Shown piece by piece: positions 1 to 64,000 of a stretch of DNA of 64,000 nucleotides. The DNA comes from a virus (Duplodnaviria > Heunggongvirae > Uroviricota > Caudoviricetes). Numbering within the stretch: the first letter of the stretch is position 1; every line of letters starts with the position of its first letter. The stretch lies in IMG/VR virus record IMGVR_UViG_2703718819_000006; one strand, given 5' to 3'. Under the pieces are notes generated by a model, which did not search any database, was not told the origin of the DNA, and saw only the letters and a list, made by a program, of their open reading frames with translations. Both the position numbers and the translations under genes were made by a program.

Positions 1-1500
1 AACCATTGAGCAAGCTGACGCAACCCATCGATTGCCGTTGTTAACCCCGAACCTAAAGAATTGGCAAACGAAATCCCTTCGGCGCTATTCATGATTGAAG
101 CCAGTTCTTTCATCCCCTTCGATAGAGAATCCAGATATCCGGCCTGACCAACCCGATCAGCAAATAACGTGAATGACGTCTGAAGTTGCGCCAGCGCACC
201 TGTGTAGGTTTGCATCATGTCTTTCGCTGCGTTCTCATTCTCCGCACGCAGACCAACAAACATCAGAGACAACGCCTGCTTTGCCTCAACCGTACCGCTG
301 GCAACGGCTTTAGTCAGTTCCCCCATAGTGATGCCTGCAGCGTCTGCCATTGCCTGCATCGCGTTAGGAACGGCTTCACCTAATTGCTGACGTAGCTCTT
401 CCATTGACACGACGCCCTTACCGGACATCTGCTGAACGGCCACAGCCGCACGTTTCAACAGCTCACTATCACCACCAAAACGAGCAACGGAGTCCACCAG
501 CGCCTTCAGAGAGCCATCGGTTGGATCTAAGCCAGCAGAACGAAACTTCACGAAGGAATCTGTTAACGCCTGCATCGCGAACGGCGCATTTTGAGCCATG
601 TCTACGATGTACTTCATATCATCGGCGGCAGCCTGGCCAGGGTTAGACTTCTCCTTATTCAACCCACGAAGCATCACCCGCATACGTTCCATTTCGGCCG
701 CAGCTTCAACAATAGGCTTCTGCCATCCAAACATGATGTCAGTAACCGTTCTGGCTGCATCTCCGATCTCGCCAAGCAGGAAAATGTTGCCACGCAGGCC
801 AGAGAACATACCTCCTTCGTTACTTTTACCGCTATGGCCAGAAGCGCCGCTACGCCGCCCGCTGCCACCATCGCCACTGCCAGATGTACGAACGCGTACC
901 GGCTTGCTAATCAGTTGTTGACGTCCGATAACTTCGTCCATCTGCTCACGAACCTTTTTCAGTCCCTCGGCAGCCTGACTCGTTGTGACACCCCAATTAC
1001 TGAGTCGCTTCGTCGTGGTATTAAGGCGCGTATTCATGCCACTCACGGACGCAGAGGCCTCTTTGACCTCCGTACCAAAGCGGCTTGCGCTTTTGCTTGC
1101 ATAGGTCGCCCAATCAGAGAAATCATTTAGCTCTGATTGCACTTTACGTAATGACGCGGTGAGTTTATCTACTGAAGAAGTTGTCGTATCGACGCGCTCA
1201 ATCAGAGCTTTAAGACCAGAATTGAGGCTGGTGATGTTGCCACGCATTTTACGCGTAGCATCTGAAGCAAGCTCAAAACCGGCAGCTACATCCTGTAGTT
1301 TATCTGCCGTAGAATCGAGCTTGCTTTCCAGAACGCCAATGATACGGGCGACCGAACCCAAAGAGCGTTCAAAGGTTTGGATTTTTTGAACAGGCTTTGT
1401 TACCTGCTCACCAAATCGAGTAAGCAGTTTTCCCGCACGATCGATTGACGCTGTAAACTGTTTGTCTTCCAGCGACAGGATAAACTCTACGTTTTGTGAC
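1..1500 (-). CDS. tail tape-measure protein, N-terminal ~500 codons (gene continues beyond window start)
   Basis: Own translation of minus strand from ATG at 1500 stays open to position 1 (MSQNVEFILSLEDKQ...); helical Ala/Gln/Leu-rich composition; position directly after chaperone pair. Absent from ORF track because no stop in window. Confidence 0.7.
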
Positions 1501-1509
1501 ATTCCCTTG

Positions 1510-1779
1510 TCATCCTCTGCCAAATATTTGCATCAGTTGCTCTTTGGCGTCAGGGTCTGCCTTATCCTGGCTTGGATCGTAGACTTTATCTGTTACGACT
1601 GGTCTTCCAATCCTGAGTTGCAAACCCTCCATGAACGCCTTCACAGCCTCGCCATCCGCCTGGGACGCACGAGCGACTTGTAAGTTGCGGACATCCTCTT
1701 CCGCACGCAGACGGTCTATATTGCGACTGAGCATCCAGAACATCGTGAGAGGGATGTTCAATAGCTCTAATGGCGACAC
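1510..1779 (-). CDS. tail assembly chaperone, frameshift-extension segment (T part of G/GT pair); frame open upstream to ~1899
   Basis: ORF in -1 frame relative to 1860..2177, overlapping its 3' end; A-rich GAAAAAG-like stretch near 1875-1885; classic position between major tail and TMP. Confidence 0.4.
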   Translation of the reverse strand: MSPLELLNIPLTMFWMLSRNIDRLRAEEDVRNLQVARASQADGEAVKAFMEGLQLRIGRPVVTDKVYDPSQDKADPDAKEQLMQIFGRG

Positions 1780-1859
1780 AGCGTAGTGAGCAACTACACG
1801 ACTGAAATAGAATCCGAGATCTATTGAAACGGTCCTTGTCCCGGATTCATCGCGGGAAA

Positions 1860-2177
1860 TTACTTTGCCCCTTCGCCAGCCGCTTTTTCGTTTTCTTCAT
1901 CAATCACTTCCATAGCGAAGGTGAAGATCTGCTGGAGTTGCGGAACTGTCAGTTTTTCGAGAACTTCGTTAGGTACTGAAGGGATAACCTTACGAACCAG
2001 ATCTGCATAAGCTGTCACTTGCTCAACAGGAGACATGTTCATGAGATCTTTGCCTTCCATCTGCTTGATGGAAACGAACAAACCTACCGTCATTTCAACG
2101 ATGGGATATTCCTGACCGCCAAATTTGATGCTTTTCTTCGGAGGCAGAATGGAATCGAGATCGAGTAATTTGGTCAT
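1860..2177 (-). CDS. tail assembly chaperone (G-like)
   Basis: 105 aa acidic ORF between major tail protein and TMP; followed by overlapping -1 frame ORF. Confidence 0.5.
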   Translation of the reverse strand: MTKLLDLDSILPPKKSIKFGGQEYPIVEMTVGLFVSIKQMEGKDLMNMSPVEQVTAYADLVRKVIPSVPNEVLEKLTVPQLQQIFTFAMEVIDEENEKAAGEGAK

Positions 2178-2197
2178 TGGTTTAAATCCTTTTAAAA

Positions 2198-2222
2198 GAG
2201 AGGCTCATCCTGAGCCTCATTA
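2198..2222 (-). terminator. hairpin (aggctca/tgagcct) followed by T-rich tract on minus strand
   Basis: Inverted repeat 2201-2217 seen in sequence, downstream of major tail gene stop. Confidence 0.4.
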
Positions 2223-2232
2223 TTAATTCTAT

Positions 2233-3006
2233 TTATTCAGATACGGTGACTGAGACGGTAGACGTTTTTGCGCCATCATCAGACGTAAAGGTTACATTTG
2301 CAGTTCCCTCACTTACACCTGTAACTAAACCTCTCTGATCAACATTCGCATGTTCAGAGTCAGATGACCAAATTCCCGTCTTATTAGTCGCCTCAGCCGG
2401 AGTAAAACCCACACTCAACTGCACTGTTTCACCAACATTTACAGTAGGTGATGCTGGTGAAATAGTTACACTTTGAACAGGCTTAGGCGTGGCCATTTTT
2501 CCAAGAACACCATTATCATCAGGGTATGCAGAGAAAGCTACAGAGAACACTCGAACATCATCAGACTGGTAGGTCATAGTGAAGTTGCCTGCTGTAGCGG
2601 CTTTGGGAATAATCAGCACATAGTCTGTTCCATCCTGAGGTGTCAGGATTAACTCTTTTGCCACATCAATAAGGTTTACGCCATATGCTGATGTAATAGT
2701 CACCACATCCCCCTCTTCACTCATAGAAGAGCCGGGCATCAAGTCGACCATATTTTTGAGCACAGATTCTGCTAAAGGCGCAGTGATGGTGATGTTACGC
2801 CCTTGAACCAACTCGGATATTGTTGTTTGTCCTAGCTGGTCTACGGTGACTTTCAGAGTCTCAGTCGCCACTTCAACCTGAACACCACCTTTGGTGTAAC
2901 CCAAATCCACACCACCAAACGACACCTTGCAGGCACCAAGTTTGATGTTTTTTACATGGGTATTAGACATTGATGGAAAACTCCTTTTTCCTTTAATTCT
3001 ACGCAT
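2233..3006 (-). CDS. major tail (tube) protein with C-terminal Ig-like (Big_2-type) domain
   Basis: 257 aa; C-terminal ~80 aa (VQSVTISPASPTVNVGETVQLSV...TVSVTVSE) matches bacterial Ig-like repeat pattern also present three times in 5630..6550; gene order upstream of chaperones/TMP. Confidence 0.55.
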   Translation of the reverse strand: MRRIKGKRSFPSMSNTHVKNIKLGACKVSFGGVDLGYTKGGVQVEVATETLKVTVDQLGQTTISELVQGRNITITAPLAESVLKNMVDLMPGSSMSEEGDVVTITSAYGVNLIDVAKELILTPQDGTDYVLIIPKAATAGNFTMTYQSDDVRVFSVAFSAYPDDNGVLGKMATPKPVQSVTISPASPTVNVGETVQLSVGFTPAEATNKTGIWSSDSEHANVDQRGLVTGVSEGTANVTFTSDDGAKTSTVSVTVSE

Positions 3007-3018
3007 TCATTGCGCTAA

Positions 3019-3038
3019 TGGTAAGTATATACTTACCA
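3019..3038. promoter_or_regulatory. family-2 palindrome TGGTAAGTATATACTTACCA upstream of major tail gene
   Basis: Perfect 20-bp palindrome in intergenic gap 3007-3044. Confidence 0.5.
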
Positions 3039-3044
3039 ATTGAG

Positions 3045-3401
3045 TTAATTCAATAAATAGCCAGCAAATTCAACAGGAATGCCTGCTTCTATTAATGCCC
3101 CATCATTTTTGGGATAAATGATTGGCATCGCCATCGGTCGTACAAGTCGAAAATAAACACCACCAGATTCCGTTTCCTCTACTGGAAACATCTCAATGAT
3201 TTTATTGGCTTTCTCAACCGTCGTAGTAATTGACGAACCACGCACAATGATTGTGAATGATTCGTGATAAAAGCCCTGTAGCTCATGATCGATGCTGATA
3301 CCAGTATTTGGGTTAATAAGCAGGACGCCAGATTTCACATTGGCAGGCAAATAGTGACAGAAAATGTCAGTCCCGACCGTGCCAATCTTTGCCTTCTGCA
3401 T
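3045..3401 (-). CDS. hypothetical structural (neck/tail completion) protein; start probably internal Met (MQKAKIG) at 3401
   Basis: ORF 3045..3551 overlaps upstream gene by 120 bp unless internal start used; within morphogenesis cluster. Confidence 0.35.
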   Translation of the reverse strand: MQKAKIGTVGTDIFCHYLPANVKSGVLLINPNTGISIDHELQGFYHESFTIIVRGSSITTTVEKANKIIEMFPVEETESGGVYFRLVRPMAMPIIYPKNDGALIEAGIPVEFAGYLLN

Positions 3402-3429
3402 CAAACTTGCAAACGCTTCAATAAACACA

Positions 3430-3903
3430 TTAACCTCTCGTAAATCCGGATTTTCTGGCAGCCTCAAGAATCGCTTCTGAGAACTGCTTCTCGCTAATTT
3501 CCACCGCTCTTTCCAGAAAGTGTGGCCCAACACGAGGTTTAACACCGGCAATTGGTGGGTTTGTCACGTTCTTCATTCGAGAAAGATAACCGAGTCGGTA
3601 TTTACCCAGCTCCATGTACTTAGCATAGTCACCGACTTCTACGCCCGGATGCCCCTGACGTGGTTTTGCTCCAGACACAGAAAGCTCAATGCGCAGCCCT
3701 GAATAACCTTCTTTAATCACCCTGGCAAAGATGGCTGTCTCCAGAGAGCCGGTTTCCAGCGGGGCCATTGCACGGCTGAGACGCTCAACCAAACGCGCCA
3801 GCTTTTCCATGTCCCGAATAAGATATCGTTTAAATGCTTTCTGGCTGTTGTTGAGTCGATTCCCCGCACGTTTGAACTGATGCGCATCGTATTTCAGACC
3901 CAT
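3430..3903 (-). CDS. hypothetical head-tail joining protein
   Basis: 157 aa ORF in connector region between capsid and tail genes; position only. Confidence 0.35.
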   Translation of the reverse strand: MGLKYDAHQFKRAGNRLNNSQKAFKRYLIRDMEKLARLVERLSRAMAPLETGSLETAIFARVIKEGYSGLRIELSVSGAKPRQGHPGVEVGDYAKYMELGKYRLGYLSRMKNVTNPPIAGVKPRVGPHFLERAVEISEKQFSEAILEAARKSGFTRG

Positions 3904-4295
3904 ATATTCGCCCCTACTTCAAGATGCCCAGGTCTTCCTCGTAGCCCCCAGCGGCGATGAACACTGGACACCTTTAATTTTTGACCTTCAAGAATCAGTA
4001 CATCATCAAGTTGTACAGCCGCTTCCAAAGGGACAACTAACACAGCATCAAACAGCTCCAGACTCGCCTTACCACGACTACCAGAGCTATCAGCACGAAC
4101 TGACGATTTCTCATTACTCTGTTCGAACTTAACCACGCCGACATTCGTCTTCCTGACGAATTGTAATTGCGCCTCACCGTAAACGTTCTTTGCGCCAAAG
4201 CGGTAGATCGCAATTTCTGTTTGCCATGAAATATTCATGCTCTCTCCCTGTTGTTGTCGGTCGCTCTCATTACTGGCCAAAACCCTGTAGACCAA
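3894..4295 (-). CDS. hypothetical head-tail connector protein
   Basis: 133 aa ORF, overlapping stop/start with neighbour; position only. Confidence 0.35.
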   Translation of the reverse strand: MVYRVLASNESDRQQQGESMNISWQTEIAIYRFGAKNVYGEAQLQFVRKTNVGVVKFEQSNEKSSVRADSSGSRGKASLELFDAVLVVPLEAAVQLDDVLILEGQKLKVSSVHRRWGLRGRPGHLEVGANIWV

Positions 4296-4316
4296 AAGTA
4301 AATAATGCGACTGGCG

Positions 4317-5150
4317 TTACGCACGGCGAACAATCATACGGTTGTTGATGTAACTGACCAGCAAGCGCCAGGTACTACGAGCCACATGCACGTTTGCAGC
4401 TTTGCCGGTACGGTACATGTTGGTTGTTTCACCGATGGACTCTGACAAAATGCCATCCTCTCGTGCTGCGGCTACATCATTGCCATTTGCGATCTCACAC
4501 GCTTCGTTGACAACGGCGAGCATCAACGCTTCTTTGAAGTAGTCAGGGAACTCTTCAAACTTCTCCTGCGTCATCTTTTCCCAATCAACTAAATCATGCC
4601 GGTATGCTCCATCTGCTCCCCACGGAATGTCATACACATTCAGCATATTTTGAGGACGATCGTATCGGTCAAAGTCGATACGTAGAATTTTGCGGATTGA
4701 GAACGGTAAAGTTTTAATTCGTCTGGTAGCCTCAATGAGACGCTTGCGCATTAAACCTTCACCATCCGACAGCAAAGTGTCCCCATTCAGCATATCGATC
4801 GCCTGCATTTGAGCATCAGCGACAGTTGCAAACGACTGTTCTGGTATCGACAGTTCAAAACTATTTAGCAGAACATACATTTGTCGCTCTTCATGCGTCA
4901 GTCCTGATGCAACAGCCTTCACAATGACGTATCGCAGATCGCGTTCTTTCTCAGAGAGTCGATTATATTTAGCCGACACTACAACCGGAATCGACATTTG
5001 CCCGCTGGTAATTTCTAGCGACTCACCATCAACGAGAATAGCCCCGGTGCTGTCCTTTACTGTGTAGGTAGCAGATTCGATATCCAGCACGTTGAAGGCA
5101 AATGAAAGAGAAACGGCTTCACCGCTACGATACGAGTTGATCTGCGCCAT
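4317..5150 (-). CDS. hypothetical structural protein
   Basis: 277 aa ORF in morphogenesis operon; stop/start overlap with 5150..5584. Confidence 0.4.
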   Translation of the reverse strand: MAQINSYRSGEAVSLSFAFNVLDIESATYTVKDSTGAILVDGESLEITSGQMSIPVVVSAKYNRLSEKERDLRYVIVKAVASGLTHEERQMYVLLNSFELSIPEQSFATVADAQMQAIDMLNGDTLLSDGEGLMRKRLIEATRRIKTLPFSIRKILRIDFDRYDRPQNMLNVYDIPWGADGAYRHDLVDWEKMTQEKFEEFPDYFKEALMLAVVNEACEIANGNDVAAAREDGILSESIGETTNMYRTGKAANVHVARSTWRLLVSYINNRMIVRRA

Positions 5151-5584
5151 TAATCACCGCCTTGTGCTTTCAGGATGCCTTCAATCATCTCGACGATTCC
5201 TTTCGCTTTAACACCCACCTGATTACCAATCACACGTAGACCAGCAATGCCTTCATTGTCTGCAATTGACTCCAACTCTTCTCGTGTGAAAGTCTGGATC
5301 TGTTTGGCCGGTTTATCTGGCGTCCCACGTTTCATTGGCACAATGTCAGGCGCTGCTGGCTCGGTGATCATGTCTACAGTCAATTCACCACGGTCACTGT
5401 ATGCGGCTGACGGAGAAACATTTTTGCCCTCTACTGTTGACGCTCGCATTGAGGCACAAATCCTCTGCTGATCAATAAAAGGCAACTCAGCTACGGACAC
5501 CCCATTCTCGAACTGAACGCCACACAGTACTCCCGAATAACCGGAAAATTGCGGTTCTAATAAAACAATTTTTGCTGGTTTCAT
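5150..5584 (-). CDS. hypothetical structural protein
   Basis: 144 aa ORF in morphogenesis operon. Confidence 0.4.
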   Translation of the reverse strand: MKPAKIVLLEPQFSGYSGVLCGVQFENGVSVAELPFIDQQRICASMRASTVEGKNVSPSAAYSDRGELTVDMITEPAAPDIVPMKRGTPDKPAKQIQTFTREELESIADNEGIAGLRVIGNQVGVKAKGIVEMIEGILKAQGGD

Positions 5585-5600
5585 AACGCTTTCTCTCTAT

Positions 5601-5624
5601 ATTGGGCGGCGAAAGCCGCCCAAT
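5601..5624. terminator. perfect 10-bp stem hairpin ATTGGGCGGC-GAAA-GCCGCCCAAT
   Basis: Seen in sequence in gap between 5584 and 5630. Confidence 0.4.
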
Positions 5625-5629
5625 ATTGA

Positions 5630-6550
5630 TTATTCCTGTGCGGCAGTAACTTCTACAGTAGCTGTCGCTTTGTGGCTACCATCTTGGGTAGTAACCTCGA
5701 TTGTGGCAGTGCCAGCCGCAACACCAGTTACAACACCGGTTTCGCTGTCCACCGTTGCAAACTCGGTATTTTTGGATTCCCAAGTAACGGTTTTATTTGT
5801 GGCTCCTGCCGGTTCTACATTTGCGGTCAACTGAACAGTGCTGTTTTCTTCAACTGTCGTGCTGCTTGGTTCAATCTCGACACCAGTAACAGACACAACA
5901 GGCGATGTGACTTCCACCGTTGCGGTTGCCTTTTTGCCGCCATCTTCTGTAGTAACCTCGATTATGGCAGTCCCAACCTCAACACCAGTAACGTTTCCAC
6001 TCTGGTCTACCGTTGCCTTGTCCTCATTTTTGGAAGTCCATGTAACTGCCTTATTAGTCGCATTAGACGGTTGAATATTTGCTGTCAGATTGACCGTATT
6101 ACCCTTCTCAACACTCGTTGAGTTCGGCGTTAAAGTTACGGATTGAACGGCAATTGGGTTCACCGTAACTTCCACTGATGCTGAAAGCTGGGTTTCCCGA
6201 TCTGTGGCAGTAATATTTACTTTCCCTGGATTCACACCTGTCACCAGCCCACTGTCGTTTACTGTTGCAATTCGATCATTGTCTGATTCCCAAGTAAACG
6301 AACTAACACTCTTGCTCATTGTGATACCTGCACTTAATTGAACCGTTTCCCCAACCATAATTGACGGCGATACCGGGGTGATATTTACGGTTTGGAAGAA
6401 AGGAATCGCCTGTAAACAAGCAGATAGCTGACTCTGCTGTCGATCGGTTAAAGGTTCGTTGGAGATAGAATTGGTAAATCCGGCACGGCACATATGCCCC
6501 GTAAAATCCGAAAATGCCTCTTCCGTAATCTTCATCTTTTGTTCTGGCAT
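5630..6550 (-). CDS. Ig-like (Big_2-type) triple-repeat protein, probable capsid decoration / surface protein
   Basis: 306 aa; three tandem ~85 aa repeats each with motif VxxGxTxQLxAxxxPxxATNKxVTWxSxNxxxATVDxxGxVTGVxxGTAxI; immediately downstream of major capsid gene. Confidence 0.6.
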   Translation of the reverse strand: MPEQKMKITEEAFSDFTGHMCRAGFTNSISNEPLTDRQQSQLSACLQAIPFFQTVNITPVSPSIMVGETVQLSAGITMSKSVSSFTWESDNDRIATVNDSGLVTGVNPGKVNITATDRETQLSASVEVTVNPIAVQSVTLTPNSTSVEKGNTVNLTANIQPSNATNKAVTWTSKNEDKATVDQSGNVTGVEVGTAIIEVTTEDGGKKATATVEVTSPVVSVTGVEIEPSSTTVEENSTVQLTANVEPAGATNKTVTWESKNTEFATVDSETGVVTGVAAGTATIEVTTQDGSHKATATVEVTAAQE

Positions 6551-6564
6551 TTCTCGCTCCTACA

Positions 6565-6596
6565 AAAAGGGTGGGCGTATAGCCCACCCTTTAACA
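6565..6596 (-). terminator. hairpin AAAGGGTGGGC..GCCCACCCTTT followed by T-run on minus strand
   Basis: Inverted repeat seen directly downstream of capsid gene stop (6624). Confidence 0.5.
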
Positions 6597-6597
6597 T

Positions 6598-6613
6598 AGA
6601 TAATTACCTATCT
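6598..6613. promoter_or_regulatory. family-2 palindrome AGATAATTACCTATCT
   Basis: Palindrome in gap upstream of 5630..6550 start. Confidence 0.4.
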
Positions 6614-6623
6614 ACTACACTGA

Positions 6624-7502
6624 TTAAATTTTTACATTGGTCAGTGCAGCGATAGCCTTATCGTGCTTATTCGCCAGAGAGCAGTACCACTTCACACGGG
6701 TACGTACTGCGTCTTTGTTCTGTACAGTACCAATGTTTTCAACAACGATACCTGCGTTGTCGCCGCCATACAGACCAGTAACGCCGTTCTCTTCAGAAAG
6801 GTGCAGACAGTAGATATCCGCTTTGGTGGAGTCCACAACCGGAATGAAGTCGTTTACGATAAACGGAACGCCGTTATGGCACAGCATTGGTCGACCGAAG
6901 TTTTCCATCATGATTTCGGACGGGCCTACGTTTACAGTTCGCAGCAGCGCACGATATGCGCGAAGATGCTCAGAACGCATCATGATGCAGTCTGCGCCCA
7001 GATCTTTAACTGCGTCGACCAGTTCGTCGAACATAGAGAAAGTCATGGATGCGCCGGAGATGTCGATCTTCTGATCGTCATGCATCAGCTTCGGAATACC
7101 GTCGAAGGCTTTGTTGTTAGTGGTGGAGTCGCCAACAATCAGATTGCGACGGAAGGCACGAGCAAGACCTTTGACTTTCTGACGAACCTGGATAGCCAGC
7201 TGGTTGTTGGTATCAGCCATAGTGGTAGCCAGGAATTTGTCGACGTCAACGTCGCCAGCCAGAATGCGCAGCTTCGCAACTTTCTCTTCGAAGGTTGCTG
7301 CACCTTCGGTGATGGTGTCGTTCACATCAATGAAAGTAGCTTCGCTCAGCGTTTTTTCACGGTTGTACAGATATGCCTTTGAATTAATTTTCATAAAAGG
7401 CAGGATGGCAAACAGGTCATCGCGATCGATGATAGTTTCGATCACACCCTGTTCAAGTTCGTTGTTAGACAGCTTTTCAGCTTCTTCACGCAGTAATGGC
7501 AT
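6624..7502 (-). CDS. major capsid protein
   Basis: 292 aa ORF directly after scaffold-like coiled-coil protein and portal; highest-expression-style context with strong terminator downstream. Assignment by gene order, not motif. Confidence 0.55.
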   Translation of the reverse strand: MPLLREEAEKLSNNELEQGVIETIIDRDDLFAILPFMKINSKAYLYNREKTLSEATFIDVNDTITEGAATFEEKVAKLRILAGDVDVDKFLATTMADTNNQLAIQVRQKVKGLARAFRRNLIVGDSTTNNKAFDGIPKLMHDDQKIDISGASMTFSMFDELVDAVKDLGADCIMMRSEHLRAYRALLRTVNVGPSEIMMENFGRPMLCHNGVPFIVNDFIPVVDSTKADIYCLHLSEENGVTGLYGGDNAGIVVENIGTVQNKDAVRTRVKWYCSLANKHDKAIAALTNVKI

Positions 7503-7527
7503 CTATCAATTCCCTTTGATTTAGATG

Positions 7528-8415
7528 TTACTTAAGTCCAATTTTCCCCAGACCGGAGGCCAACTTATCCATAGTCGACTTGTTCTTCGGTTGGGATATT
7601 GTGTAGGTCGATTTGGAATGTGAGCCTACACCCTGCTTGGCTTCGCTACGCATCAATGCGTCAGCTTCCGGATCTGCCCGCACAATGCGTTCAATCGCGG
7701 ATTCAAACGGCAACGGCTTACCTTCACCGTCAACCAGAACAGCTCGTTCTTTATGACCTGCCGGTTTGTCATAACCCACTACGCTACCGTCTTCACCCAC
7801 TTCAAAATGAGAACCGTAGATCACGCGGGCTTTTGCCGGGGTCATCAGAACTTTGTCACGTAGGAAGAGAGAGTTACTGAAGGAAGCGCCCACGGTCATC
7901 TCGACTAATTGAGATTTCAGTGATGCGTTTTCACTTTCCAGTGCTGCATAACGTTCGTCACGCTGTGCCAGCTCTGCCTGGTGTGCTTCGATCATCTGTT
8001 TTTTAACAGCATCGAACTCACCACGACGCTCCAGTTCAGCTTGCTCCGCCTCACGACGTGCGTTTTCTGCGGCCTGTTCAGCTTCTAAAAGCTGGCGAGC
8101 ACGAGCCGGATCGATATCACCGTACTGAGCAAGCTGATCGGCCAATGTGCGCTCTTTCTCTTTGCGCTTCATGTTCTCCTTCAGCAGTTCAGCACCAGCT
8201 TTCTTGGTTTTACGAAGTTCGGCCAGTAACTCTTCCTGAGTCATGCCAGCGTATTCGTCATCGCCCTTCGGCTGCTCTTTTTGTTCACCCTGTTTGTCAG
8301 GATCTTGTGTACTCTGCTCATTATCAGCAGCTACACCGCCAGCGCCTCCACGCTCATGCGCTTCAGCGACATCCATCAGACCACGACGGGCCAAAAGCAT
8401 TTGCCACAGATTCAT
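7528..8415 (-). CDS. scaffolding protein
   Basis: 295 aa, highly charged, Glu/Ala/Arg-rich predicted coiled coil (EAEQAAENARREAEQAELERR...), between portal and capsid genes. Confidence 0.5.
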   Translation of the reverse strand: MNLWQMLLARRGLMDVAEAHERGGAGGVAADNEQSTQDPDKQGEQKEQPKGDDEYAGMTQEELLAELRKTKKAGAELLKENMKRKEKERTLADQLAQYGDIDPARARQLLEAEQAAENARREAEQAELERRGEFDAVKKQMIEAHQAELAQRDERYAALESENASLKSQLVEMTVGASFSNSLFLRDKVLMTPAKARVIYGSHFEVGEDGSVVGYDKPAGHKERAVLVDGEGKPLPFESAIERIVRADPEADALMRSEAKQGVGSHSKSTYTISQPKNKSTMDKLASGLGKIGLK

Positions 8416-8436
8416 AAAAATTCCTTTTGTTACTTA

Positions 8437-10011
8437 TCACTCGTTCTCTTGAGTAGATGAGTCCCCATTCCCTCGGGGTTGATCTTGCCCGCTTTCTTGG
8501 GCTGCACCACGATCATAAGTAAGTACTGACTTATTTTCAAGGGTATTTAGATCATTTTTTGGAGGAAAATTCAAGAGATCTTTATCAAATTCCTTTTTCA
8601 TCGCCTCAGTAATGTTCGGGAAAATCTTCTCAATAAGCATTTCCATCTGGTGACGACGTACAGAGTCCGGTGCCTGAAGTAATGACAGTTTCTCGGCAAC
8701 AGCAAATTCATCAGTAAGGCCACGAATATCGAAACTTTCTGGATACGCAATTAAAGAGTGGTCTTCGTCCAGATCTACCCCCATCCATTTCGCAACCAGT
8801 AGCATGATTTGGCGTTCAGCCCTTTCCAGACGCTCTGCTTTTGTGACAAGCAAGCTATTTACACGCTGGAAGTCATACATTTTTGCGGCACCAGATGAAT
8901 TATCGATTCCCTGTGCGTTGTCCTGCTTCGTTCGCTCACCAGCTACACCAACTGAATGGTAGATTTCGTTAATCACCGTCTTAATCGTAGTGATGATCAT
9001 CTGAGCTTGTTTCGGGTCTGGTGACAGATAAAACGGCTGGTTTCCACCTTCAGAATCGTAGGTGAAGACTCGCTTTGTGCCCATTTCAAGCACTTTAGTG
9101 TGGTTTTCATCACCAGGTAAAAGCGACTGTACCGGTATAGCCAACTGGCTAAATGTCTGATCCTGAATAATGGCATCAAGGTTTGACAGATAGTTTGCAA
9201 CCGCACGATCAAGATAAGCGATATCATCGATCAACGATGGGCTGAAATACGGTGATTCACTTTCTCCAATACAATCAACAGGAAACACAGGAACTACGCC
9301 GAGATTATGCTCACCGCTATCCTCTAAAATAACTTTTGCCTGACGGCGACCTGCTCCACCAGCGCCCTTCTTCACTTCCTCACGGAACAGATACCACTCG
9401 TTTTGTGTCCACAGACGATAACGTTGGTATTCCTGACCTGTAGAAGTAAAAGGATCTGCGTCATCACGAGCGACTTCCACAATTAACGCCCACAACATAT
9501 TCCCGTCGTCGTCCCATGCCACATCCAGCATTTGCTGAGGTGAAATCCAGTAGGCGTAGGCGCGAGCATCTTTCTTTTTCTCGTCAGCTACTGACTCAAC
9601 ATCACCACTCATCGTGCTATCGACAACAACCCATATGCGACCGTAAATAGACGACTGCAAATCAATAGCGGCCATAAATGAGTCAATAGAGGCATTCTGG
9701 CGAGTCGCACGTTTCCAGAAATTGCGGATCTGCTCTGGTGCCTCTTCGATATTTCTATGAATGTCTTCTTTAAAGAGATATTTGTTGATGAGGTTTACCA
9801 CCTCACGAGTGTGGTTGAAACGATAAGCACGCTCAACTCGCTCCTTAAACTCCTGATCTCCCTCTTTAAAGTAACGAAAGATATTGTCTGTAAACCAACC
9901 ACGCCCGCCAGCGTAAGTGCTGGCGAGGAAGTCCCAATGTTCTTTTTTCTTTTCGTATTCCGGGTGGCGTCGCGCCACCAGATCCTTAATTTGTTTGTCG
10001 TTCAATTCCAT
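8437..10011 (-). CDS. portal protein
   Basis: 524 aa ORF immediately downstream of terminase large subunit; size and position typical. Confidence 0.6.
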   Translation of the reverse strand: MELNDKQIKDLVARRHPEYEKKKEHWDFLASTYAGGRGWFTDNIFRYFKEGDQEFKERVERAYRFNHTREVVNLINKYLFKEDIHRNIEEAPEQIRNFWKRATRQNASIDSFMAAIDLQSSIYGRIWVVVDSTMSGDVESVADEKKKDARAYAYWISPQQMLDVAWDDDGNMLWALIVEVARDDADPFTSTGQEYQRYRLWTQNEWYLFREEVKKGAGGAGRRQAKVILEDSGEHNLGVVPVFPVDCIGESESPYFSPSLIDDIAYLDRAVANYLSNLDAIIQDQTFSQLAIPVQSLLPGDENHTKVLEMGTKRVFTYDSEGGNQPFYLSPDPKQAQMIITTIKTVINEIYHSVGVAGERTKQDNAQGIDNSSGAAKMYDFQRVNSLLVTKAERLERAERQIMLLVAKWMGVDLDEDHSLIAYPESFDIRGLTDEFAVAEKLSLLQAPDSVRRHQMEMLIEKIFPNITEAMKKEFDKDLLNFPPKNDLNTLENKSVLTYDRGAAQESGQDQPRGNGDSSTQENE

Positions 10012-10022
10012 TTGAATAACCT

Positions 10023-10042
10023 TAGATAATTACTTACCTATC
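10023..10042. promoter_or_regulatory. family-2 palindrome TAGATAATTACTTACCTATC
   Basis: Overlaps TerL stop, 12 bp upstream of portal start. Confidence 0.4.
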
Positions 10043-11294
10043 GAGAACCACCAAGAATAACACGGTTTTTGACTGGATACCTACGATGTACTGGATAGCC
10101 CAATGCGTCTGCACTATGCTCAATGCCACCTGTCTTATCCATATCTCGTGTTCCAGGCTTGTAGATGACTTTTTCCAGTGAATCAATCAAATGCTTGCAC
10201 TTCGGATCGATATACAACCGGATATCTCCAGATGCGGTCATCAGCATTCGGTTAACAGCATTAACACGATCCGCAATTGGCGGGTGCTTTTTCGAATAAT
10301 CGACACGTAAGAATCCCTTCTCTTTGAATATGTCGACGTCAGACTCCCCGCGAGCATGTTGGCGATAAGCACCTGCCGGATCTGGAAATACCGTTATCTG
10401 TGATTTCCAGCGCCAGAAGCGTCTCTCAAGCTCATCACAAACCTCTGCCGTGTTAGAGGAAAAGAGCACCAGTTCATCAATTGCCCATAGCTCACCGTTT
10501 GGCTGAGGTTGCAAAATTACGGAAGACATCGGGTCAATGTTGAAGTCCTGCCCTACCCATATAGGCAACCGAGGGTTGAACTGAAGCGGTTTTACATGCA
10601 CGTTACGATCGAACGGGTAGTAAACGCGCCCGGACATATTTTCAAAGCTGGCCAGGTACTCCTGAGCGAACGATTTAGGGTCCATATCGTTCTTAGCAGC
10701 TTCAATTTCCGCCGTAGGCACAAACGGAGAATCAGCAGTTACAAACTGCCAGCTCTTCCACTGTCCCTTTCTTTGCAGCTCTACGTTCTGGCCTATAGTC
10801 CACAGTTTGTGAAATTCCGAGAAGCCTTTTGGCGTACCAATGATCAGTGCACCGCCGCGTGTCGATGAAAGGGTAGGTCGTAGCACCTTGTACCAGGTGT
10901 CAGCCTTCATATCCTGAAATTCATCAAGCACTACAAAATGCAATGCAACGCCGCGCAGAGTGTCAGGCTTATCAGCACCTTTGAGGGCGATCTCCGAACC
11001 GTTCTTCAACACGATTGTCATCGTGGTGTCGTTCTTTTTCCTAACCCACTTACGAGGCAGAACTTCCTGTATATCGTCCCACAAAATCTGGCGAGCCATC
11101 TGGTAAGTAGGAGCGACATACCAGACCCTTTGCTTTTTTTCCTTTGCCGCCGCACGAATAATAGTGGAGATCGACAACCGGGATTTTCCCCAGCGTCGAC
11201 CAGCACAAACAACTTTAAATCGATGCGGAGACTGGAAGACTTTCATCTGTCCAGAATGCAGTTGCACAAGACTGAGCGAGGACGGGATTGCCAT
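10038..11294 (-). CDS. terminase large subunit
   Basis: 418 aa; N-terminal Walker A (VVCAGRRWGKS), Walker B-like VLDEFQD, C-terminal nuclease-like region; preceded by small-terminase-like gene. Confidence 0.8.
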   Translation of the reverse strand: MAIPSSLSLVQLHSGQMKVFQSPHRFKVVCAGRRWGKSRLSISTIIRAAAKEKKQRVWYVAPTYQMARQILWDDIQEVLPRKWVRKKNDTTMTIVLKNGSEIALKGADKPDTLRGVALHFVVLDEFQDMKADTWYKVLRPTLSSTRGGALIIGTPKGFSEFHKLWTIGQNVELQRKGQWKSWQFVTADSPFVPTAEIEAAKNDMDPKSFAQEYLASFENMSGRVYYPFDRNVHVKPLQFNPRLPIWVGQDFNIDPMSSVILQPQPNGELWAIDELVLFSSNTAEVCDELERRFWRWKSQITVFPDPAGAYRQHARGESDVDIFKEKGFLRVDYSKKHPPIADRVNAVNRMLMTASGDIRLYIDPKCKHLIDSLEKVIYKPGTRDMDKTGGIEHSADALGYPVHRRYPVKNRVILGGSR

Positions 11295-11926
11295 TATTCG
11301 TCCTCCCCTTCACTTCCATCATCTGTCGCATCAAATTCGCTTAGAGCTTCTTCTTCCAACGTCTCAAGCAATTCGTCATCGATGATTTCAGGCTCGTCGT
11401 CTTCCTGACGTAATTTCGCCACCTGGGAAGGCGTAAGCTCACCAAATACCAGGTTCGGAATTTCTTCCTCGTCATTTTCCGCATGATCCATGCCCAATGC
11501 TTTGGACGAAACTTCAAAGCATTTTGCAAGGGTATTACTGGCTCTCTGTAAGCTCTTGAGAGAATCCTCAATCGCCCCTAAAGGCTTACCCTCACGTTTG
11601 GCCGTAGTGACTTCGACCATCACCATCTGCCCCAACGCATACGCCCAGCCGTCATAACGTGTACGACGTTCTTCTATCTTTTCCGCACGGGCTTTAGCGC
11701 GAAGCTCTGCGTCAGATTTAAGAGACTCACGAACCATCTTCCCAACAGAGTCCGCGCCTTTCTCTAATCCTCGCTTTTTGAAATGTCTGGAGAGTGTTTC
11801 ACGACGAATGCCGTACTCTTCCTCCAGCTTTGAGAGTGTATATTCGCCTGACGTCCATTTGGCTTCAGCTTCGGCCCACTCCGCTGGTGTCAGGCGAGTT
11901 TTTACCTCGTCTTTTTCGACCGTCAT
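11294..11926 (-). CDS. terminase small subunit (HTH N-terminus, acidic C-terminus)
   Basis: 210 aa; N-terminal HTH-like segment (TLSKLEEEYGIRRETLSRHFKKRG), strongly acidic tail; stop overlaps TerL start. Confidence 0.5.
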   Translation of the reverse strand: MTVEKDEVKTRLTPAEWAEAEAKWTSGEYTLSKLEEEYGIRRETLSRHFKKRGLEKGADSVGKMVRESLKSDAELRAKARAEKIEERRTRYDGWAYALGQMVMVEVTTAKREGKPLGAIEDSLKSLQRASNTLAKCFEVSSKALGMDHAENDEEEIPNLVFGELTPSQVAKLRQEDDEPEIIDDELLETLEEEALSEFDATDDGSEGEDE

Positions 11927-12022
11927 AGATCCCTCTAAAACACACAGAGCGCGTCCATGCGCTCTAAAACAACTTGTTTACTGCATCTGCTAACCAACTT
12001 GTTTTCTGGGGTGTTTAATTAG

Positions 12023-12119
12023 GTCTGGCATGTCTTACGAAGCCTGCTTCCGTATATATATTTAATAAGTTACTTATTATTTATATACAGAAGCAGGTCT
12101 TTAAATAAGCTCCCAGACC
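12023..12119. repeat. nested long palindrome (core 12043-12098, arms CCTGCTTCCGTATATA / TATATACAGAAGCAGG around AT-rich palindromic loop; outer GGTCTGG/CCAGACC)
   Basis: Seen in sequence; near-identical copy at 42072-42130. Confidence 0.7.
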
Positions 12120-12121
12120 GA

Positions 12122-12388
12122 TTACATCACCAGTAACTTCGCTTTGGCTCGACCTAAAGTAGTTAACCCAAGAGTTCGGCGGTGATAGCGATTGTCACTG
12201 CGTTGGCGCGTATGCCCTTTCTCCACCAGCCCCTTTTTTATCAGAGCGCGAATTGAGAACTGGATACTTTGCTTGGTTGTCTTGTACGGCAAAACTTCAA
12301 GCAATTCGTCCAGGTCAAGTAGATGACCTCGCTCATAACCGAGATTGAGCGTTTTGATGATGTCCTTTTGTTTATCGGTTAACGTCAT
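12122..12388 (-). CDS. small basic protein, possible DNA-binding regulator
   Basis: 88 aa, Lys/Arg-rich; no motif-level assignment. Confidence 0.3.
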   Translation of the reverse strand: MTLTDKQKDIIKTLNLGYERGHLLDLDELLEVLPYKTTKQSIQFSIRALIKKGLVEKGHTRQRSDNRYHRRTLGLTTLGRAKAKLLVM

Positions 12389-12397
12389 GGCAAATCC

Positions 12398-13297
12398 TTA
12401 TGCCGGTAAAGCAATTTCTAACGGTTTATCCAAAGGTTGTTTGTCGAATGCCAGCAGTGGCAGCGTGTCAGGCAGTCGACGACCAAAGTCAGGGTTTCGA
12501 TACACACCATACAACGGAGACGTAAAGCTCAGGTTGTGAATGTCCTTGAGCAGCTTCACAATGCTGGCCTCGTCCACCAGACTGTCGGCAATGTCCTGAA
12601 TCGTCGTGCCACGATTCCGCCCAGCTTTTGCCAGGGAACTGTTCTTGTGGTAGTCCGCCACCAGATCACGCAGTGCACGGCGACGACGAGACTCGCTCAT
12701 AGCGAACAACTCTTTGACGATCGCCTCGTTATCACCCGGGTCGGAGCGGAAATGGCGCTGGAACACACGCAGTGCACTTTCATAGCTCTTCGGTCGCTCA
12801 GGGCGGATGAACTTAAACCCTGCTTTCATGGCGAAGGGATTGTATTTGCTCATCGATGACTGGATCTCAATGATTGGCCGGTCATGCATCCTGCTAACCA
12901 GGTTAATCATTCGATAAGAGACGCCTACGCCACGGTACTGAGTATCCACAACTGAGCGGCTGATCACCGCAAAGTTGTTATTCACGTACCGGCCCCAGTA
13001 CTGGTTAGCCACGGTGGTATTGGTGGTTGGTTTCAACTTAGGAAACATGCGATGGCGAGGTGCCAGCAGAAGTTTCGGGTAAGCCATAACCACGACGCCC
13101 ACCAGACGGTCATCCAGTTCGCAGCGATAGTATGTTGGCGCGAAAGGTTTGCCGTCTGTTTTGTAGTGAAGCGACTTAAGAGCGTGCCAGTCCTCTACAG
13201 TTCCCTTTGTGACAGTCATTCGCTCCAGAAAGTCCAGATGACGCGGAAACTCTTCAGGGCGGTAGCGTTTGATGATGATATCTGCCATGTCGATCAC
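12398..13297 (-). CDS. hypothetical protein (possible GNAT-like motif RGVGVSYRMI), last gene of ParB/ATPase operon
   Basis: 299 aa; start overlaps stop of 13294..13548. Confidence 0.35.
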   Translation of the reverse strand: MIDMADIIIKRYRPEEFPRHLDFLERMTVTKGTVEDWHALKSLHYKTDGKPFAPTYYRCELDDRLVGVVVMAYPKLLLAPRHRMFPKLKPTTNTTVANQYWGRYVNNNFAVISRSVVDTQYRGVGVSYRMINLVSRMHDRPIIEIQSSMSKYNPFAMKAGFKFIRPERPKSYESALRVFQRHFRSDPGDNEAIVKELFAMSESRRRRALRDLVADYHKNSSLAKAGRNRGTTIQDIADSLVDEASIVKLLKDIHNLSFTSPLYGVYRNPDFGRRLPDTLPLLAFDKQPLDKPLEIALPA

Positions 13298-13548
13298 CTG
13301 CGCTCGATATTGGCATTGATGAAATCCAGGCGAAGAGACTCCATCGCCCCTACCATGACATACGGGCGCCCGCCGTTATGCCAGCAATCAAGAACACTGC
13401 CGTCGTTGTTGATCATCAACAGCGCCAGGCTCTGGCTTTTTCCTTCTCTGGCGTGCTGAAGTGCTTCTTCCAGCAGGCGGATGACTTCCACGTTGTTGTT
13501 ATCAGTCTCTTTCGATGGCTTCAGCTCTACGATCTTCAAATCAGGCAT
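13294..13548 (-). CDS. hypothetical small protein in ParB/ATPase operon
   Basis: 84 aa; overlapping start/stop with both neighbours. Confidence 0.35.
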   Translation of the reverse strand: MPDLKIVELKPSKETDNNNVEVIRLLEEALQHAREGKSQSLALLMINNDGSVLDCWHNGGRPYVMVGAMESLRLDFINANIERR

Positions 13549-14179
13549 ATTCCACCTTCACGCGTTCTTTGTAGTGCTTGGTGATCTGCATATCCGGGCG
13601 CAGCGCGTTCTTCAGGTCTTCGTGAGTCGTCGCCACCATTACCGTCGCACCAACCTTTCGAGCGGCACGCTGGAGGTTAGATGCCACAACCTGAGCGGTT
13701 ACACGGTCTAGAACAGCACCGAACTCGTCAGCAGCCCACACTTTAGCGCCTGACTCAATCAGTTTGGCAATCTTGAGACGATATTTCTGGCCGTCTGACA
13801 TTTCAGAAGGCTTGCGAACAAACAGATATGCATCGTTCAGACCAGCCATAGATAACAACCCAAGCGCATCACTGGTCGTTTTGCCCAACTGATCGATGAC
13901 GTTAACCTCATTATCGAAGGTAAAATCATCGATGGAGGCTACAGACAGCCCTTCATCCTTCATCTGTCGTTGCAACTCGCGCAGCACAACGGATTTGCCG
14001 GAACCGGATTGGCCGGTGATGTACACCACATCGCCCTGCTTCACTTCCAGCTCCAGATTGTCGTAAAGCGTCCACTCTTTTTCGTCCAGGCCAAGCCCGA
14101 ACGACTCAGCGATTTCCAACGTGCGCGTGGTTTTATTTACGCGTGTCTGAAACGATACGTTGATGATGTATTTGCTCAT
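13541..14179 (-). CDS. minimal ABC-type ATPase (nucleotide-binding-domain-like)
   Basis: 212 aa; Walker A GQSGSGKS, signature-like SDGQKYRL, Walker B VWAADEF, H-loop-like TTHED. Confidence 0.6.
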   Translation of the reverse strand: MSKYIINVSFQTRVNKTTRTLEIAESFGLGLDEKEWTLYDNLELEVKQGDVVYITGQSGSGKSVVLRELQRQMKDEGLSVASIDDFTFDNEVNVIDQLGKTTSDALGLLSMAGLNDAYLFVRKPSEMSDGQKYRLKIAKLIESGAKVWAADEFGAVLDRVTAQVVASNLQRAARKVGATVMVATTHEDLKNALRPDMQITKHYKERVKVEYA

Positions 14180-14877
14180 GCAGCCATCTCCCCGGAAGAG
14201 ATCTTCTCCGCATATGCCACAAATGCGTCTACCCCGCTTTCTCCCGTCATTTCTTCCATGTGGGCAAGCAAATCACCAACAACAATGGCAGAGCCAGCAG
14301 GAAGCGTTTTAAAGCCCAATACGTCGACAACACGTACTTCTTCCGCTGCAACTTCACGACTGATCTCGGTGTGTTCATCCTTCTGTCGTTTAGTTTCTTC
14401 GCCAAGATCGATAACTAGCGAGTCGGTGTCCATTTCTTCTGTCATACTGCCAACGAGAACATTCAACTCACGCTCTTCGAAGCCGAAAACCTCGATATCG
14501 TCCAGAACAAGCGACTCAAGCTCTTTCTGTAGCTTAATTGCATCGTAATCAATGCTGGCAAGTCGGTTATCTTCAAGGCGCTTTGCACGTACCTCGTCAT
14601 CACTCAGATCATCACGAACAATAACCGGTACGCGCTCAAGTCCAGCAAAAATTGCAGCCTCACGGCGGCCGTGGCCAGTAATAATTACGTCGTTCTTATC
14701 GACCGTAATTGGCTGGTCAAATCCGCGCTTTTTAATGGCTGCGGCCAGATCTCTGATCTGCTGTTCATCATGCTTTTTGGCATTCATCTCATAGGGAATA
14801 AGATCTGCCGGGTCGCGATATACGATTTCAAACTTTTTGGTCATTACATACGCTCCTTGTAGTAGTCGACCAGCCAC
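14176..14877 (-). CDS. ParB-like (ParB/Srx fold) domain protein
   Basis: 233 aa; N-terminal ParB-type box (IITGHGRREAA) with acidic C-terminus. Confidence 0.55.
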   Translation of the reverse strand: MAGRLLQGAYVMTKKFEIVYRDPADLIPYEMNAKKHDEQQIRDLAAAIKKRGFDQPITVDKNDVIITGHGRREAAIFAGLERVPVIVRDDLSDDEVRAKRLEDNRLASIDYDAIKLQKELESLVLDDIEVFGFEERELNVLVGSMTEEMDTDSLVIDLGEETKRQKDEHTEISREVAAEEVRVVDVLGFKTLPAGSAIVVGDLLAHMEEMTGESGVDAFVAYAEKISSGEMAA

Positions 14878-15542
14878 ACCAGAGCCTCACCAGCGTTCTC
14901 CATTTCATTACCGGTGTTAATAGCCTGCTCTTTGATGATGTTTTTTATGGTTTCTGCAACACGATCTGACGCATCGAAAGTTACTTTGAAGCGCATGGTC
15001 TGATGTTCCGCACCCACACGTTCGGTTTTCTCTCGTTTGTCGGTATCGACAGGCTCATCACTACCACGAGACAACGCCTCCAGTGCTTCAAGGTCGATTG
15101 CCGCCTCTTTTGCTAAAACCATCGAGATTTCGTCGTCATACGGAGCGATTTCAGACAGTTGATAGTCAAGTTCTGACTGAATTTCTTCAATGAAGCGTTG
15201 CAATGCGATTTGGTCGTCTTCACCGTATCGCTCGTTGTCCACCAGTGACATCTGTTTAGCTACGACATCGCTAATTTTGCCCACAGAAAGCACCGGAACC
15301 GTTGAAATTCCTTGCTCAATAGCAGCACGCCAGCGATGTTCACCTCCGAGAATTTCAAAAAATCCACCTTCAAGTTCACGAGCCAAAATTGGCTTAAAAA
15401 AGCCCAATTTTTCGATAGAACCTTTCAGTTTTTCAAAATTCTGCGCACCAACCGAATTGGTGTTCCAGGTATTCGGGCGAAGGTTGGCAACATCAACCTG
15501 CAAAATCGTGATTTTTACATCCATTTTATTGCTACAATCCAC
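14844..15542 (-). CDS. ParB-like (ParB/Srx fold) domain protein
   Basis: 232 aa; N-terminal ParB-type box (EILGGEHRWRAAIEQG). Confidence 0.55.
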   Translation of the reverse strand: MDCSNKMDVKITILQVDVANLRPNTWNTNSVGAQNFEKLKGSIEKLGFFKPILARELEGGFFEILGGEHRWRAAIEQGISTVPVLSVGKISDVVAKQMSLVDNERYGEDDQIALQRFIEEIQSELDYQLSEIAPYDDEISMVLAKEAAIDLEALEALSRGSDEPVDTDKREKTERVGAEHQTMRFKVTFDASDRVAETIKNIIKEQAINTGNEMENAGEALVWLVDYYKERM

Positions 15543-15543
15543 T

Positions 15544-15561
15544 AAGTAATTACTTACTTAT
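15544..15561. promoter_or_regulatory. family-2 palindrome TAAGTAATTACTTACTTA in divergent gap
   Basis: Perfect palindrome between ParB-like operon start (15542) and helicase start (15607). Confidence 0.5.
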
Positions 15562-15606
15562 TATAATAGCCAAATAACATACAAAAGGCACTAAGGAAAG
15601 AGGTTT

Positions 15607-17166
15607 ATGACTGTTCGGATTGTATCTAACGCAGTAAATGCGCTTATTTCTGGCGCAGATGACAAGGTAAAGCAACTGGTGCAGCAAATGTTGAGCTACG
15701 AAGTCGAGACTGGCGACTGGAAGGGCACAAGCACGATGTTCAACTGGAGTAAAAACTCGTTCCCTGCTGGCTTTGCCAAGCCTGTAGCGGCGAACTTGAA
15801 CAAGGCGGGCATCAAATGTGTTCATATCCGCAAAGACAAAGCCCCGGCGCTTGGTAAACCAAATCCGGCGGTTAACCCATTCCCATACAATCCTGATTAT
15901 GCGTATCAGGATCAGACTGTGGAAACACTGGTTCGAGAGGGAATGATGATTGCGCAGATCGCTACTGGTGGCGGGAAATCTAACGTTGCCTGCAAAGCAG
16001 CTGCACGTATCGGTCGAATGACATTATTTTTAACAACCCGCTCTGTTCTGATGTTTCAAATGGCCGAAAACTTCCAGAGATCCATCGACTACCGCGCCGA
16101 AAATGGCGAACCGTGGTTAAAGGGCCAAAAGGTTGGAGTCATTGGCTCGGGTGAGTTCCAGGTATCACGACATATCAACGTCGCTACAGTTCAAACTCTG
16201 GCAAGTTTCCTTGAAGAACCACCACGCGATGCAACACCAGATAAAAAGAGCTACCACCTCAAACGTCGGGAGTTGGTGAAACGCTTCCTTTCAAGTGTGT
16301 CTCTGCTTATTCTGGAAGAAGCGCATGAGTCTTCAGGCTCTAATTTCTATGACATTGCCAGATTATGTGTGAACGCAGACTATCGTCTGGCGCTTACAGC
16401 CACGCCGTTCATGAAGGATTCGACGGAAGCCAACATGCGCCTGATGGCGGTGGCCGGGCGAATTGAAATTAAAGTCACAGAAAAGTACCTGATTGATCGA
16501 GGCATTCTGGCAAAGCCGTACTTCCTTTATCATAAAGTTGCCTACAAGCCAGACGAGGCCAGAATCAAGGCCGAACTTGCCAACAAACACCTCAATTTTA
16601 GAGTTGGTATGAGCACCGCCTACCAAAAGGCTTATCAGTTGGGGATCGTGTATAATTTGGGACGTAACGAGGCCATAGTGCGCGAGGCATTGCTTTATAA
16701 GCAACATTCACTCAACTGCATGACTCTGGTTCGTCTTAAACGCCACGGGCAAATCCTGATGGAGATGATGAAGGAGTCAGGTCTTAAAGTTGATTTCATC
16801 TATGGGGAATCTAACCAGACGACAAGGCAAGCAAAGCTGAATAGTTTAGCGTCTGGTGAAATAGATGTTTTAATAGGCTCGACTATTCTGGATGTTGGTG
16901 TTGATGTGCCAAGCGTTGGTGCGGTCATTCTTGCTGGTGGTGGGAAAGCAGAAGTTGAAATGAGACAGCGTGTCGGTCGTGGCTTACGAGCCAAAAAAAA
17001 TCAGGCAAACGTGTGTTTTATCACTGATTTCATTGACATTAGCAACAAATACCTGTTGTCTCACTCTTATGAGCGAAAACACATCATCGACACCACACCT
17101 GGCTTTGCAGAAGGTGTATTGCCTATTGATGGAGCATTCGATTTTGGAGTTCTGAAACGAGATTAG
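15607..17166 (+). CDS. superfamily-2 (DEAD/DEAH-type) helicase
   Basis: 519 aa; motif I ATGGGKS, motif II LILEEAHE, motif III LTATP, motif VI VGRGLR; good SD (AGGAAAGAGG) upstream. Confidence 0.75.
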   Translation: MTVRIVSNAVNALISGADDKVKQLVQQMLSYEVETGDWKGTSTMFNWSKNSFPAGFAKPVAANLNKAGIKCVHIRKDKAPALGKPNPAVNPFPYNPDYAYQDQTVETLVREGMMIAQIATGGGKSNVACKAAARIGRMTLFLTTRSVLMFQMAENFQRSIDYRAENGEPWLKGQKVGVIGSGEFQVSRHINVATVQTLASFLEEPPRDATPDKKSYHLKRRELVKRFLSSVSLLILEEAHESSGSNFYDIARLCVNADYRLALTATPFMKDSTEANMRLMAVAGRIEIKVTEKYLIDRGILAKPYFLYHKVAYKPDEARIKAELANKHLNFRVGMSTAYQKAYQLGIVYNLGRNEAIVREALLYKQHSLNCMTLVRLKRHGQILMEMMKESGLKVDFIYGESNQTTRQAKLNSLASGEIDVLIGSTILDVGVDVPSVGAVILAGGGKAEVEMRQRVGRGLRAKKNQANVCFITDFIDISNKYLLSHSYERKHIIDTTPGFAEGVLPIDGAFDFGVLKRD

Positions 17167-17168
17167 TT

Positions 17169-17447
17169 ATGAGTGAAAAGAAAACAACTTACTGTCAGGT
17201 AGCATTGTCTGATAAGGCCAATGACAAACTTGGAAAGTTTCAAGTGAAACTAAAAGAAAAAAATATCAAAATGTCTAAGGCTGAAGTCATAAATACCATT
17301 CTGGAACAATTGACAATGGCCGACTTTGACAAGGTTATATCTTCTGTCGGGGCTTCCGCTAAGACTCGTGAGAAAATCATGCGTATCTATGAGAACTCTA
17401 ATATGACAAAGGAAGATCTCGAAACGCTATTAAGCAGATTAAAATAA
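17169..17447 (+). CDS. hypothetical protein
   Basis: 92 aa ORF, start 3 bp after helicase stop. Confidence 0.4.
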   Translation: MSEKKTTYCQVALSDKANDKLGKFQVKLKEKNIKMSKAEVINTILEQLTMADFDKVISSVGASAKTREKIMRIYENSNMTKEDLETLLSRLK

Positions 17448-17473
17448 TCACGCTATCAATTAGGGAGACAAAG

Positions 17474-17938
17474 ATGAAGTCTCCCATACTGTTCACTTTC
17501 TGTTCTAAAACTATCATGAAATACTCGCTTCTCCCTCTACTAACGTTACCAGTGTTGATGCTTACCGCGTGCCAATCACGCCCAATATCAATCCATGACG
17601 CCAAACCAGCACCGCAGGCCAAAGTGTTCAAGTATCAAAGCGCAGCGCCAGCTACGTTGGTGGTAATGAGAGACACAGGTTTTGTAGGAGCTGGATGTGA
17701 TGCTTCCATTTTCATCAACGGCGAAACTGTCGCAAAACTGGCTACAGGCGAAAAAGCGACTTTCCATTTAAATGCCGGAGAATTAATTGTGGGTGCATCT
17801 CTTGAAGGTGCAGGTTTATGTGCTCTAAACCCCGCTCGTCAAGAGCGGGAAACGACTCTGAAGAATGGAGACACAAAAGCGTTCAGGGTGTTCACCAGCA
17901 ATTCTGGTGACATCGACATTCTGCCAACAACTCTGTGA
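17474..17938 (+). CDS. putative lipoprotein
   Basis: 154 aa; hydrophobic N-terminus ending in lipobox-like LTAC; SD GGGAGA upstream. Confidence 0.45.
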   Translation: MKSPILFTFCSKTIMKYSLLPLLTLPVLMLTACQSRPISIHDAKPAPQAKVFKYQSAAPATLVVMRDTGFVGAGCDASIFINGETVAKLATGEKATFHLNAGELIVGASLEGAGLCALNPARQERETTLKNGDTKAFRVFTSNSGDIDILPTTL

Positions 17939-17942
17939 TGAC

Positions 17943-18467
17943 ATGACAACCAAAGATATTACCTACGGTATCCAAGCTGAACTCTGGCCGCGAGATTACA
18001 CTAACGTTGAAAAACTACTGATGTTCTGGCGCAGAGAACAAATTCCTGTAAGGGTCACTCTCGAAGATGGCCAGGCGTTTTGCATGTACGTTTATGGCCT
18101 CATGCCATCTCGTAACAAAGTTGACCTTTGCCCAGCCCCTTTTGACAAAGAAAATCGCATAAGGCTCCCACTTGAACGCATTAGTACAATTGAATCAGGT
18201 GTGGTTGACAGTATCGCTCACGATTTCAAAGGTCGACTAACAGTTCACCCTGATTATGTCGATAATCGGCCATCACGCCGCGATTTTTTTGCAATTTGCA
18301 ACCAAGCCTACAAAGCAAACAAATCTATAAGGGTGTACATGGCGGATGGCCGTGAAATTGAGGGGGTGTCAGCAGGCGCAGATGCTTGTCAGGTTACACT
18401 ACGTGTCGAGAACGGTAGAAAAATAGTTGTTTTGTTCGATTGGGTTGAACGAATTTTGCCTTTTTGA
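17943..18467 (+). CDS. hypothetical protein (start at MTTKD, downstream of ORF-track start)
   Basis: ORF-track start 17865 overlaps previous gene; ATG at 17943 follows its stop. Confidence 0.4.
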   Translation: MTTKDITYGIQAELWPRDYTNVEKLLMFWRREQIPVRVTLEDGQAFCMYVYGLMPSRNKVDLCPAPFDKENRIRLPLERISTIESGVVDSIAHDFKGRLTVHPDYVDNRPSRRDFFAICNQAYKANKSIRVYMADGREIEGVSAGADACQVTLRVENGRKIVVLFDWVERILPF

Positions 18468-18470
18468 GTT

Positions 18471-18779
18471 ATGAAATCGATATTGTTACCACCATTATTT
18501 TTACTTTGCTCAGTTGCAGCAAATGCAATGGACTATAAGCCTGTCATTCAGTCGCTGATGAATGACGTGTGCTCAACGTCTCAGAATGTATCAGTTTGCA
18601 TGTATCAATTTTCGGCAGCCGTAAAAGCAGGAAAAGCGATAGGCGAGAATGTGGAACTGTGTAAGAAAGTGGCAAATGAAGAACGGGCAATGTTGGATTG
18701 CGAATCTAGCGAGTCATCGGCACAGTTCGTTGATGCGCTATTTGACACCAATCGTAAGGCTGTAGAGTCTGTTCAATAA
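18471..18779 (+). CDS. small secreted protein (signal peptide, Cys-containing)
   Basis: 102 aa; N-terminal hydrophobic segment ending ANA. Confidence 0.4.
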   Translation: MKSILLPPLFLLCSVAANAMDYKPVIQSLMNDVCSTSQNVSVCMYQFSAAVKAGKAIGENVELCKKVANEERAMLDCESSESSAQFVDALFDTNRKAVESVQ

Positions 18780-19063
18780 ATCTATAAGGTTAATAACCGG
18801 CTAAGTCCGGTTATTATTTTTCACATCACTTCTTTATATCTACAAATCAAATAACCTAAATATATATAAGGTCTAAAGCCGCAATCGATTATTTATTTAG
18901 GGAACACCTTCGACGATCTCGCTTTTATTTCTAGGACTTTCATCCCTGCAAAAAATTTTAAAAAAAACACTTGCAATCTTTTTTCGTATATCGATAATTG
19001 AACTCGTCGAAAGCGAAGACGCTAACGACAATAAATTATAAATTTACATAAGGAAAAATCATC

Positions 19064-19714
19064 ATGGCTAACATTATCATTTCTAAAAAATCCATCGTTG
19101 AAGCTGCTTCCATTGTATCCGATGAACTGCGCGAAAAAGCAGATCTGGCAACTCAAACATATAATGAACATTATAAAAATGGTACGCACACTAAAGCAGA
19201 CAAAGCAAATATGCAAGCTGCGACCACTAAACTTGCTTACTTCATCAACAACGTTGTAAACGCTGTTGAAGACGAAAAATTATGCTCTGTTTTCTACTAT
19301 GCAATCAAAGCAAGCAAACAAGCGCCAGAAGTATTTTTCCGTGATGCAATGACTAATAGTTATTCACTGGAAAAACTGGTTTATCTGGTTAAATCCATTA
19401 AAGCTGGTAAATGCGTTTATTCCGTCGCTGATATGTCTGGATCTCGTGTATTCGCTTTAATCGATATGATTAACGACGAGATCGACACGTTCACTAATGG
19501 CGCTGTTTTCGATTTAATGAATGAAGCTAAAAAAGCGTGCGAAATTAAATTGGACGCTGGCTATACTCAAGCCAACCAGTTGATCAATCTTTGCGAACGT
19601 CTTGGACTTGTTGAAAAAGTCAAAGGAGCTGGGAGCGCGAAAGCTGGCACTCAGCAATATCGCTTTATCAAGAATGATTTCTACAATTATTTAGCTGATG
19701 CTTTTAAAGCGTAA
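19064..19714 (+). CDS. hypothetical protein, AT-rich accessory gene
   Basis: 216 aa; preceded by AT-rich promoter-like gap and SD AAGGAAAAA; followed by hairpin. Confidence 0.5.
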   Translation: MANIIISKKSIVEAASIVSDELREKADLATQTYNEHYKNGTHTKADKANMQAATTKLAYFINNVVNAVEDEKLCSVFYYAIKASKQAPEVFFRDAMTNSYSLEKLVYLVKSIKAGKCVYSVADMSGSRVFALIDMINDEIDTFTNGAVFDLMNEAKKACEIKLDAGYTQANQLINLCERLGLVEKVKGAGSAKAGTQQYRFIKNDFYNYLADAFKA

Positions 19715-19762
19715 TTAATGGAATCAAGCGCCCACAGTGGGCGCTTTAAAGGAGCTTTAAAA

Positions 19763-19966
19763 ATGGTCAGCTATGACAAGATCCGCGCGGAATATCGCGC
19801 AAAGTATCGTGCTTATAAACTGGAATTAATCGATGATTTAATCGCGCAACGCGACCAATTAAATTTTACGTTTTCTGATTTGCTTAACAGCAAGCGAGAT
19901 TGCAAGCGCAAACGTGAATACTTACGTTTAAGCGCATTAATCGGAAAACTGCAAAATTCTATTTAA
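19763..19966 (+). CDS. hypothetical small basic protein (start at MVSYDK)
   Basis: ORF-track start 19718 lies inside upstream hairpin; ATG at 19763 has SD AAAGGAG. Confidence 0.35.
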   Translation: MVSYDKIRAEYRAKYRAYKLELIDDLIAQRDQLNFTFSDLLNSKRDCKRKREYLRLSALIGKLQNSI

Positions 19967-19986
19967 TTTTTTTAAGGAGCTTAATC

Positions 19987-20217
19987 ATGTTTGTTCTTAT
20001 CGCTGACGTTAACGTCCACAATGAATATTATGTTAATCGCATCGCTGGGATCGCTGGTTACGCTGGGCGCGCAGTCGAGCTTATAGATGAAACGACGCGC
20101 AAAATTGACTTATTGAGCGACCAGGAGCGAAAAAAAGCAGACGTGAACGACGCTGATATTTTTTTAATGTTAAAAGCGTTTGTAGAAATGGGATTTAAAA
20201 TCAGTTTACACAAATAA
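19987..20217 (+). CDS. hypothetical small protein
   Basis: 76 aa; SD AAGGAG upstream; strong terminator immediately downstream. Confidence 0.4.
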   Translation: MFVLIADVNVHNEYYVNRIAGIAGYAGRAVELIDETTRKIDLLSDQERKKADVNDADIFLMLKAFVEMGFKISLHK

Positions 20218-20221
20218 AATC

Positions 20222-20248
20222 GAGCGCCCACTATGGGCGCTTTTTTCG
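20222..20248 (+). terminator. rho-independent terminator AGCGCCCACTATGGGCGCT + TTTTTT
   Basis: Hairpin plus T-run seen in sequence; sister hairpin AGCGCCCACAGTGGGCGCT at 19726-19747. Confidence 0.6.
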
Positions 20249-20699
20249 TTTCCAATACTCCCACCATAACGCGCCAATGATGGCGCGTTTTTATTGTCTT
20301 TAACTCACTCCAACAACATAAAAATAAGCGCCAAAATAACGCCATAGACGCGCTTTTACATCCTTACCAGTACATACCCATTACTTAACACATTAACGCG
20401 CTTAAAACGCGTTATATTGCGCTATAGAGTATGGTTAATCATTGGCTTTTAGTCTTGCCATGTGATCCGCGTTAATTTGTCGGTGCGGATCGGCATTTTG
20501 TTTTGTTCTGTATCCGCTCGCGTATTATGTGCGCGTAATTTTTCACATAATCACACCACTTAATCACGTATGTGATTATGCTACGAAAGAAATCTGGATG
20601 TCTCAGGTGACGAAAGTCATCATAATTTTCCCCGCTCACCTGTCCGACAACCGCTGGTTGGATTCCACCAGCTTCCCGATGTTTTTTCTACATAAAGGC

Positions 20700-20825
20700 G
20701 AATGCAGCCGTTTCCCGAAAAAATCCTGGCCGTTTCCCGTCGGCTCATGAATACGTTCCTCGCCGTTTCTGAAATTTCCCTGCGGCAGCTGGTGGCTATA
20801 GAGAAAGGGCCGTTTCTGGCCCTCT
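20700..20825. repeat. array of GCCGTTTC(C/T) direct repeats (at least 4 units)
   Basis: Seen in sequence; second array at 23835-23965. Confidence 0.6.
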
Positions 20826-20831
20826 TCTCAG

Positions 20832-21314
20832 TTACACGCCATCAAGGATGTGGATGCGGTTGCTTGCGTATACATTCAGCATAAAGTTAGCGCAAAACAG
20901 TTTCCATGTATCAACGCCAGCGGCATACGTAATGTTTTTGCATTTTATTGCATTGTTGGCGATCCGCATCCCCTGTGATACTGCTTCATCGTCGGAAAAT
21001 TTGAACGACGATTGAGTTTTAATCCAGACAGAAATCTGCGTAGCGAACTCAATCAGCTTGGACTGGCAGAATCGCCCGGAGCGCACCGGAAAGACGAACG
21101 TTCCGAATCCAGAATTTACCACATACGCTTTCTCAAATACCCGCGAGTAACGACGATTGCCAATGATGTCGCGTGCAATAATGCATTTTTCTTGTGCTGA
21201 CAGTTCTACCGTCTCATTGTCGCGCCATGCACCAAGTACTCGTTTTTCAATGTCAGAGAACGTTACAGCGATATTGCCATGTGCGGGTGCGTTTACAGTA
21301 GCGATAAAATTCAT
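20832..21314 (-). CDS. hypothetical protein
   Basis: 160 aa ORF with family-1 motif just upstream. Confidence 0.45.
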   Translation of the reverse strand: MNFIATVNAPAHGNIAVTFSDIEKRVLGAWRDNETVELSAQEKCIIARDIIGNRRYSRVFEKAYVVNSGFGTFVFPVRSGRFCQSKLIEFATQISVWIKTQSSFKFSDDEAVSQGMRIANNAIKCKNITYAAGVDTWKLFCANFMLNVYASNRIHILDGV

Positions 21315-21335
21315 GATTAATTCCTTATCGTAAAT

Positions 21336-21350
21336 AACAAATTGTTTTCT
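21336..21350. promoter_or_regulatory. family-1 motif AACAAATTGTTTTCT
   Basis: About 20 bp upstream of start at 21314. Confidence 0.5.
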
Positions 21351-21399
21351 TGTTGGTGTTAATTATCGTTGTACGAATAAGGCGTCAAAGTGGAAAGTT

Positions 21400-21485
21400 G
21401 CGGTAGCCGGACGGGAACAGGTGGGTTTGTCGGTTGCCTGGAGGTAAGAGGTTGGTGTTATTAGCCTGAGGGAAACAGGATGGTC
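21400..21485. repeat. ~30-bp direct repeats CGGTAGCC(G/T)G..(A)AGAGGTTGG (3 units)
   Basis: Seen in sequence; second cluster 24548-24645. Confidence 0.5.
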
Positions 21486-21518
21486 ATTTAAGGCCACCAG
21501 CATTGGTGGCCTTAATAA

Positions 21519-21662
21519 TTATCGCCCGATTACGCTAAGGATCTTTTCCTCAACTGATTTGTTGTTGCGACTAAACTGCCTTGCGTATCTGATGACAGAA
21601 GAGGCGTTTTGCTTTCTGACCATCTCGGCTCTTTCCTTCAGGCGTTTCTTGAAATCGCCCAT
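21519..21662 (-). CDS. possible small basic protein (47 aa, MGDFKKRLKERAEM...)
   Basis: Own translation; ATG 3 nt after upstream gene stop; below ORF-track size cutoff. Confidence 0.2.
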   Translation of the reverse strand: MGDFKKRLKERAEMVRKQNASSVIRYARQFSRNNKSVEEKILSVIGR

Positions 21663-21664
21663 AT

Positions 21665-22081
21665 TTACCACCAGGCGCAGAAGGTCAGTCTGTTATTGTC
21701 AAAGTCGTGGTTCTTAATCAGATCTTCCACAAGCTCTTTCAACTGCCCCACATCATGCCAGTAACCTTCATCGTACTCCTGACTGCCGAAGAAAAAACCT
21801 TCCCGGGTAGGCAAGTACTCTTCGCAATTACTTTCGTTTATGTGCATCAAATGAGCCTTCAGAAAACAAATGTCATTCATCGTTAATTCTAAAAGCTCAC
21901 AATTTTCGACTTCACCTACGTTGCGCTCCATCCACCCAACGAGCGCATTGAACTTACGGAAGTAAGCAACCCGCTTTCTGGATGCCTCGTTATTCAGATC
22001 GTTTTTAGGCTGCGTCTCGATATAGATATCAAGTCCCATGATGGTTTCCTTATTAAGTTGCTTCAGTGAAATCATTTTCAC
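21665..22081 (-). CDS. hypothetical protein
   Basis: 138 aa; family-1 motif upstream. Confidence 0.45.
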   Translation of the reverse strand: MKMISLKQLNKETIMGLDIYIETQPKNDLNNEASRKRVAYFRKFNALVGWMERNVGEVENCELLELTMNDICFLKAHLMHINESNCEEYLPTREGFFFGSQEYDEGYWHDVGQLKELVEDLIKNHDFDNNRLTFCAWW

Positions 22082-22095
22082 AAACCAGATAAGGC

Positions 22096-22110
22096 AGAAA
22101 ACAAATTGTT
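22096..22110. promoter_or_regulatory. family-1 motif AGAAAACAAATTGTT
   Basis: Immediately upstream of start at 22081. Confidence 0.5.
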
Positions 22111-22156
22111 ATCGGGCATAAGAAAATGGCGCGGTTTACGCGCCATTTAAAGAGGA

Positions 22157-22552
22157 TTAAGCGAATACGCTTTCAGGAATTAAGGTGTCAGCAGGAATGC
22201 CGGAGGTAATCCGCAGGCCGTACTGGCCAATCCAGGTAGTGTTGGTATTCAGGCTGGAGGCGAATACGGTGTTAACCATATTCATCATGGTTTCAAACAC
22301 CTCTTCATCAACCTGGCGGAAGTAGTTCTCGATTTTCAGCAGCAGCGGGTCAGTTGCATCGAAAATAGACTGGTATTGAGTCGCGTACTCGCCGCCGGAG
22401 GCCTCACCTTTACGCACGATCGTACTGGCCTGGACTTCGGCGCCAGTTTCGGTGTTGTACGTAACAACGGTGATTTTTGCCACATTCTTACCTTCGGCGG
22501 TTTCAGAGGCATAGTAAACATCAACTGTCAGTTTTTCGCGTTTAACGGTCAT
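22157..22552 (-). CDS. hypothetical protein (start at MTVKRE with SD GGAG)
   Basis: ORF-track start 22618 would include family-2 palindrome and terminator; internal ATG at 22552 has proper SD. Confidence 0.45.
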   Translation of the reverse strand: MTVKREKLTVDVYYASETAEGKNVAKITVVTYNTETGAEVQASTIVRKGEASGGEYATQYQSIFDATDPLLLKIENYFRQVDEEVFETMMNMVNTVFASSLNTNTTWIGQYGLRITSGIPADTLIPESVFA

Positions 22553-22595
22553 TTCACTCTCCGTAGTGTTTTGGTTATTTTTATATTCTATGATC

Positions 22596-22611
22596 GTAAG
22601 TATGTACTTAC
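22596..22611. promoter_or_regulatory. family-2 palindrome GTAAGTATGTACTTAC
   Basis: Upstream of start at 22552. Confidence 0.4.
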
Positions 22612-22642
22612 AATACAAAAAAGCCCCGTAAGGATGGCGGGG
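22612..22642 (-). terminator. hairpin GCCCCGCCATCCTTACGGGGC + T-run on minus strand
   Basis: Seen in sequence downstream of 22679 stop. Confidence 0.55.
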
Positions 22643-22678
22643 CTGTCGTACGGTCGACTAATTACCACTTGCACATTA

Positions 22679-23020
22679 TCAGGCTATTGCCATCACTGAT
22701 GCTCTCTGAATCTCTTGCTGGGCCACGCGGTTAACTTCCATCAAAGCCAGTTCGAGCTGATGTTCCGGCCACATTCTTTGAAATGCCACCCAGCCTTTTC
22801 CACGCTGGCGACGAACATTCATTACATAACGAGTAAAGGTGTTTTTATCGAAAGACACCGCTGTTTCACGGAACAGACGAATAGAGGTTCCATTGGCAAC
22901 GATGTCCAGCAAAGTTAATTGAGCAACCAGCGCAGGCTTCTCTTTTCTCTTCTGGTCTTTGTCCAGACCAAGAACCAATGATTTTTTCATCACAACTCCG
23001 TAAACAACTTGTTTTCTCAA
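22679..23020 (-). CDS. hypothetical protein
   Basis: 113 aa; family-1 motif upstream. Confidence 0.45.
   Translation of the reverse strand: MRKQVVYGVVMKKSLVLGLDKDQKRKEKPALVAQLTLLDIVANGTSIRLFRETAVSFDKNTFTRYVMNVRRQRGKGWVAFQRMWPEHQLELALMEVNRVAQQEIQRASVMAIA
23002..23017. promoter_or_regulatory. family-1 motif AAACAACTTGTTTTCT
   Basis: Overlaps/abuts start at 23020 region. Confidence 0.5.
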
Positions 23021-23143
23021 TGGCGTAAATAATACCAGTAAGAAAACGGCTACAAAGCATATTGATCAGGTGCATGAGCTATATGCAGGTTCTTCACTGC
23101 GGCTATAGAGAAATTAAGCCAGCAATGCTGGCTTTGGTTGTGA

Positions 23144-23491
23144 TTACGCGAATACCTCAAGAAACTCCTGAACGTCCCAATGCTGGACGAGGTGAAGATA
23201 GACCTTAGAAATCACGTCATTTTCGCTATCGCATGTGAAGTAGTACTTCTGGCTGCGGTTGTATGTGTCCACACAAAATTCGCTCATATCCATAAAGTCA
23301 GCATCTTCACCCAGGTCGCTGATCATCAAAGCAGGTGCGTCATCACGAGTCATCAGTTCCAGCACCCATCTTGAATTAATCAGAGTGGAAGACCAACCTT
23401 CTAACTCATAAAACTGATCAAACTCTTTTTGAGTTAATTTCTTGATTTGGTTGATGTCGATATTTGCAAACATAAAGCAATCCTTAAACAA
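23144..23491 (-). CDS. hypothetical acidic protein
   Basis: 115 aa; family-1 motif upstream. Confidence 0.45.
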   Translation of the reverse strand: MFKDCFMFANIDINQIKKLTQKEFDQFYELEGWSSTLINSRWVLELMTRDDAPALMISDLGEDADFMDMSEFCVDTYNRSQKYYFTCDSENDVISKVYLHLVQHWDVQEFLEVFA

Positions 23492-23501
23492 CTTGTTTTC
23501 T
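23486..23501. promoter_or_regulatory. family-1 motif AAACAACTTGTTTTCT
   Basis: Abuts start at 23491. Confidence 0.5.
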
Positions 23502-23834
23502 TGATGGTGTTATTATCGCAACAACGCACAGGCGAAAAAGGATTTTATTCCGGTGAATGTGGTTTTGGCAGTGAGTTTTCAGGTTCAGTACCGAGTACAC
23601 TTTTTACATTATTCTGATTTAGTGGCCGAAGGTGGCTGGTGGGCAGAATAATCATCTCCCCGAAAACCTACTGAAATCGATTGTGACCCGTTGGCTGTCT
23701 GGCACAATTACGCTGTAGTTGGGCATTCAGAGGGAATCCAACGGTAAGTAAGTTCGCCTGCACGTGAGCGCCTCTCTTCTTCCCGCACATTACAGGTGGG
23801 TAGCCGCAACTCTCCCTCTCGCTATACCGGTACG

Positions 23835-23965
23835 CCGCCGTTCCTGAACCGGCATCGAGCCTTTTCCCGAAATCCACACAGGCAACTCGACCGTTTCCCT
23901 GAAAACCTCCAGCCGTTCCTCGAAGGCAACCCAGCCGTTTCTGTAGCGGGATGCAGCCTTTTCCC
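23835..23965. repeat. array of GCC(G/T)TT(T)CC(C)TG direct repeats (6 units, ~22-25 bp spacing)
   Basis: Seen in sequence. Confidence 0.6.
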
Positions 23966-24229
23966 TGTATGGACCGAAGGCTGACCGTAGGGGTGTTACG
24001 GGGGATAAAATCAGGAGTTGAATAAATACGAAAAAGGAGGCGACACCCCTCCTTCCCTCCCCACTTATACATACCTGTCTTGTTCGCTATACATGTTGTG
24101 TTTTCTTCGTGTTTTATCTGTTTCAACCTCTCTATAGGCGTTAATGCTCACTCCTTCCAGAACGTTCTATACGGCGACTATTTCTGTTGGTGAATTGGGT
24201 GTGTTGTTTTCTCTGTCGGTGTATGTGGT

Positions 24230-24660
24230 TTCGTTCGTTTTGCGGTGGTTCTTCTATGGGGTGTTCTCGTCGTTTTGGTGATTGTTCTTCTCCGTGTATG
24301 GAGTAATGGCAGGTGGGCGATTCCTTTCGTTGTTGTGTTTGAGTTGTTTGTCTGGAGTGTGTGGAAGGCTTTTGTAGTTATTCGTGTATTGGGTAATGGC
24401 GTTTCCCGTGATTGTTATGTTTCGTGTCTTTTGGGGTTGAGAGAATCCTTGCGGTTACAGGCTTCGTTGGGTTTTCAGTGATTCTGGTGTTTCTTCGCTG
24501 TTTGGGGAATGGCGTGTCGTGGGTATCGCGCGTATGAATGTTTTCGGATTGCCTGTGAAAGTTAGGTTGGTTGTCCGGTAGCCTGGGGAGAAGAGGTGGG
24601 TCTTTTCGGTAGCCTGCCATAAAGAGGTTGGTTGTTTTTGGGAATGGCATTTGTGTTATT
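24230..24660. repeat. GT-rich strand-skewed region with ~100-bp periodic GG(G)TAATGGC(G) units
   Basis: Four units near 24290, 24385, 24497, 24637; plus strand almost devoid of A/C runs. Confidence 0.5.
24548..24645. repeat. ~30-bp direct repeats CGGTAGCCTG..AAGAGGTTGGTTGT (3 units)
   Basis: Seen in sequence; matches 21400-21485. Confidence 0.5.
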
Positions 24661-25028
24661 TAGTTGTTTTGTTATGCCTGAAAATAAGTTGTTTATATGG
24701 TTGTGTAACGCAACGGGAGCGATTTTGAGCGTGTGTTTTTGTTGGTAGTGTGTTGGGTCGTCTGTGGTGAAAATTGGACGCTGTGGCGCTGTCTGCTGCG
24801 TAGAGTTACGGGTATAAGAAGTGATGTGTGAAAACGTCAATTTTTTAGACCAAATCGGGTGAAAGCGTTGACGTTTCGTTGATCTGTTATTTAGTTGTTT
24901 TCTTATTTGTATAAACAACCATAACCTATTGATATTTAAGGGTATGATTGCAGGTATGGAAGTGGGGTAGTGGCGATCAACGGATTCTTATAGAAAAGAA
25001 TCAAATTGTGACCGCCATTATCAATGTT

Positions 25029-25763
25029 TTACATAGTTTTGTTTAGCAGAGAGAGAATTTCATCACTAATTTCACTCGCCTGTTTGATAGCCAATGCAGT
25101 TACCTCTTCTATGGTTGGTGACTGTTGATGCTCATGTTTGGTTTCAGTTATGACAATGTGTTCTTCACCTGAATTTGCGCATAGTGCCGCATTGACGATA
25201 AGGTTTGAGTAAGAATTTAGCAGAGCACTGTTGATGAACGCTTTCACGGTATTACTGTCTGCACCAAATACATCTTTTCTGACCGCTTCAGCCTCACAGC
25301 GAACCCCTGCAGCAACATCGTGAAGAACATGTATGGCCTTGGGGCTTGTTTGTTCACAGTACTCAATCATTATTGTCGAATTGTTCTGTTCAACAAACGA
25401 TCTGATGCCTGACGATTCACCCATAGCATCGAAGGCAGCGTGACCCGCACTGGTAGAGATATCTTCATAGAGTTCTTCATCGCTATCTTTTTCTTCAGGT
25501 GTCGAGGTGTCTTCATCGTCGTAATAGATATTGCCTTTAATCAGTGTTTTGGACACTTGATATAAACAATAAGAAACGAGATTTAAGCATTGGATTTTAG
25601 CTGTATTGTCCTTTGTCGCCTCGCTCTTCAGTTCTTTCGCTTCTTCAGTAAGGCTGTTGATAAGACTTTGTATTTTTTCCAACGCGTTAGGCGCACACTC
25701 CGCGTTGTCCATAAAGAATTTATAACCAGTCCCAGGGATTTCTAAACTTTTCAACTTTTTCAT
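25029..25763 (-). CDS. hypothetical protein
   Basis: 244 aa ORF, acidic stretches. Confidence 0.45.
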   Translation of the reverse strand: MKKLKSLEIPGTGYKFFMDNAECAPNALEKIQSLINSLTEEAKELKSEATKDNTAKIQCLNLVSYCLYQVSKTLIKGNIYYDDEDTSTPEEKDSDEELYEDISTSAGHAAFDAMGESSGIRSFVEQNNSTIMIEYCEQTSPKAIHVLHDVAAGVRCEAEAVRKDVFGADSNTVKAFINSALLNSYSNLIVNAALCANSGEEHIVITETKHEHQQSPTIEEVTALAIKQASEISDEILSLLNKTM

Positions 25764-25808
25764 TTCTTTGATAATCCTAAAAACAAACTACCAATGCTTT
25801 AATATCTG

Positions 25809-26117
25809 TTACCAGTTCCAGCACTCAAGCCCTTCAACGACTGGTGCTCCACAATCAAAATGTACAGAGTCAAAGCCTACATCAAGTACTTTCTGAATGT
25901 TAGCAATCGCGCCTTCGGATATACCATATCGACGCAAGTCGTCTTTCCAGACATCATCCTGTAACCCGGCGTGAACAATACAACCGCCATCAATTTGTGA
26001 AACCCAATCCAGCTCATTGCTTGCGATCATGAATCGGCGAGCATCTTCCTCTGATGTATGAGATGAACTGATCAATGCCACCTGGTAGGCTTGGGTAATG
26101 TTCAACATTTCAACCAC
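25809..26117 (-). CDS. hypothetical protein
   Basis: 102 aa; family-1 motif directly upstream. Confidence 0.45.
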   Translation of the reverse strand: MVEMLNITQAYQVALISSSHTSEEDARRFMIASNELDWVSQIDGGCIVHAGLQDDVWKDDLRRYGISEGAIANIQKVLDVGFDSVHFDCGAPVVEGLECWNW

Positions 26118-26121
26118 TCCG

Positions 26122-26137
26122 AAACAATTTGTTTTCT
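26122..26137. promoter_or_regulatory. family-1 motif AAACAATTTGTTTTCT
   Basis: Upstream of 26117 start. Confidence 0.5.
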
Positions 26138-26169
26138 TATGTGGCTTATTATCTCAATCAACAAAAGGT

Positions 26170-26186
26170 AGAAAACAAATTGTTTT
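26170..26186. promoter_or_regulatory. family-1 motif, opposite orientation (AGAAAACAAATTGTTTT)
   Basis: Forms inverted pair with 26122-26137; last phage-type element before host-type metG terminator. Confidence 0.5.
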
Positions 26187-26214
26187 AGGGCTTGTGTAAA
26201 TCAGGAGGGATTGT

Positions 26215-26250
26215 GTCTATATGAAAATGCCCAGCGTGTTGCCGGGCATT
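26215..26250 (-). terminator. metG terminator hairpin (AATGCCC..GGGCATT) + T-run
   Basis: Seen in sequence just downstream of metG stop. Confidence 0.5.
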
Positions 26251-26269
26251 GTGAAAAATGGTTGTTTAG

Positions 26270-28303
26270 TTACTTAACTTGGTGGCCTGGTTTAGCACCA
26301 GCATCCGGGCTTAACAGGAAGATATCTTTTCCGCCAGGGCCAGCAGCCATCACCATGCCTTCGGAGATACCGAAGCGCATTTTACGCGGTGCCAGGTTAG
26401 CCACCATAATGGTGTGACGACCAATCAGTGCCTGTGGATCTGGATAAGCGGAACGAATGCCTGAGAAGACATTACGTTTTTCTCCGCCGAGATCCAGTGT
26501 CAGGCGCAGCAGTTTGTCAGAACCTTCGACAAACTCCGCGTTTTCAATCAGTGCCACGCGCAGGTCAACTTTGGCGAAGTCGTCAAAGGTGATGGTTTCC
26601 TGAATCGGATCGTCTGCCAGCGGGCCAGTTACCGGTGCGGCAGCGGCTTTGACTTCTTCTTTAGACGCTTCCACCAGTGCTTCAACCTGCTTCATATCGA
26701 TACGGTTATACAGAGCTTTGAACGGATTCACTTTATGTCCCAACAGCGGTTGCTGGATACCATCCCAGGTCAGTTCCGTATTGAGGAATGCCTCTGCACG
26801 TTCAGTCAGTTTTGGCAGTACCGGTTTCAGGTACGTCATCAGCACGCGGAACAGGTTAATGCCCATAGAGCAAATCGCCTGCAGATCGGCATCGCGACCT
26901 TCCTGCTTCGCCACCACCCACGGAGCCTGTTCATCGACATAGCGGTTAGCCAGGTCAGCCAGTGCCATGATTTCACGGATAGCTTTACCAAATTCGCGGC
27001 TTTCCCATGCTTCGCCAATCACTTCAGCGGCATCAGTAAAGGTTTTGTACAGTTGCGGGTCAGCCAGTTCGCTTGCCAGCACGCCGTCAAAACGCTTGTT
27101 GATAAAGCCTGCATTACGGGAGGCCAGGTTAACCACTTTGTTCACGATATCGGCATTCACGCGCTGAACGAAATCCTCCAGGTTGAGATCGATATCATCA
27201 ATGCGCGAAGAGAGTTTCGCAGTGTAGTAGTAACGCAGGCTGTCGGCGTCAAAATGATTCAGCCAGGTGCTGGCTTTAATAAAGGTGCCGCGAGACTTGG
27301 ACATCTTCGCACCGTTCACCGTCACATAGCCATGAACAAACAGGTTGGTCGGCTTGCGGAAGTTGCTGCCTTCTAGCATGGCAGGCCAGAACAGGCTGTG
27401 GAAGTAAACGATATCTTTGCCGATGAAGTGGTACAGCTCGGCGGTAGAGTCTTTCTTCCAGTATTCGTCGAAGCTGGTGGTGTCGCCGCGTTTGTCGCAC
27501 AGATTCTTGAAGGAACCCATGTAGCCAATCGGCGCGTCCAGCCAGACGTAGAAATATTTGCCCGGCGCGTTCGGAATTTCAAAACCGAAGTAAGGCGCAT
27601 CGCGGGAGATATCCCACTGTTGCAGGCCGGATTCAAACCATTCCTGCATTTTGTTTGCCACCTGCTCCTGCAACGCGCCGCTGCGGGTCCATGCCTGCAA
27701 CATTTCGCTGAAAGAAGGCAGATCAAAGAAGAAGTGTTCAGAATCACGCATTACCGGCGTAGCGCCAGAAACCACCGATTTCGGTTCAATCAGTTCAGTC
27801 GGGCTGTATGTCGCGCCGCAGACTTCACAGTTATCGCCGTATTGATCTGGCGCTTTACATTTCGGGCAGGTGCCTTTTACAAAACGGTCCGGCAGGAACA
27901 TGCCTTTTTCCGGGTCGTACAGCTGAGAGATGGTGCGGTTTTTAATAAAACCGTTCTCTTTCAGGCGAGTATAGATAAGCTCAGACAACTGACGGTTCTC
28001 TTCGCTGTGCGTCGAGTGATAGTTGTCATAGCTGATGTTAAAGCCTGCGAAATCAGTCTGATGTTCCTGACTCATTTCGCCAATCATCTGTTCCGGTGTG
28101 ATACCAAGCTGCTGTGCTTTCAGCATGATTGGCGTACCGTGGGCATCGTCGGCACAGATGAAATTAACCTCGTGGCCGCGCATTCGCTGGTAACGAACCC
28201 AGACATCAGCCTGGATGTGCTCCAGCATATGGCCGAGGTGGATTGAGCCGTTAGCGTACGGCAGCGCGCACGTCACCAGAATTTTCTTCGCGACTTGGGT
28301 CAT
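26270..28303 (-). CDS. metG: methionine--tRNA ligase
   Basis: Translation from ATG at 28303 ([48 protein letters not shown]...) has class-I HIGH motif and KMSKS (GAKMSKSRG) and matches my recollection of enterobacterial MetG essentially residue for residue; the 43-aa extension in the ORF track is spurious. Confidence 0.95.
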
Positions 28304-28460
28304 AGTAGGCATTACTTCTTTGTAGTGAAAAGGGGCTTGATAGTAACAAAATGGCCTTATGTCTGCCATGTGATAACAGCATTTCTCATAAATGATTAAA
28401 TGTCGTAGCTGGAGTACACTACAAGGCGACAATTGCGCAAATTAAAATAAAGGAGACGGG

Positions 28461-29561
28461 ATGAGCGAGTCCAAATCGCCGGATGCCCTGAGAGCAATGG
28501 TAGCCGGTACGCTGGCTAATTTTCAGCACCCAACCCTGAAACACAACCTGACTACGCTTAAAGCGTTACACCATGTTGCGTTGATGGATGACACACTGCA
28601 TGTCGAACTAATCATGCCTTTCGTGTGGAATAAGCCTTTTGAAGACCTGAAAGAGCAATGTAGTGGTGATCTGCTCCGTATCACTGGCGCAAAGGCTATT
28701 GACTGGAAGCTGTCGTACAACATTGCCACGCTTAAGCGCGTCAAAAACCAACCAGGCATTAATGGCGTTAAGAACATTATCGCCGTCAGCTCAGGCAAGG
28801 GCGGCGTGGGTAAATCCTCCACGGCGGTAAACCTGGCACTGGCGTTGGCTGCTGAAGGTGCGAAAGTTGGTATTTTGGATGCCGATATCTATGGTCCATC
28901 AATTCCAACCATGCTGGGCGCGGAAAACCAACGTCCAACCTCACCTGATGGTACTCACATGGCACCTATCATGTCTCATGGCCTGGCAACCAACTCTATT
29001 GGTTATCTGGTCACCGACGACAATGCAATGGTGTGGCGTGGACCGATGGCAAGCAAGGCGCTGATGCAGATGTTGCAGGAAACTCTATGGCCTGATCTGG
29101 ACTATCTTGTTCTCGATATGCCGCCGGGCACTGGTGATATTCAGTTGACGCTGGCGCAGAACATTCCTGTAACTGGTGCTGTTGTGGTAACTACGCCGCA
29201 AGACATCGCGCTGATCGATGCGAAGAAAGGCATTGTGATGTTCGAAAAAGTCGAAGTGCCGGTACTGGGTATCGTCGAAAACATGAGTGTGCATATTTGC
29301 AGTAACTGCGGTCATCACGAGCCAATTTTTGGCACCGGTGGCGCAGAGAAACTGGCCGAGAAATACAACACGCAGTTGTTAGGCCAAATGCCACTTCATA
29401 TCTCACTTCGTGAAGATCTGGATAACGGAACACCAACCGTTATTAGTCGTCCAGATAGTGAATTTACGGCTATTTATCGTGACCTCGCAGATCGCGTTGC
29501 TGCCCAAATGTATTGGCAAGGTGAAGTAATACCTGGCGAAATCGCATTCCGCGCAGTGTGA
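28461..29561 (+). CDS. apbC: Fe-S cluster carrier ATPase ApbC/Mrp
   Basis: 366 aa; deviant Walker A SGKGGVGKS, CxxC (CSNCGH); divergent from metG as in enterobacterial chromosomes. Confidence 0.9.
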   Translation: MSESKSPDALRAMVAGTLANFQHPTLKHNLTTLKALHHVALMDDTLHVELIMPFVWNKPFEDLKEQCSGDLLRITGAKAIDWKLSYNIATLKRVKNQPGINGVKNIIAVSSGKGGVGKSSTAVNLALALAAEGAKVGILDADIYGPSIPTMLGAENQRPTSPDGTHMAPIMSHGLATNSIGYLVTDDNAMVWRGPMASKALMQMLQETLWPDLDYLVLDMPPGTGDIQLTLAQNIPVTGAVVVTTPQDIALIDAKKGIVMFEKVEVPVLGIVENMSVHICSNCGHHEPIFGTGGAEKLAEKYNTQLLGQMPLHISLREDLDNGTPTVISRPDSEFTAIYRDLADRVAAQMYWQGEVIPGEIAFRAV

Positions 29562-29564
29562 TAA

Positions 29565-29590
29565 AAAGGTGGTGCATTGCACCACCTAAA
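29565..29590 (-). terminator. hairpin AGGTGGTGCATTGCACCACCT with A/T-run
   Basis: Lies 5 bp after apbC stop and 10 bp after UmuD'-like gene stop; T-run is on minus strand. Confidence 0.45.
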
Positions 29591-29598
29591 CAGTTCTC

Positions 29599-29988
29599 CT
29601 ACATCACAGGACAATCATCAAACTCGCCACTTCTTGCGTCGTTGATAATGTGAGTGATCACACCAAACACGGCATTGCTGCCCGTGCATCCATCGTCATC
29701 CTTTGGCAATGCTTCCTTCTTACCAGTTCTTAAATCCTCCAGATGCTGACGTGGATACTTCCGGTATCTTTTTACGCGATATTCCCCATCCAGAGCGCAT
29801 ACAAGCAGAGAACCATCAACCGGGGTAAGTGAGGAATCGACCACCAGCAATGCGCCCTGCAATATTCCCTCACGATGATGGCTGTCAGCCGCTCTCATGA
29901 AGTAGGTCGCTGAAGGATGTCTAATTATCTGCTGATCAAGAGAAATACGGCTCTCAGCATAATCCGCCGCAGGAGAAGGGAAGCCCAT
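29599..29988 (-). CDS. UmuD'-like peptidase S24 family protein (pre-truncated form, HumD-like)
   Basis: 129 aa; begins GFPSPAADY... which aligns to the start of mature UmuD' (after the Cys-Gly self-cleavage site) as I recall E. coli UmuD; Ser (ADSH) and Lys (RVKR) positions retained. Confidence 0.7.
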   Translation of the reverse strand: MGFPSPAADYAESRISLDQQIIRHPSATYFMRAADSHHREGILQGALLVVDSSLTPVDGSLLVCALDGEYRVKRYRKYPRQHLEDLRTGKKEALPKDDDGCTGSNAVFGVITHIINDARSGEFDDCPVM

Positions 29989-30107
29989 AGCGTTTTGCCC
30001 TCAATACTGTTCATTTATACAGTATACATGAAAGAAGCTCACTAAGTGCAACTGATCGGTACATAGCACCAGACAAATGAACGTTATTTTCTCGAACAAG
30101 AAAAGGT

Positions 30108-30144
30108 AGAAAACAAATTGTTTAAGGCCACAACTAGTGGCCTT
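30108..30144. promoter_or_regulatory. family-1 motif AGAAAACAAATTGTTT fused to hairpin AAGGCCACAACTAGTGGCCTT
   Basis: Upstream of 29988 start; same composite element at 34379-34416. Confidence 0.5.
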
Positions 30145-30160
30145 AATGGAGAAGGGATGC

Positions 30161-30685
30161 TTATTGGCTATGGCTAAAAATCAAATGAGACACTTCATTT
30201 GGTTGTAGCTCGTCAAGATCCGGGGCCACAAAACCTTTTCCGAAAGACTTCACAAGTGATTCACCAGCCGCATCATTGTCACCTATTACGCGAAAGTCAT
30301 ACGGCAGCATTGCCAGTTGACGACGTAATCCTGCTGAGAAAGTCGAACCTAACAGCGCCCACGAATTTCCGCCCGCGTTGTGCACTGCTGCACTTTTAAA
30401 AATCGACTCAGTTATCCATATCGGTCCATCTTTTAAAGGAAGATAGGTTCCCCATAGTAGCTGTCTGCCGTGCGCTCGTGTGAAATACCGGGCCATCTTC
30501 GGATTGCTATGCTGCTTAGGAGCGCCTGGTCTGTATGTCTGATACCCGGCCAACATCCCATCAAACCTGTATAGAGGGAATGTAACAACTCCTTCGCTTT
30601 CATCGATCCACTGTCTATATGGATGCACATCATGGCGGTAGTTACGAGTTAGCAAATGAGCTTCCAGCTTTCCAAATTTAGTCAT
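30161..30685 (-). CDS. hypothetical protein, possible Toprim-like motif (VIGDNDAAGE); start at MTKFGK
   Basis: Internal ATG at 30685 avoids overlap with upstream gene. Confidence 0.35.
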   Translation of the reverse strand: MTKFGKLEAHLLTRNYRHDVHPYRQWIDESEGVVTFPLYRFDGMLAGYQTYRPGAPKQHSNPKMARYFTRAHGRQLLWGTYLPLKDGPIWITESIFKSAAVHNAGGNSWALLGSTFSAGLRRQLAMLPYDFRVIGDNDAAGESLVKSFGKGFVAPDLDELQPNEVSHLIFSHSQ

Positions 30686-30698
30686 AACTTCGCATCCC

Positions 30699-31514
30699 TC
30701 ATAACACTTCCCATTTATCACCATATTTCTCCATAGCTCTTAGCCAATAAACATGGCCACTAGGCATAGTGATGTGAGGCTCGCCAAACTCTTCTCCATG
30801 TACATCAAAGATGTCCCCAACAGAAAATTGGGGGATTTCTGTTCCGTTTTCACCTATATGTGTAATTCGTATACGTTTCGGTTGGGATTGTCCACCTTTG
30901 AGCGAGTTGTTCACTGCTCTGGCAATTTTCTCCCGCAATTGCTGCGTTCCGTGATACGTAACCGCAATATCCCGCAACTCGTTCACTAGTTCTCGAATTT
31001 GGTGATCTTTAAGCTCATTATTTGGGTGATTGGTAACAACTCTGGTTAATTCACCCTTGTCTTTTGCTCTTACGTATGCAGCTCTTGTGCATTCGACCCA
31101 TGTATTACCGCCTACATTAACTTCGTAGATTAGGCTGGACTTATCTGTCAATTCGGAACAAATACGGGCCGTGGTCTGGCAACTAGAGCATTCGCAGTTA
31201 TCGCGGAAACCGTGATCTACCGGTCGAGAAAGAGGTTTAACTTTTTCATCCAACTTCATCACAGCATCGTGATAAGCGTTCCAGCCGTCATCTTTACCAA
31301 GTTGATAAATCTCTGAAGGCTCCATGTAGTCTATATCGCAACCTTCTTCATCCGATCTATCTGGTCGCTTCCCTGGTAATCGCTCATAAAAACGATTTCT
31401 GTCTCGACGTTCGGCTCTCAGTGCTAACGCAAGAAGTTGCTCAAGCGAGGTATTTGCACCAGCAATAATTTCATTGAGAATATCTTCTGTGAGATCTTTC
31501 GCTACCGTGCTCAT
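30699..31514 (-). CDS. hypothetical protein
   Basis: 271 aa ORF. Confidence 0.4.
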   Translation of the reverse strand: MSTVAKDLTEDILNEIIAGANTSLEQLLALALRAERRDRNRFYERLPGKRPDRSDEEGCDIDYMEPSEIYQLGKDDGWNAYHDAVMKLDEKVKPLSRPVDHGFRDNCECSSCQTTARICSELTDKSSLIYEVNVGGNTWVECTRAAYVRAKDKGELTRVVTNHPNNELKDHQIRELVNELRDIAVTYHGTQQLREKIARAVNNSLKGGQSQPKRIRITHIGENGTEIPQFSVGDIFDVHGEEFGEPHITMPSGHVYWLRAMEKYGDKWEVL

Positions 31515-31894
31515 TTATCTCTCTCAGTATGTTGCGATGGCGTAAATTTGACGACATCAAATATTTTGGATGGCATCAACTTTATCCGCGAGCTTAGTTC
31601 GGCTCTTCTCTGTAATGCGGTTAATAATGTTTTCGTTCTGACGCCTTCGTGTATCCTCATCCCTGGCACAAGAACTACATCGCAGGGGAGATGCTCAGGT
31701 GACAAATCATTTTGGGCATCGCTAATCAGTCGTGTAATCTCTCTTTCAAGCCGACCGCCTAGCTCTGTTTTAGTGCAATGTTCTGACCAATCGCCAGCCT
31801 CAAGCAGCGCGAGAATGCTTAAAATATCGTCCAATAGATCAGTGGTATTATCGACTTCCTTCTGAAACTCACCGGCTACTGATTTATGCATCAT
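31511..31894 (-). CDS. hypothetical protein
   Basis: 127 aa ORF, overlapping stop/start. Confidence 0.4.
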   Translation of the reverse strand: MMHKSVAGEFQKEVDNTTDLLDDILSILALLEAGDWSEHCTKTELGGRLEREITRLISDAQNDLSPEHLPCDVVLVPGMRIHEGVRTKTLLTALQRRAELSSRIKLMPSKIFDVVKFTPSQHTERDK

Positions 31895-32544
31895 TCGTCA
31901 TCCTCATCCGAGTCATCCTCATCACAGGATGAGAGTAGTGGGTTAGTCATTCGCCCTACTTGAGTGGCGTAGCCACGCCGACAGAGATTGCGCAGCACAC
32001 TGTATATTTCGAACATCTCGGTTCGTTCATCGCCAACATCAAGCTCAGATGCTATAGCGTGGCATTCAGTCGCGAGAGCCGATATTTTCTGAAATAACTC
32101 TGCATTATTCACTGTTCGACTCCTGCGGCGTTCTGGTAGTGGCATCCAGTGTGTGACATTGCTAATCAGACCATATTCATTAGTTTGAGGATGGTTGCCG
32201 TTATCGTCTCCGTATTTAAGACTCTCCATAAAGCCATAATGCCTATCACCATTAACGCTCACAAAGCCGTAATAAGCAGGTATAACGCCGATCTCACACG
32301 TAACCAGTAAAGGAAAACTAGTTCTCCAATTTAGCTCGCCAATTACAGGCATTCGCTCACTACAGCTTATCCAACCATCCTTAGTTGCTGCTGTATTGGC
32401 ATAGGCCTTACGGTGCTTCTGTAGCTCTGCTGCAATCGCTCTCACGACTTCAACTGGTGCCCTTGCAGCAAACTCAATGTTGGTGATCAGCTCATTAAGA
32501 TATTTCTCGCTTGGGTAGCATTTCTTATTGTTAACGGTGGTCAT
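31891..32544 (-). CDS. hypothetical protein with poly-acidic C-terminus
   Basis: 217 aa; ends DEDDSDEDDE. Confidence 0.4.
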   Translation of the reverse strand: MTTVNNKKCYPSEKYLNELITNIEFAARAPVEVVRAIAAELQKHRKAYANTAATKDGWISCSERMPVIGELNWRTSFPLLVTCEIGVIPAYYGFVSVNGDRHYGFMESLKYGDDNGNHPQTNEYGLISNVTHWMPLPERRRSRTVNNAELFQKISALATECHAIASELDVGDERTEMFEIYSVLRNLCRRGYATQVGRMTNPLLSSCDEDDSDEDDE

Positions 32545-32765
32545 TAGATAGCTCTCTCAACAACAAGCAATTCGTCGTAGTCATAATCCGTTTCGGAACC
32601 ATCTGTACCGAACAGAGTCACTTTGTCACCTTCCATCCAGAAAGATTTAACCGCACATCGTTTGCCTTTAGATGTTATGACCACATCACCTGGGATTACA
32701 TCTTCAGCGCGAACTTCTACTGTTCTCATCATGCTGACCCTCTTTGGTGAAAACGCCTGATGCAA
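32544..32765 (-). CDS. hypothetical small protein
   Basis: 73 aa. Confidence 0.3.
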   Translation of the reverse strand: MHQAFSPKRVSMMRTVEVRAEDVIPGDVVITSKGKRCAVKSFWMEGDKVTLFGTDGSETDYDYDELLVVERAI

Positions 32766-33147
32766 TACTGTTTATGATGCTGTCAGTACAGGGAGTAGAA
32801 AGCTGGGCATCTCCAGCTATTTTCATGACTTCGACATCCGCATATCGAATACCGAGGTGTATCAGACCTGCTATACCTGACTTAAGTCGAACATTTTCCA
32901 TAAACAGATCCTTTTCCCGCTGTTTAACGGTCTCCAGCTCAACACGCAACTTCTCAATTTCGGCAGCCATGTAGTAACCAACCATAGCGAAAGTGGCGAA
33001 AGGGTAGTCAGAATCATCAGGAGATACGGAGGCCATTAGCAGACCATCGTGCATGTTCTGGCTTCCATCAGTGATGGATACCGCATAAGAATCGCTGGTT
33101 TCCCGTTTATACAATACGACGACCGGGTTCTTGATTTTCTCTCTCAT
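32704..33147 (-). CDS. hypothetical protein
   Basis: 147 aa. Confidence 0.35.
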   Translation of the reverse strand: MREKIKNPVVVLYKRETSDSYAVSITDGSQNMHDGLLMASVSPDDSDYPFATFAMVGYYMAAEIEKLRVELETVKQREKDLFMENVRLKSGIAGLIHLGIRYADVEVMKIAGDAQLSTPCTDSIINSIASGVFTKEGQHDENSRSSR

Positions 33148-33701
33148 TACGATGCCTCTAACTTGTCTAACTCTTTCAGCCCTTCACGTACCGCGTTCAC
33201 AATGCGTTCCAGATACTGGTATTTCGGGTTTGGTACCGTTGGCCAGTCGGCATACCACGGATCATCACCAAAGAGATTCAGCAGTTTGTTACCGACGCCG
33301 AAACAACAGCAGCTTTCTTTTACGTCATCGGCGTTTTCCGCCTCGTCCCACATTTCACGAGCCAGTACGGCGTCGATTTCTCTCTCTCTTCGTAACTTTA
33401 TGATTTCTGACTTCACGAAAAGCAGATTTGCATCGTTGTCATCGTCGACCGTGCTTAGCAGTTGAGGGTCGAAATTGTCGATTAGATAATCGTTGCTAAC
33501 TCGCTTAATGAACGTCTGCACATCATCACCGCCCATAGCAAACCAAGCCGCAGTCCACGCTTTTCCGTAGCAGGTGATGGTGATTCTTCCCTTACCAGGT
33601 TCGTAGTTTTCAATCATCACTCGAACCGGATCGAGACGCTCCAGCTCTGTCAACACAAAGGAAAGAACATCTATTTTTTCTACCTTCATGCAGCCTCCCA
33701 C
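33147..33701 (-). CDS. hypothetical protein
   Basis: 184 aa. Confidence 0.4.
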   Translation of the reverse strand: MGGCMKVEKIDVLSFVLTELERLDPVRVMIENYEPGKGRITITCYGKAWTAAWFAMGGDDVQTFIKRVSNDYLIDNFDPQLLSTVDDDNDANLLFVKSEIIKLRREREIDAVLAREMWDEAENADDVKESCCCFGVGNKLLNLFGDDPWYADWPTVPNPKYQYLERIVNAVREGLKELDKLEAS

Positions 33702-34327
33702 GCGCTCCAGATCAGCGATTTGTGTTTTTCATAACGTTTGATGTGTACCGGTTTCAGAAGCGCAATACCTTCAGTGACTTTCGCCTTTGCGCTTAATAAC
33801 AACGGGTGTTCTATACCTATCCTCTCCATGTACTCGACAACATCAGCGTTGGCACCAATCTCCTTCCCGTTAAAAAGTACGTCCAGCATCAGCTCTTTCT
33901 CTGCAAGGTAGATAGCTGAAAACTCAGGATCGCGACTCACGATAGAAGAGGTATTGTCGAGCAGGTCAGCCAGCTTGATCATGCGCGTCTGCATGTCGAG
34001 ATTTTGCTCCAGCTCCCGGACATTGATGATGAAACGCTGTATTCGATTGCCGTCTTCTGGCCTTGCAATGTTGGTCAGAGCCTGAACCATTTCAGCTACG
34101 TGATCACCGAAGTGATCACGAACCATCTCTATGGTTACATGGGTGTCTTCGACCACATCATGCAGAAGCGCCGCGATTTGCATCTCCACGGTTCCGTCAT
34201 GCAATGCAACAATCTCTCGGACAGCAACCGGGTGGTTGATGTAGTTTTCGCCGGTATATTTTCTTTTCTGACCAACGCCACCATGAGCGCCAGCGGCGAA
34301 CATATGTGCTTCGGAAATACTAGACAT
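33686..34327 (-). CDS. HD-domain phosphohydrolase, RelA/SpoT-type small alarmone hydrolase-like
   Basis: 213 aa; HPVAV...ALLHDVVEDT motif characteristic of (p)ppGpp hydrolase HD domains. Confidence 0.6.
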   Translation of the reverse strand: MSSISEAHMFAAGAHGGVGQKRKYTGENYINHPVAVREIVALHDGTVEMQIAALLHDVVEDTHVTIEMVRDHFGDHVAEMVQALTNIARPEDGNRIQRFIINVRELEQNLDMQTRMIKLADLLDNTSSIVSRDPEFSAIYLAEKELMLDVLFNGKEIGANADVVEYMERIGIEHPLLLSAKAKVTEGIALLKPVHIKRYEKHKSLIWSAWEAA

Positions 34328-34378
34328 TCTTAACTCCGTTGTTTTCTAGTTGTGGTTATTTTCACAAATAAGAAAAGG

Positions 34379-34416
34379 CAGAAAACAATTTATTTAAGGC
34401 CACAACTTATGGCCTT
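34379..34416. promoter_or_regulatory. family-1 motif AGAAAACAATTTATTT fused to hairpin AAGGCCACAACTTATGGCCTT
   Basis: Upstream of 34327 start. Confidence 0.45.
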
Positions 34417-34446
34417 TATTTATTCACGCAGAAGGATTTGTAGCGT

Positions 34447-34827
34447 CTAATTGCCGGATAAAATGGGGTGAGGTGCTTGCCAGTAGGCTCCACCGTTCCA
34501 TGTGAATCCCATGCGAATAAGAGTGTTTATTGCGGCTTTGGTAGACTCAGATTCGACACTGGCTTTTCGAAACTCTTGAACCTCTTTCGCCAACTTGTAT
34601 GTAATTGTGCTGGGGACGATTGCAGCCCAGCCTTTCTCATGACTGTTAATGACCATCTGGATGTGACCATCCAGAATAGGTTGATTAGGCATGTTATTGA
34701 AAATGTCTGCCTGTTTTTGAATGTGAAGAAAAAGCCTTGCCAGCTCCATTTGCTCACTACGAGACAAGGGATTATCAAGAGGGCTTTTTGCAAAAGCGGC
34801 TATACGCTGTGCGTCAATGCCAAACAT
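34447..34827 (-). CDS. hypothetical protein
   Basis: 126 aa. Confidence 0.4.
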   Translation of the reverse strand: MFGIDAQRIAAFAKSPLDNPLSRSEQMELARLFLHIQKQADIFNNMPNQPILDGHIQMVINSHEKGWAAIVPSTITYKLAKEVQEFRKASVESESTKAAINTLIRMGFTWNGGAYWQAPHPILSGN

Positions 34828-35531
34828 CAGCGCACCTCACCATCTTTATGGCTGGAGCTAACTTCCGCCATTAAATGTCTGACGTAATCGACAAGAGAGC
34901 CACCTGGTGGAATCTGGCATTCCTCAACTAACTGGAAGTAGATATCCGCTGCATTACGTGTATTGCTACCCGCACATATTCTTTCTTCCCGAAGTGCATG
35001 AAGCTCGTTGATCAAACGGTCACACTCTCCGTTACGCTGATCCACAACGGCCTCAAGCTCTGCGACGCGTTCACCTGGCGTCTTACCTTCTTTGCGTTGG
35101 ATGGTAACGACGAAATCGCCAATTGCAGGGGCGTTGTAATCCAGCTCAAGGTAGTTTTTGGCACCGCTGCGGACGAACTCACCCGCGAACATGGTGGCGA
35201 ACATCGCAGAGGCCACTTCGCCGTTGAAAAGTGACTCCAGATCTAACGGAGTCCCGGCATCAAGAGCCTCTTTTGCTGTATCCATTGCATCCATGAACCG
35301 ATCAAACTCATTGGCGCGCTTTTCCAGGTTTTTCCATTGCTCGCTCCAACGTTTGGCAACGAAGTCTATGAATGTTTTCGCGGATTCATCAAAATTCCCC
35401 TCAAACTTAACGATGCCTTTATCAATAATGATCTGGCCTACCGCATCCTCTGCATAACCTTTCAATGTAAACTTGAAAGGAAAATCAGAATGGCCTGTGA
35501 CGTTAAAATGCTCTAACTGGAGGTTGTTCAT
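34827..35531 (-). CDS. hypothetical protein
   Basis: 234 aa. Confidence 0.4.
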   Translation of the reverse strand: MNNLQLEHFNVTGHSDFPFKFTLKGYAEDAVGQIIIDKGIVKFEGNFDESAKTFIDFVAKRWSEQWKNLEKRANEFDRFMDAMDTAKEALDAGTPLDLESLFNGEVASAMFATMFAGEFVRSGAKNYLELDYNAPAIGDFVVTIQRKEGKTPGERVAELEAVVDQRNGECDRLINELHALREERICAGSNTRNAADIYFQLVEECQIPPGGSLVDYVRHLMAEVSSSHKDGEVR

Positions 35532-35575
35532 GTGTTTTTCTCTTATCGTTTAGTAACTACATTCTTACACAAATT

Positions 35576-35595
35576 AGGTAAGTATTTACCTATCA
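35576..35595. promoter_or_regulatory. family-2 palindrome TAGGTAAGTATTTACCTATC
   Basis: In gap upstream of 35531 start. Confidence 0.45.
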
Positions 35596-37278
35596 TTTAA
35601 CGCGTTTGAAAACGTATACGCTGACTGTGATCCCTGTGTCTTCAAACTCGTTGGTAAACGACTTCCCTCTGGCATAAACGTAATTATCCATCGTCATCCA
35701 GTCCAGTATTGGCGCAGTGCCCGGCAATACTGCTACAAGACGCCCGCCGACTTTCAGATGCCCCAGCGCAGCCAGCGTGTGCTCTCTATGACGACCAAGC
35801 GAGTACGGCGGGTTCATAACGATTTTGTCGAACTGATAACCTACGTTGTCCTCAGACCACTTTATGAAGTCGCAGCAAATCGTGTTCGTATACCCTTTTC
35901 CGCGCAGGATATCAGCGAAGAGAGGTGCGATTTCTATGCAGGTAACATCTTCCAGATCGGCGTTGATATAGGCCAGAAGATCCCCACGTCCGGCTTGAGG
36001 CTCCAGCAGCTTCTCACCAGGCTTCAATTCAGTGGCTCTGGCAACGTACTCAGCAATCAAGCGTGGGGTAGGGTAGAACTGGTGTGATTTTGTATCCGGT
36101 ATTAATCCGGTAGCCACAATCGTATTTAGCGTATGGCCGATCTCATACGGGAACTGCCAGTGCTTTTTCTCCTGCACGCCGCCAATGAAGCTCAGTGTGC
36201 GCTCAAGCTCTTCCACCTGCGACTTCTGGAGAGCTGAATCAGAGAAGTACCATACGCCTTTGTCTTTGCTTAATCGCCCGTCACGAAGCGCAGTGCGAAC
36301 CGGCACGGAGATCGTCTTCTGGATTAACCCGAACTGCTTTGGTGCCCGTGTTTTTGGCGCGGTGCGACATGGCGCGGGGATTGCAGCAGGCATACTGTAA
36401 GCCAGCACCTCATTCAACTTCCAGGCCACGTCAGGATGTATTTCAAAGTGAACGTTGCCGTTCTTGAACATCTTCACGCGCATTAGATTTCCATCGACGT
36501 TCATCCAGTCACCGGTCTGGCAGTCGTTTGCCCGATACGCAGCTGATAGCACCTCAGCAGTGCGGTTGATGGTAATAAATTCTTTGTGCGCGAAGAAATG
36601 AAGCAAGACACGCAGATCGTCGATATAGTCCTCTTTGCGATAGTTCACACTAACGCTGTCCCGCCAGAAATCAGAAATGCAGTCAGCGATTATCAGACGT
36701 TCGCTGAAACCGTTTGTCTTATTTGTCTTGTGCGCAGGACTCAGCGCCTTAAACAAGCCATACACGCGCTCAGAGAGATATTTGTGCCTGTCATTCAGCA
36801 AATTAAGCATCGTGGGTATGACCGTTTCTGCTTTGAACTCCGGTACACCAACGAACTCTTTAACCTTCATCTGGTAGCCGGTTCTGTCAGTTTTGATGAC
36901 TTCCTGTTTGCCCTCTATAAACTGCTCGCGCCACTCATCTCGACGGGAAGCTGGCATGATCAGCAAAACGTTAGTCATGTCCGTGACCTTCCTCCAGTAC
37001 TCGGCCCAAATATTCTGTTTCACCCATTCCAGATCGACTTTATCCAACCAACCTCGATTTAAACGCGAGCGATCTTCATCTGGTCGATGGTTTAGTCTCA
37101 GCAGGCGATTAATCATGTTGTGGCGTTCGTCGCCATAAACGAAGTCGTGTACCTGATACATGAAGGCGATCTCTTTCTCGCACTCGGCCACAATTTCGTG
37201 GATGACGTTCATTTCCTGCCGATAGTCGATAGCAGTGTTTGAGTTGGCATCGTCGATGATGGAAAGGGCTGTATTCAT
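35593..37278 (-). CDS. N6-adenine DNA methyltransferase with large N-terminal domain of unknown function
   Basis: 561 aa; C-terminal FYPTP...EPQAGRGDLL...NPPYS motifs (SAM-binding and catalytic NPPY). Confidence 0.6.
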   Translation of the reverse strand: MNTALSIIDDANSNTAIDYRQEMNVIHEIVAECEKEIAFMYQVHDFVYGDERHNMINRLLRLNHRPDEDRSRLNRGWLDKVDLEWVKQNIWAEYWRKVTDMTNVLLIMPASRRDEWREQFIEGKQEVIKTDRTGYQMKVKEFVGVPEFKAETVIPTMLNLLNDRHKYLSERVYGLFKALSPAHKTNKTNGFSERLIIADCISDFWRDSVSVNYRKEDYIDDLRVLLHFFAHKEFITINRTAEVLSAAYRANDCQTGDWMNVDGNLMRVKMFKNGNVHFEIHPDVAWKLNEVLAYSMPAAIPAPCRTAPKTRAPKQFGLIQKTISVPVRTALRDGRLSKDKGVWYFSDSALQKSQVEELERTLSFIGGVQEKKHWQFPYEIGHTLNTIVATGLIPDTKSHQFYPTPRLIAEYVARATELKPGEKLLEPQAGRGDLLAYINADLEDVTCIEIAPLFADILRGKGYTNTICCDFIKWSEDNVGYQFDKIVMNPPYSLGRHREHTLAALGHLKVGGRLVAVLPGTAPILDWMTMDNYVYARGKSFTNEFEDTGITVSVYVFKRVK

Positions 37279-37381
37279 AATTGCACCATTAAGAAGTGAT
37301 TTGTTTAATGGTGCAATTATTTCAAAAATGAAAAGGTACTAAATAGAAATAAACAGGCAATCCTTCAAATAAAGGCATTGG

Positions 37382-38053
37382 CTAATCATACTTGGAGGTA
37401 TTTATCACCAGAATTTTGTTTGTATAAATCTTCTTAATATCCCATGTGACATTACCGGAATACCATTGACCGTTATATACTTGGTTTCCAGTTGCACCTG
37501 TCATTGTTACATAGACAGGTCTGTCGTAATCGGTTCGTCTATAGTTATATACCCCAACCATAGCAGGCATTACCGCACATGGATACCCCATATCTATTGT
37601 AAATTGAGGGTCAGAAATAGTGATAAGTTTCGCATCAAGGGGCATCATCTCACCGTGATACACCATTGCGCCTGCGCTGTTATACATGGCAATGCCATAG
37701 CCAGAATGTGGTAACACCATATCAGAAAAAGCATAAACTGTTATTGTTCCGGGGCTACCATTTACCTGATGCAATCTGAGAGCATTGTATCCGTTACTAT
37801 GCTCATGAATAAACATCATGTTCGCCTTATTACTGCTTTTTATGAAGAAAAAGCATGATTTGTTTGATGGGATTGATGTTTGAAAAACAGAACCTTTAGA
37901 TGTAGACATTGTCCCTTTATTAATCAGATTTTGCGGAGTAAATTCTGGACTCATCCACAAACTTCCATCTGATTGAGTAATTGACATCCCGAACATAATT
38001 ATCCCCAGTATGTGTATATGTAAGAACCAAGCCCCGTATATAAATTTGACCAA
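37382..38053 (-). CDS. hypothetical exported/membrane protein, AT-rich gene
   Basis: 223 aa; hydrophobic N-terminus; visibly AT-rich codon usage versus neighbours. Confidence 0.4.
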   Translation of the reverse strand: MVKFIYGAWFLHIHILGIIMFGMSITQSDGSLWMSPEFTPQNLINKGTMSTSKGSVFQTSIPSNKSCFFFIKSSNKANMMFIHEHSNGYNALRLHQVNGSPGTITVYAFSDMVLPHSGYGIAMYNSAGAMVYHGEMMPLDAKLITISDPQFTIDMGYPCAVMPAMVGVYNYRRTDYDRPVYVTMTGATGNQVYNGQWYSGNVTWDIKKIYTNKILVINTSKYD

Positions 38054-38280
38054 CTAACCGTATTTCCATTAATAGTAACTGTTGGAACAGGTAAATTAAT
38101 GTAGTTGTCGTTGTTAAGAGGCATCAATGACCACACGGCATGTAGCGATTTACCCGGTGGCGGATTGGAGTACGTCTTAGAGCCTGATGACGCAGTAAAT
38201 CGATCAAGAAAAAAAATAGGAGTAAGGAAGCCAGTAACGTTAATTCCTTTATTGTTGTAAATCCCTGTACCGTATGCCAT
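37999..38280 (-). CDS. hypothetical small protein, AT-rich gene
   Basis: 93 aa. Confidence 0.3.
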   Translation of the reverse strand: MAYGTGIYNNKGINVTGFLTPIFFLDRFTASSGSKTYSNPPPGKSLHAVWSLMPLNNDNYINLPVPTVTINGNTVSWSNLYTGLGSYIYTYWG

Positions 38281-38335
38281 TTTTCATCCTTGTTTTTTAT
38301 CAACACAATATGGCCGATCATGCGGCCATATCAGA

Positions 38336-38905
38336 TCAATTAGAGCTTTGAAAGGCTTTGTGTGGCTGTGTTGCGAGGTTATGTCGATGGCTTAACTCAC
38401 GCATCATGTCTTCAAGCCGACTCTTTGTGTCGTCGAGTTGGTCGGCCATTGCTCCCAAAAGCTGACGAACGGCCATCGGATCATCGCTGTTTAGTGATGG
38501 CATTTTATAACCCGCCTGAGAAGACATAAGATTGAACGCAGACATCAACATCGTTAGAGAGGATTTAAGCCCAGCAATTTCACGATCTTTGCTGGCAATA
38601 ATCGCCTCACTCTTGTTAGTGTCATCAGTTCGTTGAGTCTCGCTCACCATATCCAAAGTCGCCTGCAACTTATCAGCGCGCTCTTTTTCAGCAAGATAAT
38701 GAACACCGAAATGATGTGCTAAAGCTACAACCTGAGTTGGCTCTTCAAAGGTGGACTCAAAATTAAGTGCTGTAACCACTCTCTCAAATATGGAAACGTC
38801 TTCTATTCCTCGAAGAATGGCTAACATTTTGACCAGTTCATTAGCATCCATTTCTTCGAATAAGGCGTTTTGTTCATCAGCTATCGCTTTGCATTTCTTG
38901 CACAT
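38336..38905 (-). CDS. hypothetical coiled-coil protein
   Basis: 189 aa. Confidence 0.4.
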   Translation of the reverse strand: MCKKCKAIADEQNALFEEMDANELVKMLAILRGIEDVSIFERVVTALNFESTFEEPTQVVALAHHFGVHYLAEKERADKLQATLDMVSETQRTDDTNKSEAIIASKDREIAGLKSSLTMLMSAFNLMSSQAGYKMPSLNSDDPMAVRQLLGAMADQLDDTKSRLEDMMRELSHRHNLATQPHKAFQSSN

Positions 38906-38923
38906 GTGTTTTTCCTAATGCTT

Positions 38924-38939
38924 AAACAAGTTGTTTTCT
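38924..38939. promoter_or_regulatory. family-1 motif AAACAAGTTGTTTTCT
   Basis: Upstream of 38905 start. Confidence 0.5.
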
Positions 38940-39202
38940 TATTGGCTTTATTGTGATGTGGCATAAAAGGGGAGCAAGCTAAACGTAAAGGTGCAAACTC
39001 TCTATTTCGGTCAACGAAACACAAGGGCCATTTGGCCCTTGTCATTAACACGTTGCTTTACGGACTAGCGGATAAGCGAAGTAGATCGCCAGACCAATGA
39101 GGACGCCATCAGAAATGACAGACATCATCTTTCCCGTAAAATCCACCAACACCGCCATCACCAGAAGAGCAATGACGGTCACAAGCCGGAATCTCTCAAG
39201 CA

Positions 39203-39628
39203 TTAGAGATAAGCATCCAGTGACAACTGAAGCGCCTGTGCGATCTTTTTCAGGGCCAGCTCTTCTTGTTCGCCAATACCGTCTTGGTCGGCAATATCAA
39301 GGCACAGACACAGTACATCTACTGCATCATTAGTCCCGGCCACATCAGCCAGCTCACGTAAAGCCTGGGCATTAGCGCGGCGCGGTGAGGCTTCGTATTG
39401 AGCACGGATATTGGCACTCATTTGGGCAATCTCACCAGCAAACGGAGAAAACGCAGGCAGAGCTGCAATTGTTTTCTCAAGAATGGAAATTTCCTTTGCG
39501 TCGCATGTGCCATCGGCATAGGAGATCATGTACGCGCCCCACACGGTGGCTTCAACCGCATCTCGGTTCTCCATTTTTTTGACCTCGATAACAGCTTTAC
39601 GAGTTTTCTTTTTGAATAAACCTAACAT
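39203..39628 (-). CDS. TerB-like (tellurite-resistance TerB domain) protein
   Basis: 141 aa; paired acidic DG motifs (ISYADGTCDAKEISILEK / IADQDGIGEQEELALKKI) typical of TerB fold. Confidence 0.5.
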   Translation of the reverse strand: MLGLFKKKTRKAVIEVKKMENRDAVEATVWGAYMISYADGTCDAKEISILEKTIAALPAFSPFAGEIAQMSANIRAQYEASPRRANAQALRELADVAGTNDAVDVLCLCLDIADQDGIGEQEELALKKIAQALQLSLDAYL

Positions 39629-39651
39629 GTGCTTTCCTTTTGTTATTTGTT

Positions 39652-39668
39652 AAAACAAGTTGTTTTCT
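39652..39668. promoter_or_regulatory. family-1 motif AAAACAAGTTGTTTTCT
   Basis: Upstream of 39628 start. Confidence 0.5.
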
Positions 39669-39721
39669 AGTTACATGAATTGCTTACGAAAAGACGGTCA
39701 ATGCATATGCACTAACAACCG

Positions 39722-39910
39722 TCAGAAATAACCAAGTACCGAACCGACTGGAAAAACAAAAATCCCAACAACACGAGCCAAGGTCATACCAGCCTGAAAC
39801 TGGAGATCACCAGAGCAAACGAGTTTTACAATGTTCGATACCCAACCGGCGACCATAAGGGCAAGAATTGCCAGCCAAATTTTTCCAAAGTGATTTGAAA
39901 ACCAGTTCAT
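39722..39910 (-). CDS. small membrane protein
   Basis: 62 aa, two hydrophobic segments. Confidence 0.35.
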   Translation of the reverse strand: MNWFSNHFGKIWLAILALMVAGWVSNIVKLVCSGDLQFQAGMTLARVVGIFVFPVGSVLGYF

Positions 39911-40158
39911 ACAACCGCCTTAGTCACAGCATGATCCTGAGTAACTGGATGAACTTGAGGTATCGCATCCACCGTCATCCCATCCAGAGTGACAGGACGC
40001 TCTACTGGAGTGGTGGTAATTGTCGTCGACGGAGGTGTGGTGATGGATGAACCCGGCATCAAAAGGCTCTGGCCGGCTGGAACGGCTACCGTCGCCAGTG
40101 AAACTATAATGAGAACGTAGGCCATTGGTTTCAGCCTCTTTCTTTGAAAATTTTCCAT
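39907..40158 (-). CDS. small exported/membrane protein
   Basis: 83 aa; N-terminal hydrophobic helix then Thr/Pro-rich segment; overlaps alternative frame 39920..40414. Confidence 0.3.
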   Translation of the reverse strand: MENFQRKRLKPMAYVLIIVSLATVAVPAGQSLLMPGSSITTPPSTTITTTPVERPVTLDGMTVDAIPQVHPVTQDHAVTKAVV

Positions 40159-40559
40159 TCGAACTGTCCTTGTTGTTTTTCTCCTTCACTAAAGGCCGTG
40201 TACTTTTCGCTTCGCGTGAAGAACCAGAGGTAACAATCGCCCCCACGTTCGCAACAACTGACGCTTGCTTATCTAAACGTTCATTCAGCAACCGAACGGC
40301 AGTCTCTAGTTCATCAAGACGTGACAGAACACGACCGCTAAATAATTCGGCCAAAATTTGACGTAGTGAACGAGGACGTTTAGTTGCAGAAGTGAAATAG
40401 GTTTGACGTGCCATGTGGACTCCATCCAGTGTCAGAAAGAGTTGCGGCTGGCGATTGCCAGCCGCCTTTCTCGTTCCATCCTGGAACTGTGTCTTACCGA
40501 CACATTGTCATCCTGACGCCGATAAGATACATGATTTAAAATGATAGGTAAACACTTAC

Positions 40560-41153
40560 TTACTGCTTGTTGTAAACAAAACCAATATCTTTCTTGTGAG
40601 GCATATCTGCTGCGGAAAAAGCTGCGATCTTCGCGAGTCGATCACATATTTCATTTTCACGATGCCCGGCGTGACCTTTAACCCACTTCCAGCGAACATT
40701 ATGTCGACTTGCAGCCTCATCCAGACGCTTCCACAGATCAACATTCTTTACCGGTTTTTTGTCAGAAGTCACCCATCCATTGCGTTTCCACCATTTCATC
40801 CACTGTGTCATGCCGTTTTTCAGATACTGGCTATCAGAGTGCAAAATAACGTTGCATGGATATTTCAAACGCTCCAGCCCGATAAGTGCCCCCATCATCT
40901 CCATGCGGTTATTGGTGGTGCTATGAAAACCATCTGAGAACTCGCGTTCCTCACCACGATACTGGAGAACGATACCGTAACCGCCCGGGCCACCCGGATT
41001 TTTAAGGCAAGAGCCATCACTAAAGATTTTCACGGTTTTAAGCTGGGGATTGAACTCTACGACAGGCGTTGTGGGATTGGTGCGGGGGGAATTTTTGTTT
41101 TTGGCTTTTTTGCGAGTTTTTGCTTGCGATCGAGCTGGTGTCTTCGTCGTCAT
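40560..41153 (-). CDS. rnhA: ribonuclease HI with basic N-terminal extension
   Basis: Start at ATG 41153 (SD AGGAG); core [17 protein letters not shown]...TNNRMEMM...HSDSQY...[15 protein letters not shown] matches RNase HI catalytic motifs. Confidence 0.8.
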
Positions 41154-41735
41154 ATAAACTCCTGAATCAAGCGCCGCGCCGATTTTTCCTCGCGCGTGCG
41201 CACACGCGTGCGTGTTAATAATTATTAAAATAAACAAATTACTTCCCAGAACAGGTTTTTATAAACCTGAACTGAACGAACGAAGTGAGTGAAGTTCACC
41301 TCGAACGAAGTGAGAGGTTGTCTTTTCAGGTAATACTCTCCCAGGGAGGTGAGTATAAAAATCTCTCACCAACCTGGTCGTTTCATAACCTGAAAAGTTA
41401 TGGTCTAAGTCTACTGCCAGCTTAGACTTGGGAAGTTATGGATGACAGCACCCCAGAACCGAGATCTTCCCACACTTTATGAAGGGGAGTACTGGATTCA
41501 ACCTCTCGAAACACCCCAGACTCGACAATCATAAAGTGACCCTTGTCTCCGCTCACTTTGGTTCCCCCTTCCCCGACACCTAAACGGCACCAGTTCTACG
41601 CTGGTAGTGAGCTTTTTTAAACCTGACGCCAGTGACGCTTACCCCCACCCATCAGGTCGAGTCTCCAGTCTACGACTGGAAACTATCAGATCTTAGCACT
41701 TACAATTCACTTTATGAATAGTTTGTACTTATCTA

Positions 41736-41990
41736 TCATTGTGATTGATTATTTTCTCTACCATGTAGTTGAACATTCAAGGCAAACACCTCATTGATCA
41801 ACTCACCTAAAAGCTGTTCAACAAGTTCGCGATGCTCGCCAAGATGCAAGCACTTAATTGCCCATTCGTACAAGTTGAAAGCCTGCTCACGATCTTTCAT
41901 CATTTCACGAGCCTGGGCCAGAAAATCGCTCTCTACGAGCGCAACGACATTAGTCGGGTATGACATGTTGGTTTCCTTAAAGTGGTTCAT
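41736..41990 (-). CDS. hypothetical protein
   Basis: 84 aa. Confidence 0.35.
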   Translation of the reverse strand: MNHFKETNMSYPTNVVALVESDFLAQAREMMKDREQAFNLYEWAIKCLHLGEHRELVEQLLGELINEVFALNVQLHGRENNQSQ

Positions 41991-42071
41991 AAAATCGATT
42001 TTAAAGCGTCTGGGAAGGGGTTCTAGTGGATTCTGTAGTGATGTTCAGGTCTGGAGTCTCTGATACAAAAC

Positions 42072-42130
42072 AGCCTGCTTCCGTATATTAATAATTAATA
42101 TGTAGTTATTTATATATACAGAAGCAGGCT
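42072..42130. repeat. long palindrome AGCCTGCTTCCGTATAT..ATATACAGAAGCAGGCT (copy of 12043-12098)
   Basis: Seen in sequence; same arm sequence and same single C/T asymmetry. Confidence 0.7.
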
Positions 42131-42151
42131 AATTACAGACGCCAGAACAAA

Positions 42152-42745
42152 CTAAGCAACCTTCTTTGATGGTCTTTTTTTCCTGATCACATTCGCAGGA
42201 TCATACCCTCCCAGACTTTTCATGACGTCCAAAGGGATCTTGCTTATAGAGTGCCCAGCGTCCTGACAGAATCCTCGAAAAACAACGAGCATACTGCCAC
42301 CTGGGTTGATGTTTACTTCTACCTGACCCAGATTGACGTCAGGCTCGACAAACGCTACGCGGCCACCAGACAGAATAATCGTCTCATTCGCACACTCTGT
42401 TGCACGCTCATACCACTTTGTATCTAGGGATTGAGGAATTAGCATCACTGTTGTAACTCCGCGAGCCTGCTCACGTATAGCAGCATCAATCCAGGGGGAG
42501 ATTTTGGAGTAGGGTGGATTGAGGAAGGCAATTGTACCTGGCTGTCCCCATTCAGATTTCAAAGCATCACGCTCAATGCCTATGAAATTAGGCAGCTTTG
42601 CGTTGTCCTTGTTGCAGGCAACGTCAACATCAAATGTCACTCCAAGATAACGTTGAATGGCAGAAAACAGCCAATCAGGTGTTCTCCAGAGGTCACGAAG
42701 AGAGTTGTCGCGCTTTCGCTGTTTGATTTTTTCGGCTGCAATCAT
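42152..42745 (-). CDS. phage-type N6-adenine DNA methyltransferase (Dam-like)
   Basis: 197 aa; WRTPDWLF...LNPPYS motifs. Confidence 0.7.
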   Translation of the reverse strand: MIAAEKIKQRKRDNSLRDLWRTPDWLFSAIQRYLGVTFDVDVACNKDNAKLPNFIGIERDALKSEWGQPGTIAFLNPPYSKISPWIDAAIREQARGVTTVMLIPQSLDTKWYERATECANETIILSGGRVAFVEPDVNLGQVEVNINPGGSMLVVFRGFCQDAGHSISKIPLDVMKSLGGYDPANVIRKKRPSKKVA

Positions 42746-42756
42746 CTTCTTTCTCG

Positions 42757-42776
42757 ATAGGTAAGTGATTACCTAT
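42757..42776. promoter_or_regulatory. family-2 palindrome ATAGGTAAGTGATTACCTAT
   Basis: Just upstream of Dam-like start. Confidence 0.45.
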
Positions 42777-42811
42777 TTTTGCATTTGATTTTATGTATGG
42801 CAATGAAATAA

Positions 42812-42860
42812 AACGCGCCAGAAATGCAAACGAGAAGCTCTCTGGCGCGTTTTTGTGGTG
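42812..42860. terminator. hairpin GCGCCAGA..TCTGGCGC with T-runs on both strands
   Basis: Seen downstream of 42929 stop. Confidence 0.45.
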
Positions 42861-42928
42861 CTGGGTATGTGATTGGCTTACCCAGCACTATAAAGCTCTC
42901 TATGGGCTTTATTTTCAGTAGGGGAACG

Positions 42929-43738
42929 TCATCCAATAGTGTACTCCGCGACAAACTTCTTAACGATCGGTGATTCTTCGTTCAATGTTAGATTTCCACC
43001 GTCTCTAACGGCAATTCCTGTCGCTGGAAATACAGCCATCATTTGCCCAGCCTGAGTTGACGCAGTGTTAAGCGGATACGGTTTTTCTGGATTGCTCATT
43101 AAAGCAATCTTAATACTATTACTTGTAGCCTTCTTTTCTGTGAGAAGGTGTCTCATGGAAATTACCGTGTAAACACTAATATCTGGACCTCCGCTAAACC
43201 AATTAAGAAGGTTTAATATCTTATCCTTTGCTTTGACAGGCGCGTTATCGTAAGCGTCTAAGAAAATATCTTTTTCTAAGCCCGCTTTATTGAAAAACGA
43301 ATCATCTTTATCACTTAAAGTAAAACGAGGACCTCTTGCAGTACGAGCTTTTTTATTTGTATTGCTATCATTTGACTGTTGAACTTTTAATTCATCATTA
43401 ACCTCAACACACTCTTCAACCTCAATAAATCCCAATTGTTCTGGCTCGTTTTCGGCAGCTTCAACACTTTCAGCGTTAATTACGTTTATAGGCTCATGCG
43501 CTAACTCCAACTCATTTAAAGCGGAGCTGAAATCACCTGCTTTTTCTTCATTGAACAGTTCTTCGGCAACATCATCAGGACTCATGGCTACGCCAGCATC
43601 GAGGCCGAGAAGCAGATCGTCAATATCATCAGTATTTTCAACCTGTGCAGCTTTTTTTACTGGTTCATCAAGTGATTGCAGCATGGCTGTCAGCTCATCC
43701 AGATCATCATTTGTCATTACATTTTCAACCGAACTCAT
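42929..43738 (-). CDS. hypothetical acidic protein
   Basis: 269 aa, Asp/Glu-rich N-terminal half. Confidence 0.4.
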   Translation of the reverse strand: MSSVENVMTNDDLDELTAMLQSLDEPVKKAAQVENTDDIDDLLLGLDAGVAMSPDDVAEELFNEEKAGDFSSALNELELAHEPINVINAESVEAAENEPEQLGFIEVEECVEVNDELKVQQSNDSNTNKKARTARGPRFTLSDKDDSFFNKAGLEKDIFLDAYDNAPVKAKDKILNLLNWFSGGPDISVYTVISMRHLLTEKKATSNSIKIALMSNPEKPYPLNTASTQAGQMMAVFPATGIAVRDGGNLTLNEESPIVKKFVAEYTIG

Positions 43739-43896
43739 GTAAGTCTCCTTCTGTTTAGTTGCATTTGCGTTTCGATGGCTACATTTTGACTAAACCTATC
43801 AGGCGGAAAAGTATTAAATACAGGCAGTAAATGATTGAAAGGCGACTGTTCTTTAAAAGAAAGCCTACTTTAAACTTTTTAAAGTAGGCTTTTGTT

Positions 43897-44454
43897 TTAC
43901 ACAATTTCAGAGGGTAATTTAAAAAATCCGTACTTATTACGTGCCTTAAAGAAGCATTGCATCATTAAGTTTGTGTCATATAAGGCACTATGTGCTTTGG
44001 CATGATCGTATATAAAGCCAAGAGAGAAGGCCAACTCTTCAAGGCGGGGACGTTTACCGTCTTCTGTGGCCCAAAATCCCGATAACATAGTATCTATAAC
44101 AGGAACTTCTGGCAGTCTTACTCCATACCCTGAAAACTCGTGTCGAATAAATGGTATATCAAATGCTTCGCCGTTATGAGCAACCCACACACTACATGCC
44201 CCCATATAAGCGCCAATTTCGCTGGCATGATTTGACAACAAAGGTTCAGCTGCGAGCTGTTCCAATGAAATGCCATGAACGGCTTGAGCTTTCGGATCTA
44301 TGTTTCTGCGAGGGTTAAAACGCATCTCCAGACTATCAATATGTCTCTGTGTCTCCAGTTCATAGCGGGTAATTGCGATTTCAATAATTTTATGACCAGC
44401 AAGGAAATCCAGTCCCGTAGACTCGATATCGATGCCTGCAACAATCGTTGTCAT
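43897..44454 (-). CDS. DnaQ-like (DEDDh) 3'-5' exonuclease
   Basis: 185 aa; Exo I GIDIESTG, Exo II HNGEAFD, Exo III HSALYD. Confidence 0.7.
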   Translation of the reverse strand: MTTIVAGIDIESTGLDFLAGHKIIEIAITRYELETQRHIDSLEMRFNPRRNIDPKAQAVHGISLEQLAAEPLLSNHASEIGAYMGACSVWVAHNGEAFDIPFIRHEFSGYGVRLPEVPVIDTMLSGFWATEDGKRPRLEELAFSLGFIYDHAKAHSALYDTNLMMQCFFKARNKYGFFKLPSEIV

Positions 44455-44463
44455 CAGAACTCC

Positions 44464-44883
44464 TTACAACTTCTTAGCGCCCTTAAGTAGTGCGCTACGT
44501 ACAAATTGAGCCGCTTTTTTCAAAGTTTCTTCACTGGTTTCACAGACAATCGGATCTTTCCACTTACCTGACACAGTGTTGAGAATATTGATTTGGTTGC
44601 TATCCAGACAAACAGAGATATAAAGCACCGTGCCACCAGCCAGCATCAAATGCATAGGAAACAGAGGCTTTTTACTGCCTTCACTGAACTGAGACATGGC
44701 GATGTTAATGGCTTCACCCACTTGTGTACCAACAAGCCCCTGCGCAGTTTCGAATATGGCACGAATAGCCAGACGAGCCTCTCGATCGCTCATAAGCGAC
44801 CGGGAATGTTCGTCCGCTACACGAATCAAAGCCTCTGTTGTTTTCCGATCCAGTTCATCTTCAAGCAACATTTCACTAAACAT
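44464..44883 (-). CDS. hypothetical protein
   Basis: 139 aa. Confidence 0.4.
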   Translation of the reverse strand: MFSEMLLEDELDRKTTEALIRVADEHSRSLMSDREARLAIRAIFETAQGLVGTQVGEAINIAMSQFSEGSKKPLFPMHLMLAGGTVLYISVCLDSNQINILNTVSGKWKDPIVCETSEETLKKAAQFVRSALLKGAKKL

Positions 44884-44944
44884 TTTTTATCCTTAACCCA
44901 TTTTGAGAGTTTTATTGTCGCAATGTCGAAGAGGCGAACAATTT

Positions 44945-45589
44945 CTAATGAACGGTCACTCGGCCACAGAACCGGTTTTCTATCTTTTCTACAGCGTTAT
45001 CTAGCATTCTCATCACTGATCTGGCTCTTGCTTCAACTGTGCGATACCGGTTGGAAACGACGAAGGTTTGCAGATCTCCCCTTTGCGGATGCAGGTGAAT
45101 TTTTGTCAGTTCCCCGCACATCAACGCATCAATACGAGCGACATACAGACGGTCTAATGATGCTCGTTGTGACCGCAAGTAATCTCGCTCTGAGAGAGCG
45201 ACCACCGGGCGTAGGCCAGCAATGGCGTTAAAGTTTGAAATAGCAGTTTTGTGGCAAAACTTTTCGATATCGAGGGCTAACTCAATACATCGATCTTCAT
45301 TGGTATGGCCGACCAAATCCAACGTGTAGGCCATAACATCAGCAGGTGTGCGATCGATAACAAAGCCTTCAGCACCACGCGTAAGTAGCTCTATATGCTT
45401 TGCTATTTCCATTTGAATCTGAAGCCGCTCATATAGAGGCATAGAATCACCTACTCGAACACCGAGGCGGCTCATCAAACTTCCGACACCAGCATCCACG
45501 TAAGGGATTCCGTAATGTTTGTCGATATATTTAGCCAGGGTTGTTTTCCCACTGCCCTGAGCACCAGTGATCCCAATCCGGTAATCCAT
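44945..45589 (-). CDS. P-loop nucleotide kinase (dNMP-kinase-like)
   Basis: 214 aa; N-terminal P-loop GITGAQGSGKTTLA; context next to DHFR/TS. Confidence 0.5.
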   Translation of the reverse strand: MDYRIGITGAQGSGKTTLAKYIDKHYGIPYVDAGVGSLMSRLGVRVGDSMPLYERLQIQMEIAKHIELLTRGAEGFVIDRTPADVMAYTLDLVGHTNEDRCIELALDIEKFCHKTAISNFNAIAGLRPVVALSERDYLRSQRASLDRLYVARIDALMCGELTKIHLHPQRGDLQTFVVSNRYRTVEARARSVMRMLDNAVEKIENRFCGRVTVH

Positions 45590-46065
45590 TACGACCTTCT
45601 GTATACGATCTGCGAAAAGCCAGGCTCTTCCTCGCTGGCTCGTTGGGTATAAGCTGTTTCAACAGGCACAAAGCCTAAATTACGCATCATGCTTGCCGGG
45701 AAGAATGCATCGGCGTTTGGCACATCAACGCCGATGTGGGAGAGCCAAATCTCTTCAACATGCGGCATGAATAGCGAGTAAATTTGTTCCCCGCCAATCA
45801 CCCACACAGGCTCTGGTAATCGCAACACATCATCCACACCAGCAGGGTAGAATCCATTTGGTACAAAGCCATGAGAGCGCGTCAAAACGAGGTTATGACG
45901 CTCTGGAAGAGGGCGTTTGAGACTTTCCATCGTTTTACGCCCCATAACGACAGTGGCGTTTTTGGTGAGTCTCTTAAATAGCTTCAGATCGGTAGAACAA
46001 CGCCAGGGCAGTTCGTTCGCTATGCCGATCTCATAGTTACGGCCAACAGCAGCTATCATCTTCAT
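45589..46065 (-). CDS. dihydrofolate reductase
   Basis: 158 aa; MIAAVGRNYEIG..LPW...VMGRKT...GRPLPERHNLVLTR pattern of DHFR. Confidence 0.8.
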   Translation of the reverse strand: MKMIAAVGRNYEIGIANELPWRCSTDLKLFKRLTKNATVVMGRKTMESLKRPLPERHNLVLTRSHGFVPNGFYPAGVDDVLRLPEPVWVIGGEQIYSLFMPHVEEIWLSHIGVDVPNADAFFPASMMRNLGFVPVETAYTQRASEEEPGFSQIVYRRS

Positions 46066-46475
46066 TTGCTCACCTCATAGATGACCGGTCTATGATGAGA
46101 GTCAGCTAAAGCGGCACGGAGTCGAGGATCGTGCACCAGCGCAGCGATAAGCAGATCGCCTTTATGCTCCGCTAATGTGCGCTTAATATGCTTCTCATAA
46201 CTAGTGCTATTCGGTACGAGGTGAAGCCAGTCGTAATCAACACCAAAATCTTTCAGCCATCGTTTAGTGGGCGCTTCAAGAGTTTCAGAGCGGCTACTGA
46301 TAAGCACCACTTCAGCCCCTGAGCGAGCAAAACCACGCAACATACGGCTGGTGGGGAAAATGAGTTCATCACCGGCAATGAATTGGCCTGCATCCGAGTC
46401 AGATACAGATTTACGATGGCTGGTATTTGCCAGCACACCTTCAATTTCGCATAAGACATACATACCTCTTGCCAT
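46062..46475 (-). CDS. HAD-like fold protein with atypical motif I (CEIEG); start at internal ATG 46475
   Basis: ORF-track start overlaps TS gene by 95 bp; internal ATG abuts TS stop. Confidence 0.3.
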   Translation of the reverse strand: MARGMYVLCEIEGVLANTSHRKSVSDSDAGQFIAGDELIFPTSRMLRGFARSGAEVVLISSRSETLEAPTKRWLKDFGVDYDWLHLVPNSTSYEKHIKRTLAEHKGDLLIAALVHDPRLRAALADSHHRPVIYEVSK

Positions 46476-46476
46476 A

Positions 46477-47580
46477 TCACACCGCCACTGGAACCTTGAT
46501 CCACGGTAGAGGGGCATAGCCAAGAATAAGAATCTCGTCCCATTTGAAATCATCCAGCTCAGACCATTCATTAGGGAATATAACGACCGGATCTGAATGC
46601 TCTGGAGCCTGTCGTTGCATTAGCTCACACACACCTTCCATGTGGTTGTTGTACAAATGCACGTCAAAGCCAAAATGCACAAATGCACCGGCCATGTGAC
46701 CCGTAATCTTCGCGAGAAAATGAGTGAGAATGCCATAGCCAGCAATATTGAATGGCATACCAACAAAAGTGTCTACGCTACGCTGTACGAGGCAGGAGTT
46801 GAGGATGCGTTTGGGGATTCCAAGTTCATCCAGTTCAGTTTCAGTAACACTGCCGTCCATCTCCAGATCGTATAGCATCTTGGTGTAGATAGACTCATAA
46901 CCGAGGCGACTGTGTTGAAGACCAATGTCAGTTGCCATCGTTAAACGGGTTTCAAAATCCAGTTCACGACTCCACAAAGAGAAGACAAAGTGGCAAGGTG
47001 GCAGTTTCATATCCTCAAGCTCGCCTACGTTCCATGCGTTAAGCATGATGCGACGATCGGTAGGGTTCGTGCGCAGTGTATCGACAATACGCTGTAGCTG
47101 ATCGATTTCACGGGACAGCACTACGCGATCTTCACTGATACCCAGGTATCCCTCGACTTTGTACCCGCGTTCACGGAAAGTAGCGATCTTGCTCAGATAT
47201 TCACTATGGCTCACGATGCGGGTATCTTCCCATCGACGCCACTGCTTACCGTAAACCGGCCCCAAATCGCCATTCTCATCGGCCCATGCATCCCAAATCT
47301 TAACGCCGTTATCCTTGAGAAATTGGATGTTGCCCGTGCCTTTCAGATACCACTCAAGTTCGACAAGCAGTGGCTTAAGATTTACCGCCTTTCCAGAAAT
47401 AAGCGGCACAGTCCCACCAGTAAGCATGTAGTAAGAGGGAACGTAGCAGGTGCTTAAAGTACCAGTGCCTGTGCGATCATCAGCCTGCACGCCGCTTTTA
47501 AGCACCGTCTCAATAACTTTTGCATACGATGCGTTTGTTACCTGACCGTTCGTATGCTCACGATTCAAAAGGAGTGACAC
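46477..47580 (-). CDS. thyA: thymidylate synthase (ThyA-type) with two insertions relative to host enzyme; start likely GTG 47580
   Basis: DRTGTGT, catalytic LPPCH, VGMPFNIAGY motifs; ORF-track start (47607) lies inside family-2 palindrome, GTG at 47580 has GAGG SD. Confidence 0.8.
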   Translation of the reverse strand: MSLLLNREHTNGQVTNASYAKVIETVLKSGVQADDRTGTGTLSTCYVPSYYMLTGGTVPLISGKAVNLKPLLVELEWYLKGTGNIQFLKDNGVKIWDAWADENGDLGPVYGKQWRRWEDTRIVSHSEYLSKIATFRERGYKVEGYLGISEDRVVLSREIDQLQRIVDTLRTNPTDRRIMLNAWNVGELEDMKLPPCHFVFSLWSRELDFETRLTMATDIGLQHSRLGYESIYTKMLYDLEMDGSVTETELDELGIPKRILNSCLVQRSVDTFVGMPFNIAGYGILTHFLAKITGHMAGAFVHFGFDVHLYNNHMEGVCELMQRQAPEHSDPVVIFPNEWSELDDFKWDEILILGYAPLPWIKVPVAV

Positions 47581-47595
47581 AAAAACCTCACAAAG

Positions 47596-47611
47596 ATAAG
47601 TAACCACTTAT
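47596..47611. promoter_or_regulatory. family-2 palindrome ATAAGTAACCACTTAT
   Basis: Upstream of TS start. Confidence 0.4.
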
Positions 47612-47659
47612 TCATTAAGTGAGTTTACATTTATTGAGGGAACAAGGCCAGATAGATAA

Positions 47660-47690
47660 AAAAATGGTGGCCATAGGCCACCAAAAACGA
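47660..47690 (-). terminator. hairpin TGGTGGCCATAGGCCACCA + T-run on minus strand
   Basis: Downstream of 47752 stop. Confidence 0.5.
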
Positions 47691-47751
47691 ATAGTTGTTT
47701 CAGAAATTTAACGCGCCAGCGCAATATACACAGATAGATAACTACCTACAA

Positions 47752-48621
47752 TTATTTTTTGATCATTCCGTACATTGCTGAGGCTTTAGCTTGCTCAACA
47801 AAGGAGGATAAATCGACATCACTATAGGTTGGAGACTTCAGAATCTTTCCATCGGAAATTCGAAAACCGATCATCTTATCGGTGCCATCAGCATGGCGAA
47901 ATCCCAGGTCAGAAGAGTCGTATTTGCAGTTGGCCACAGCATGGCGACGCTCTTCGGCATCTGCAGGCCATAATTTTGTCATGTTGGACCGATGAATTTC
48001 GCCAACCAGCTCGACGACATTGATACCGAGAAAATCAGCCAGTCGATAAGTCATCATGCACGCCACATAGATTTTGTTCATTACACGGCGCAGTTCCTGA
48101 ATCAGCTCAGAATCCTTAACAGTCTTCTTCTCAAGTTTATCTGCCAGCTCTTCGAGCATACATGACGCCTCACGAGCTTCCTGAAATGGCATTGCCATAT
48201 CATCGAAAACAGTGTTACCAGGCACAAAAATTGTCTGCATAAAGCGATCAATGCTCTGTTCCTGCGTGTAATAAGTCATGCCGGTAGAAATACCACCTTT
48301 GATGGCGACCATCGTACCAACACCAACGTATAAAAAGTCGGCCATTGCATCCAGCAGTTGCTCAATATCCCCATTCATTGCGGCTGGAATACCTTCCACT
48401 ACAGCTTCTTCATGAATCAGGCTTGCACGGAGACGAAGCAGCTCTGGTGTCGGCATAACGCGTCTCGGATGCTGGAAGAGTTCATGAAACTGATCGACCA
48501 TCTTGTAAATACTTTCAGTGGCTACACCATGGCCTTCATGCAATTCATATGGTTCTGGCTTAAATCCAATGAGTCGATCGGTGGCAAGTTTCAGGTGGTC
48601 AGTCAGTTTGGTAAAGTTCAT
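47752..48621 (-). CDS. MazG-like (all-alpha NTP pyrophosphohydrolase) protein, two MazG-like halves
   Basis: 289 aa; EExxE..D-type helices in both halves; context in nucleotide-metabolism block. Confidence 0.5.
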   Translation of the reverse strand: MNFTKLTDHLKLATDRLIGFKPEPYELHEGHGVATESIYKMVDQFHELFQHPRRVMPTPELLRLRASLIHEEAVVEGIPAAMNGDIEQLLDAMADFLYVGVGTMVAIKGGISTGMTYYTQEQSIDRFMQTIFVPGNTVFDDMAMPFQEAREASCMLEELADKLEKKTVKDSELIQELRRVMNKIYVACMMTYRLADFLGINVVELVGEIHRSNMTKLWPADAEERRHAVANCKYDSSDLGFRHADGTDKMIGFRISDGKILKSPTYSDVDLSSFVEQAKASAMYGMIKK

Positions 48622-48698
48622 GCTAGTTTTGTTCCTTCTTAATTCTTGTGATCCATTGTGGCCCAGCGTTGCCAGGCCACATAATGCTTTGTATCGGT

Positions 48699-49841
48699 TT
48701 ACAGGTCTGCAAACTGGCTTAGAGAAGCCTTATCCACGGTAGAATCGATCTGACCTACCAGATATGTGCTTTGCTCTGCCTCTTGTGGTGCAATTTGCAG
48801 TGTGTCGGTTAACAACCACTTGTTCATCCAGACCAGCGGATCAGTGGTAACTTCTGGAAATAAAGCCTTCAGGCCAAGACGATTCATAGCCAGATTGGTG
48901 CGGTATTTTACATAGGTTTTGAGAATATCCGCGTTTAAACCAATCATCGAACCGTCTTTGAAGAGATAGTCGGCCCAGTTCATTTCTTGTTCGGCGACTG
49001 ATTTCATGGTGTCGTAAATGACGTTTTCTTCATCAGCAGCAATCTCTTTCCACAATAAACCTTCGCGACCGGTACGCATGAAGCGGATCATGCGTTCAGT
49101 TCCTTCGCAATGCAGAGCTTCATCACGGGCAATAAAGCGCATAATTTTGGTGTTACCCTCAAGCAACTTCCGTTCACCAAAGGCAAACGTACATGCAAAA
49201 CTTACGTAGAAACGGATCGCCTCAAGCGCATTAATGGACACCAACGTGCGGAAAAGCTGACGATGCAAAGGGTATGGCTCCCAGCCATATTCATTTACGT
49301 ACAGACGCTCAAATTCCTTCTCACCTAACGACTGGCGCTCGCAGGTCATCCCATAAAGCCTGTCATATTCAGCAGAGATACTGATCGCTCGGTTGATGAT
49401 TTCTTCATCCGTAACAATACCGTCAAAAACAATACTCGGATCGTCCACCATGCCACGAATAATGTGGGTGTAGCTGCGGCTATGGATAGTCTCAGAGAAA
49501 GACCACGTTTCAACCCACGTTTCCAGTTCAGGAATAGAGATAAGCGGCAGCAGCGTTGCATTTGGACTACGTCCCTGAACTGAATCGAGTAACGTTTGAT
49601 AACGGAGATTGCTCAGAAAAATGTGACGTTCGTGGTCCCGCAGCTTCGTGTTGAAGTCGATACGATCGCTCGAAATATCAACTTCTTCCGGCCGCCAGAA
49701 GAAAGACAATTGACGTTCAATCAACTTTTCAAAATCACGGTATTTTTGCTGATCGTAACGTGCCACGTTGACAGATTGTCCGAGGAACATAGGCTCTTTG
49801 GTTGCATCATTAGCACCCAAACGGAACGTTGAATATGACAT
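48699..49841 (-). CDS. nrdB: ribonucleotide reductase class Ia beta subunit
   Basis: 380 aa; closely matches recalled E. coli NrdB incl. [19 protein letters not shown], diiron-site helices, C-terminal YLVGQIDS. Confidence 0.9.
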
Positions 49842-49872
49842 GTGTTTTTCCTTTTTCTTTTTTGGTGCGTTT

Positions 49873-49888
49873 AAACAAGTTGTTATCT
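49873..49888. promoter_or_regulatory. family-1 motif variant AAACAAGTTGTTATCT
   Basis: Upstream of nrdB start. Confidence 0.45.
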
Positions 49889-49947
49889 TATGTGTTTAAA
49901 CAAGGCTTACAAATCAAAGAGAAGGTGGGGATATCCCCCACCATATG

Positions 49948-52263
49948 TCAGATTTTGCAGGCTCCGTCGCACTCATCTTCTGGCTCGACGGCTACAGCTT
50001 GCGTCAGTGGATTCTGCGGTTCGTCGTCATCACGCTTTCCTGCCCCATCTCTGGTGTTGTGGTAGTAAAGCGTTTTAACTCCCATCTTGTAGGCGAGAAG
50101 CAAATCTGACAGTAGCGTCATCATTGGGACTTTATCGCCTTCAAAGCGAGAAGGGTCATAGTTGGTATTGGCTGAAATAGCCTGGTCAAAGAACTTCTGG
50201 ATGATCGCCACCTTTGTCAGATAGCCGCGGTTGTCCGGCATATCCCACAGGTATTCATACTGTTCCTTCAGTTTTTCAAACTCAGGCACGACCATCTTGA
50301 CGATGCCGTCCTTAGAAGATTTCACTGACACCGGGCCACGAGGCGGTTCGATGCCGTTGGTGGAATTAGTGATCTGGCTGGAAGTCTCGCATGGCATTTG
50401 TGCCGTCAGTGTGGAGTTGCGAAGGCCGTATTTTGCAATACGTTCACGCAGTTCTTCCCACGGCATCTTTAACTCAAAGTTGGTTTCGCCACTTTCGTCT
50501 AATGAAGAACGGTAATGGTCGATCGGCAACTGACCAATTGCGTATTTGGTCTGCTCAAACCAGTCACACTCACCTTTTGCTTCAGCAAGTCGGCAGCTGG
50601 CATCAAGAAGGTAATACTGGATAGCTTCGAACGTTTCATGCACCAGTTTATTGCCAGCGGTATCAGAATAACGAACGCCATTCTTTGCCAGGTAATAAGC
50701 AAAGTTGGTTACACCAATTCCCAAGCTACGACGAGCTTTGGCAGGCACTTCGGCTGCCTCCATCGGATAGTCTTGATAATCCAGTAACGAATCCAGTGCA
50801 GCAACGGCATAGAACGCCACCTCTTTAAGAGACTCCAGTGAACGGATGGCTCCGAGGTTAAAAGCGGATAAAGTGCATAGCGCGATCTCACCGTTCGGGT
50901 CGTCGGTAAATGCCAGTGGACGGGTGGGTAGGGTGATCTCCATACACAGGTTTGACTGGCGAACAGGTGCAAGAGCAGGAATGAAAGCGCCATGCTCATT
51001 AATATGATCGACGTTCGCAATATAAATTCGGCCCGTGGACGCTCGTTCCTGCATCAGAGATGAGAACAGCTCAATGGCAGGTACTGACTTCTTGCGAATT
51101 GAATCATCGGCTTCGTATTTATGGTACAGCTTTTCAAACAGCTCCTGGTCTGTGAAGAAGGCTTCGTACATATCAGGCACATCATGCGGGCTGAACAGAG
51201 TGATGTTCTCGCTTCTGACGAGTCGACGGTACATTAGACGGTTACTCATGACGCCGTAATCAAGATGGCGAACGCGGTTTTCATCAATACCACGGTTATT
51301 TTTCACCACCAGCAGACTTTCAACTTCAAGATGCCAGATCGGGTAAAACGCTGTTGCTGCGCCACCACGAACACCACCTTGCGAACAAGATTTAACAGCC
51401 GTCTGGAAATGCTTCAGGAATGGAATAACTCCAGTATGGGTGGCTTCACCATTGCGGATCTCGCTGCCCAGCGCACGGATACGGCCAAAACCAATACCAA
51501 TTCCAGCACGACGTGAAACGTAGTCGATAATTGCGGCTGAAGCTGCACTAATCCCTTTCAGACTATCGCCAGACTCAATCAGCACACAACTGGAGAACTG
51601 ACGGGTTGGAGTACGGACGCCGGCCATGATTGGTGTGGGCAGAGACAGTTTGAACGTACTTGTAACGTCATAGAAACCTTTGACCATCTCCATACGTGTT
51701 TTGCCAGCGCAGTCGTCTTCCCAATTCTGGAACAGACACATGCCTACCAGCATATAGATATGTTGCGGTCCCTCATGAATCTCACCAGTAACACGGTTTT
51801 GAACGAGGTATTTGCTTTGCAACTGCACCGTAGCTGCATAGCCAAAAAGATCGTCACGTTTCGGCTTAATGTAATTGCCGAGTTCTTCGATCTCTTCAAA
51901 CGAATAATGTGTCAGCAAATCCTTGTCATAAACGCCCTTGTTAACGTTCTTGACAATGTGTTGGTAGAAGTTCGGATAGTCGTAACGACCGAAGGCATCT
52001 TTGCGGATTTTAAAAATGTTCAGGCGGGCAGCCACCTGTGAGTAATTTGGTGCTTCTGGTGAGATCAAATCAGCGGCAGATTTAACCAAAGCCTCATGCA
52101 ACTGGCTGGTGGTCATCCCATCAAAAATGCTGGCCGCAGCTCCCATTGCTACAGCGGATGCGCTTACACCACGAATGCCTTCTACGCCATACATTACGAC
52201 GCGGTTGTATTTTTCTTCGGATAACGGCTCTGTTTGGCCGTTACGTTTTACGATGCTTATCAT
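49948..52263 (-). CDS. nrdA: ribonucleotide reductase class Ia alpha subunit
   Basis: 771 aa; ATP-cone N-terminus, active-site region SSCVLIE..., NLCMEI, C-terminal Cys pair (CDGACKI). Confidence 0.9.
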   Translation of the reverse strand: MISIVKRNGQTEPLSEEKYNRVVMYGVEGIRGVSASAVAMGAAASIFDGMTTSQLHEALVKSAADLISPEAPNYSQVAARLNIFKIRKDAFGRYDYPNFYQHIVKNVNKGVYDKDLLTHYSFEEIEELGNYIKPKRDDLFGYAATVQLQSKYLVQNRVTGEIHEGPQHIYMLVGMCLFQNWEDDCAGKTRMEMVKGFYDVTSTFKLSLPTPIMAGVRTPTRQFSSCVLIESGDSLKGISAASAAIIDYVSRRAGIGIGFGRIRALGSEIRNGEATHTGVIPFLKHFQTAVKSCSQGGVRGGAATAFYPIWHLEVESLLVVKNNRGIDENRVRHLDYGVMSNRLMYRRLVRSENITLFSPHDVPDMYEAFFTDQELFEKLYHKYEADDSIRKKSVPAIELFSSLMQERASTGRIYIANVDHINEHGAFIPALAPVRQSNLCMEITLPTRPLAFTDDPNGEIALCTLSAFNLGAIRSLESLKEVAFYAVAALDSLLDYQDYPMEAAEVPAKARRSLGIGVTNFAYYLAKNGVRYSDTAGNKLVHETFEAIQYYLLDASCRLAEAKGECDWFEQTKYAIGQLPIDHYRSSLDESGETNFELKMPWEELRERIAKYGLRNSTLTAQMPCETSSQITNSTNGIEPPRGPVSVKSSKDGIVKMVVPEFEKLKEQYEYLWDMPDNRGYLTKVAIIQKFFDQAISANTNYDPSRFEGDKVPMMTLLSDLLLAYKMGVKTLYYHNTRDGAGKRDDDEPQNPLTQAVAVEPEDECDGACKI

Positions 52264-52310
52264 GTATCACCAAATAAAGAGGGCCACTAAATATAGTGGC
52301 TCATGTTAAT

Positions 52311-52330
52311 AGATAAGCACTTACCTATCA
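52311..52330. promoter_or_regulatory. family-2 palindrome TAGATAAGCACTTACCTATC
   Basis: Upstream of nrdA start. Confidence 0.45.
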
Positions 52331-52336
52331 ATGAAA

Positions 52337-52906
52337 TCAAATGAGAGACTTAAGAACATCGCGCACCTGGCGGAACTGATCTGTTTGCATACCGGTATGG
52401 ATGGCAGCCACCGCATCAGCCAAATGTTCGTTTTTGTTCACGAGAACATCCTGTCCAGATTGCTTACGACGCAGCCACGGTGCTTTAGGGTGTTTTTTCG
52501 TAGCCCACTGGATAATCTCTTCTTTCGATGTAGTAAGTTTATTGCCGACAAAATGCTTGATTTCGTTTGGAGTAACCTGGATCAATGGCTTATCCACACA
52601 CGCAAGTACACCGATACAAATACCGTAAGACGTCTGCGAACGAGAGTTTTGGCTCCCAACCGGTAGCTCACAAAAAACCATATTTGCCTTATCAATGATT
52701 GGCTTCGCAACACGCCATATTTCACTGGCTCGGCGCAGATCGTCACTGTTCACACGAACGGTCTTTTTGTTACTCCCCGCTTTAGTCTCAACAAGAGTAA
52801 GGCCGTGAATCTCAAGTTCGTCCGTCTCAAGGTCTAAAGTGCCCACAGCAAGCCCAAAGTTGCTCATTGAGGGATCAACACCAACTACGCTGATTTTTTT
52901 ACTCAT
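52337..52906 (-). CDS. RuvC-like Holliday junction resolvase
   Basis: 189 aa; N-terminal VVGVDPSMSNFGLAV resembles RuvC ILGIDPGSRVTGYGV; acidic residues at expected positions. Confidence 0.55.
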   Translation of the reverse strand: MSKKISVVGVDPSMSNFGLAVGTLDLETDELEIHGLTLVETKAGSNKKTVRVNSDDLRRASEIWRVAKPIIDKANMVFCELPVGSQNSRSQTSYGICIGVLACVDKPLIQVTPNEIKHFVGNKLTTSKEEIIQWATKKHPKAPWLRRKQSGQDVLVNKNEHLADAVAAIHTGMQTDQFRQVRDVLKSLI

Positions 52907-52915
52907 ATAGTCTCC

Positions 52916-53659
52916 TTACCATGTTCCCCATATAGGGTTTTCCAATAATCTCGCCTCCAACGAATTGGCTACTATTGCCGTTTGCAACGTTGGTTGGGGA
53001 TAGTTTGCAAAGTCTGAATACTCATTTTCCTGCGTGACACGTTTATCTGCGGCATGTTTAACACCACTTGCTATGAAATGACGCATGATGCCCAACAGCC
53101 TCCGACTGTCTGCACTATCGTTTGCTAAAACATGAGGGAGCTGAAGTTCGATTTCTACCATTTCTCCATACTTACCAACAAACTGTAGTTTGTCCGCACT
53201 GTACTTTTTATCCCTCCTTTGGATAAGGAAACCAGTAAAAGCATCACCTGGCGATGCCAAACTATCCACCCGCTTATTGGCAAGTCGAATAAGGTTCGTG
53301 AAAGCCATACAGTGATGCGCACCCATTCCCCCAAAGAACCCTTCGCTATTAATGTTAAGATCTTCAGTTTCATGGGATGCAATAAACCCAGGCCCGACGT
53401 TGGGAAGATATCCCCCCTCAACAAAAGGATTAATCAGGATCGGCGCAATACATCCAGGTGGTAGTGATTTCAAACTTTGCATCAATGGCGTCTCGGATAT
53501 TAGACCAAGCAACGCGGCGAATTGTACTCCGTCAATATTGTTGCTGCCCCACAGAATACGTGGAGCCGCACCATTGGAAGTATGCCCATTGATCAGTTTT
53601 ATCGACTGCATCACTGCAAATACCTGCAAAAACTGCGAGCGGCTTAATTTAAACGACAT
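52916..53659 (-). CDS. hypothetical protein
   Basis: 247 aa; overlaps SbcC stop by 11 bp. Confidence 0.4.
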   Translation of the reverse strand: MSFKLSRSQFLQVFAVMQSIKLINGHTSNGAAPRILWGSNNIDGVQFAALLGLISETPLMQSLKSLPPGCIAPILINPFVEGGYLPNVGPGFIASHETEDLNINSEGFFGGMGAHHCMAFTNLIRLANKRVDSLASPGDAFTGFLIQRRDKKYSADKLQFVGKYGEMVEIELQLPHVLANDSADSRRLLGIMRHFIASGVKHAADKRVTQENEYSDFANYPQPTLQTAIVANSLEARLLENPIWGTW

Positions 53660-55565
53660 AGCTGCGCCCCTCTTTAACTTCCAGCGTAATAGTTTCCCGG
53701 AACCATGACTTCATCTCTTTATGGGAGATAATCAGCACAGTACCTCGCTCGCGAGCTTTGGACTCCAAAATACCCATGAGGCGTTCAAGACCGGCTGTAT
53801 CGAGTGCATCGTCAATTTCGTCGCCGATAAACAAATCGATGTTTTTACTCGCCCGGTTACTAACCAGATCCTGCAATGCCAAAGAACACGCAATGCGAAC
53901 CTTCCGCTTCTCACCACCAGAGAGGGTCTGGAACGACTTACTTGAACCTTTCTTCTGCACACTAATGTTGAATTTGTCGCGATACTCACCTTTTTTAGTG
54001 ACATCCATCGTCGACCACTCAGCAGTAATATTCCCGTCAGACAACGTATTGAGATACTCGGCAGTGCGTGTATTCAGGAAAGGCGTAACAGACGTCAAAA
54101 TATGAGAACGCACCCCGGCAGGAGAGTAGACCTGACGAGCTTTTTCCAATAGCAACGTTTGTTCCTGAATAGCCTTCAACTCATCTTTTAAGGACTTGAA
54201 GGTAGACTTACTGGATACCAGGTTATCTTCGTGTCTGGCGATAAGAGCAATAAACGGATTAATCTCTTTTGATATACGATCGACCTCAGTACGAGCACGA
54301 GTCACAAGAGACTCAATAGCAACAACCTCCTTCTCACGATGACGCAAAGATGAGAGTTGTTTCGTAAGCTCTTCAATCCGGGCAATGATAGCCGTTACAT
54401 CAGGTGTCGTTTTAACAAGGGCAGACTCAATGCTTAACGCCTTCTCAAGATTCGTTTTGTGTTTAGCCATTGCCTCTGCAAGTGTCTTCGCCTGACCAAT
54501 TTCCTGACGTGCTTGTTCAATGAAATTCTCCTTCACCGTTGATAGATCTTCTTCGCAGTAGGCTTTGCCACAAGTAGGGCATGGTGATCCCACTTTAGTA
54601 CCAACCTCTTCTGCTTTGGTCTTAAAATTACGCGCGCGGTTCATTGCATCAGCCTGACTATTTTCTGTAGCGTTGATGCTTGCCCGAATATCAGTTATCG
54701 CACCACGAACTTTGAGCAACTTGGCGTCATGTTCTTCTTTTGAGGCTAACTTTTTGCGCTCACTTTCGATTGCCTTCTCGGTATCACGGATCTGTTCGGG
54801 AAGAGTGCGGATCTCAAGTTCAACTTCCGTTAACTCAACTTCGGCACTGGCCAGCCCAGCCAGGGCATCGTCATAACGTTTAGAACGCTCTTGCTCCCAT
54901 GATTCAGAGGAGGCTTTCGCTGACTCAATTTCTGACTGTGTTGCCTCAATGGTCGAGATTGTCGACTCCAATTTGGTTTTAACCACATCCATACGTGCGG
55001 CAGCTGCATTAGCTCGCTCACGAGCAATAGCGTAGGCGCGTGTCAGTCTGTCAACGCCAGCGGCTTCTTCTACGATGGTTTTGAGGTTTTTGTCGGACAT
55101 TCCAGGTAAATCTGGCATAGCTTCTTGGCTCGCATAGATGGAAGCCATGAAAACCTCTTTAGATGCACCGATCAGACGCTCGACGAACTCTTGCGTCAGC
55201 GCATCTTTGCCTTTCGTCATATCGCCGTCTTCACCACGAACGATAAGCCGATTTTTGAACTCTTTGTGTTTACGGTGACGAATGATCGCATATCTCTTGC
55301 CTTCATCCTCGATGGTTACTGCAACACGACAGTTCTTTTCATGGTCGGTAGACAACACATCGTCACCCTTCACACCATGAGCTGTTTCGCCATAAAGACA
55401 CCACATCAGGCTATTCATTAGCGTTGACTTTCCAGAGCCATTACTTGATGCGGAACTATCATCACTATTAACACCCTGAATGAGTACTAAACCACGCTGA
55501 TCTAACTCGACCTCCGCGCTGGCGATAGCCATAAAATTCTCAACCTGGAGCTTTAAAAACTTCAT
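53649..55565 (-). CDS. sbcC: SbcC/Rad50-like recombination ATPase
   Basis: 638 aa; Walker A GSNGSGKST, central coiled coil with CPTC zinc hook, signature LSGGEKRKV, Walker B LFIGDEIDDALD. Confidence 0.8.
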   Translation of the reverse strand: MKFLKLQVENFMAIASAEVELDQRGLVLIQGVNSDDSSASSNGSGKSTLMNSLMWCLYGETAHGVKGDDVLSTDHEKNCRVAVTIEDEGKRYAIIRHRKHKEFKNRLIVRGEDGDMTKGKDALTQEFVERLIGASKEVFMASIYASQEAMPDLPGMSDKNLKTIVEEAAGVDRLTRAYAIARERANAAAARMDVVKTKLESTISTIEATQSEIESAKASSESWEQERSKRYDDALAGLASAEVELTEVELEIRTLPEQIRDTEKAIESERKKLASKEEHDAKLLKVRGAITDIRASINATENSQADAMNRARNFKTKAEEVGTKVGSPCPTCGKAYCEEDLSTVKENFIEQARQEIGQAKTLAEAMAKHKTNLEKALSIESALVKTTPDVTAIIARIEELTKQLSSLRHREKEVVAIESLVTRARTEVDRISKEINPFIALIARHEDNLVSSKSTFKSLKDELKAIQEQTLLLEKARQVYSPAGVRSHILTSVTPFLNTRTAEYLNTLSDGNITAEWSTMDVTKKGEYRDKFNISVQKKGSSKSFQTLSGGEKRKVRIACSLALQDLVSNRASKNIDLFIGDEIDDALDTAGLERLMGILESKARERGTVLIISHKEMKSWFRETITLEVKEGRSYVV

Positions 55566-55794
55566 ATAACACCTTTGATACCGTGTGTTAGCTTTTGACC
55601 TTCTTTCAATCTGAACTCCGTATGCGCCGGGAAGGATCTGCGCCTCAATACGCCTTTTCTGGTTAACCTTCCAAGATAAAACGCTACGGGATTTCCTTGT
55701 GGCGGGTAGGGCTTGTGAAACATCACCGTCTGGCCTCGTTCAAGTCTTTTCATCGTGATGGCAAAGTCTCGAAAGCTCCCATAACGACTTTGCC

Positions 55795-56880
55795 TCACAC
55801 AGCCTCCGAACTCTCCGCTTCGGTGAGGATTTCCTGACACAAAATATCCAACTTGCTTAGATCAAATCCGCCGTCAGTATCGTGGACAATCTTGCAATAA
55901 GCAGATACCGACTCTCCCAGGCTATCGATTTTGCTGGTTTCCGTTGTGCTTGCTGTCCCTTCCATCATTGATGACTTACGGATGAAGTTGCACACGACAC
56001 CTTTTGCACCCATTGTTTTGAGGATGTTCTGGTACTTAATGCCTTCTTCATCGTTCTCAATTACGGCGCGGAAACGCACGTAGTTGCCGCGAATTTGGTC
56101 ATCGGCAACATAATCTTCCAGGTTAATGAATTTAGGCGCACTGGTTTCGTAGTGACTGAAACTGCCGTCCGGGTTTACGATCATGTAACCAGCCAGAGAT
56201 CCAACATCTCCCCAATTTTGATGGGTCAGCGCACCGACACTGATAACTCCAGGAATGACCTCTTTGTGGTTGTGGTAATGCCCACTAAGCACGAGACGAA
56301 AGCCGATATCCTTTAACTCCTGCGCATCGATACCGACGTCAGGCATTGTTGGAATGGCTTTGTTAATGGATGTATGGATAACAACGTCATGATTATCACC
56401 TTCTACGCTCTTACGTAATGCTTTCAGATCGCTGATAAGCTCCGCATGATTGTTACGCCAGCTAATCAGGTGGACAGTCACATCACCAATTTTTATTGAG
56501 TGTGGGCGTTTGCCACATACGATTACCACGCCGATAGAACTCAGCGATGCTGCTGCGTTGGCGCTATATACTGAATCGTTGGTTTCAAGATCGTGATTAC
56601 CGGCCAGCATTACTACTGTCAGATCAAGCTCGTTGATAATCCACTTGTACGTTTCAGTTACGTAATGCAAAACAGAAGGGGACACAGTTCCTCGGACGTG
56701 AAATGTATCACCGGCAATCAGCATGTACTTACAACCGGCCTTCTTCATGGCGATGGCTGCTTCTTTCGTTGCTTCCAACTGTATTTCAAGTCTGGAGTTA
56801 AGCCCCTCAGCGTTCGTCGTGGAGAACGCATCCCATTTGTGGTAGTGGCAGTCAGAAATGACGCCGTATGGCAAAGTCAT
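55795..56880 (-). CDS. sbcD: SbcD/Mre11-like nuclease
   Basis: 361 aa; phosphoesterase motifs DCHYH, GDTFH, GNHD, SGHYH. Confidence 0.8.
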   Translation of the reverse strand: MTLPYGVISDCHYHKWDAFSTTNAEGLNSRLEIQLEATKEAAIAMKKAGCKYMLIAGDTFHVRGTVSPSVLHYVTETYKWIINELDLTVVMLAGNHDLETNDSVYSANAAASLSSIGVVIVCGKRPHSIKIGDVTVHLISWRNNHAELISDLKALRKSVEGDNHDVVIHTSINKAIPTMPDVGIDAQELKDIGFRLVLSGHYHNHKEVIPGVISVGALTHQNWGDVGSLAGYMIVNPDGSFSHYETSAPKFINLEDYVADDQIRGNYVRFRAVIENDEEGIKYQNILKTMGAKGVVCNFIRKSSMMEGTASTTETSKIDSLGESVSAYCKIVHDTDGGFDLSKLDILCQEILTEAESSEAV

Positions 56881-56992
56881 GTGTTTTTCCTTTGTGGTTA
56901 TTTTGATACAAATTTTAAGAGCAATGAGAAGGTAAACAACTATGCATAACGGTATGTTAGGAATGAAACGAGCGCATTAATATACAAAATTT

Positions 56993-57012
56993 ATAAGTAA
57001 GTATATACCTAT
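56993..57012. promoter_or_regulatory. family-2 palindrome-like ATAAGTAAGTATATACCTAT
   Basis: Upstream of sbcD start. Confidence 0.35.
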
Positions 57013-57134
57013 TTGTTGTGACGCAACTTTGCTTGTCTGTATGACTAAAAATAAGACAGGATCACTGTAGAACGCTATGAGAGCTATTTTGAGGGGGCGT
57101 AGATTCTATCTACGCCAATATACGATCTGGAGGG

Positions 57135-57779
57135 TTACAGCGCGTCAGTGGGCTTTTTACGCGCTGCGTTTATGCTTATGACGCCAGCTTTTGGACGTGG
57201 GTCAACAAGGTTAAGCTCTTCTTCACTGTGGTATTCGAGGTCGAACTCACGTTTTACATGTCTGATGTAGATTGCGGTGAGTAGGCTATCTTTGGTCAAA
57301 AAGTGTCCGTAGGATTTGCGGATCACTTCTTCAACCTTCTCGATTTTCTCACCACCCATGCAGAGGTGATTAAACCGGCTGTGTTTCCGCAACATCTCGT
57401 CAACTGGGCCTGAGTAAACCTTGTCTACTTTCCCAAAACGAATGATTTTTCCTGTATCTGCGGATACAAGGCAAATCAGTTTGTCTGGTGATAAACGATC
57501 TCGCCACGTCACACCTGAACGGAGTGTGTTGAAGTAGGGGGCATCCAATCCGATGATCGGTTTACGAAATGCGAGCAATGGAACGTACCTAATACAACTA
57601 TTCAAATGAAAGTTCACACCAGCCTTATCAAGTTTAATTCTGGTTTCGTAGATCGGGCACTTCGCCGCTATACCGCAGATATCACAAAGTAACTTCTGCT
57701 TATTCAGGTTGGAATTTGATTCGATAGTGTAGGAGCCGTCCTCAAGACGACGAACCCAGCGCGTGCGTTTTAGATCCAT
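57135..57779 (-). CDS. hypothetical protein
   Basis: 214 aa. Confidence 0.4.
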   Translation of the reverse strand: MDLKRTRWVRRLEDGSYTIESNSNLNKQKLLCDICGIAAKCPIYETRIKLDKAGVNFHLNSCIRYVPLLAFRKPIIGLDAPYFNTLRSGVTWRDRLSPDKLICLVSADTGKIIRFGKVDKVYSGPVDEMLRKHSRFNHLCMGGEKIEKVEEVIRKSYGHFLTKDSLLTAIYIRHVKREFDLEYHSEEELNLVDPRPKAGVISINAARKKPTDAL

Positions 57780-57978
57780 AATCGTTTTTTCAGTAGTTAT
57801 TGGCCGATGCTACGATAACTCATTAGGCATACCTTAATCTGCATTTGCCTGTTTACTTATCCCAGTTATCCACTGGATAGATCCAAATAAGAGATCCCAA
57901 GTAAGATCAAATAGAAGATCCAAAGAGATCCCCGATCGCCTCTAGCCGTTGCGGTTACTGGTCTGAAAGGGTGTTGCC

Positions 57979-58080
57979 ATCCACTATGGAGAGCAAAGAA
58001 ACCTCTGTAGAGAGCTGAATAACCGCTATGAAGAGTAAAACAACCACTCTGGAGAGCTGTATATATCCACTGTAGAGAGT
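57979..58080. repeat. iteron array A: five 16-bp repeats (A/T)(T/A)CC(A/G)CT(A/G)T(A/G)GAGAG(C/T) at 21-bp phasing
   Basis: Units at 57979, 58000, 58021, 58042, 58065. Confidence 0.75.
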
Positions 58081-58238
58081 AGAGCACATTGTCTTTTATG
58101 GATAACTTAATGACTTAATTCTTCATTAACATACTGATATACATAGATATATTTTAAACTCTACTCTTAGTCATGATTCTTATGTCCTTAAATATCCACA
58201 GAAGAGTAGAGTTACCTGTTCTTGAAATCCTCTGATTT

Positions 58239-58247
58239 TTATCCACA
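58239..58247 (+). promoter_or_regulatory. consensus DnaA box TTATCCACA
   Basis: Exact 9-mer between AT-rich tract (58085-58200) and iteron array B; second near-consensus box TTATCCACT at 57866-57874. Confidence 0.55.
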
Positions 58248-58358
58248 GGCCCGATCCAGTAATTCAGATCACAAAGAGAACCAAAGAGACCCATAAAGAC
58301 CCAATAAGATCCCCGCCCACCTCAAACCGTTGTGCCATCTGCCTTCAGACATGATCGA

Positions 58359-58481
58359 TATCCACTATAGAGAGCGAATAATCCACTATAGGGAGCAAAG
58401 CAACCACTATAGAGAGGAGAAAAACCACTATAGACGGTAGGATAACCGCTGTGATGAGTGCTACTATCCACTGTAATCAGC
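58359..58481. repeat. iteron array B: six repeats ATCCACTATAGAGAGC-type at 21-22 bp phasing, directly upstream of rep
   Basis: Units at 58359, 58381, 58402, 58423, 58444, 58466. Confidence 0.75.
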
Positions 58482-58521
58482 AAAGGCCACCAAAGCCGTC
58501 GAATAACAAGAGACATTTGGA

Positions 58522-59577
58522 ATGAGCGAAAACGGCAATAAAAACATAGCGATCGTTGAAGCATTTTCAGAAACAGATAAAAAGACAGGCGAAGTTGTTA
58601 CGTTGGTTCCTAACACTAATAACACTGTTCAGCCTGTTGCTTTGATGCGTCTGGGCCTCTTCGTTCCGACGCTGAAATCGACATCCAGAGGAAGAAAGGG
58701 GCAAATGGTCTCTATGGATGCCTCTGCTGAACTCAAACAGCTGTCTCTGGCAAAAGCCGAAGGGTACGAAGACATAAGGATCTCTGGCCTTCGGCTTGAT
58801 ATGGATAACGACTTTAAAACGTGGGTGGGAATAATCCACGCGTTTGCCAAACACAAGGTCGTTGGCGATACTGTCACGTTGCCGTTCGTTGAGTTTGTAA
58901 GGCTGTGTGGCATTCCGACCGCCAGGTCATCAGCGAAGTTACGCAAACGCCTGGACAGTTCGCTAAGCCGTATTGCCACAAACACCATCTCGTTCCGTAG
59001 CAAAGGCTCTGATGAGTTTTACGTAACGCATCTTGTGCAAACGGCAAAATATAGTGTCAAGCACGATACGGTCGAACTGAAAGCAGATCCCAAGATTTTC
59101 GAACTCTACCAGTTCGACAAAAAGGTTCTTCTGCAACTCCGGGCTATAAACGAACTCTCAAGAAAAGAATCCGCTCAGGCGCTTTATACTTTTATTGAAA
59201 GTTTGCCGCCTGATCCGGCACCAATATCACTAGCCCGTTTACGCGCCAGACTTAATCTGACAAGTCGCACTATTACTCAGAATGCGACGGTAAGAAAGGC
59301 TATGGAACAGCTGCGAGAGATAGGATATCTCGATTACACGGAAGTTAAGCGCGGAAACTCGGTCTACTTCGTCATCCACTATAGGCGGCCAAAGTTACGC
59401 CAGGCACAAATATCAACAAAAATCGATAATGATGAGACGGAATATAGCCTCCCAGATGAGAATCAAGATGACATTATCGACGTTGTGCCTGACGAAAAAG
59501 AAGGCAAAATGGTCATGTTGAGTAAAGAAGAACTGGCACTTCTCGAAGAGTTGCGCAAGGCAAAGACTCGCAAATAG
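58522..59577 (+). CDS. iteron-binding replication initiator (Rep)
   Basis: 351 aa plus-strand ORF flanked on both sides by iteron arrays with DnaA box and AT-rich tract; assignment by architecture. Confidence 0.6.
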
Positions 59578-59579
59578 CC

Positions 59580-60060
59580 CAACCACTGTAGTTAGTAGTA
59601 AGGCTCACTATCCACTGTAGTGAGCCTTACTTATATCTGTAATTCGCTATCCACTATAGTGAGTATCGTTATCTGTTGATAACCACTGTAGGCAGTAGAA
59701 TGCAAATACTGAATTAAATGTTAGTGATCACTAACACTGATGAAACAAGGGCTGCGAGGTTAGTGGTCACTGGGTATCTTGGAAAATTTACTGTCTATAG
59801 TGGTTGTTGTCGCCCTCATCTTTGAGCGTATCCACTGTGGCGAGTGGATATCCACTGAAAACAGCAAAGGCTTACTCACCATAGTGGATACCCGCTGGAC
59901 ATCTCACTCCAATACTCACCATAGTGGTTGTTTGATGCGAATGAAAGGCTGTCTACTCGCTACAGTGGTTAGCAGATATGTAGGAAGGTTTTGTTACTGA
60001 CTACAGTGGATAATGAGCTGGATACGAATGCGGTGAGCAGACTACTCACCGCAGTGGTTG
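59580..60060. repeat. downstream iteron-like cluster (CCACTGTAG / CCACTATAG cores in both orientations, at least 10 units)
   Basis: Seen in sequence; includes palindrome TAAGGCTCACTATCCACTGTAGTGAGCCTTA at 59600-59630. Confidence 0.65.
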
Positions 60061-60278
60061 GTGCTATTAGTGTATTTTCTTCAACAGACCCCAAAGTGTT
60101 CAGGCTTTTGTAGTCAGTTTTCCTGTTTCTGGATCGTACATACGCCATTCACGCCGCTGGTGGACGATATACCCATCTTCACGTTCCAGACGCTCAAGAA
60201 TGCCAGGCTGCTTGAAACCCTTAGCACGCCAGTAGCCGCTTGTTTTCTCGATTTCCAGACCTGCCAGTGTTAATGCCA

Positions 60279-60614
60279 TTATCCAACCTCCTTGCAGTCA
60301 TCGAAAAGGTAGCTTTGCTGAGAAGCGTGAACGCCATAGAAGCCCTTGTATTTGTTGTATACGAAGTGGTCTTCTCCGACGCCGGTTAATTTGCCATTAC
60401 GGTTTGTGAGATATGGGGATGACAACACTCGATCGTCACGCACAACATAGAACTGGTCGCCGCTGTCTACGACCATCGCTCCATATGGTGCTTTTATGAC
60501 GTCGGTAAGAGCGCCATTCTTAACGTCGGCTACAGACATTTCACACTGATAAACAGTGGTGTCGGCCACAACGATCGAAGAAAGGAACAACAGCGCAAAT
60601 GGGATGGCCTTCAT
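60279..60614 (-). CDS. small secreted protein
   Basis: 111 aa with N-terminal signal-peptide-like segment. Confidence 0.4.
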   Translation of the reverse strand: MKAIPFALLFLSSIVVADTTVYQCEMSVADVKNGALTDVIKAPYGAMVVDSGDQFYVVRDDRVLSSPYLTNRNGKLTGVGEDHFVYNKYKGFYGVHASQQSYLFDDCKEVG

Positions 60615-60790
60615 GCTGCCACCTCTTTGATTACATCAAATGCTGAATTAAATACGAGCACGATAGCCAAAGCGTTTATGACTACGTCGTTCACCGGGGA
60701 AAAGACTTTACGAATGACACCAGTGAAAATGCAGTCGATGACAAAAGCTATTGACACGATGAGTAACAAGTATTCAATAAAAATCTTCAT
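60611..60790 (-). CDS. small hydrophobic membrane protein (59 aa)
   Basis: Own translation MKIFIEYLLLIVSIAFVIDCIFTGV...; ATGA stop/start overlap with downstream gene; below ORF-track cutoff. Confidence 0.3.
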   Translation of the reverse strand: MKIFIEYLLLIVSIAFVIDCIFTGVIRKVFSPVNDVVINALAIVLVFNSAFDVIKEVAA

Positions 60791-60829
60791 GATAGGTAGA
60801 TACTAACTTATATAAATTTTACTGTAAAC

Positions 60830-61105
60830 TCACTCAAAAGTGCTGATGCTTAAAATACGCTCAAGATGTGCGGCATCTTCATCACTGATTTGTTGAGTCT
60901 CTTCTACGTACCAACAGTTGCCGTTATGCCAACAAACACCATCATCATCAACCATCACTGAATCAGCGTCATGACCTGTATATTCAACGAGAATACGCTG
61001 GATCAGTGCGTCAGTTTCTTCGTCGTTAAGGCCATCGGCTTTGACCATAAAAAGCGGAAACACGTCATAGACAGTGCTGGTAACGATTCGAACTAAAACT
61101 CTCAT
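60830..61105 (-). CDS. hypothetical acidic protein
   Basis: 91 aa. Confidence 0.35.
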   Translation of the reverse strand: MRVLVRIVTSTVYDVFPLFMVKADGLNDEETDALIQRILVEYTGHDADSVMVDDDGVCWHNGNCWYVEETQQISDEDAAHLERILSISTFE

Positions 61106-61160
61106 GTGTTTTTCCTTTTGTGGTTAGTGTTTACTTATTTTGTTAGTTATGAATAGGCGA

Positions 61161-61586
61161 TCAATCATCTTGTTTAGGGAAAAACTGTTCAATAACTCTG
61201 TCAACGGCTGTGTCTATATGGAGTAGATGCCACACAACCATATCTTTGCTCCCCATGCCTTGTGTGAATATCACGTCATACTTACGCCATGCGCAGTGGA
61301 ACCAATATGCTGAGTCATCAATTGGTAAATCCTCTCCCGCCTCTTTGAAGTATTTCAGCAGCATTGCTTGCTCTGCCGTTGGCGTTGGACCTATTTCCTG
61401 AGCGTACATACGGATAAATCGCTGCCAGTCTGTCTCGTCGGTGGTCGGATCTGGTGGATTCATTTCGGCGATAGCGTTTCGTAGCTGATGCGCCCAATCA
61501 GGTTCAGGAAAGCCTTTTGATACTTCATCATCAATAACATCCAGAGCCGCGTTTGCGGCATCGTAGAGTTTCTTAATTGCTGCCAT
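61161..61586 (-). CDS. hypothetical protein
   Basis: 141 aa. Confidence 0.4.
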   Translation of the reverse strand: MAAIKKLYDAANAALDVIDDEVSKGFPEPDWAHQLRNAIAEMNPPDPTTDETDWQRFIRMYAQEIGPTPTAEQAMLLKYFKEAGEDLPIDDSAYWFHCAWRKYDVIFTQGMGSKDMVVWHLLHIDTAVDRVIEQFFPKQDD

Positions 61587-61647
61587 GTTTACTTCTCCTT
61601 ATAAATAGGAAAATAATCACCTTTGAAAAAATAAAGCAAAGATATAT

Positions 61648-62037
61648 TCACTCCGATACAAGACGTTTATATGCTTCGATGTCTCGACGTGCTTCACCGA
61701 GTTTTCTTCTTAGGTCCATATTTTCTGATTCAAGTTTTTCAATGTTTTTTTGGTATCGGCCACGATGTTCTTCCCAGGCATCCTGATATGCCTTCATATA
61801 TGTCGTATTAGCCTTTCTTTTTGCCTGACGAACCGCGTGGTGATTTTCTACAAACCAGTCAGGGTCGTTAAATGCTGCTCTTGCGCATTTATACCAATAA
61901 TCGGTTGACTCTCTGTTTAACCAATGAATGGTGATAAATGGTAATCGAATAGACAGAATTTTTCGTTTGGAATCTCGCTCACCAAACATATGCCCTTTTT
62001 TTATCTTTAAACCGAACCCAGGTTGAATTAAAAGCAT
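61648..62037 (-). CDS. hypothetical protein
   Basis: 129 aa. Confidence 0.4.
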   Translation of the reverse strand: MLLIQPGFGLKIKKGHMFGERDSKRKILSIRLPFITIHWLNRESTDYWYKCARAAFNDPDWFVENHHAVRQAKRKANTTYMKAYQDAWEEHRGRYQKNIEKLESENMDLRRKLGEARRDIEAYKRLVSE

Positions 62038-62057
62038 TGTCAGTACCTCAGATGCAT

Positions 62058-62798
62058 TTATGGCAGTAATTCTTTACCGCTTTCCATTTTGGTGATAGAG
62101 ACAGTAGGATCATCGTTAATGCATGATTCTGTGCCTAATGCTGCTAACCCTTTACGCATAACCGTGCCCGCAACATACGCCTCAATCTCCGCCTTTCCAG
62201 ATGAGACAATTTCATCCATTTGTTCCTGCATTAATTCGGTAGCAAAGCACAGATTTTCAGGAAGGTTAGCTACAGCAGATGCTAGTTTTCTATATAGTTC
62301 TTCAAGGTCACGTTTTCCAGCTCTTCCTTTTTTCACAAGTTCACCTAGCTCTGAAACTTGCTGATTAAGTCGATCAATCTCACTATTCGTAGCGGCCTTT
62401 ATTTGATCGTTGAATTTTTGCCGAATACTTTTTTGCTCGGCAATATCATGAACTCTAATTGAGTCTCCAATGGTTTTATATGAAATAGTGCATGGCACAC
62501 CTTCGCCCACTCCAAAACTGCTAACCATAGCAGCCCATTGTGCCTGGCTAAGTCTAATTTCAACTAAAGGCCGTCTATTGCAACTTCTTTGTGGGCGGGT
62601 TCGTTCATTGTCTAAGGACAGTTCCGCCTCGTAAACGCCTATTTCAATATAGTCTCTATGTTCCAGTTCTGAATCAAATAGGCGAATGCCAGTTGTGCTA
62701 ACACGGCTTGTTTTCACAAGACCGAACGCTGGATGTGTTTGAATTTTTTCCCCATGTTTATTAAGGGTCGTTTTTGGTTCTTCAATTTTTCTTTTCAC
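62058..62798 (-). CDS. hypothetical protein
   Basis: 246 aa. Confidence 0.4.
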   Translation of the reverse strand: MKRKIEEPKTTLNKHGEKIQTHPAFGLVKTSRVSTTGIRLFDSELEHRDYIEIGVYEAELSLDNERTRPQRSCNRRPLVEIRLSQAQWAAMVSSFGVGEGVPCTISYKTIGDSIRVHDIAEQKSIRQKFNDQIKAATNSEIDRLNQQVSELGELVKKGRAGKRDLEELYRKLASAVANLPENLCFATELMQEQMDEIVSSGKAEIEAYVAGTVMRKGLAALGTESCINDDPTVSITKMESGKELLP

Positions 62799-62844
62799 CT
62801 TATTAACCTCTATGCTTCATGCGTAAAGCTAAATGACAATTTTT

Positions 62845-63669
62845 TTAATATCCGGCGTATTCGTATTCTTCATTTAGACCGTATTCTTGTGGAGTGATAC
62901 CAGGACAACATAACTCAAAGGCGAACTTGCGCCATTTGATTTTTTCTTCTGACGATTGTTTGTTATTCGCCGGTGCAATGTAGTCATATTCCCATTTGCC
63001 GTTGCGAAGTAAAATGAATCCGCAGTTATTGCCGAAGTCTTCGTCTGCATAACGTATTACAAACTCAAGGTGCGGGAACTTTCTAGCCATCGCTTGATAA
63101 ATTGGTTTTGGCATAGACCAGGCTGTTTCAAAGCGAATCACCAACTCACCACCAGTTGCGGCATGTCTTGCAAGACGTTTTTTATAGATTCGTTTTGCAT
63201 ATGCTCGAACGTGTGTATGGCGGAAATTATGGCCGTACTTAATACGTGTAGGGATACGTTTTACGGGCATTTCGATGTTGTAGGCATTCCATTTTGTTCC
63301 CCAATTAGCTCGCGACCAGTCAAACCATGAGTAATAGCCATAGCGACGATAATTCTCAAGCCGCATAAGAGCCTGCTCTTTGATTTTGCGAATTTCCTTG
63401 CGTGTCATTCCTGATTCACGCATAGCTAATTCGATCTGTTCTGGAGTCTTTAATTCACCGAACATGTGGTCGTAAACTGTTTCGCCCGCCATTGCAGAGG
63501 CCATGCGCCTGATATGATTGTTTTCTTCCATTTCTATACTTTTCGGACGTCTGCAAATGGTATTAAAGTCAATTAGACCTTTTTTGTTAGTTATGGCACG
63601 TATGAAATCTAAGCGTTGTTTATTTGTACCACCTATGACTCGGATTTCGTTTGTAATGTGGTTGGGCAT
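62845..63669 (-). CDS. hypothetical protein (Trp-rich motif SWFDWSRANWGTKW)
   Basis: 274 aa; family-1 motif upstream. Confidence 0.4.
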   Translation of the reverse strand: MPNHITNEIRVIGGTNKQRLDFIRAITNKKGLIDFNTICRRPKSIEMEENNHIRRMASAMAGETVYDHMFGELKTPEQIELAMRESGMTRKEIRKIKEQALMRLENYRRYGYYSWFDWSRANWGTKWNAYNIEMPVKRIPTRIKYGHNFRHTHVRAYAKRIYKKRLARHAATGGELVIRFETAWSMPKPIYQAMARKFPHLEFVIRYADEDFGNNCGFILLRNGKWEYDYIAPANNKQSSEEKIKWRKFAFELCCPGITPQEYGLNEEYEYAGY

Positions 63670-63686
63670 AATTAACTTAACCTTTT

Positions 63687-63701
63687 AACAAATTGTTTTC
63701 T
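63687..63701. promoter_or_regulatory. family-1 motif AACAAATTGTTTTCT
   Basis: Upstream of 63669 start. Confidence 0.5.
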
Positions 63702-63764
63702 TGTGTGTGATAATAACGAGAATAAAACGGCGTCCAACTGGACGCCTGATCTTCTTAATGAGAG

Positions 63765-64000
63765 TTATTTCACTGTAATGAAAGGAGTGTTAGCCCCTTG
63801 AGTCATGTACTGCGGTAACTGGCCATTCCATTTATTGATGGCTTCCAGCTCCATAACGTTCGGGTTTTGACGCAGAGCTTCACCGCGCAGACGAATGGCG
63901 TCGGCTTCTGCTTGCGCACGAGCACGGATAGCATCAGCTTCACCATTAGCCTGTTCACGTAGCATATTCGCCTCAGCTTTACGCTGTTCAACTTCCTGCT
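63765..64000 (-). CDS. C-terminal part of a longer protein, possibly SPFH/band-7-like (5' end beyond window)
   Basis: Ala/Glu/Arg-rich C-terminus (EADAIRARAQAEADAIRLRGEA...NPNV) resembles HflC/K-type tails; frame probably continues past 64000. Confidence 0.25.
   Translation of the reverse strand, partial: QEVEQRKAEANMLREQANGEADAIRARAQAEADAIRLRGEALRQNPNVMELEAINKWNGQLPQYMTQGANTPFITVK

Follow-up and report, generated by a model that had tools for sequence, protein, structure and literature searches.

Organization of the locus

The window (i.e., the whole 64,000-nt stretch of DNA analyzed, IMG/VR virus record IMGVR_UViG_2703718819_000006) contains a repA gene enclosed by repeats, with the following features; strand is given where it applies.

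57857..57874, plus strand: DnaA-box pair of module 1, a degenerate TTATCCCAG (57857-57865) followed by TTATCCACT (57866-57874), 8/9 against TTATCCACA
57880..57937: GATC-heptamer tract of module 1, six GATC at 57880, 57893, 57905, 57917, 57927, and 57934 (spacings 13, 12, 12, 10, and 7 bp)
57941..57977: GC-rich spacer of module 1 between the GATC tract and the iterons, 57% GC
57979..58079, plus strand: iteron block 1, five direct iterons at 57979, 58000, 58021, 58042, and 58065 (spacing 21/21/21/23), kept in relatives
58086..58238: inter-module spacer, 28% GC, with a reverse 8/9 DnaA box (58097-58105) and an iteron/DnaA-like ATATCCACA at 58192
58239..58247, plus strand: DnaA box of module 2, a perfect TTATCCACA
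58248..58315: degenerate heptamer tract of module 2, GATC at 58253, 58267, and 58308, three central heptamers changed to GAACC/GACCC
58360..58480, plus strand: iteron block 2, six direct iterons at 58360, 58381, 58402, 58423, 58444, and 58466 (spacing 21/21/21/21/22)
58522..59577 (including the stop codon), plus strand: repA, 351-aa Rep_3-family initiator
59374..59388, plus strand: intragenic iteron-like 15-mer ATCCACTATAGGCGG, inside repA at codons I-H-Y-R-R
59581..60059: putative downstream control array (incA-like), 11 full iterons and one half-iteron
59581, 59610, 59649, 59681, and 59830: direct iterons of the downstream array, with the half-iteron at 59850
59791-59805, 59875-59889, 59915-59929, 59956-59970, 59997-60011, and 60045-60059: inverted iterons of the downstream array
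42152..42745, minus strand: Dam-family N6-adenine methyltransferase gene (PF05869, E = 6.2e-38, 130.6 bits, cut-off 28.1)

The original prediction had called this region an iteron-type plasmid replicon, and all of the elements that it listed are present at the positions it gave them and exceed chance expectation. Scanning the window for the iteron motif AWCCACTRTAG with at most one mismatch returned 22 matches, compared with 2.68 ± 1.46 expected from 100 shuffles, none of which reached 22; 19 of the 22 fall in 57,979-60,011. Upstream of repA lie 11 iterons spaced by 21-23 bp (approximately two helical turns), and downstream of it the motif search gives 11-12 copies, which are putative RepA sites. 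The number and the phasing of the upstream iterons are as predicted, but they form two blocks of five and six, separated by a 295-bp gap, rather than a single array. Relatives were searched with a phase-aware detector of iteron arrays; an 11-mer detector allowing up to two mismatches misses degenerate copies.

Residues 115-225 of RepA match the Pfam domain Rep3_N (PF01051, WH1; E = 1.3e-10, 42.2 bits, cut-off 22.4), and residues 236-281 match Rep3_C (PF21205, WH2; E = 1.3e-4, 22.6 bits, cut-off 21.1), so that the predicted rep gene carries both Rep_3 domains above their cut-offs. The protein is 100% identical to RepA of Cyrano, 91% identical to that of SSU5, 61-64% identical to the classical IncFIB Rep (E about 1e-113), and, over residues 40-293, 47.5% identical to RepA of P1 and P7 (E = 1e-71). 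Comparison of Rep with known initiator families, proposed along with the original prediction, thus recovered homology, and the Pfam domains together with the P1 similarity settle the family membership at the level of sequence. No relevant match among all PDB chains was found with RepA, either as a sequence or as an eight-member profile, and an NCBIfam search with RepA gave no match. The single-sequence AlphaFold2 model has a mean pLDDT of 38.8, too low for a fold search.

A tandem pair of origin modules

An origin module, composed of a DnaA box, GATC heptamers, a GC spacer, and five to six iterons, occurs twice in tandem upstream of repA (57857-58079 and 58239-58480). The two copies align with each other, and since each iteron block is preceded by its own DnaA box and GATC-heptamer tract, the module resembling P1 oriR is present in duplicate. 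The predicted DnaA boxes are all located within 57,857-58,247: one perfect, three matching at 8/9 positions (57866 and 58192 on the plus strand, 58097 on the minus strand), and one degenerate. The perfect box at 58239 is one of only two in the window, the other being at 52590. In an alignment with P1 oriR, the box pair of module 1 falls on the site annotated there for DnaA binding, and the stretch TTATCCACTGGATAGATCCAA is identical.

The GATC cluster was likewise predicted correctly: six sites in 58 bp constitute the densest accumulation anywhere in the 64 kb, the runner-up among 100-bp intervals having four. This tract of module 1 corresponds by homology to the five Dam sites annotated in P1 oriR and is a putative Dam/SeqA-controlled opening region. 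SSU5, pMT1, and E. coli S56 plasmid B retain all six sites, and Pantoea retains five; the adjoining GC-rich spacer is conserved at 84% between the window and SSU5-group relatives. In module 2, an additional GATC (58353) follows the heptamer tract, which is the best conserved non-coding block of the replicon (93% to relatives of the SSU5 group, versus 78% for the distal tract).

The AT-rich tract noted earlier is indeed present, with a 60-nt minimum of 20% GC versus 46% for the whole window, but it is located between the iteron blocks rather than ahead of them. It forms the least conserved block (63% to relatives), and its counterpart in SSU5, pMT1, S56, and Pantoea has 39-49% GC. The tract is therefore lineage-specific and was rejected as a conserved unwinding element. 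Also inside this spacer is the strongest sigma-70-like match of the region (58126-58153, 10/12). Scanning with promoter and terminator consensus sequences yielded nothing better than weak matches in block 2 and did not locate the repA promoter; by likeness to P1 incC, block 2 is presumed to carry the repA promoter/operator, as the GenBank annotation of P1 places the PrepA hexamers inside the rep-proximal iterons. No site matching the IHF consensus WATCAANNNNTTR was found within the replicon. When 57,700-60,200 was compared with Rfam at E ≤ 1, no RNA family matched, which gives no sign of an antisense-RNA control system.

Both modules are conserved in SSU5, pMT1, S56, Kluyvera, Buttiauxella, Rahnella, Erwinia, Pantoea, Cedecea, and Xenorhabdus, while the two-module layout is absent from P1, classical FIB, and Klebsiella SSU5-like elements. 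Among the relatives compared, the distal array is always accompanied by a DnaA box and 5-7 GATC, and the proximal array by 2-5 GATC or none; in Entomohabitans, Scandinavium, Franconibacter, and Phytobacter, the proximal array is reduced to iterons near the start codon. A division of labour between the modules is about evenly balanced between being right and wrong: the distal module (57857-58079), with all six Dam sites, might be the main initiation site, and the proximal one (58239-58480), with three heptamer GATCs lost, might serve mainly as repA operator and pairing partner.

The reverse assignment, in which the rep-proximal module is the functional origin, has a smaller but appreciable likelihood. 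The distal module would then be auxiliary, either as a second conditional origin or as an extra Dam/SeqA and RepA control locus pairing with the origin. The origin directly adjoins repA in all single-module relatives (P1, classical FIB, Klebsiella FIB, Klebsiella SSU5-like phage, and CMS-2020a), the proximal module contains the only perfect DnaA box of the replicon, and its heptamer tract leads the non-coding conservation in the SSU5 group; all three observations speak against the distal module as the origin. On the other hand, three of the six heptamer GATCs are gone from the proximal tract here, and several related lineages are entirely without a DnaA box and GATC tract in the proximal module, whereas the distal array retains both throughout.

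It is tentatively suggested, as a rather unlikely extension, that having two origins in tandem is a functional novelty of a large branch of the P1/RepFIB family in enterobacteria (SSU5, pHCM2, pMT1, Cyrano, and plasmids of Rahnella, Erwinia/Pantoea, Cedecea, Buttiauxella, and Xenorhabdus). The distal origin, with its full set of Dam sites, might be combined with a proximal copy acting as a partly methylation-insensitive operator/pairing site, or the two might be alternative origins used according to condition (Dam/SeqA status; plasmid versus induced state). As a linked suggestion, the DnaA box and GATC heptamers, the conserved portion of the origin on which host factors act, may be a homologous-recombination joint at which phage-plasmid backbones exchange replicon specificity cassettes. 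To our knowledge, no work on the P1, F, or RepFIB paradigms describes a division of labour or alternative paired origins. No description of the tandem double module was found in the literature consulted, although a prior one may exist.

Plasmid maintenance, typing, and exchange of the replicon

The region 57,780-60,120 shows 99.8% DNA identity to Escherichia phage Cyrano (pLF82), and the replicon shows approximately 83% to SSU5, pHCM2-type Salmonella plasmids, and pMT1. For Cyrano/pLF82, a copy number of about 5.5 per chromosome was measured, and siphovirus particles have been attributed to it (PMC9928086). In complete E. coli genomes, 225 matching places were found in 182 of 5,426, all of them on plasmids and none chromosomal. 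In PLSDB, the replicon is carried by 382 plasmids, of which 360 are non-mobilizable. Near-identical circular plasmids of approximately 107 kb have IncFIB as their sole replicon type. Both records inspected for MOB-suite/PLSDB typing, i.e., CP088831 (99.8% identical) and Y. pestis pMT, are IncFIB without any other replicon. Typing tools include the SSU5 (IncFIB) replication genes, and 'IncFIB(pLF82-PhagePlasmid)' is a PlasmidFinder type whose label appears in 13 papers.

Judged by its sequence, the segment 57,857-60,059 is the plasmid-replication module of an SSU5/Cyrano-type E. coli phage-plasmid, in which repA is flanked by putative binding repeats and preceded by a P1-like origin. Membership in the SSU5 supergroup is by proxy, through the plasmid-borne E. 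coli matches, the copies and particles of Cyrano, and a backbone 94-99% identical to phages CMS-2020a, PhiR41_1, and Cyrano. Very probably, then, the locus is the maintenance replicon of a plasmid-prophage of the SSU5 supergroup: of the Cyrano/pLF82 replicon type, typed IncFIB, theta-type and iteron-controlled, a member of the P1 oriR/RepFIB family, and an exchangeable cassette. The phage-plasmid lifestyle proposed earlier is supported by the identity to Cyrano, the plasmid location of the E. coli matches, and the IncFIB typing. The replicon itself is already catalogued, and its phage-plasmid reading is likewise already known.

It is highly improbable that the locus is instead an origin of the phage lytic cycle, even though the element is a phage with annotated replication and recombination genes of its own nearby. 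Iteron/Rep_3 replicons with downstream control iterons limit copy number by design, and the P1 homologue, oriR, is a plasmid origin. Moreover, the carrier plasmids are typed by this locus, which is the only recognised replicon in the records inspected, and pMT1 of Y. pestis is stably kept as a plasmid with the same replicon. Just as improbable is a decayed, non-functional remnant in an element that is maintained by another replicon. The degenerate first DnaA box of module 1 and the GATC sites missing from module 2 could be taken as signs of decay, for which a precedent exists in the FIB replicon of F itself, defective owing to a weak ribosome-binding site (PMC11983097). However, repA is intact and encodes a protein unchanged from that of Cyrano, the non-coding architecture is conserved across genera, and typing of the near-identical plasmid and of pMT gives IncFIB alone.

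High identity to CMS-2020a stops at about 57,780 and restarts at 60,049; between these points, RepA is only 48.8% identical. The whole replicon (about 57,780-60,049) behaves as a swappable cassette in a mosaic backbone, the remainder of the window being closer to phage CMS-2020a than to Cyrano, from which the mosaic nature of the backbone follows. Incompatibility with classical FIB plasmids is doubtful, because the iteron cores differ (ATCCACT versus ATAAACT/ATAAGCT) and the Rep proteins share only the 61-64% identity given above.

The downstream array and a model of replication control

The trailing iteron cluster noted in the original prediction consists of five direct and six inverted full copies, the inverted ones being 40-47 bp apart, in addition to the half-iteron. 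A palindrome is located at 59,843-59,856. The 15-nt core of the repeats is shared with the origin iterons, and the array is conserved in SSU5, pMT1, and S56 with varying copy number. The intragenic iteron-like 15-mer occurs at the same position (+852) in these three relatives. In FIB replicons, downstream iterons alone suffice to displace a plasmid, while upstream iterons are associated with the origin (PMC11983097). By this analogy, we infer that the array present here acts as a copy-control/incompatibility locus. A partition centromere with ParB/ParR-type sites is a highly improbable reading of these repeats: arrays of direct or inverted repeats beside maintenance genes can be centromeres and par directly follows incA in P1, yet the repeats have the core of the origin iterons, the next genes are small hypothetical ORFs with no par genes adjoining the array, and the homologous FIB array acts on replication (PMC11983097).

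Homology to P1 and RepFIB makes the following sequence of events likely. Monomers of RepA would bind to the iterons that precede repA at a phase of 21 bp, and host DnaA to the adjacent box or boxes; the two proteins would jointly open the GATC-heptamer tract beside them. For P1 and RepFIB, Dam methylation of this tract is required, and SeqA sequestration follows firing; Dam dependence is known for P1 oriR and the RepFIB replicon (pColV-K30 REPI). RepA bound to the rep-proximal iterons would repress the repA promoter. For a Dam/DnaA requirement and for RepA autorepression, both putative in this replicon, the sequence prerequisites are seen here (the GATC tract, the DnaA boxes, and iterons beside repA). 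The 11-12 downstream iterons, like P1 incA or the E-K repeats of FIB, would titrate RepA and handcuff the origin iterons, and titration and handcuffing together would restrict the element to few copies (about 5 per chromosome in Cyrano). The element encodes, as previously proposed, its own Dam-like methyltransferase: the minus-strand gene matching PF05869, whose Cyrano counterpart is annotated as 'Adenine methyltransferase'. This enzyme might act in trans as a partner of the GATC tract.

The replicon probably lets a temperate phage of the SSU5/Cyrano type persist as a low-copy plasmid in E. coli, and closely related replicons reside on Salmonella pHCM2-type plasmids and on pMT1, the virulence plasmid of Y. 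pestis. Typing tools also use this replicon as the marker for assigning such elements to IncFIB. Its exact anatomy helps in the design of curing/incompatibility cassettes (in FIB replicons, the downstream iterons alone being the effective part) and in the interpretation of copy-number shifts of genes on phage-plasmids, and guards against mistaking 'IncFIB' matches for F-like conjugative plasmids. The double-origin layout and the replicon exchange are modest additions, which could guide work on the diversification of iteron replicons and on escape from incompatibility.

Comparison with known systems

The closest counterpart, the replicon of Cyrano (pLF82), differs by an indel of a single base (57851) and by a small number of substitutions. 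SSU5, pMT1, and pHCM2-type plasmids, with RepA at 91% protein identity, share the two-module origin and the downstream array, although the arrays of SSU5 and S56 have more iterons than the one described here.

The P1 replicon likewise belongs to a phage-plasmid and presents its elements in the same order (oriR with incC, repA, incA); its annotation comprises a DnaA site, five Dam sites, five iterons with PrepA, repA, and nine incA iterons. The DnaA/GATC part of oriR has approximately 85% DNA identity to the origin-left sequence here, and the GC spacer and five 21-22-bp-phased iterons follow in shared order. The iterons themselves differ (GATGTGTGCTGGAGGGAAA in P1 versus ATCCACTRTAGAGAG here), and P1 has one origin module where two are present here. 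Its RepA has 286 aa (861-nt CDS) versus 351 aa, with similarity limited to residues 40-293. Unlike in P1, some of the downstream iterons are inverted and approximately 41 bp apart, and no par operon is adjacent.

In classical RepFIB (P307, F, pO157, and pColV-K30 REPI), repA likewise has origin iterons on its upstream side and control iterons on its downstream side; a DnaA box and five GATC sites also precede it. The origin-left sequence is 86% identical to that of module 2, and the iteron core is related (ATAAACTGTAG versus ATCCACTGTAG). However, classical RepFIB has a single origin module, its iterons differ at positions that probably set specificity, and its hosts are conjugative F-like plasmids, not phage-plasmids.

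The SSU5-like phage-plasmids of Klebsiella and E. coli of the pKpn/CMS-2020a type carry an alternative cassette at the equivalent genomic position, flanked by the ASCH-domain gene and the cra-like gene. The origin-left sequence is shared (91% identity for the Klebsiella SSU5-like origin) and RepA is homologous (although only 49-51% identical), whereas the iteron is different (GTATGCTGTCAGCGGTAA) and there is a single origin module.

An IncFIB-type phage-plasmid replicon

The replicon is already known, ordinary and catalogued. Positions 57,780-60,120 are 99.8% identical to the E. coli phage-plasmid Cyrano (pLF82), in which the ORF is annotated as RepA, and ~83% identical to SSU5. In PLSDB, 382 plasmids match, from Escherichia, Enterobacter, Yersinia (pMT1), Salmonella (pHCM2-type), and Citrobacter; 360 of them are non-mobilizable. 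IncFIB is the sole replicon typed in Y. pestis pMT and in a circular plasmid of 107 kb that is 99.8% identical; typing tools already contain SSU5 (IncFIB) replication genes, and the label 'IncFIB(pLF82-PhagePlasmid)' is routinely used. A search of 5,426 complete E. coli genomes gave 225 matching places, every one on a plasmid and none on a chromosome. The near-identity to Cyrano, the typing and this distribution support the original prediction of a plasmid replicon and a phage-plasmid lifestyle. Cyrano is kept at a copy number of ~5.5 per chromosome, and siphovirus particles resembling SSU5 have been attributed to it (PMC9928086). The additions to the known replicon are a duplicated origin module, a non-conserved AT tract and cassette behaviour.

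Sequence reading and ORF listing give a single long plus-strand ORF (58,522-59,577, 351 aa) within 57,300-60,600, the predicted rep gene. Its product, the initiator RepA, exceeds the Pfam cut-offs for Rep3_N (42.2 bits, cut-off 22.4) and Rep3_C (22.6 bits, cut-off 21.1). In tblastn, it is 100% identical to Cyrano RepA and 91% to SSU5 RepA; comparison with known initiators gives 47.5% identity to P1 and P7 RepA (E = 1e-71) and 61-64% to classical IncFIB Rep. RepA has no match in NCBIfam. Since PDB sequence and profile searches gave no match and the single-sequence AlphaFold model is too poor for use, family membership is assigned from Pfam and P1/FIB homology. Residues 293-351 (window 59398-59574) form a C-terminal extension of ~60 aa, acidic and then helical, with a sub-threshold match to Pfam T4_y05I_C (17.5 bits, cut-off 27). 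P1 RepA is shorter (286 aa), and its likeness to the window RepA is confined to residues 40-293.

Iterons and host-factor sites

Both non-coding flanks of repA (~740 and ~480 bp) are crowded with one repeat, whose core, A(T/A)CCACT(A/G)T(A/G)G-(G)AG, occurs in 23 full copies at the locus. Counted over the whole window with at most one mismatch, the 11-mer AWCCACTRTAG has 22 matches (19 within the replicon locus), versus 2.68 +/- 1.46 in shuffled controls.

Features of the replicon (iterons are copies of the core repeat, listed by position)
57866, 58097 (minus strand), 58192: DnaA boxes, 8/9 sequence matches
57880-57937: GATC cluster, six sites in 58 bp, densest of the window
57979, 58000, 58021, 58042, 58065: iteron block 1 (starts), five direct copies
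58086-58238: AT-rich stretch between the modules, 28% GC
58239: perfect DnaA box, TTATCCACA, module 2
58360, 58381, 58402, 58423, 58444, 58466: iteron block 2 (starts), six direct copies
59374-59388: iteron-like 15-mer ATCCACTATAGGCGG inside repA, codons I-H-Y-R-R
59581, 59610, 59649, 59681, 59830: downstream direct iterons, five
59720-59735: palindrome GTTAGTGATCACTAAC
59791, 59875, 59915, 59956, 59997, 60045: downstream inverted iterons, six
59843-59856: palindrome AGTGGATATCCACT
59850: downstream half-iteron

The predicted DnaA boxes, GATC cluster and AT-rich tract are thus all present, as is the trailing iteron cluster. Of the proposed array of 11 phased iterons, the count and the phasing hold (21-23 bp, two helical turns), but the copies form two blocks of five and six rather than a single array. 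The AT-rich spacer is the least conserved block, with 39-49% GC in relatives, and a conserved unwinding element is therefore ruled out there; by analogy with P1-type origins, opening would be expected in the heptamer tract (the GATC repeat units). This spacer also holds the locus's best sigma-70-like match (58126-58153; TTAACA, 16 nt, TATATT; 10/12), oriented toward module 2 and repA. Visual inspection of the aligned SSU5/pMT1 stretch shows no comparable hexamers, and a promoter scan of the locus gave no convincing assignment for repA. The replicon has zero IHF consensus sites, and the locus no Rfam family. As predicted, the element encodes a Dam-family methylase (42,152-42,745, PF05869); Dam is also supplied by the E. 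coli host.

SSU5, pMT1, and S56 have the intragenic 15-mer at the identical position (+852). Its CTATAG is completed by the rare Arg codon AGR in 9 of ~16 lineages with a CCACT-type iteron, whereas CGN is used by those whose iteron is of another type (classical FIB, Klebsiella FIB, P1). The 15-mer may be a selected candidate RepA site or a coincidence.

In the downstream array, the inverted iterons are 40-47 bp apart. The palindrome AGTGGATATCCACT is an inverted half-iteron pair, kept only in part among relatives; such pairs are the operator type used by Rep_3 dimers (F, pPS10, pSC101). GTTAGTGATCACTAAC has GATC at its centre and is peculiar to the window's lineage. Mid-array, the non-iteron block AAGGGCTGCGAGGTTAGTGGTCACTGGGT (59747-59775) is near-invariant in the window, SSU5, pMT1, and S56 plasmid B: this four-sequence comparison gives two single-sequence substitutions, both in S56, with variable spacers on either side. 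The block could be a promoter or could bind another factor. Directly 3' of the repA stop codon, an inverted repeat (59590-59638; 21-nt arms, 86% complementary, 7 nt between) surrounds the second downstream iteron. This repeat may serve as the terminator of repA, and bound RepA could overlap it.

A two-module origin

Each upstream iteron block follows its own DnaA box, heptamer tract and GC-rich spacer, and the two modules (57,845-58,095, distal, and 58,218-58,490, proximal to repA) align over their full length. In module 2, three of the six heptamer GATCs are replaced by GAACC or GACCC. The layout recurs position for position in SSU5, pMT1, E. coli S56 plasmid B, Kluyvera, and Buttiauxella, and is recognisable in Rahnella, Erwinia, Pantoea, Cedecea, and Xenorhabdus replicons with Rep 62-77% identical. 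The second module is missing from P1, classical FIB, Klebsiella FIB, a Klebsiella SSU5-like phage, the E. coli phage CMS-2020a, and a Pantoea lineage whose iteron differs. In all single-module replicons compared, the lone module abuts repA.

The distal array keeps a DnaA box and 5-7 GATC throughout the two-module clade, whereas the proximal array has 2-5 GATC and, in Entomohabitans, Scandinavium, Franconibacter, and Phytobacter, consists only of iterons near the start codon. This pattern favours a distal origin with a proximal operator. On the other side, the proximal module holds the only perfect DnaA box, and no other non-coding block in the SSU5 group is as well conserved as its heptamer tract (93% versus 78% for the distal tract). 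Because of these two features, a division of labour into distal origin and proximal operator has only roughly even odds against the rival reading in which the proximal module fires.

An exchangeable cassette in a mosaic backbone

The element is a mosaic. Window positions 1-25,000 best match CMS-2020a (97.6%; PhiR41_1, 94%), and the replicon region (52000-64000 side) is 99-99.8% identical to Cyrano.

Genes flanking the replicon
53649-56880: SbcD/SbcC-like nuclease pair, Metallophos match, left of the replicon
57135-57779, minus strand: ASCH-domain protein gene, immediately left of the replicon, no Pfam match here
60100-60279, minus strand: cra-like small ORF, 59 aa versus the 70-aa 'P1 Cra protein' in Cyrano

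The cra-like ORF is shortened by an A at 60102 (C in Cyrano), which creates an earlier stop codon. The left flank (ASCH-domain gene and nuclease pair) shares ~98% identity with phage-plasmids bearing a different replicon. High identity to CMS-2020a reaches ~57,780, the start of the ASCH-domain gene, and returns at 60,049 in the cra-like gene; between these limits, CMS-2020a carries in the same slot a RepA only 48.8% identical, and a single origin module with different iterons. The entire replicon thus behaves as an exchangeable cassette, judged by where identity stops and returns, and its limits nearly coincide with those originally predicted for the replicon (57850-60060). In the left part of module 1, Klebsiella/P1-like stretches are mixed with SSU5-like ones, which suggests recombination inside the origin's conserved host-factor part.

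Comparison with P1 and classical FIB replicons

Dam dependence is established in the literature for P1 oriR and the RepFIB (REPI) replicon. FIB replicons have origin-associated iterons upstream, and the downstream block alone is enough to displace a plasmid, which supports the handcuffing model (PMC11983097). The GenBank record of P1 lists in oriR a DnaA-binding site, five Dam sites, five iterons, repA and nine incA iterons; the oriR iterons are annotated as incC, spaced 21-22 bp, with PrepA inside. The DnaA/GATC part of module 1 aligns with P1 oriR at the DNA level (~85% identity overall, with the stretch TTATCCACTGGATAGATCCAA identical), whereas the iteron sequences are unrelated and P1 has one origin module instead of two. 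The origin-left part of module 2 is closest to classical FIB (86%), which also has one module only. The replication mechanism of the window replicon would accordingly resemble that of these close, well-studied homologues.
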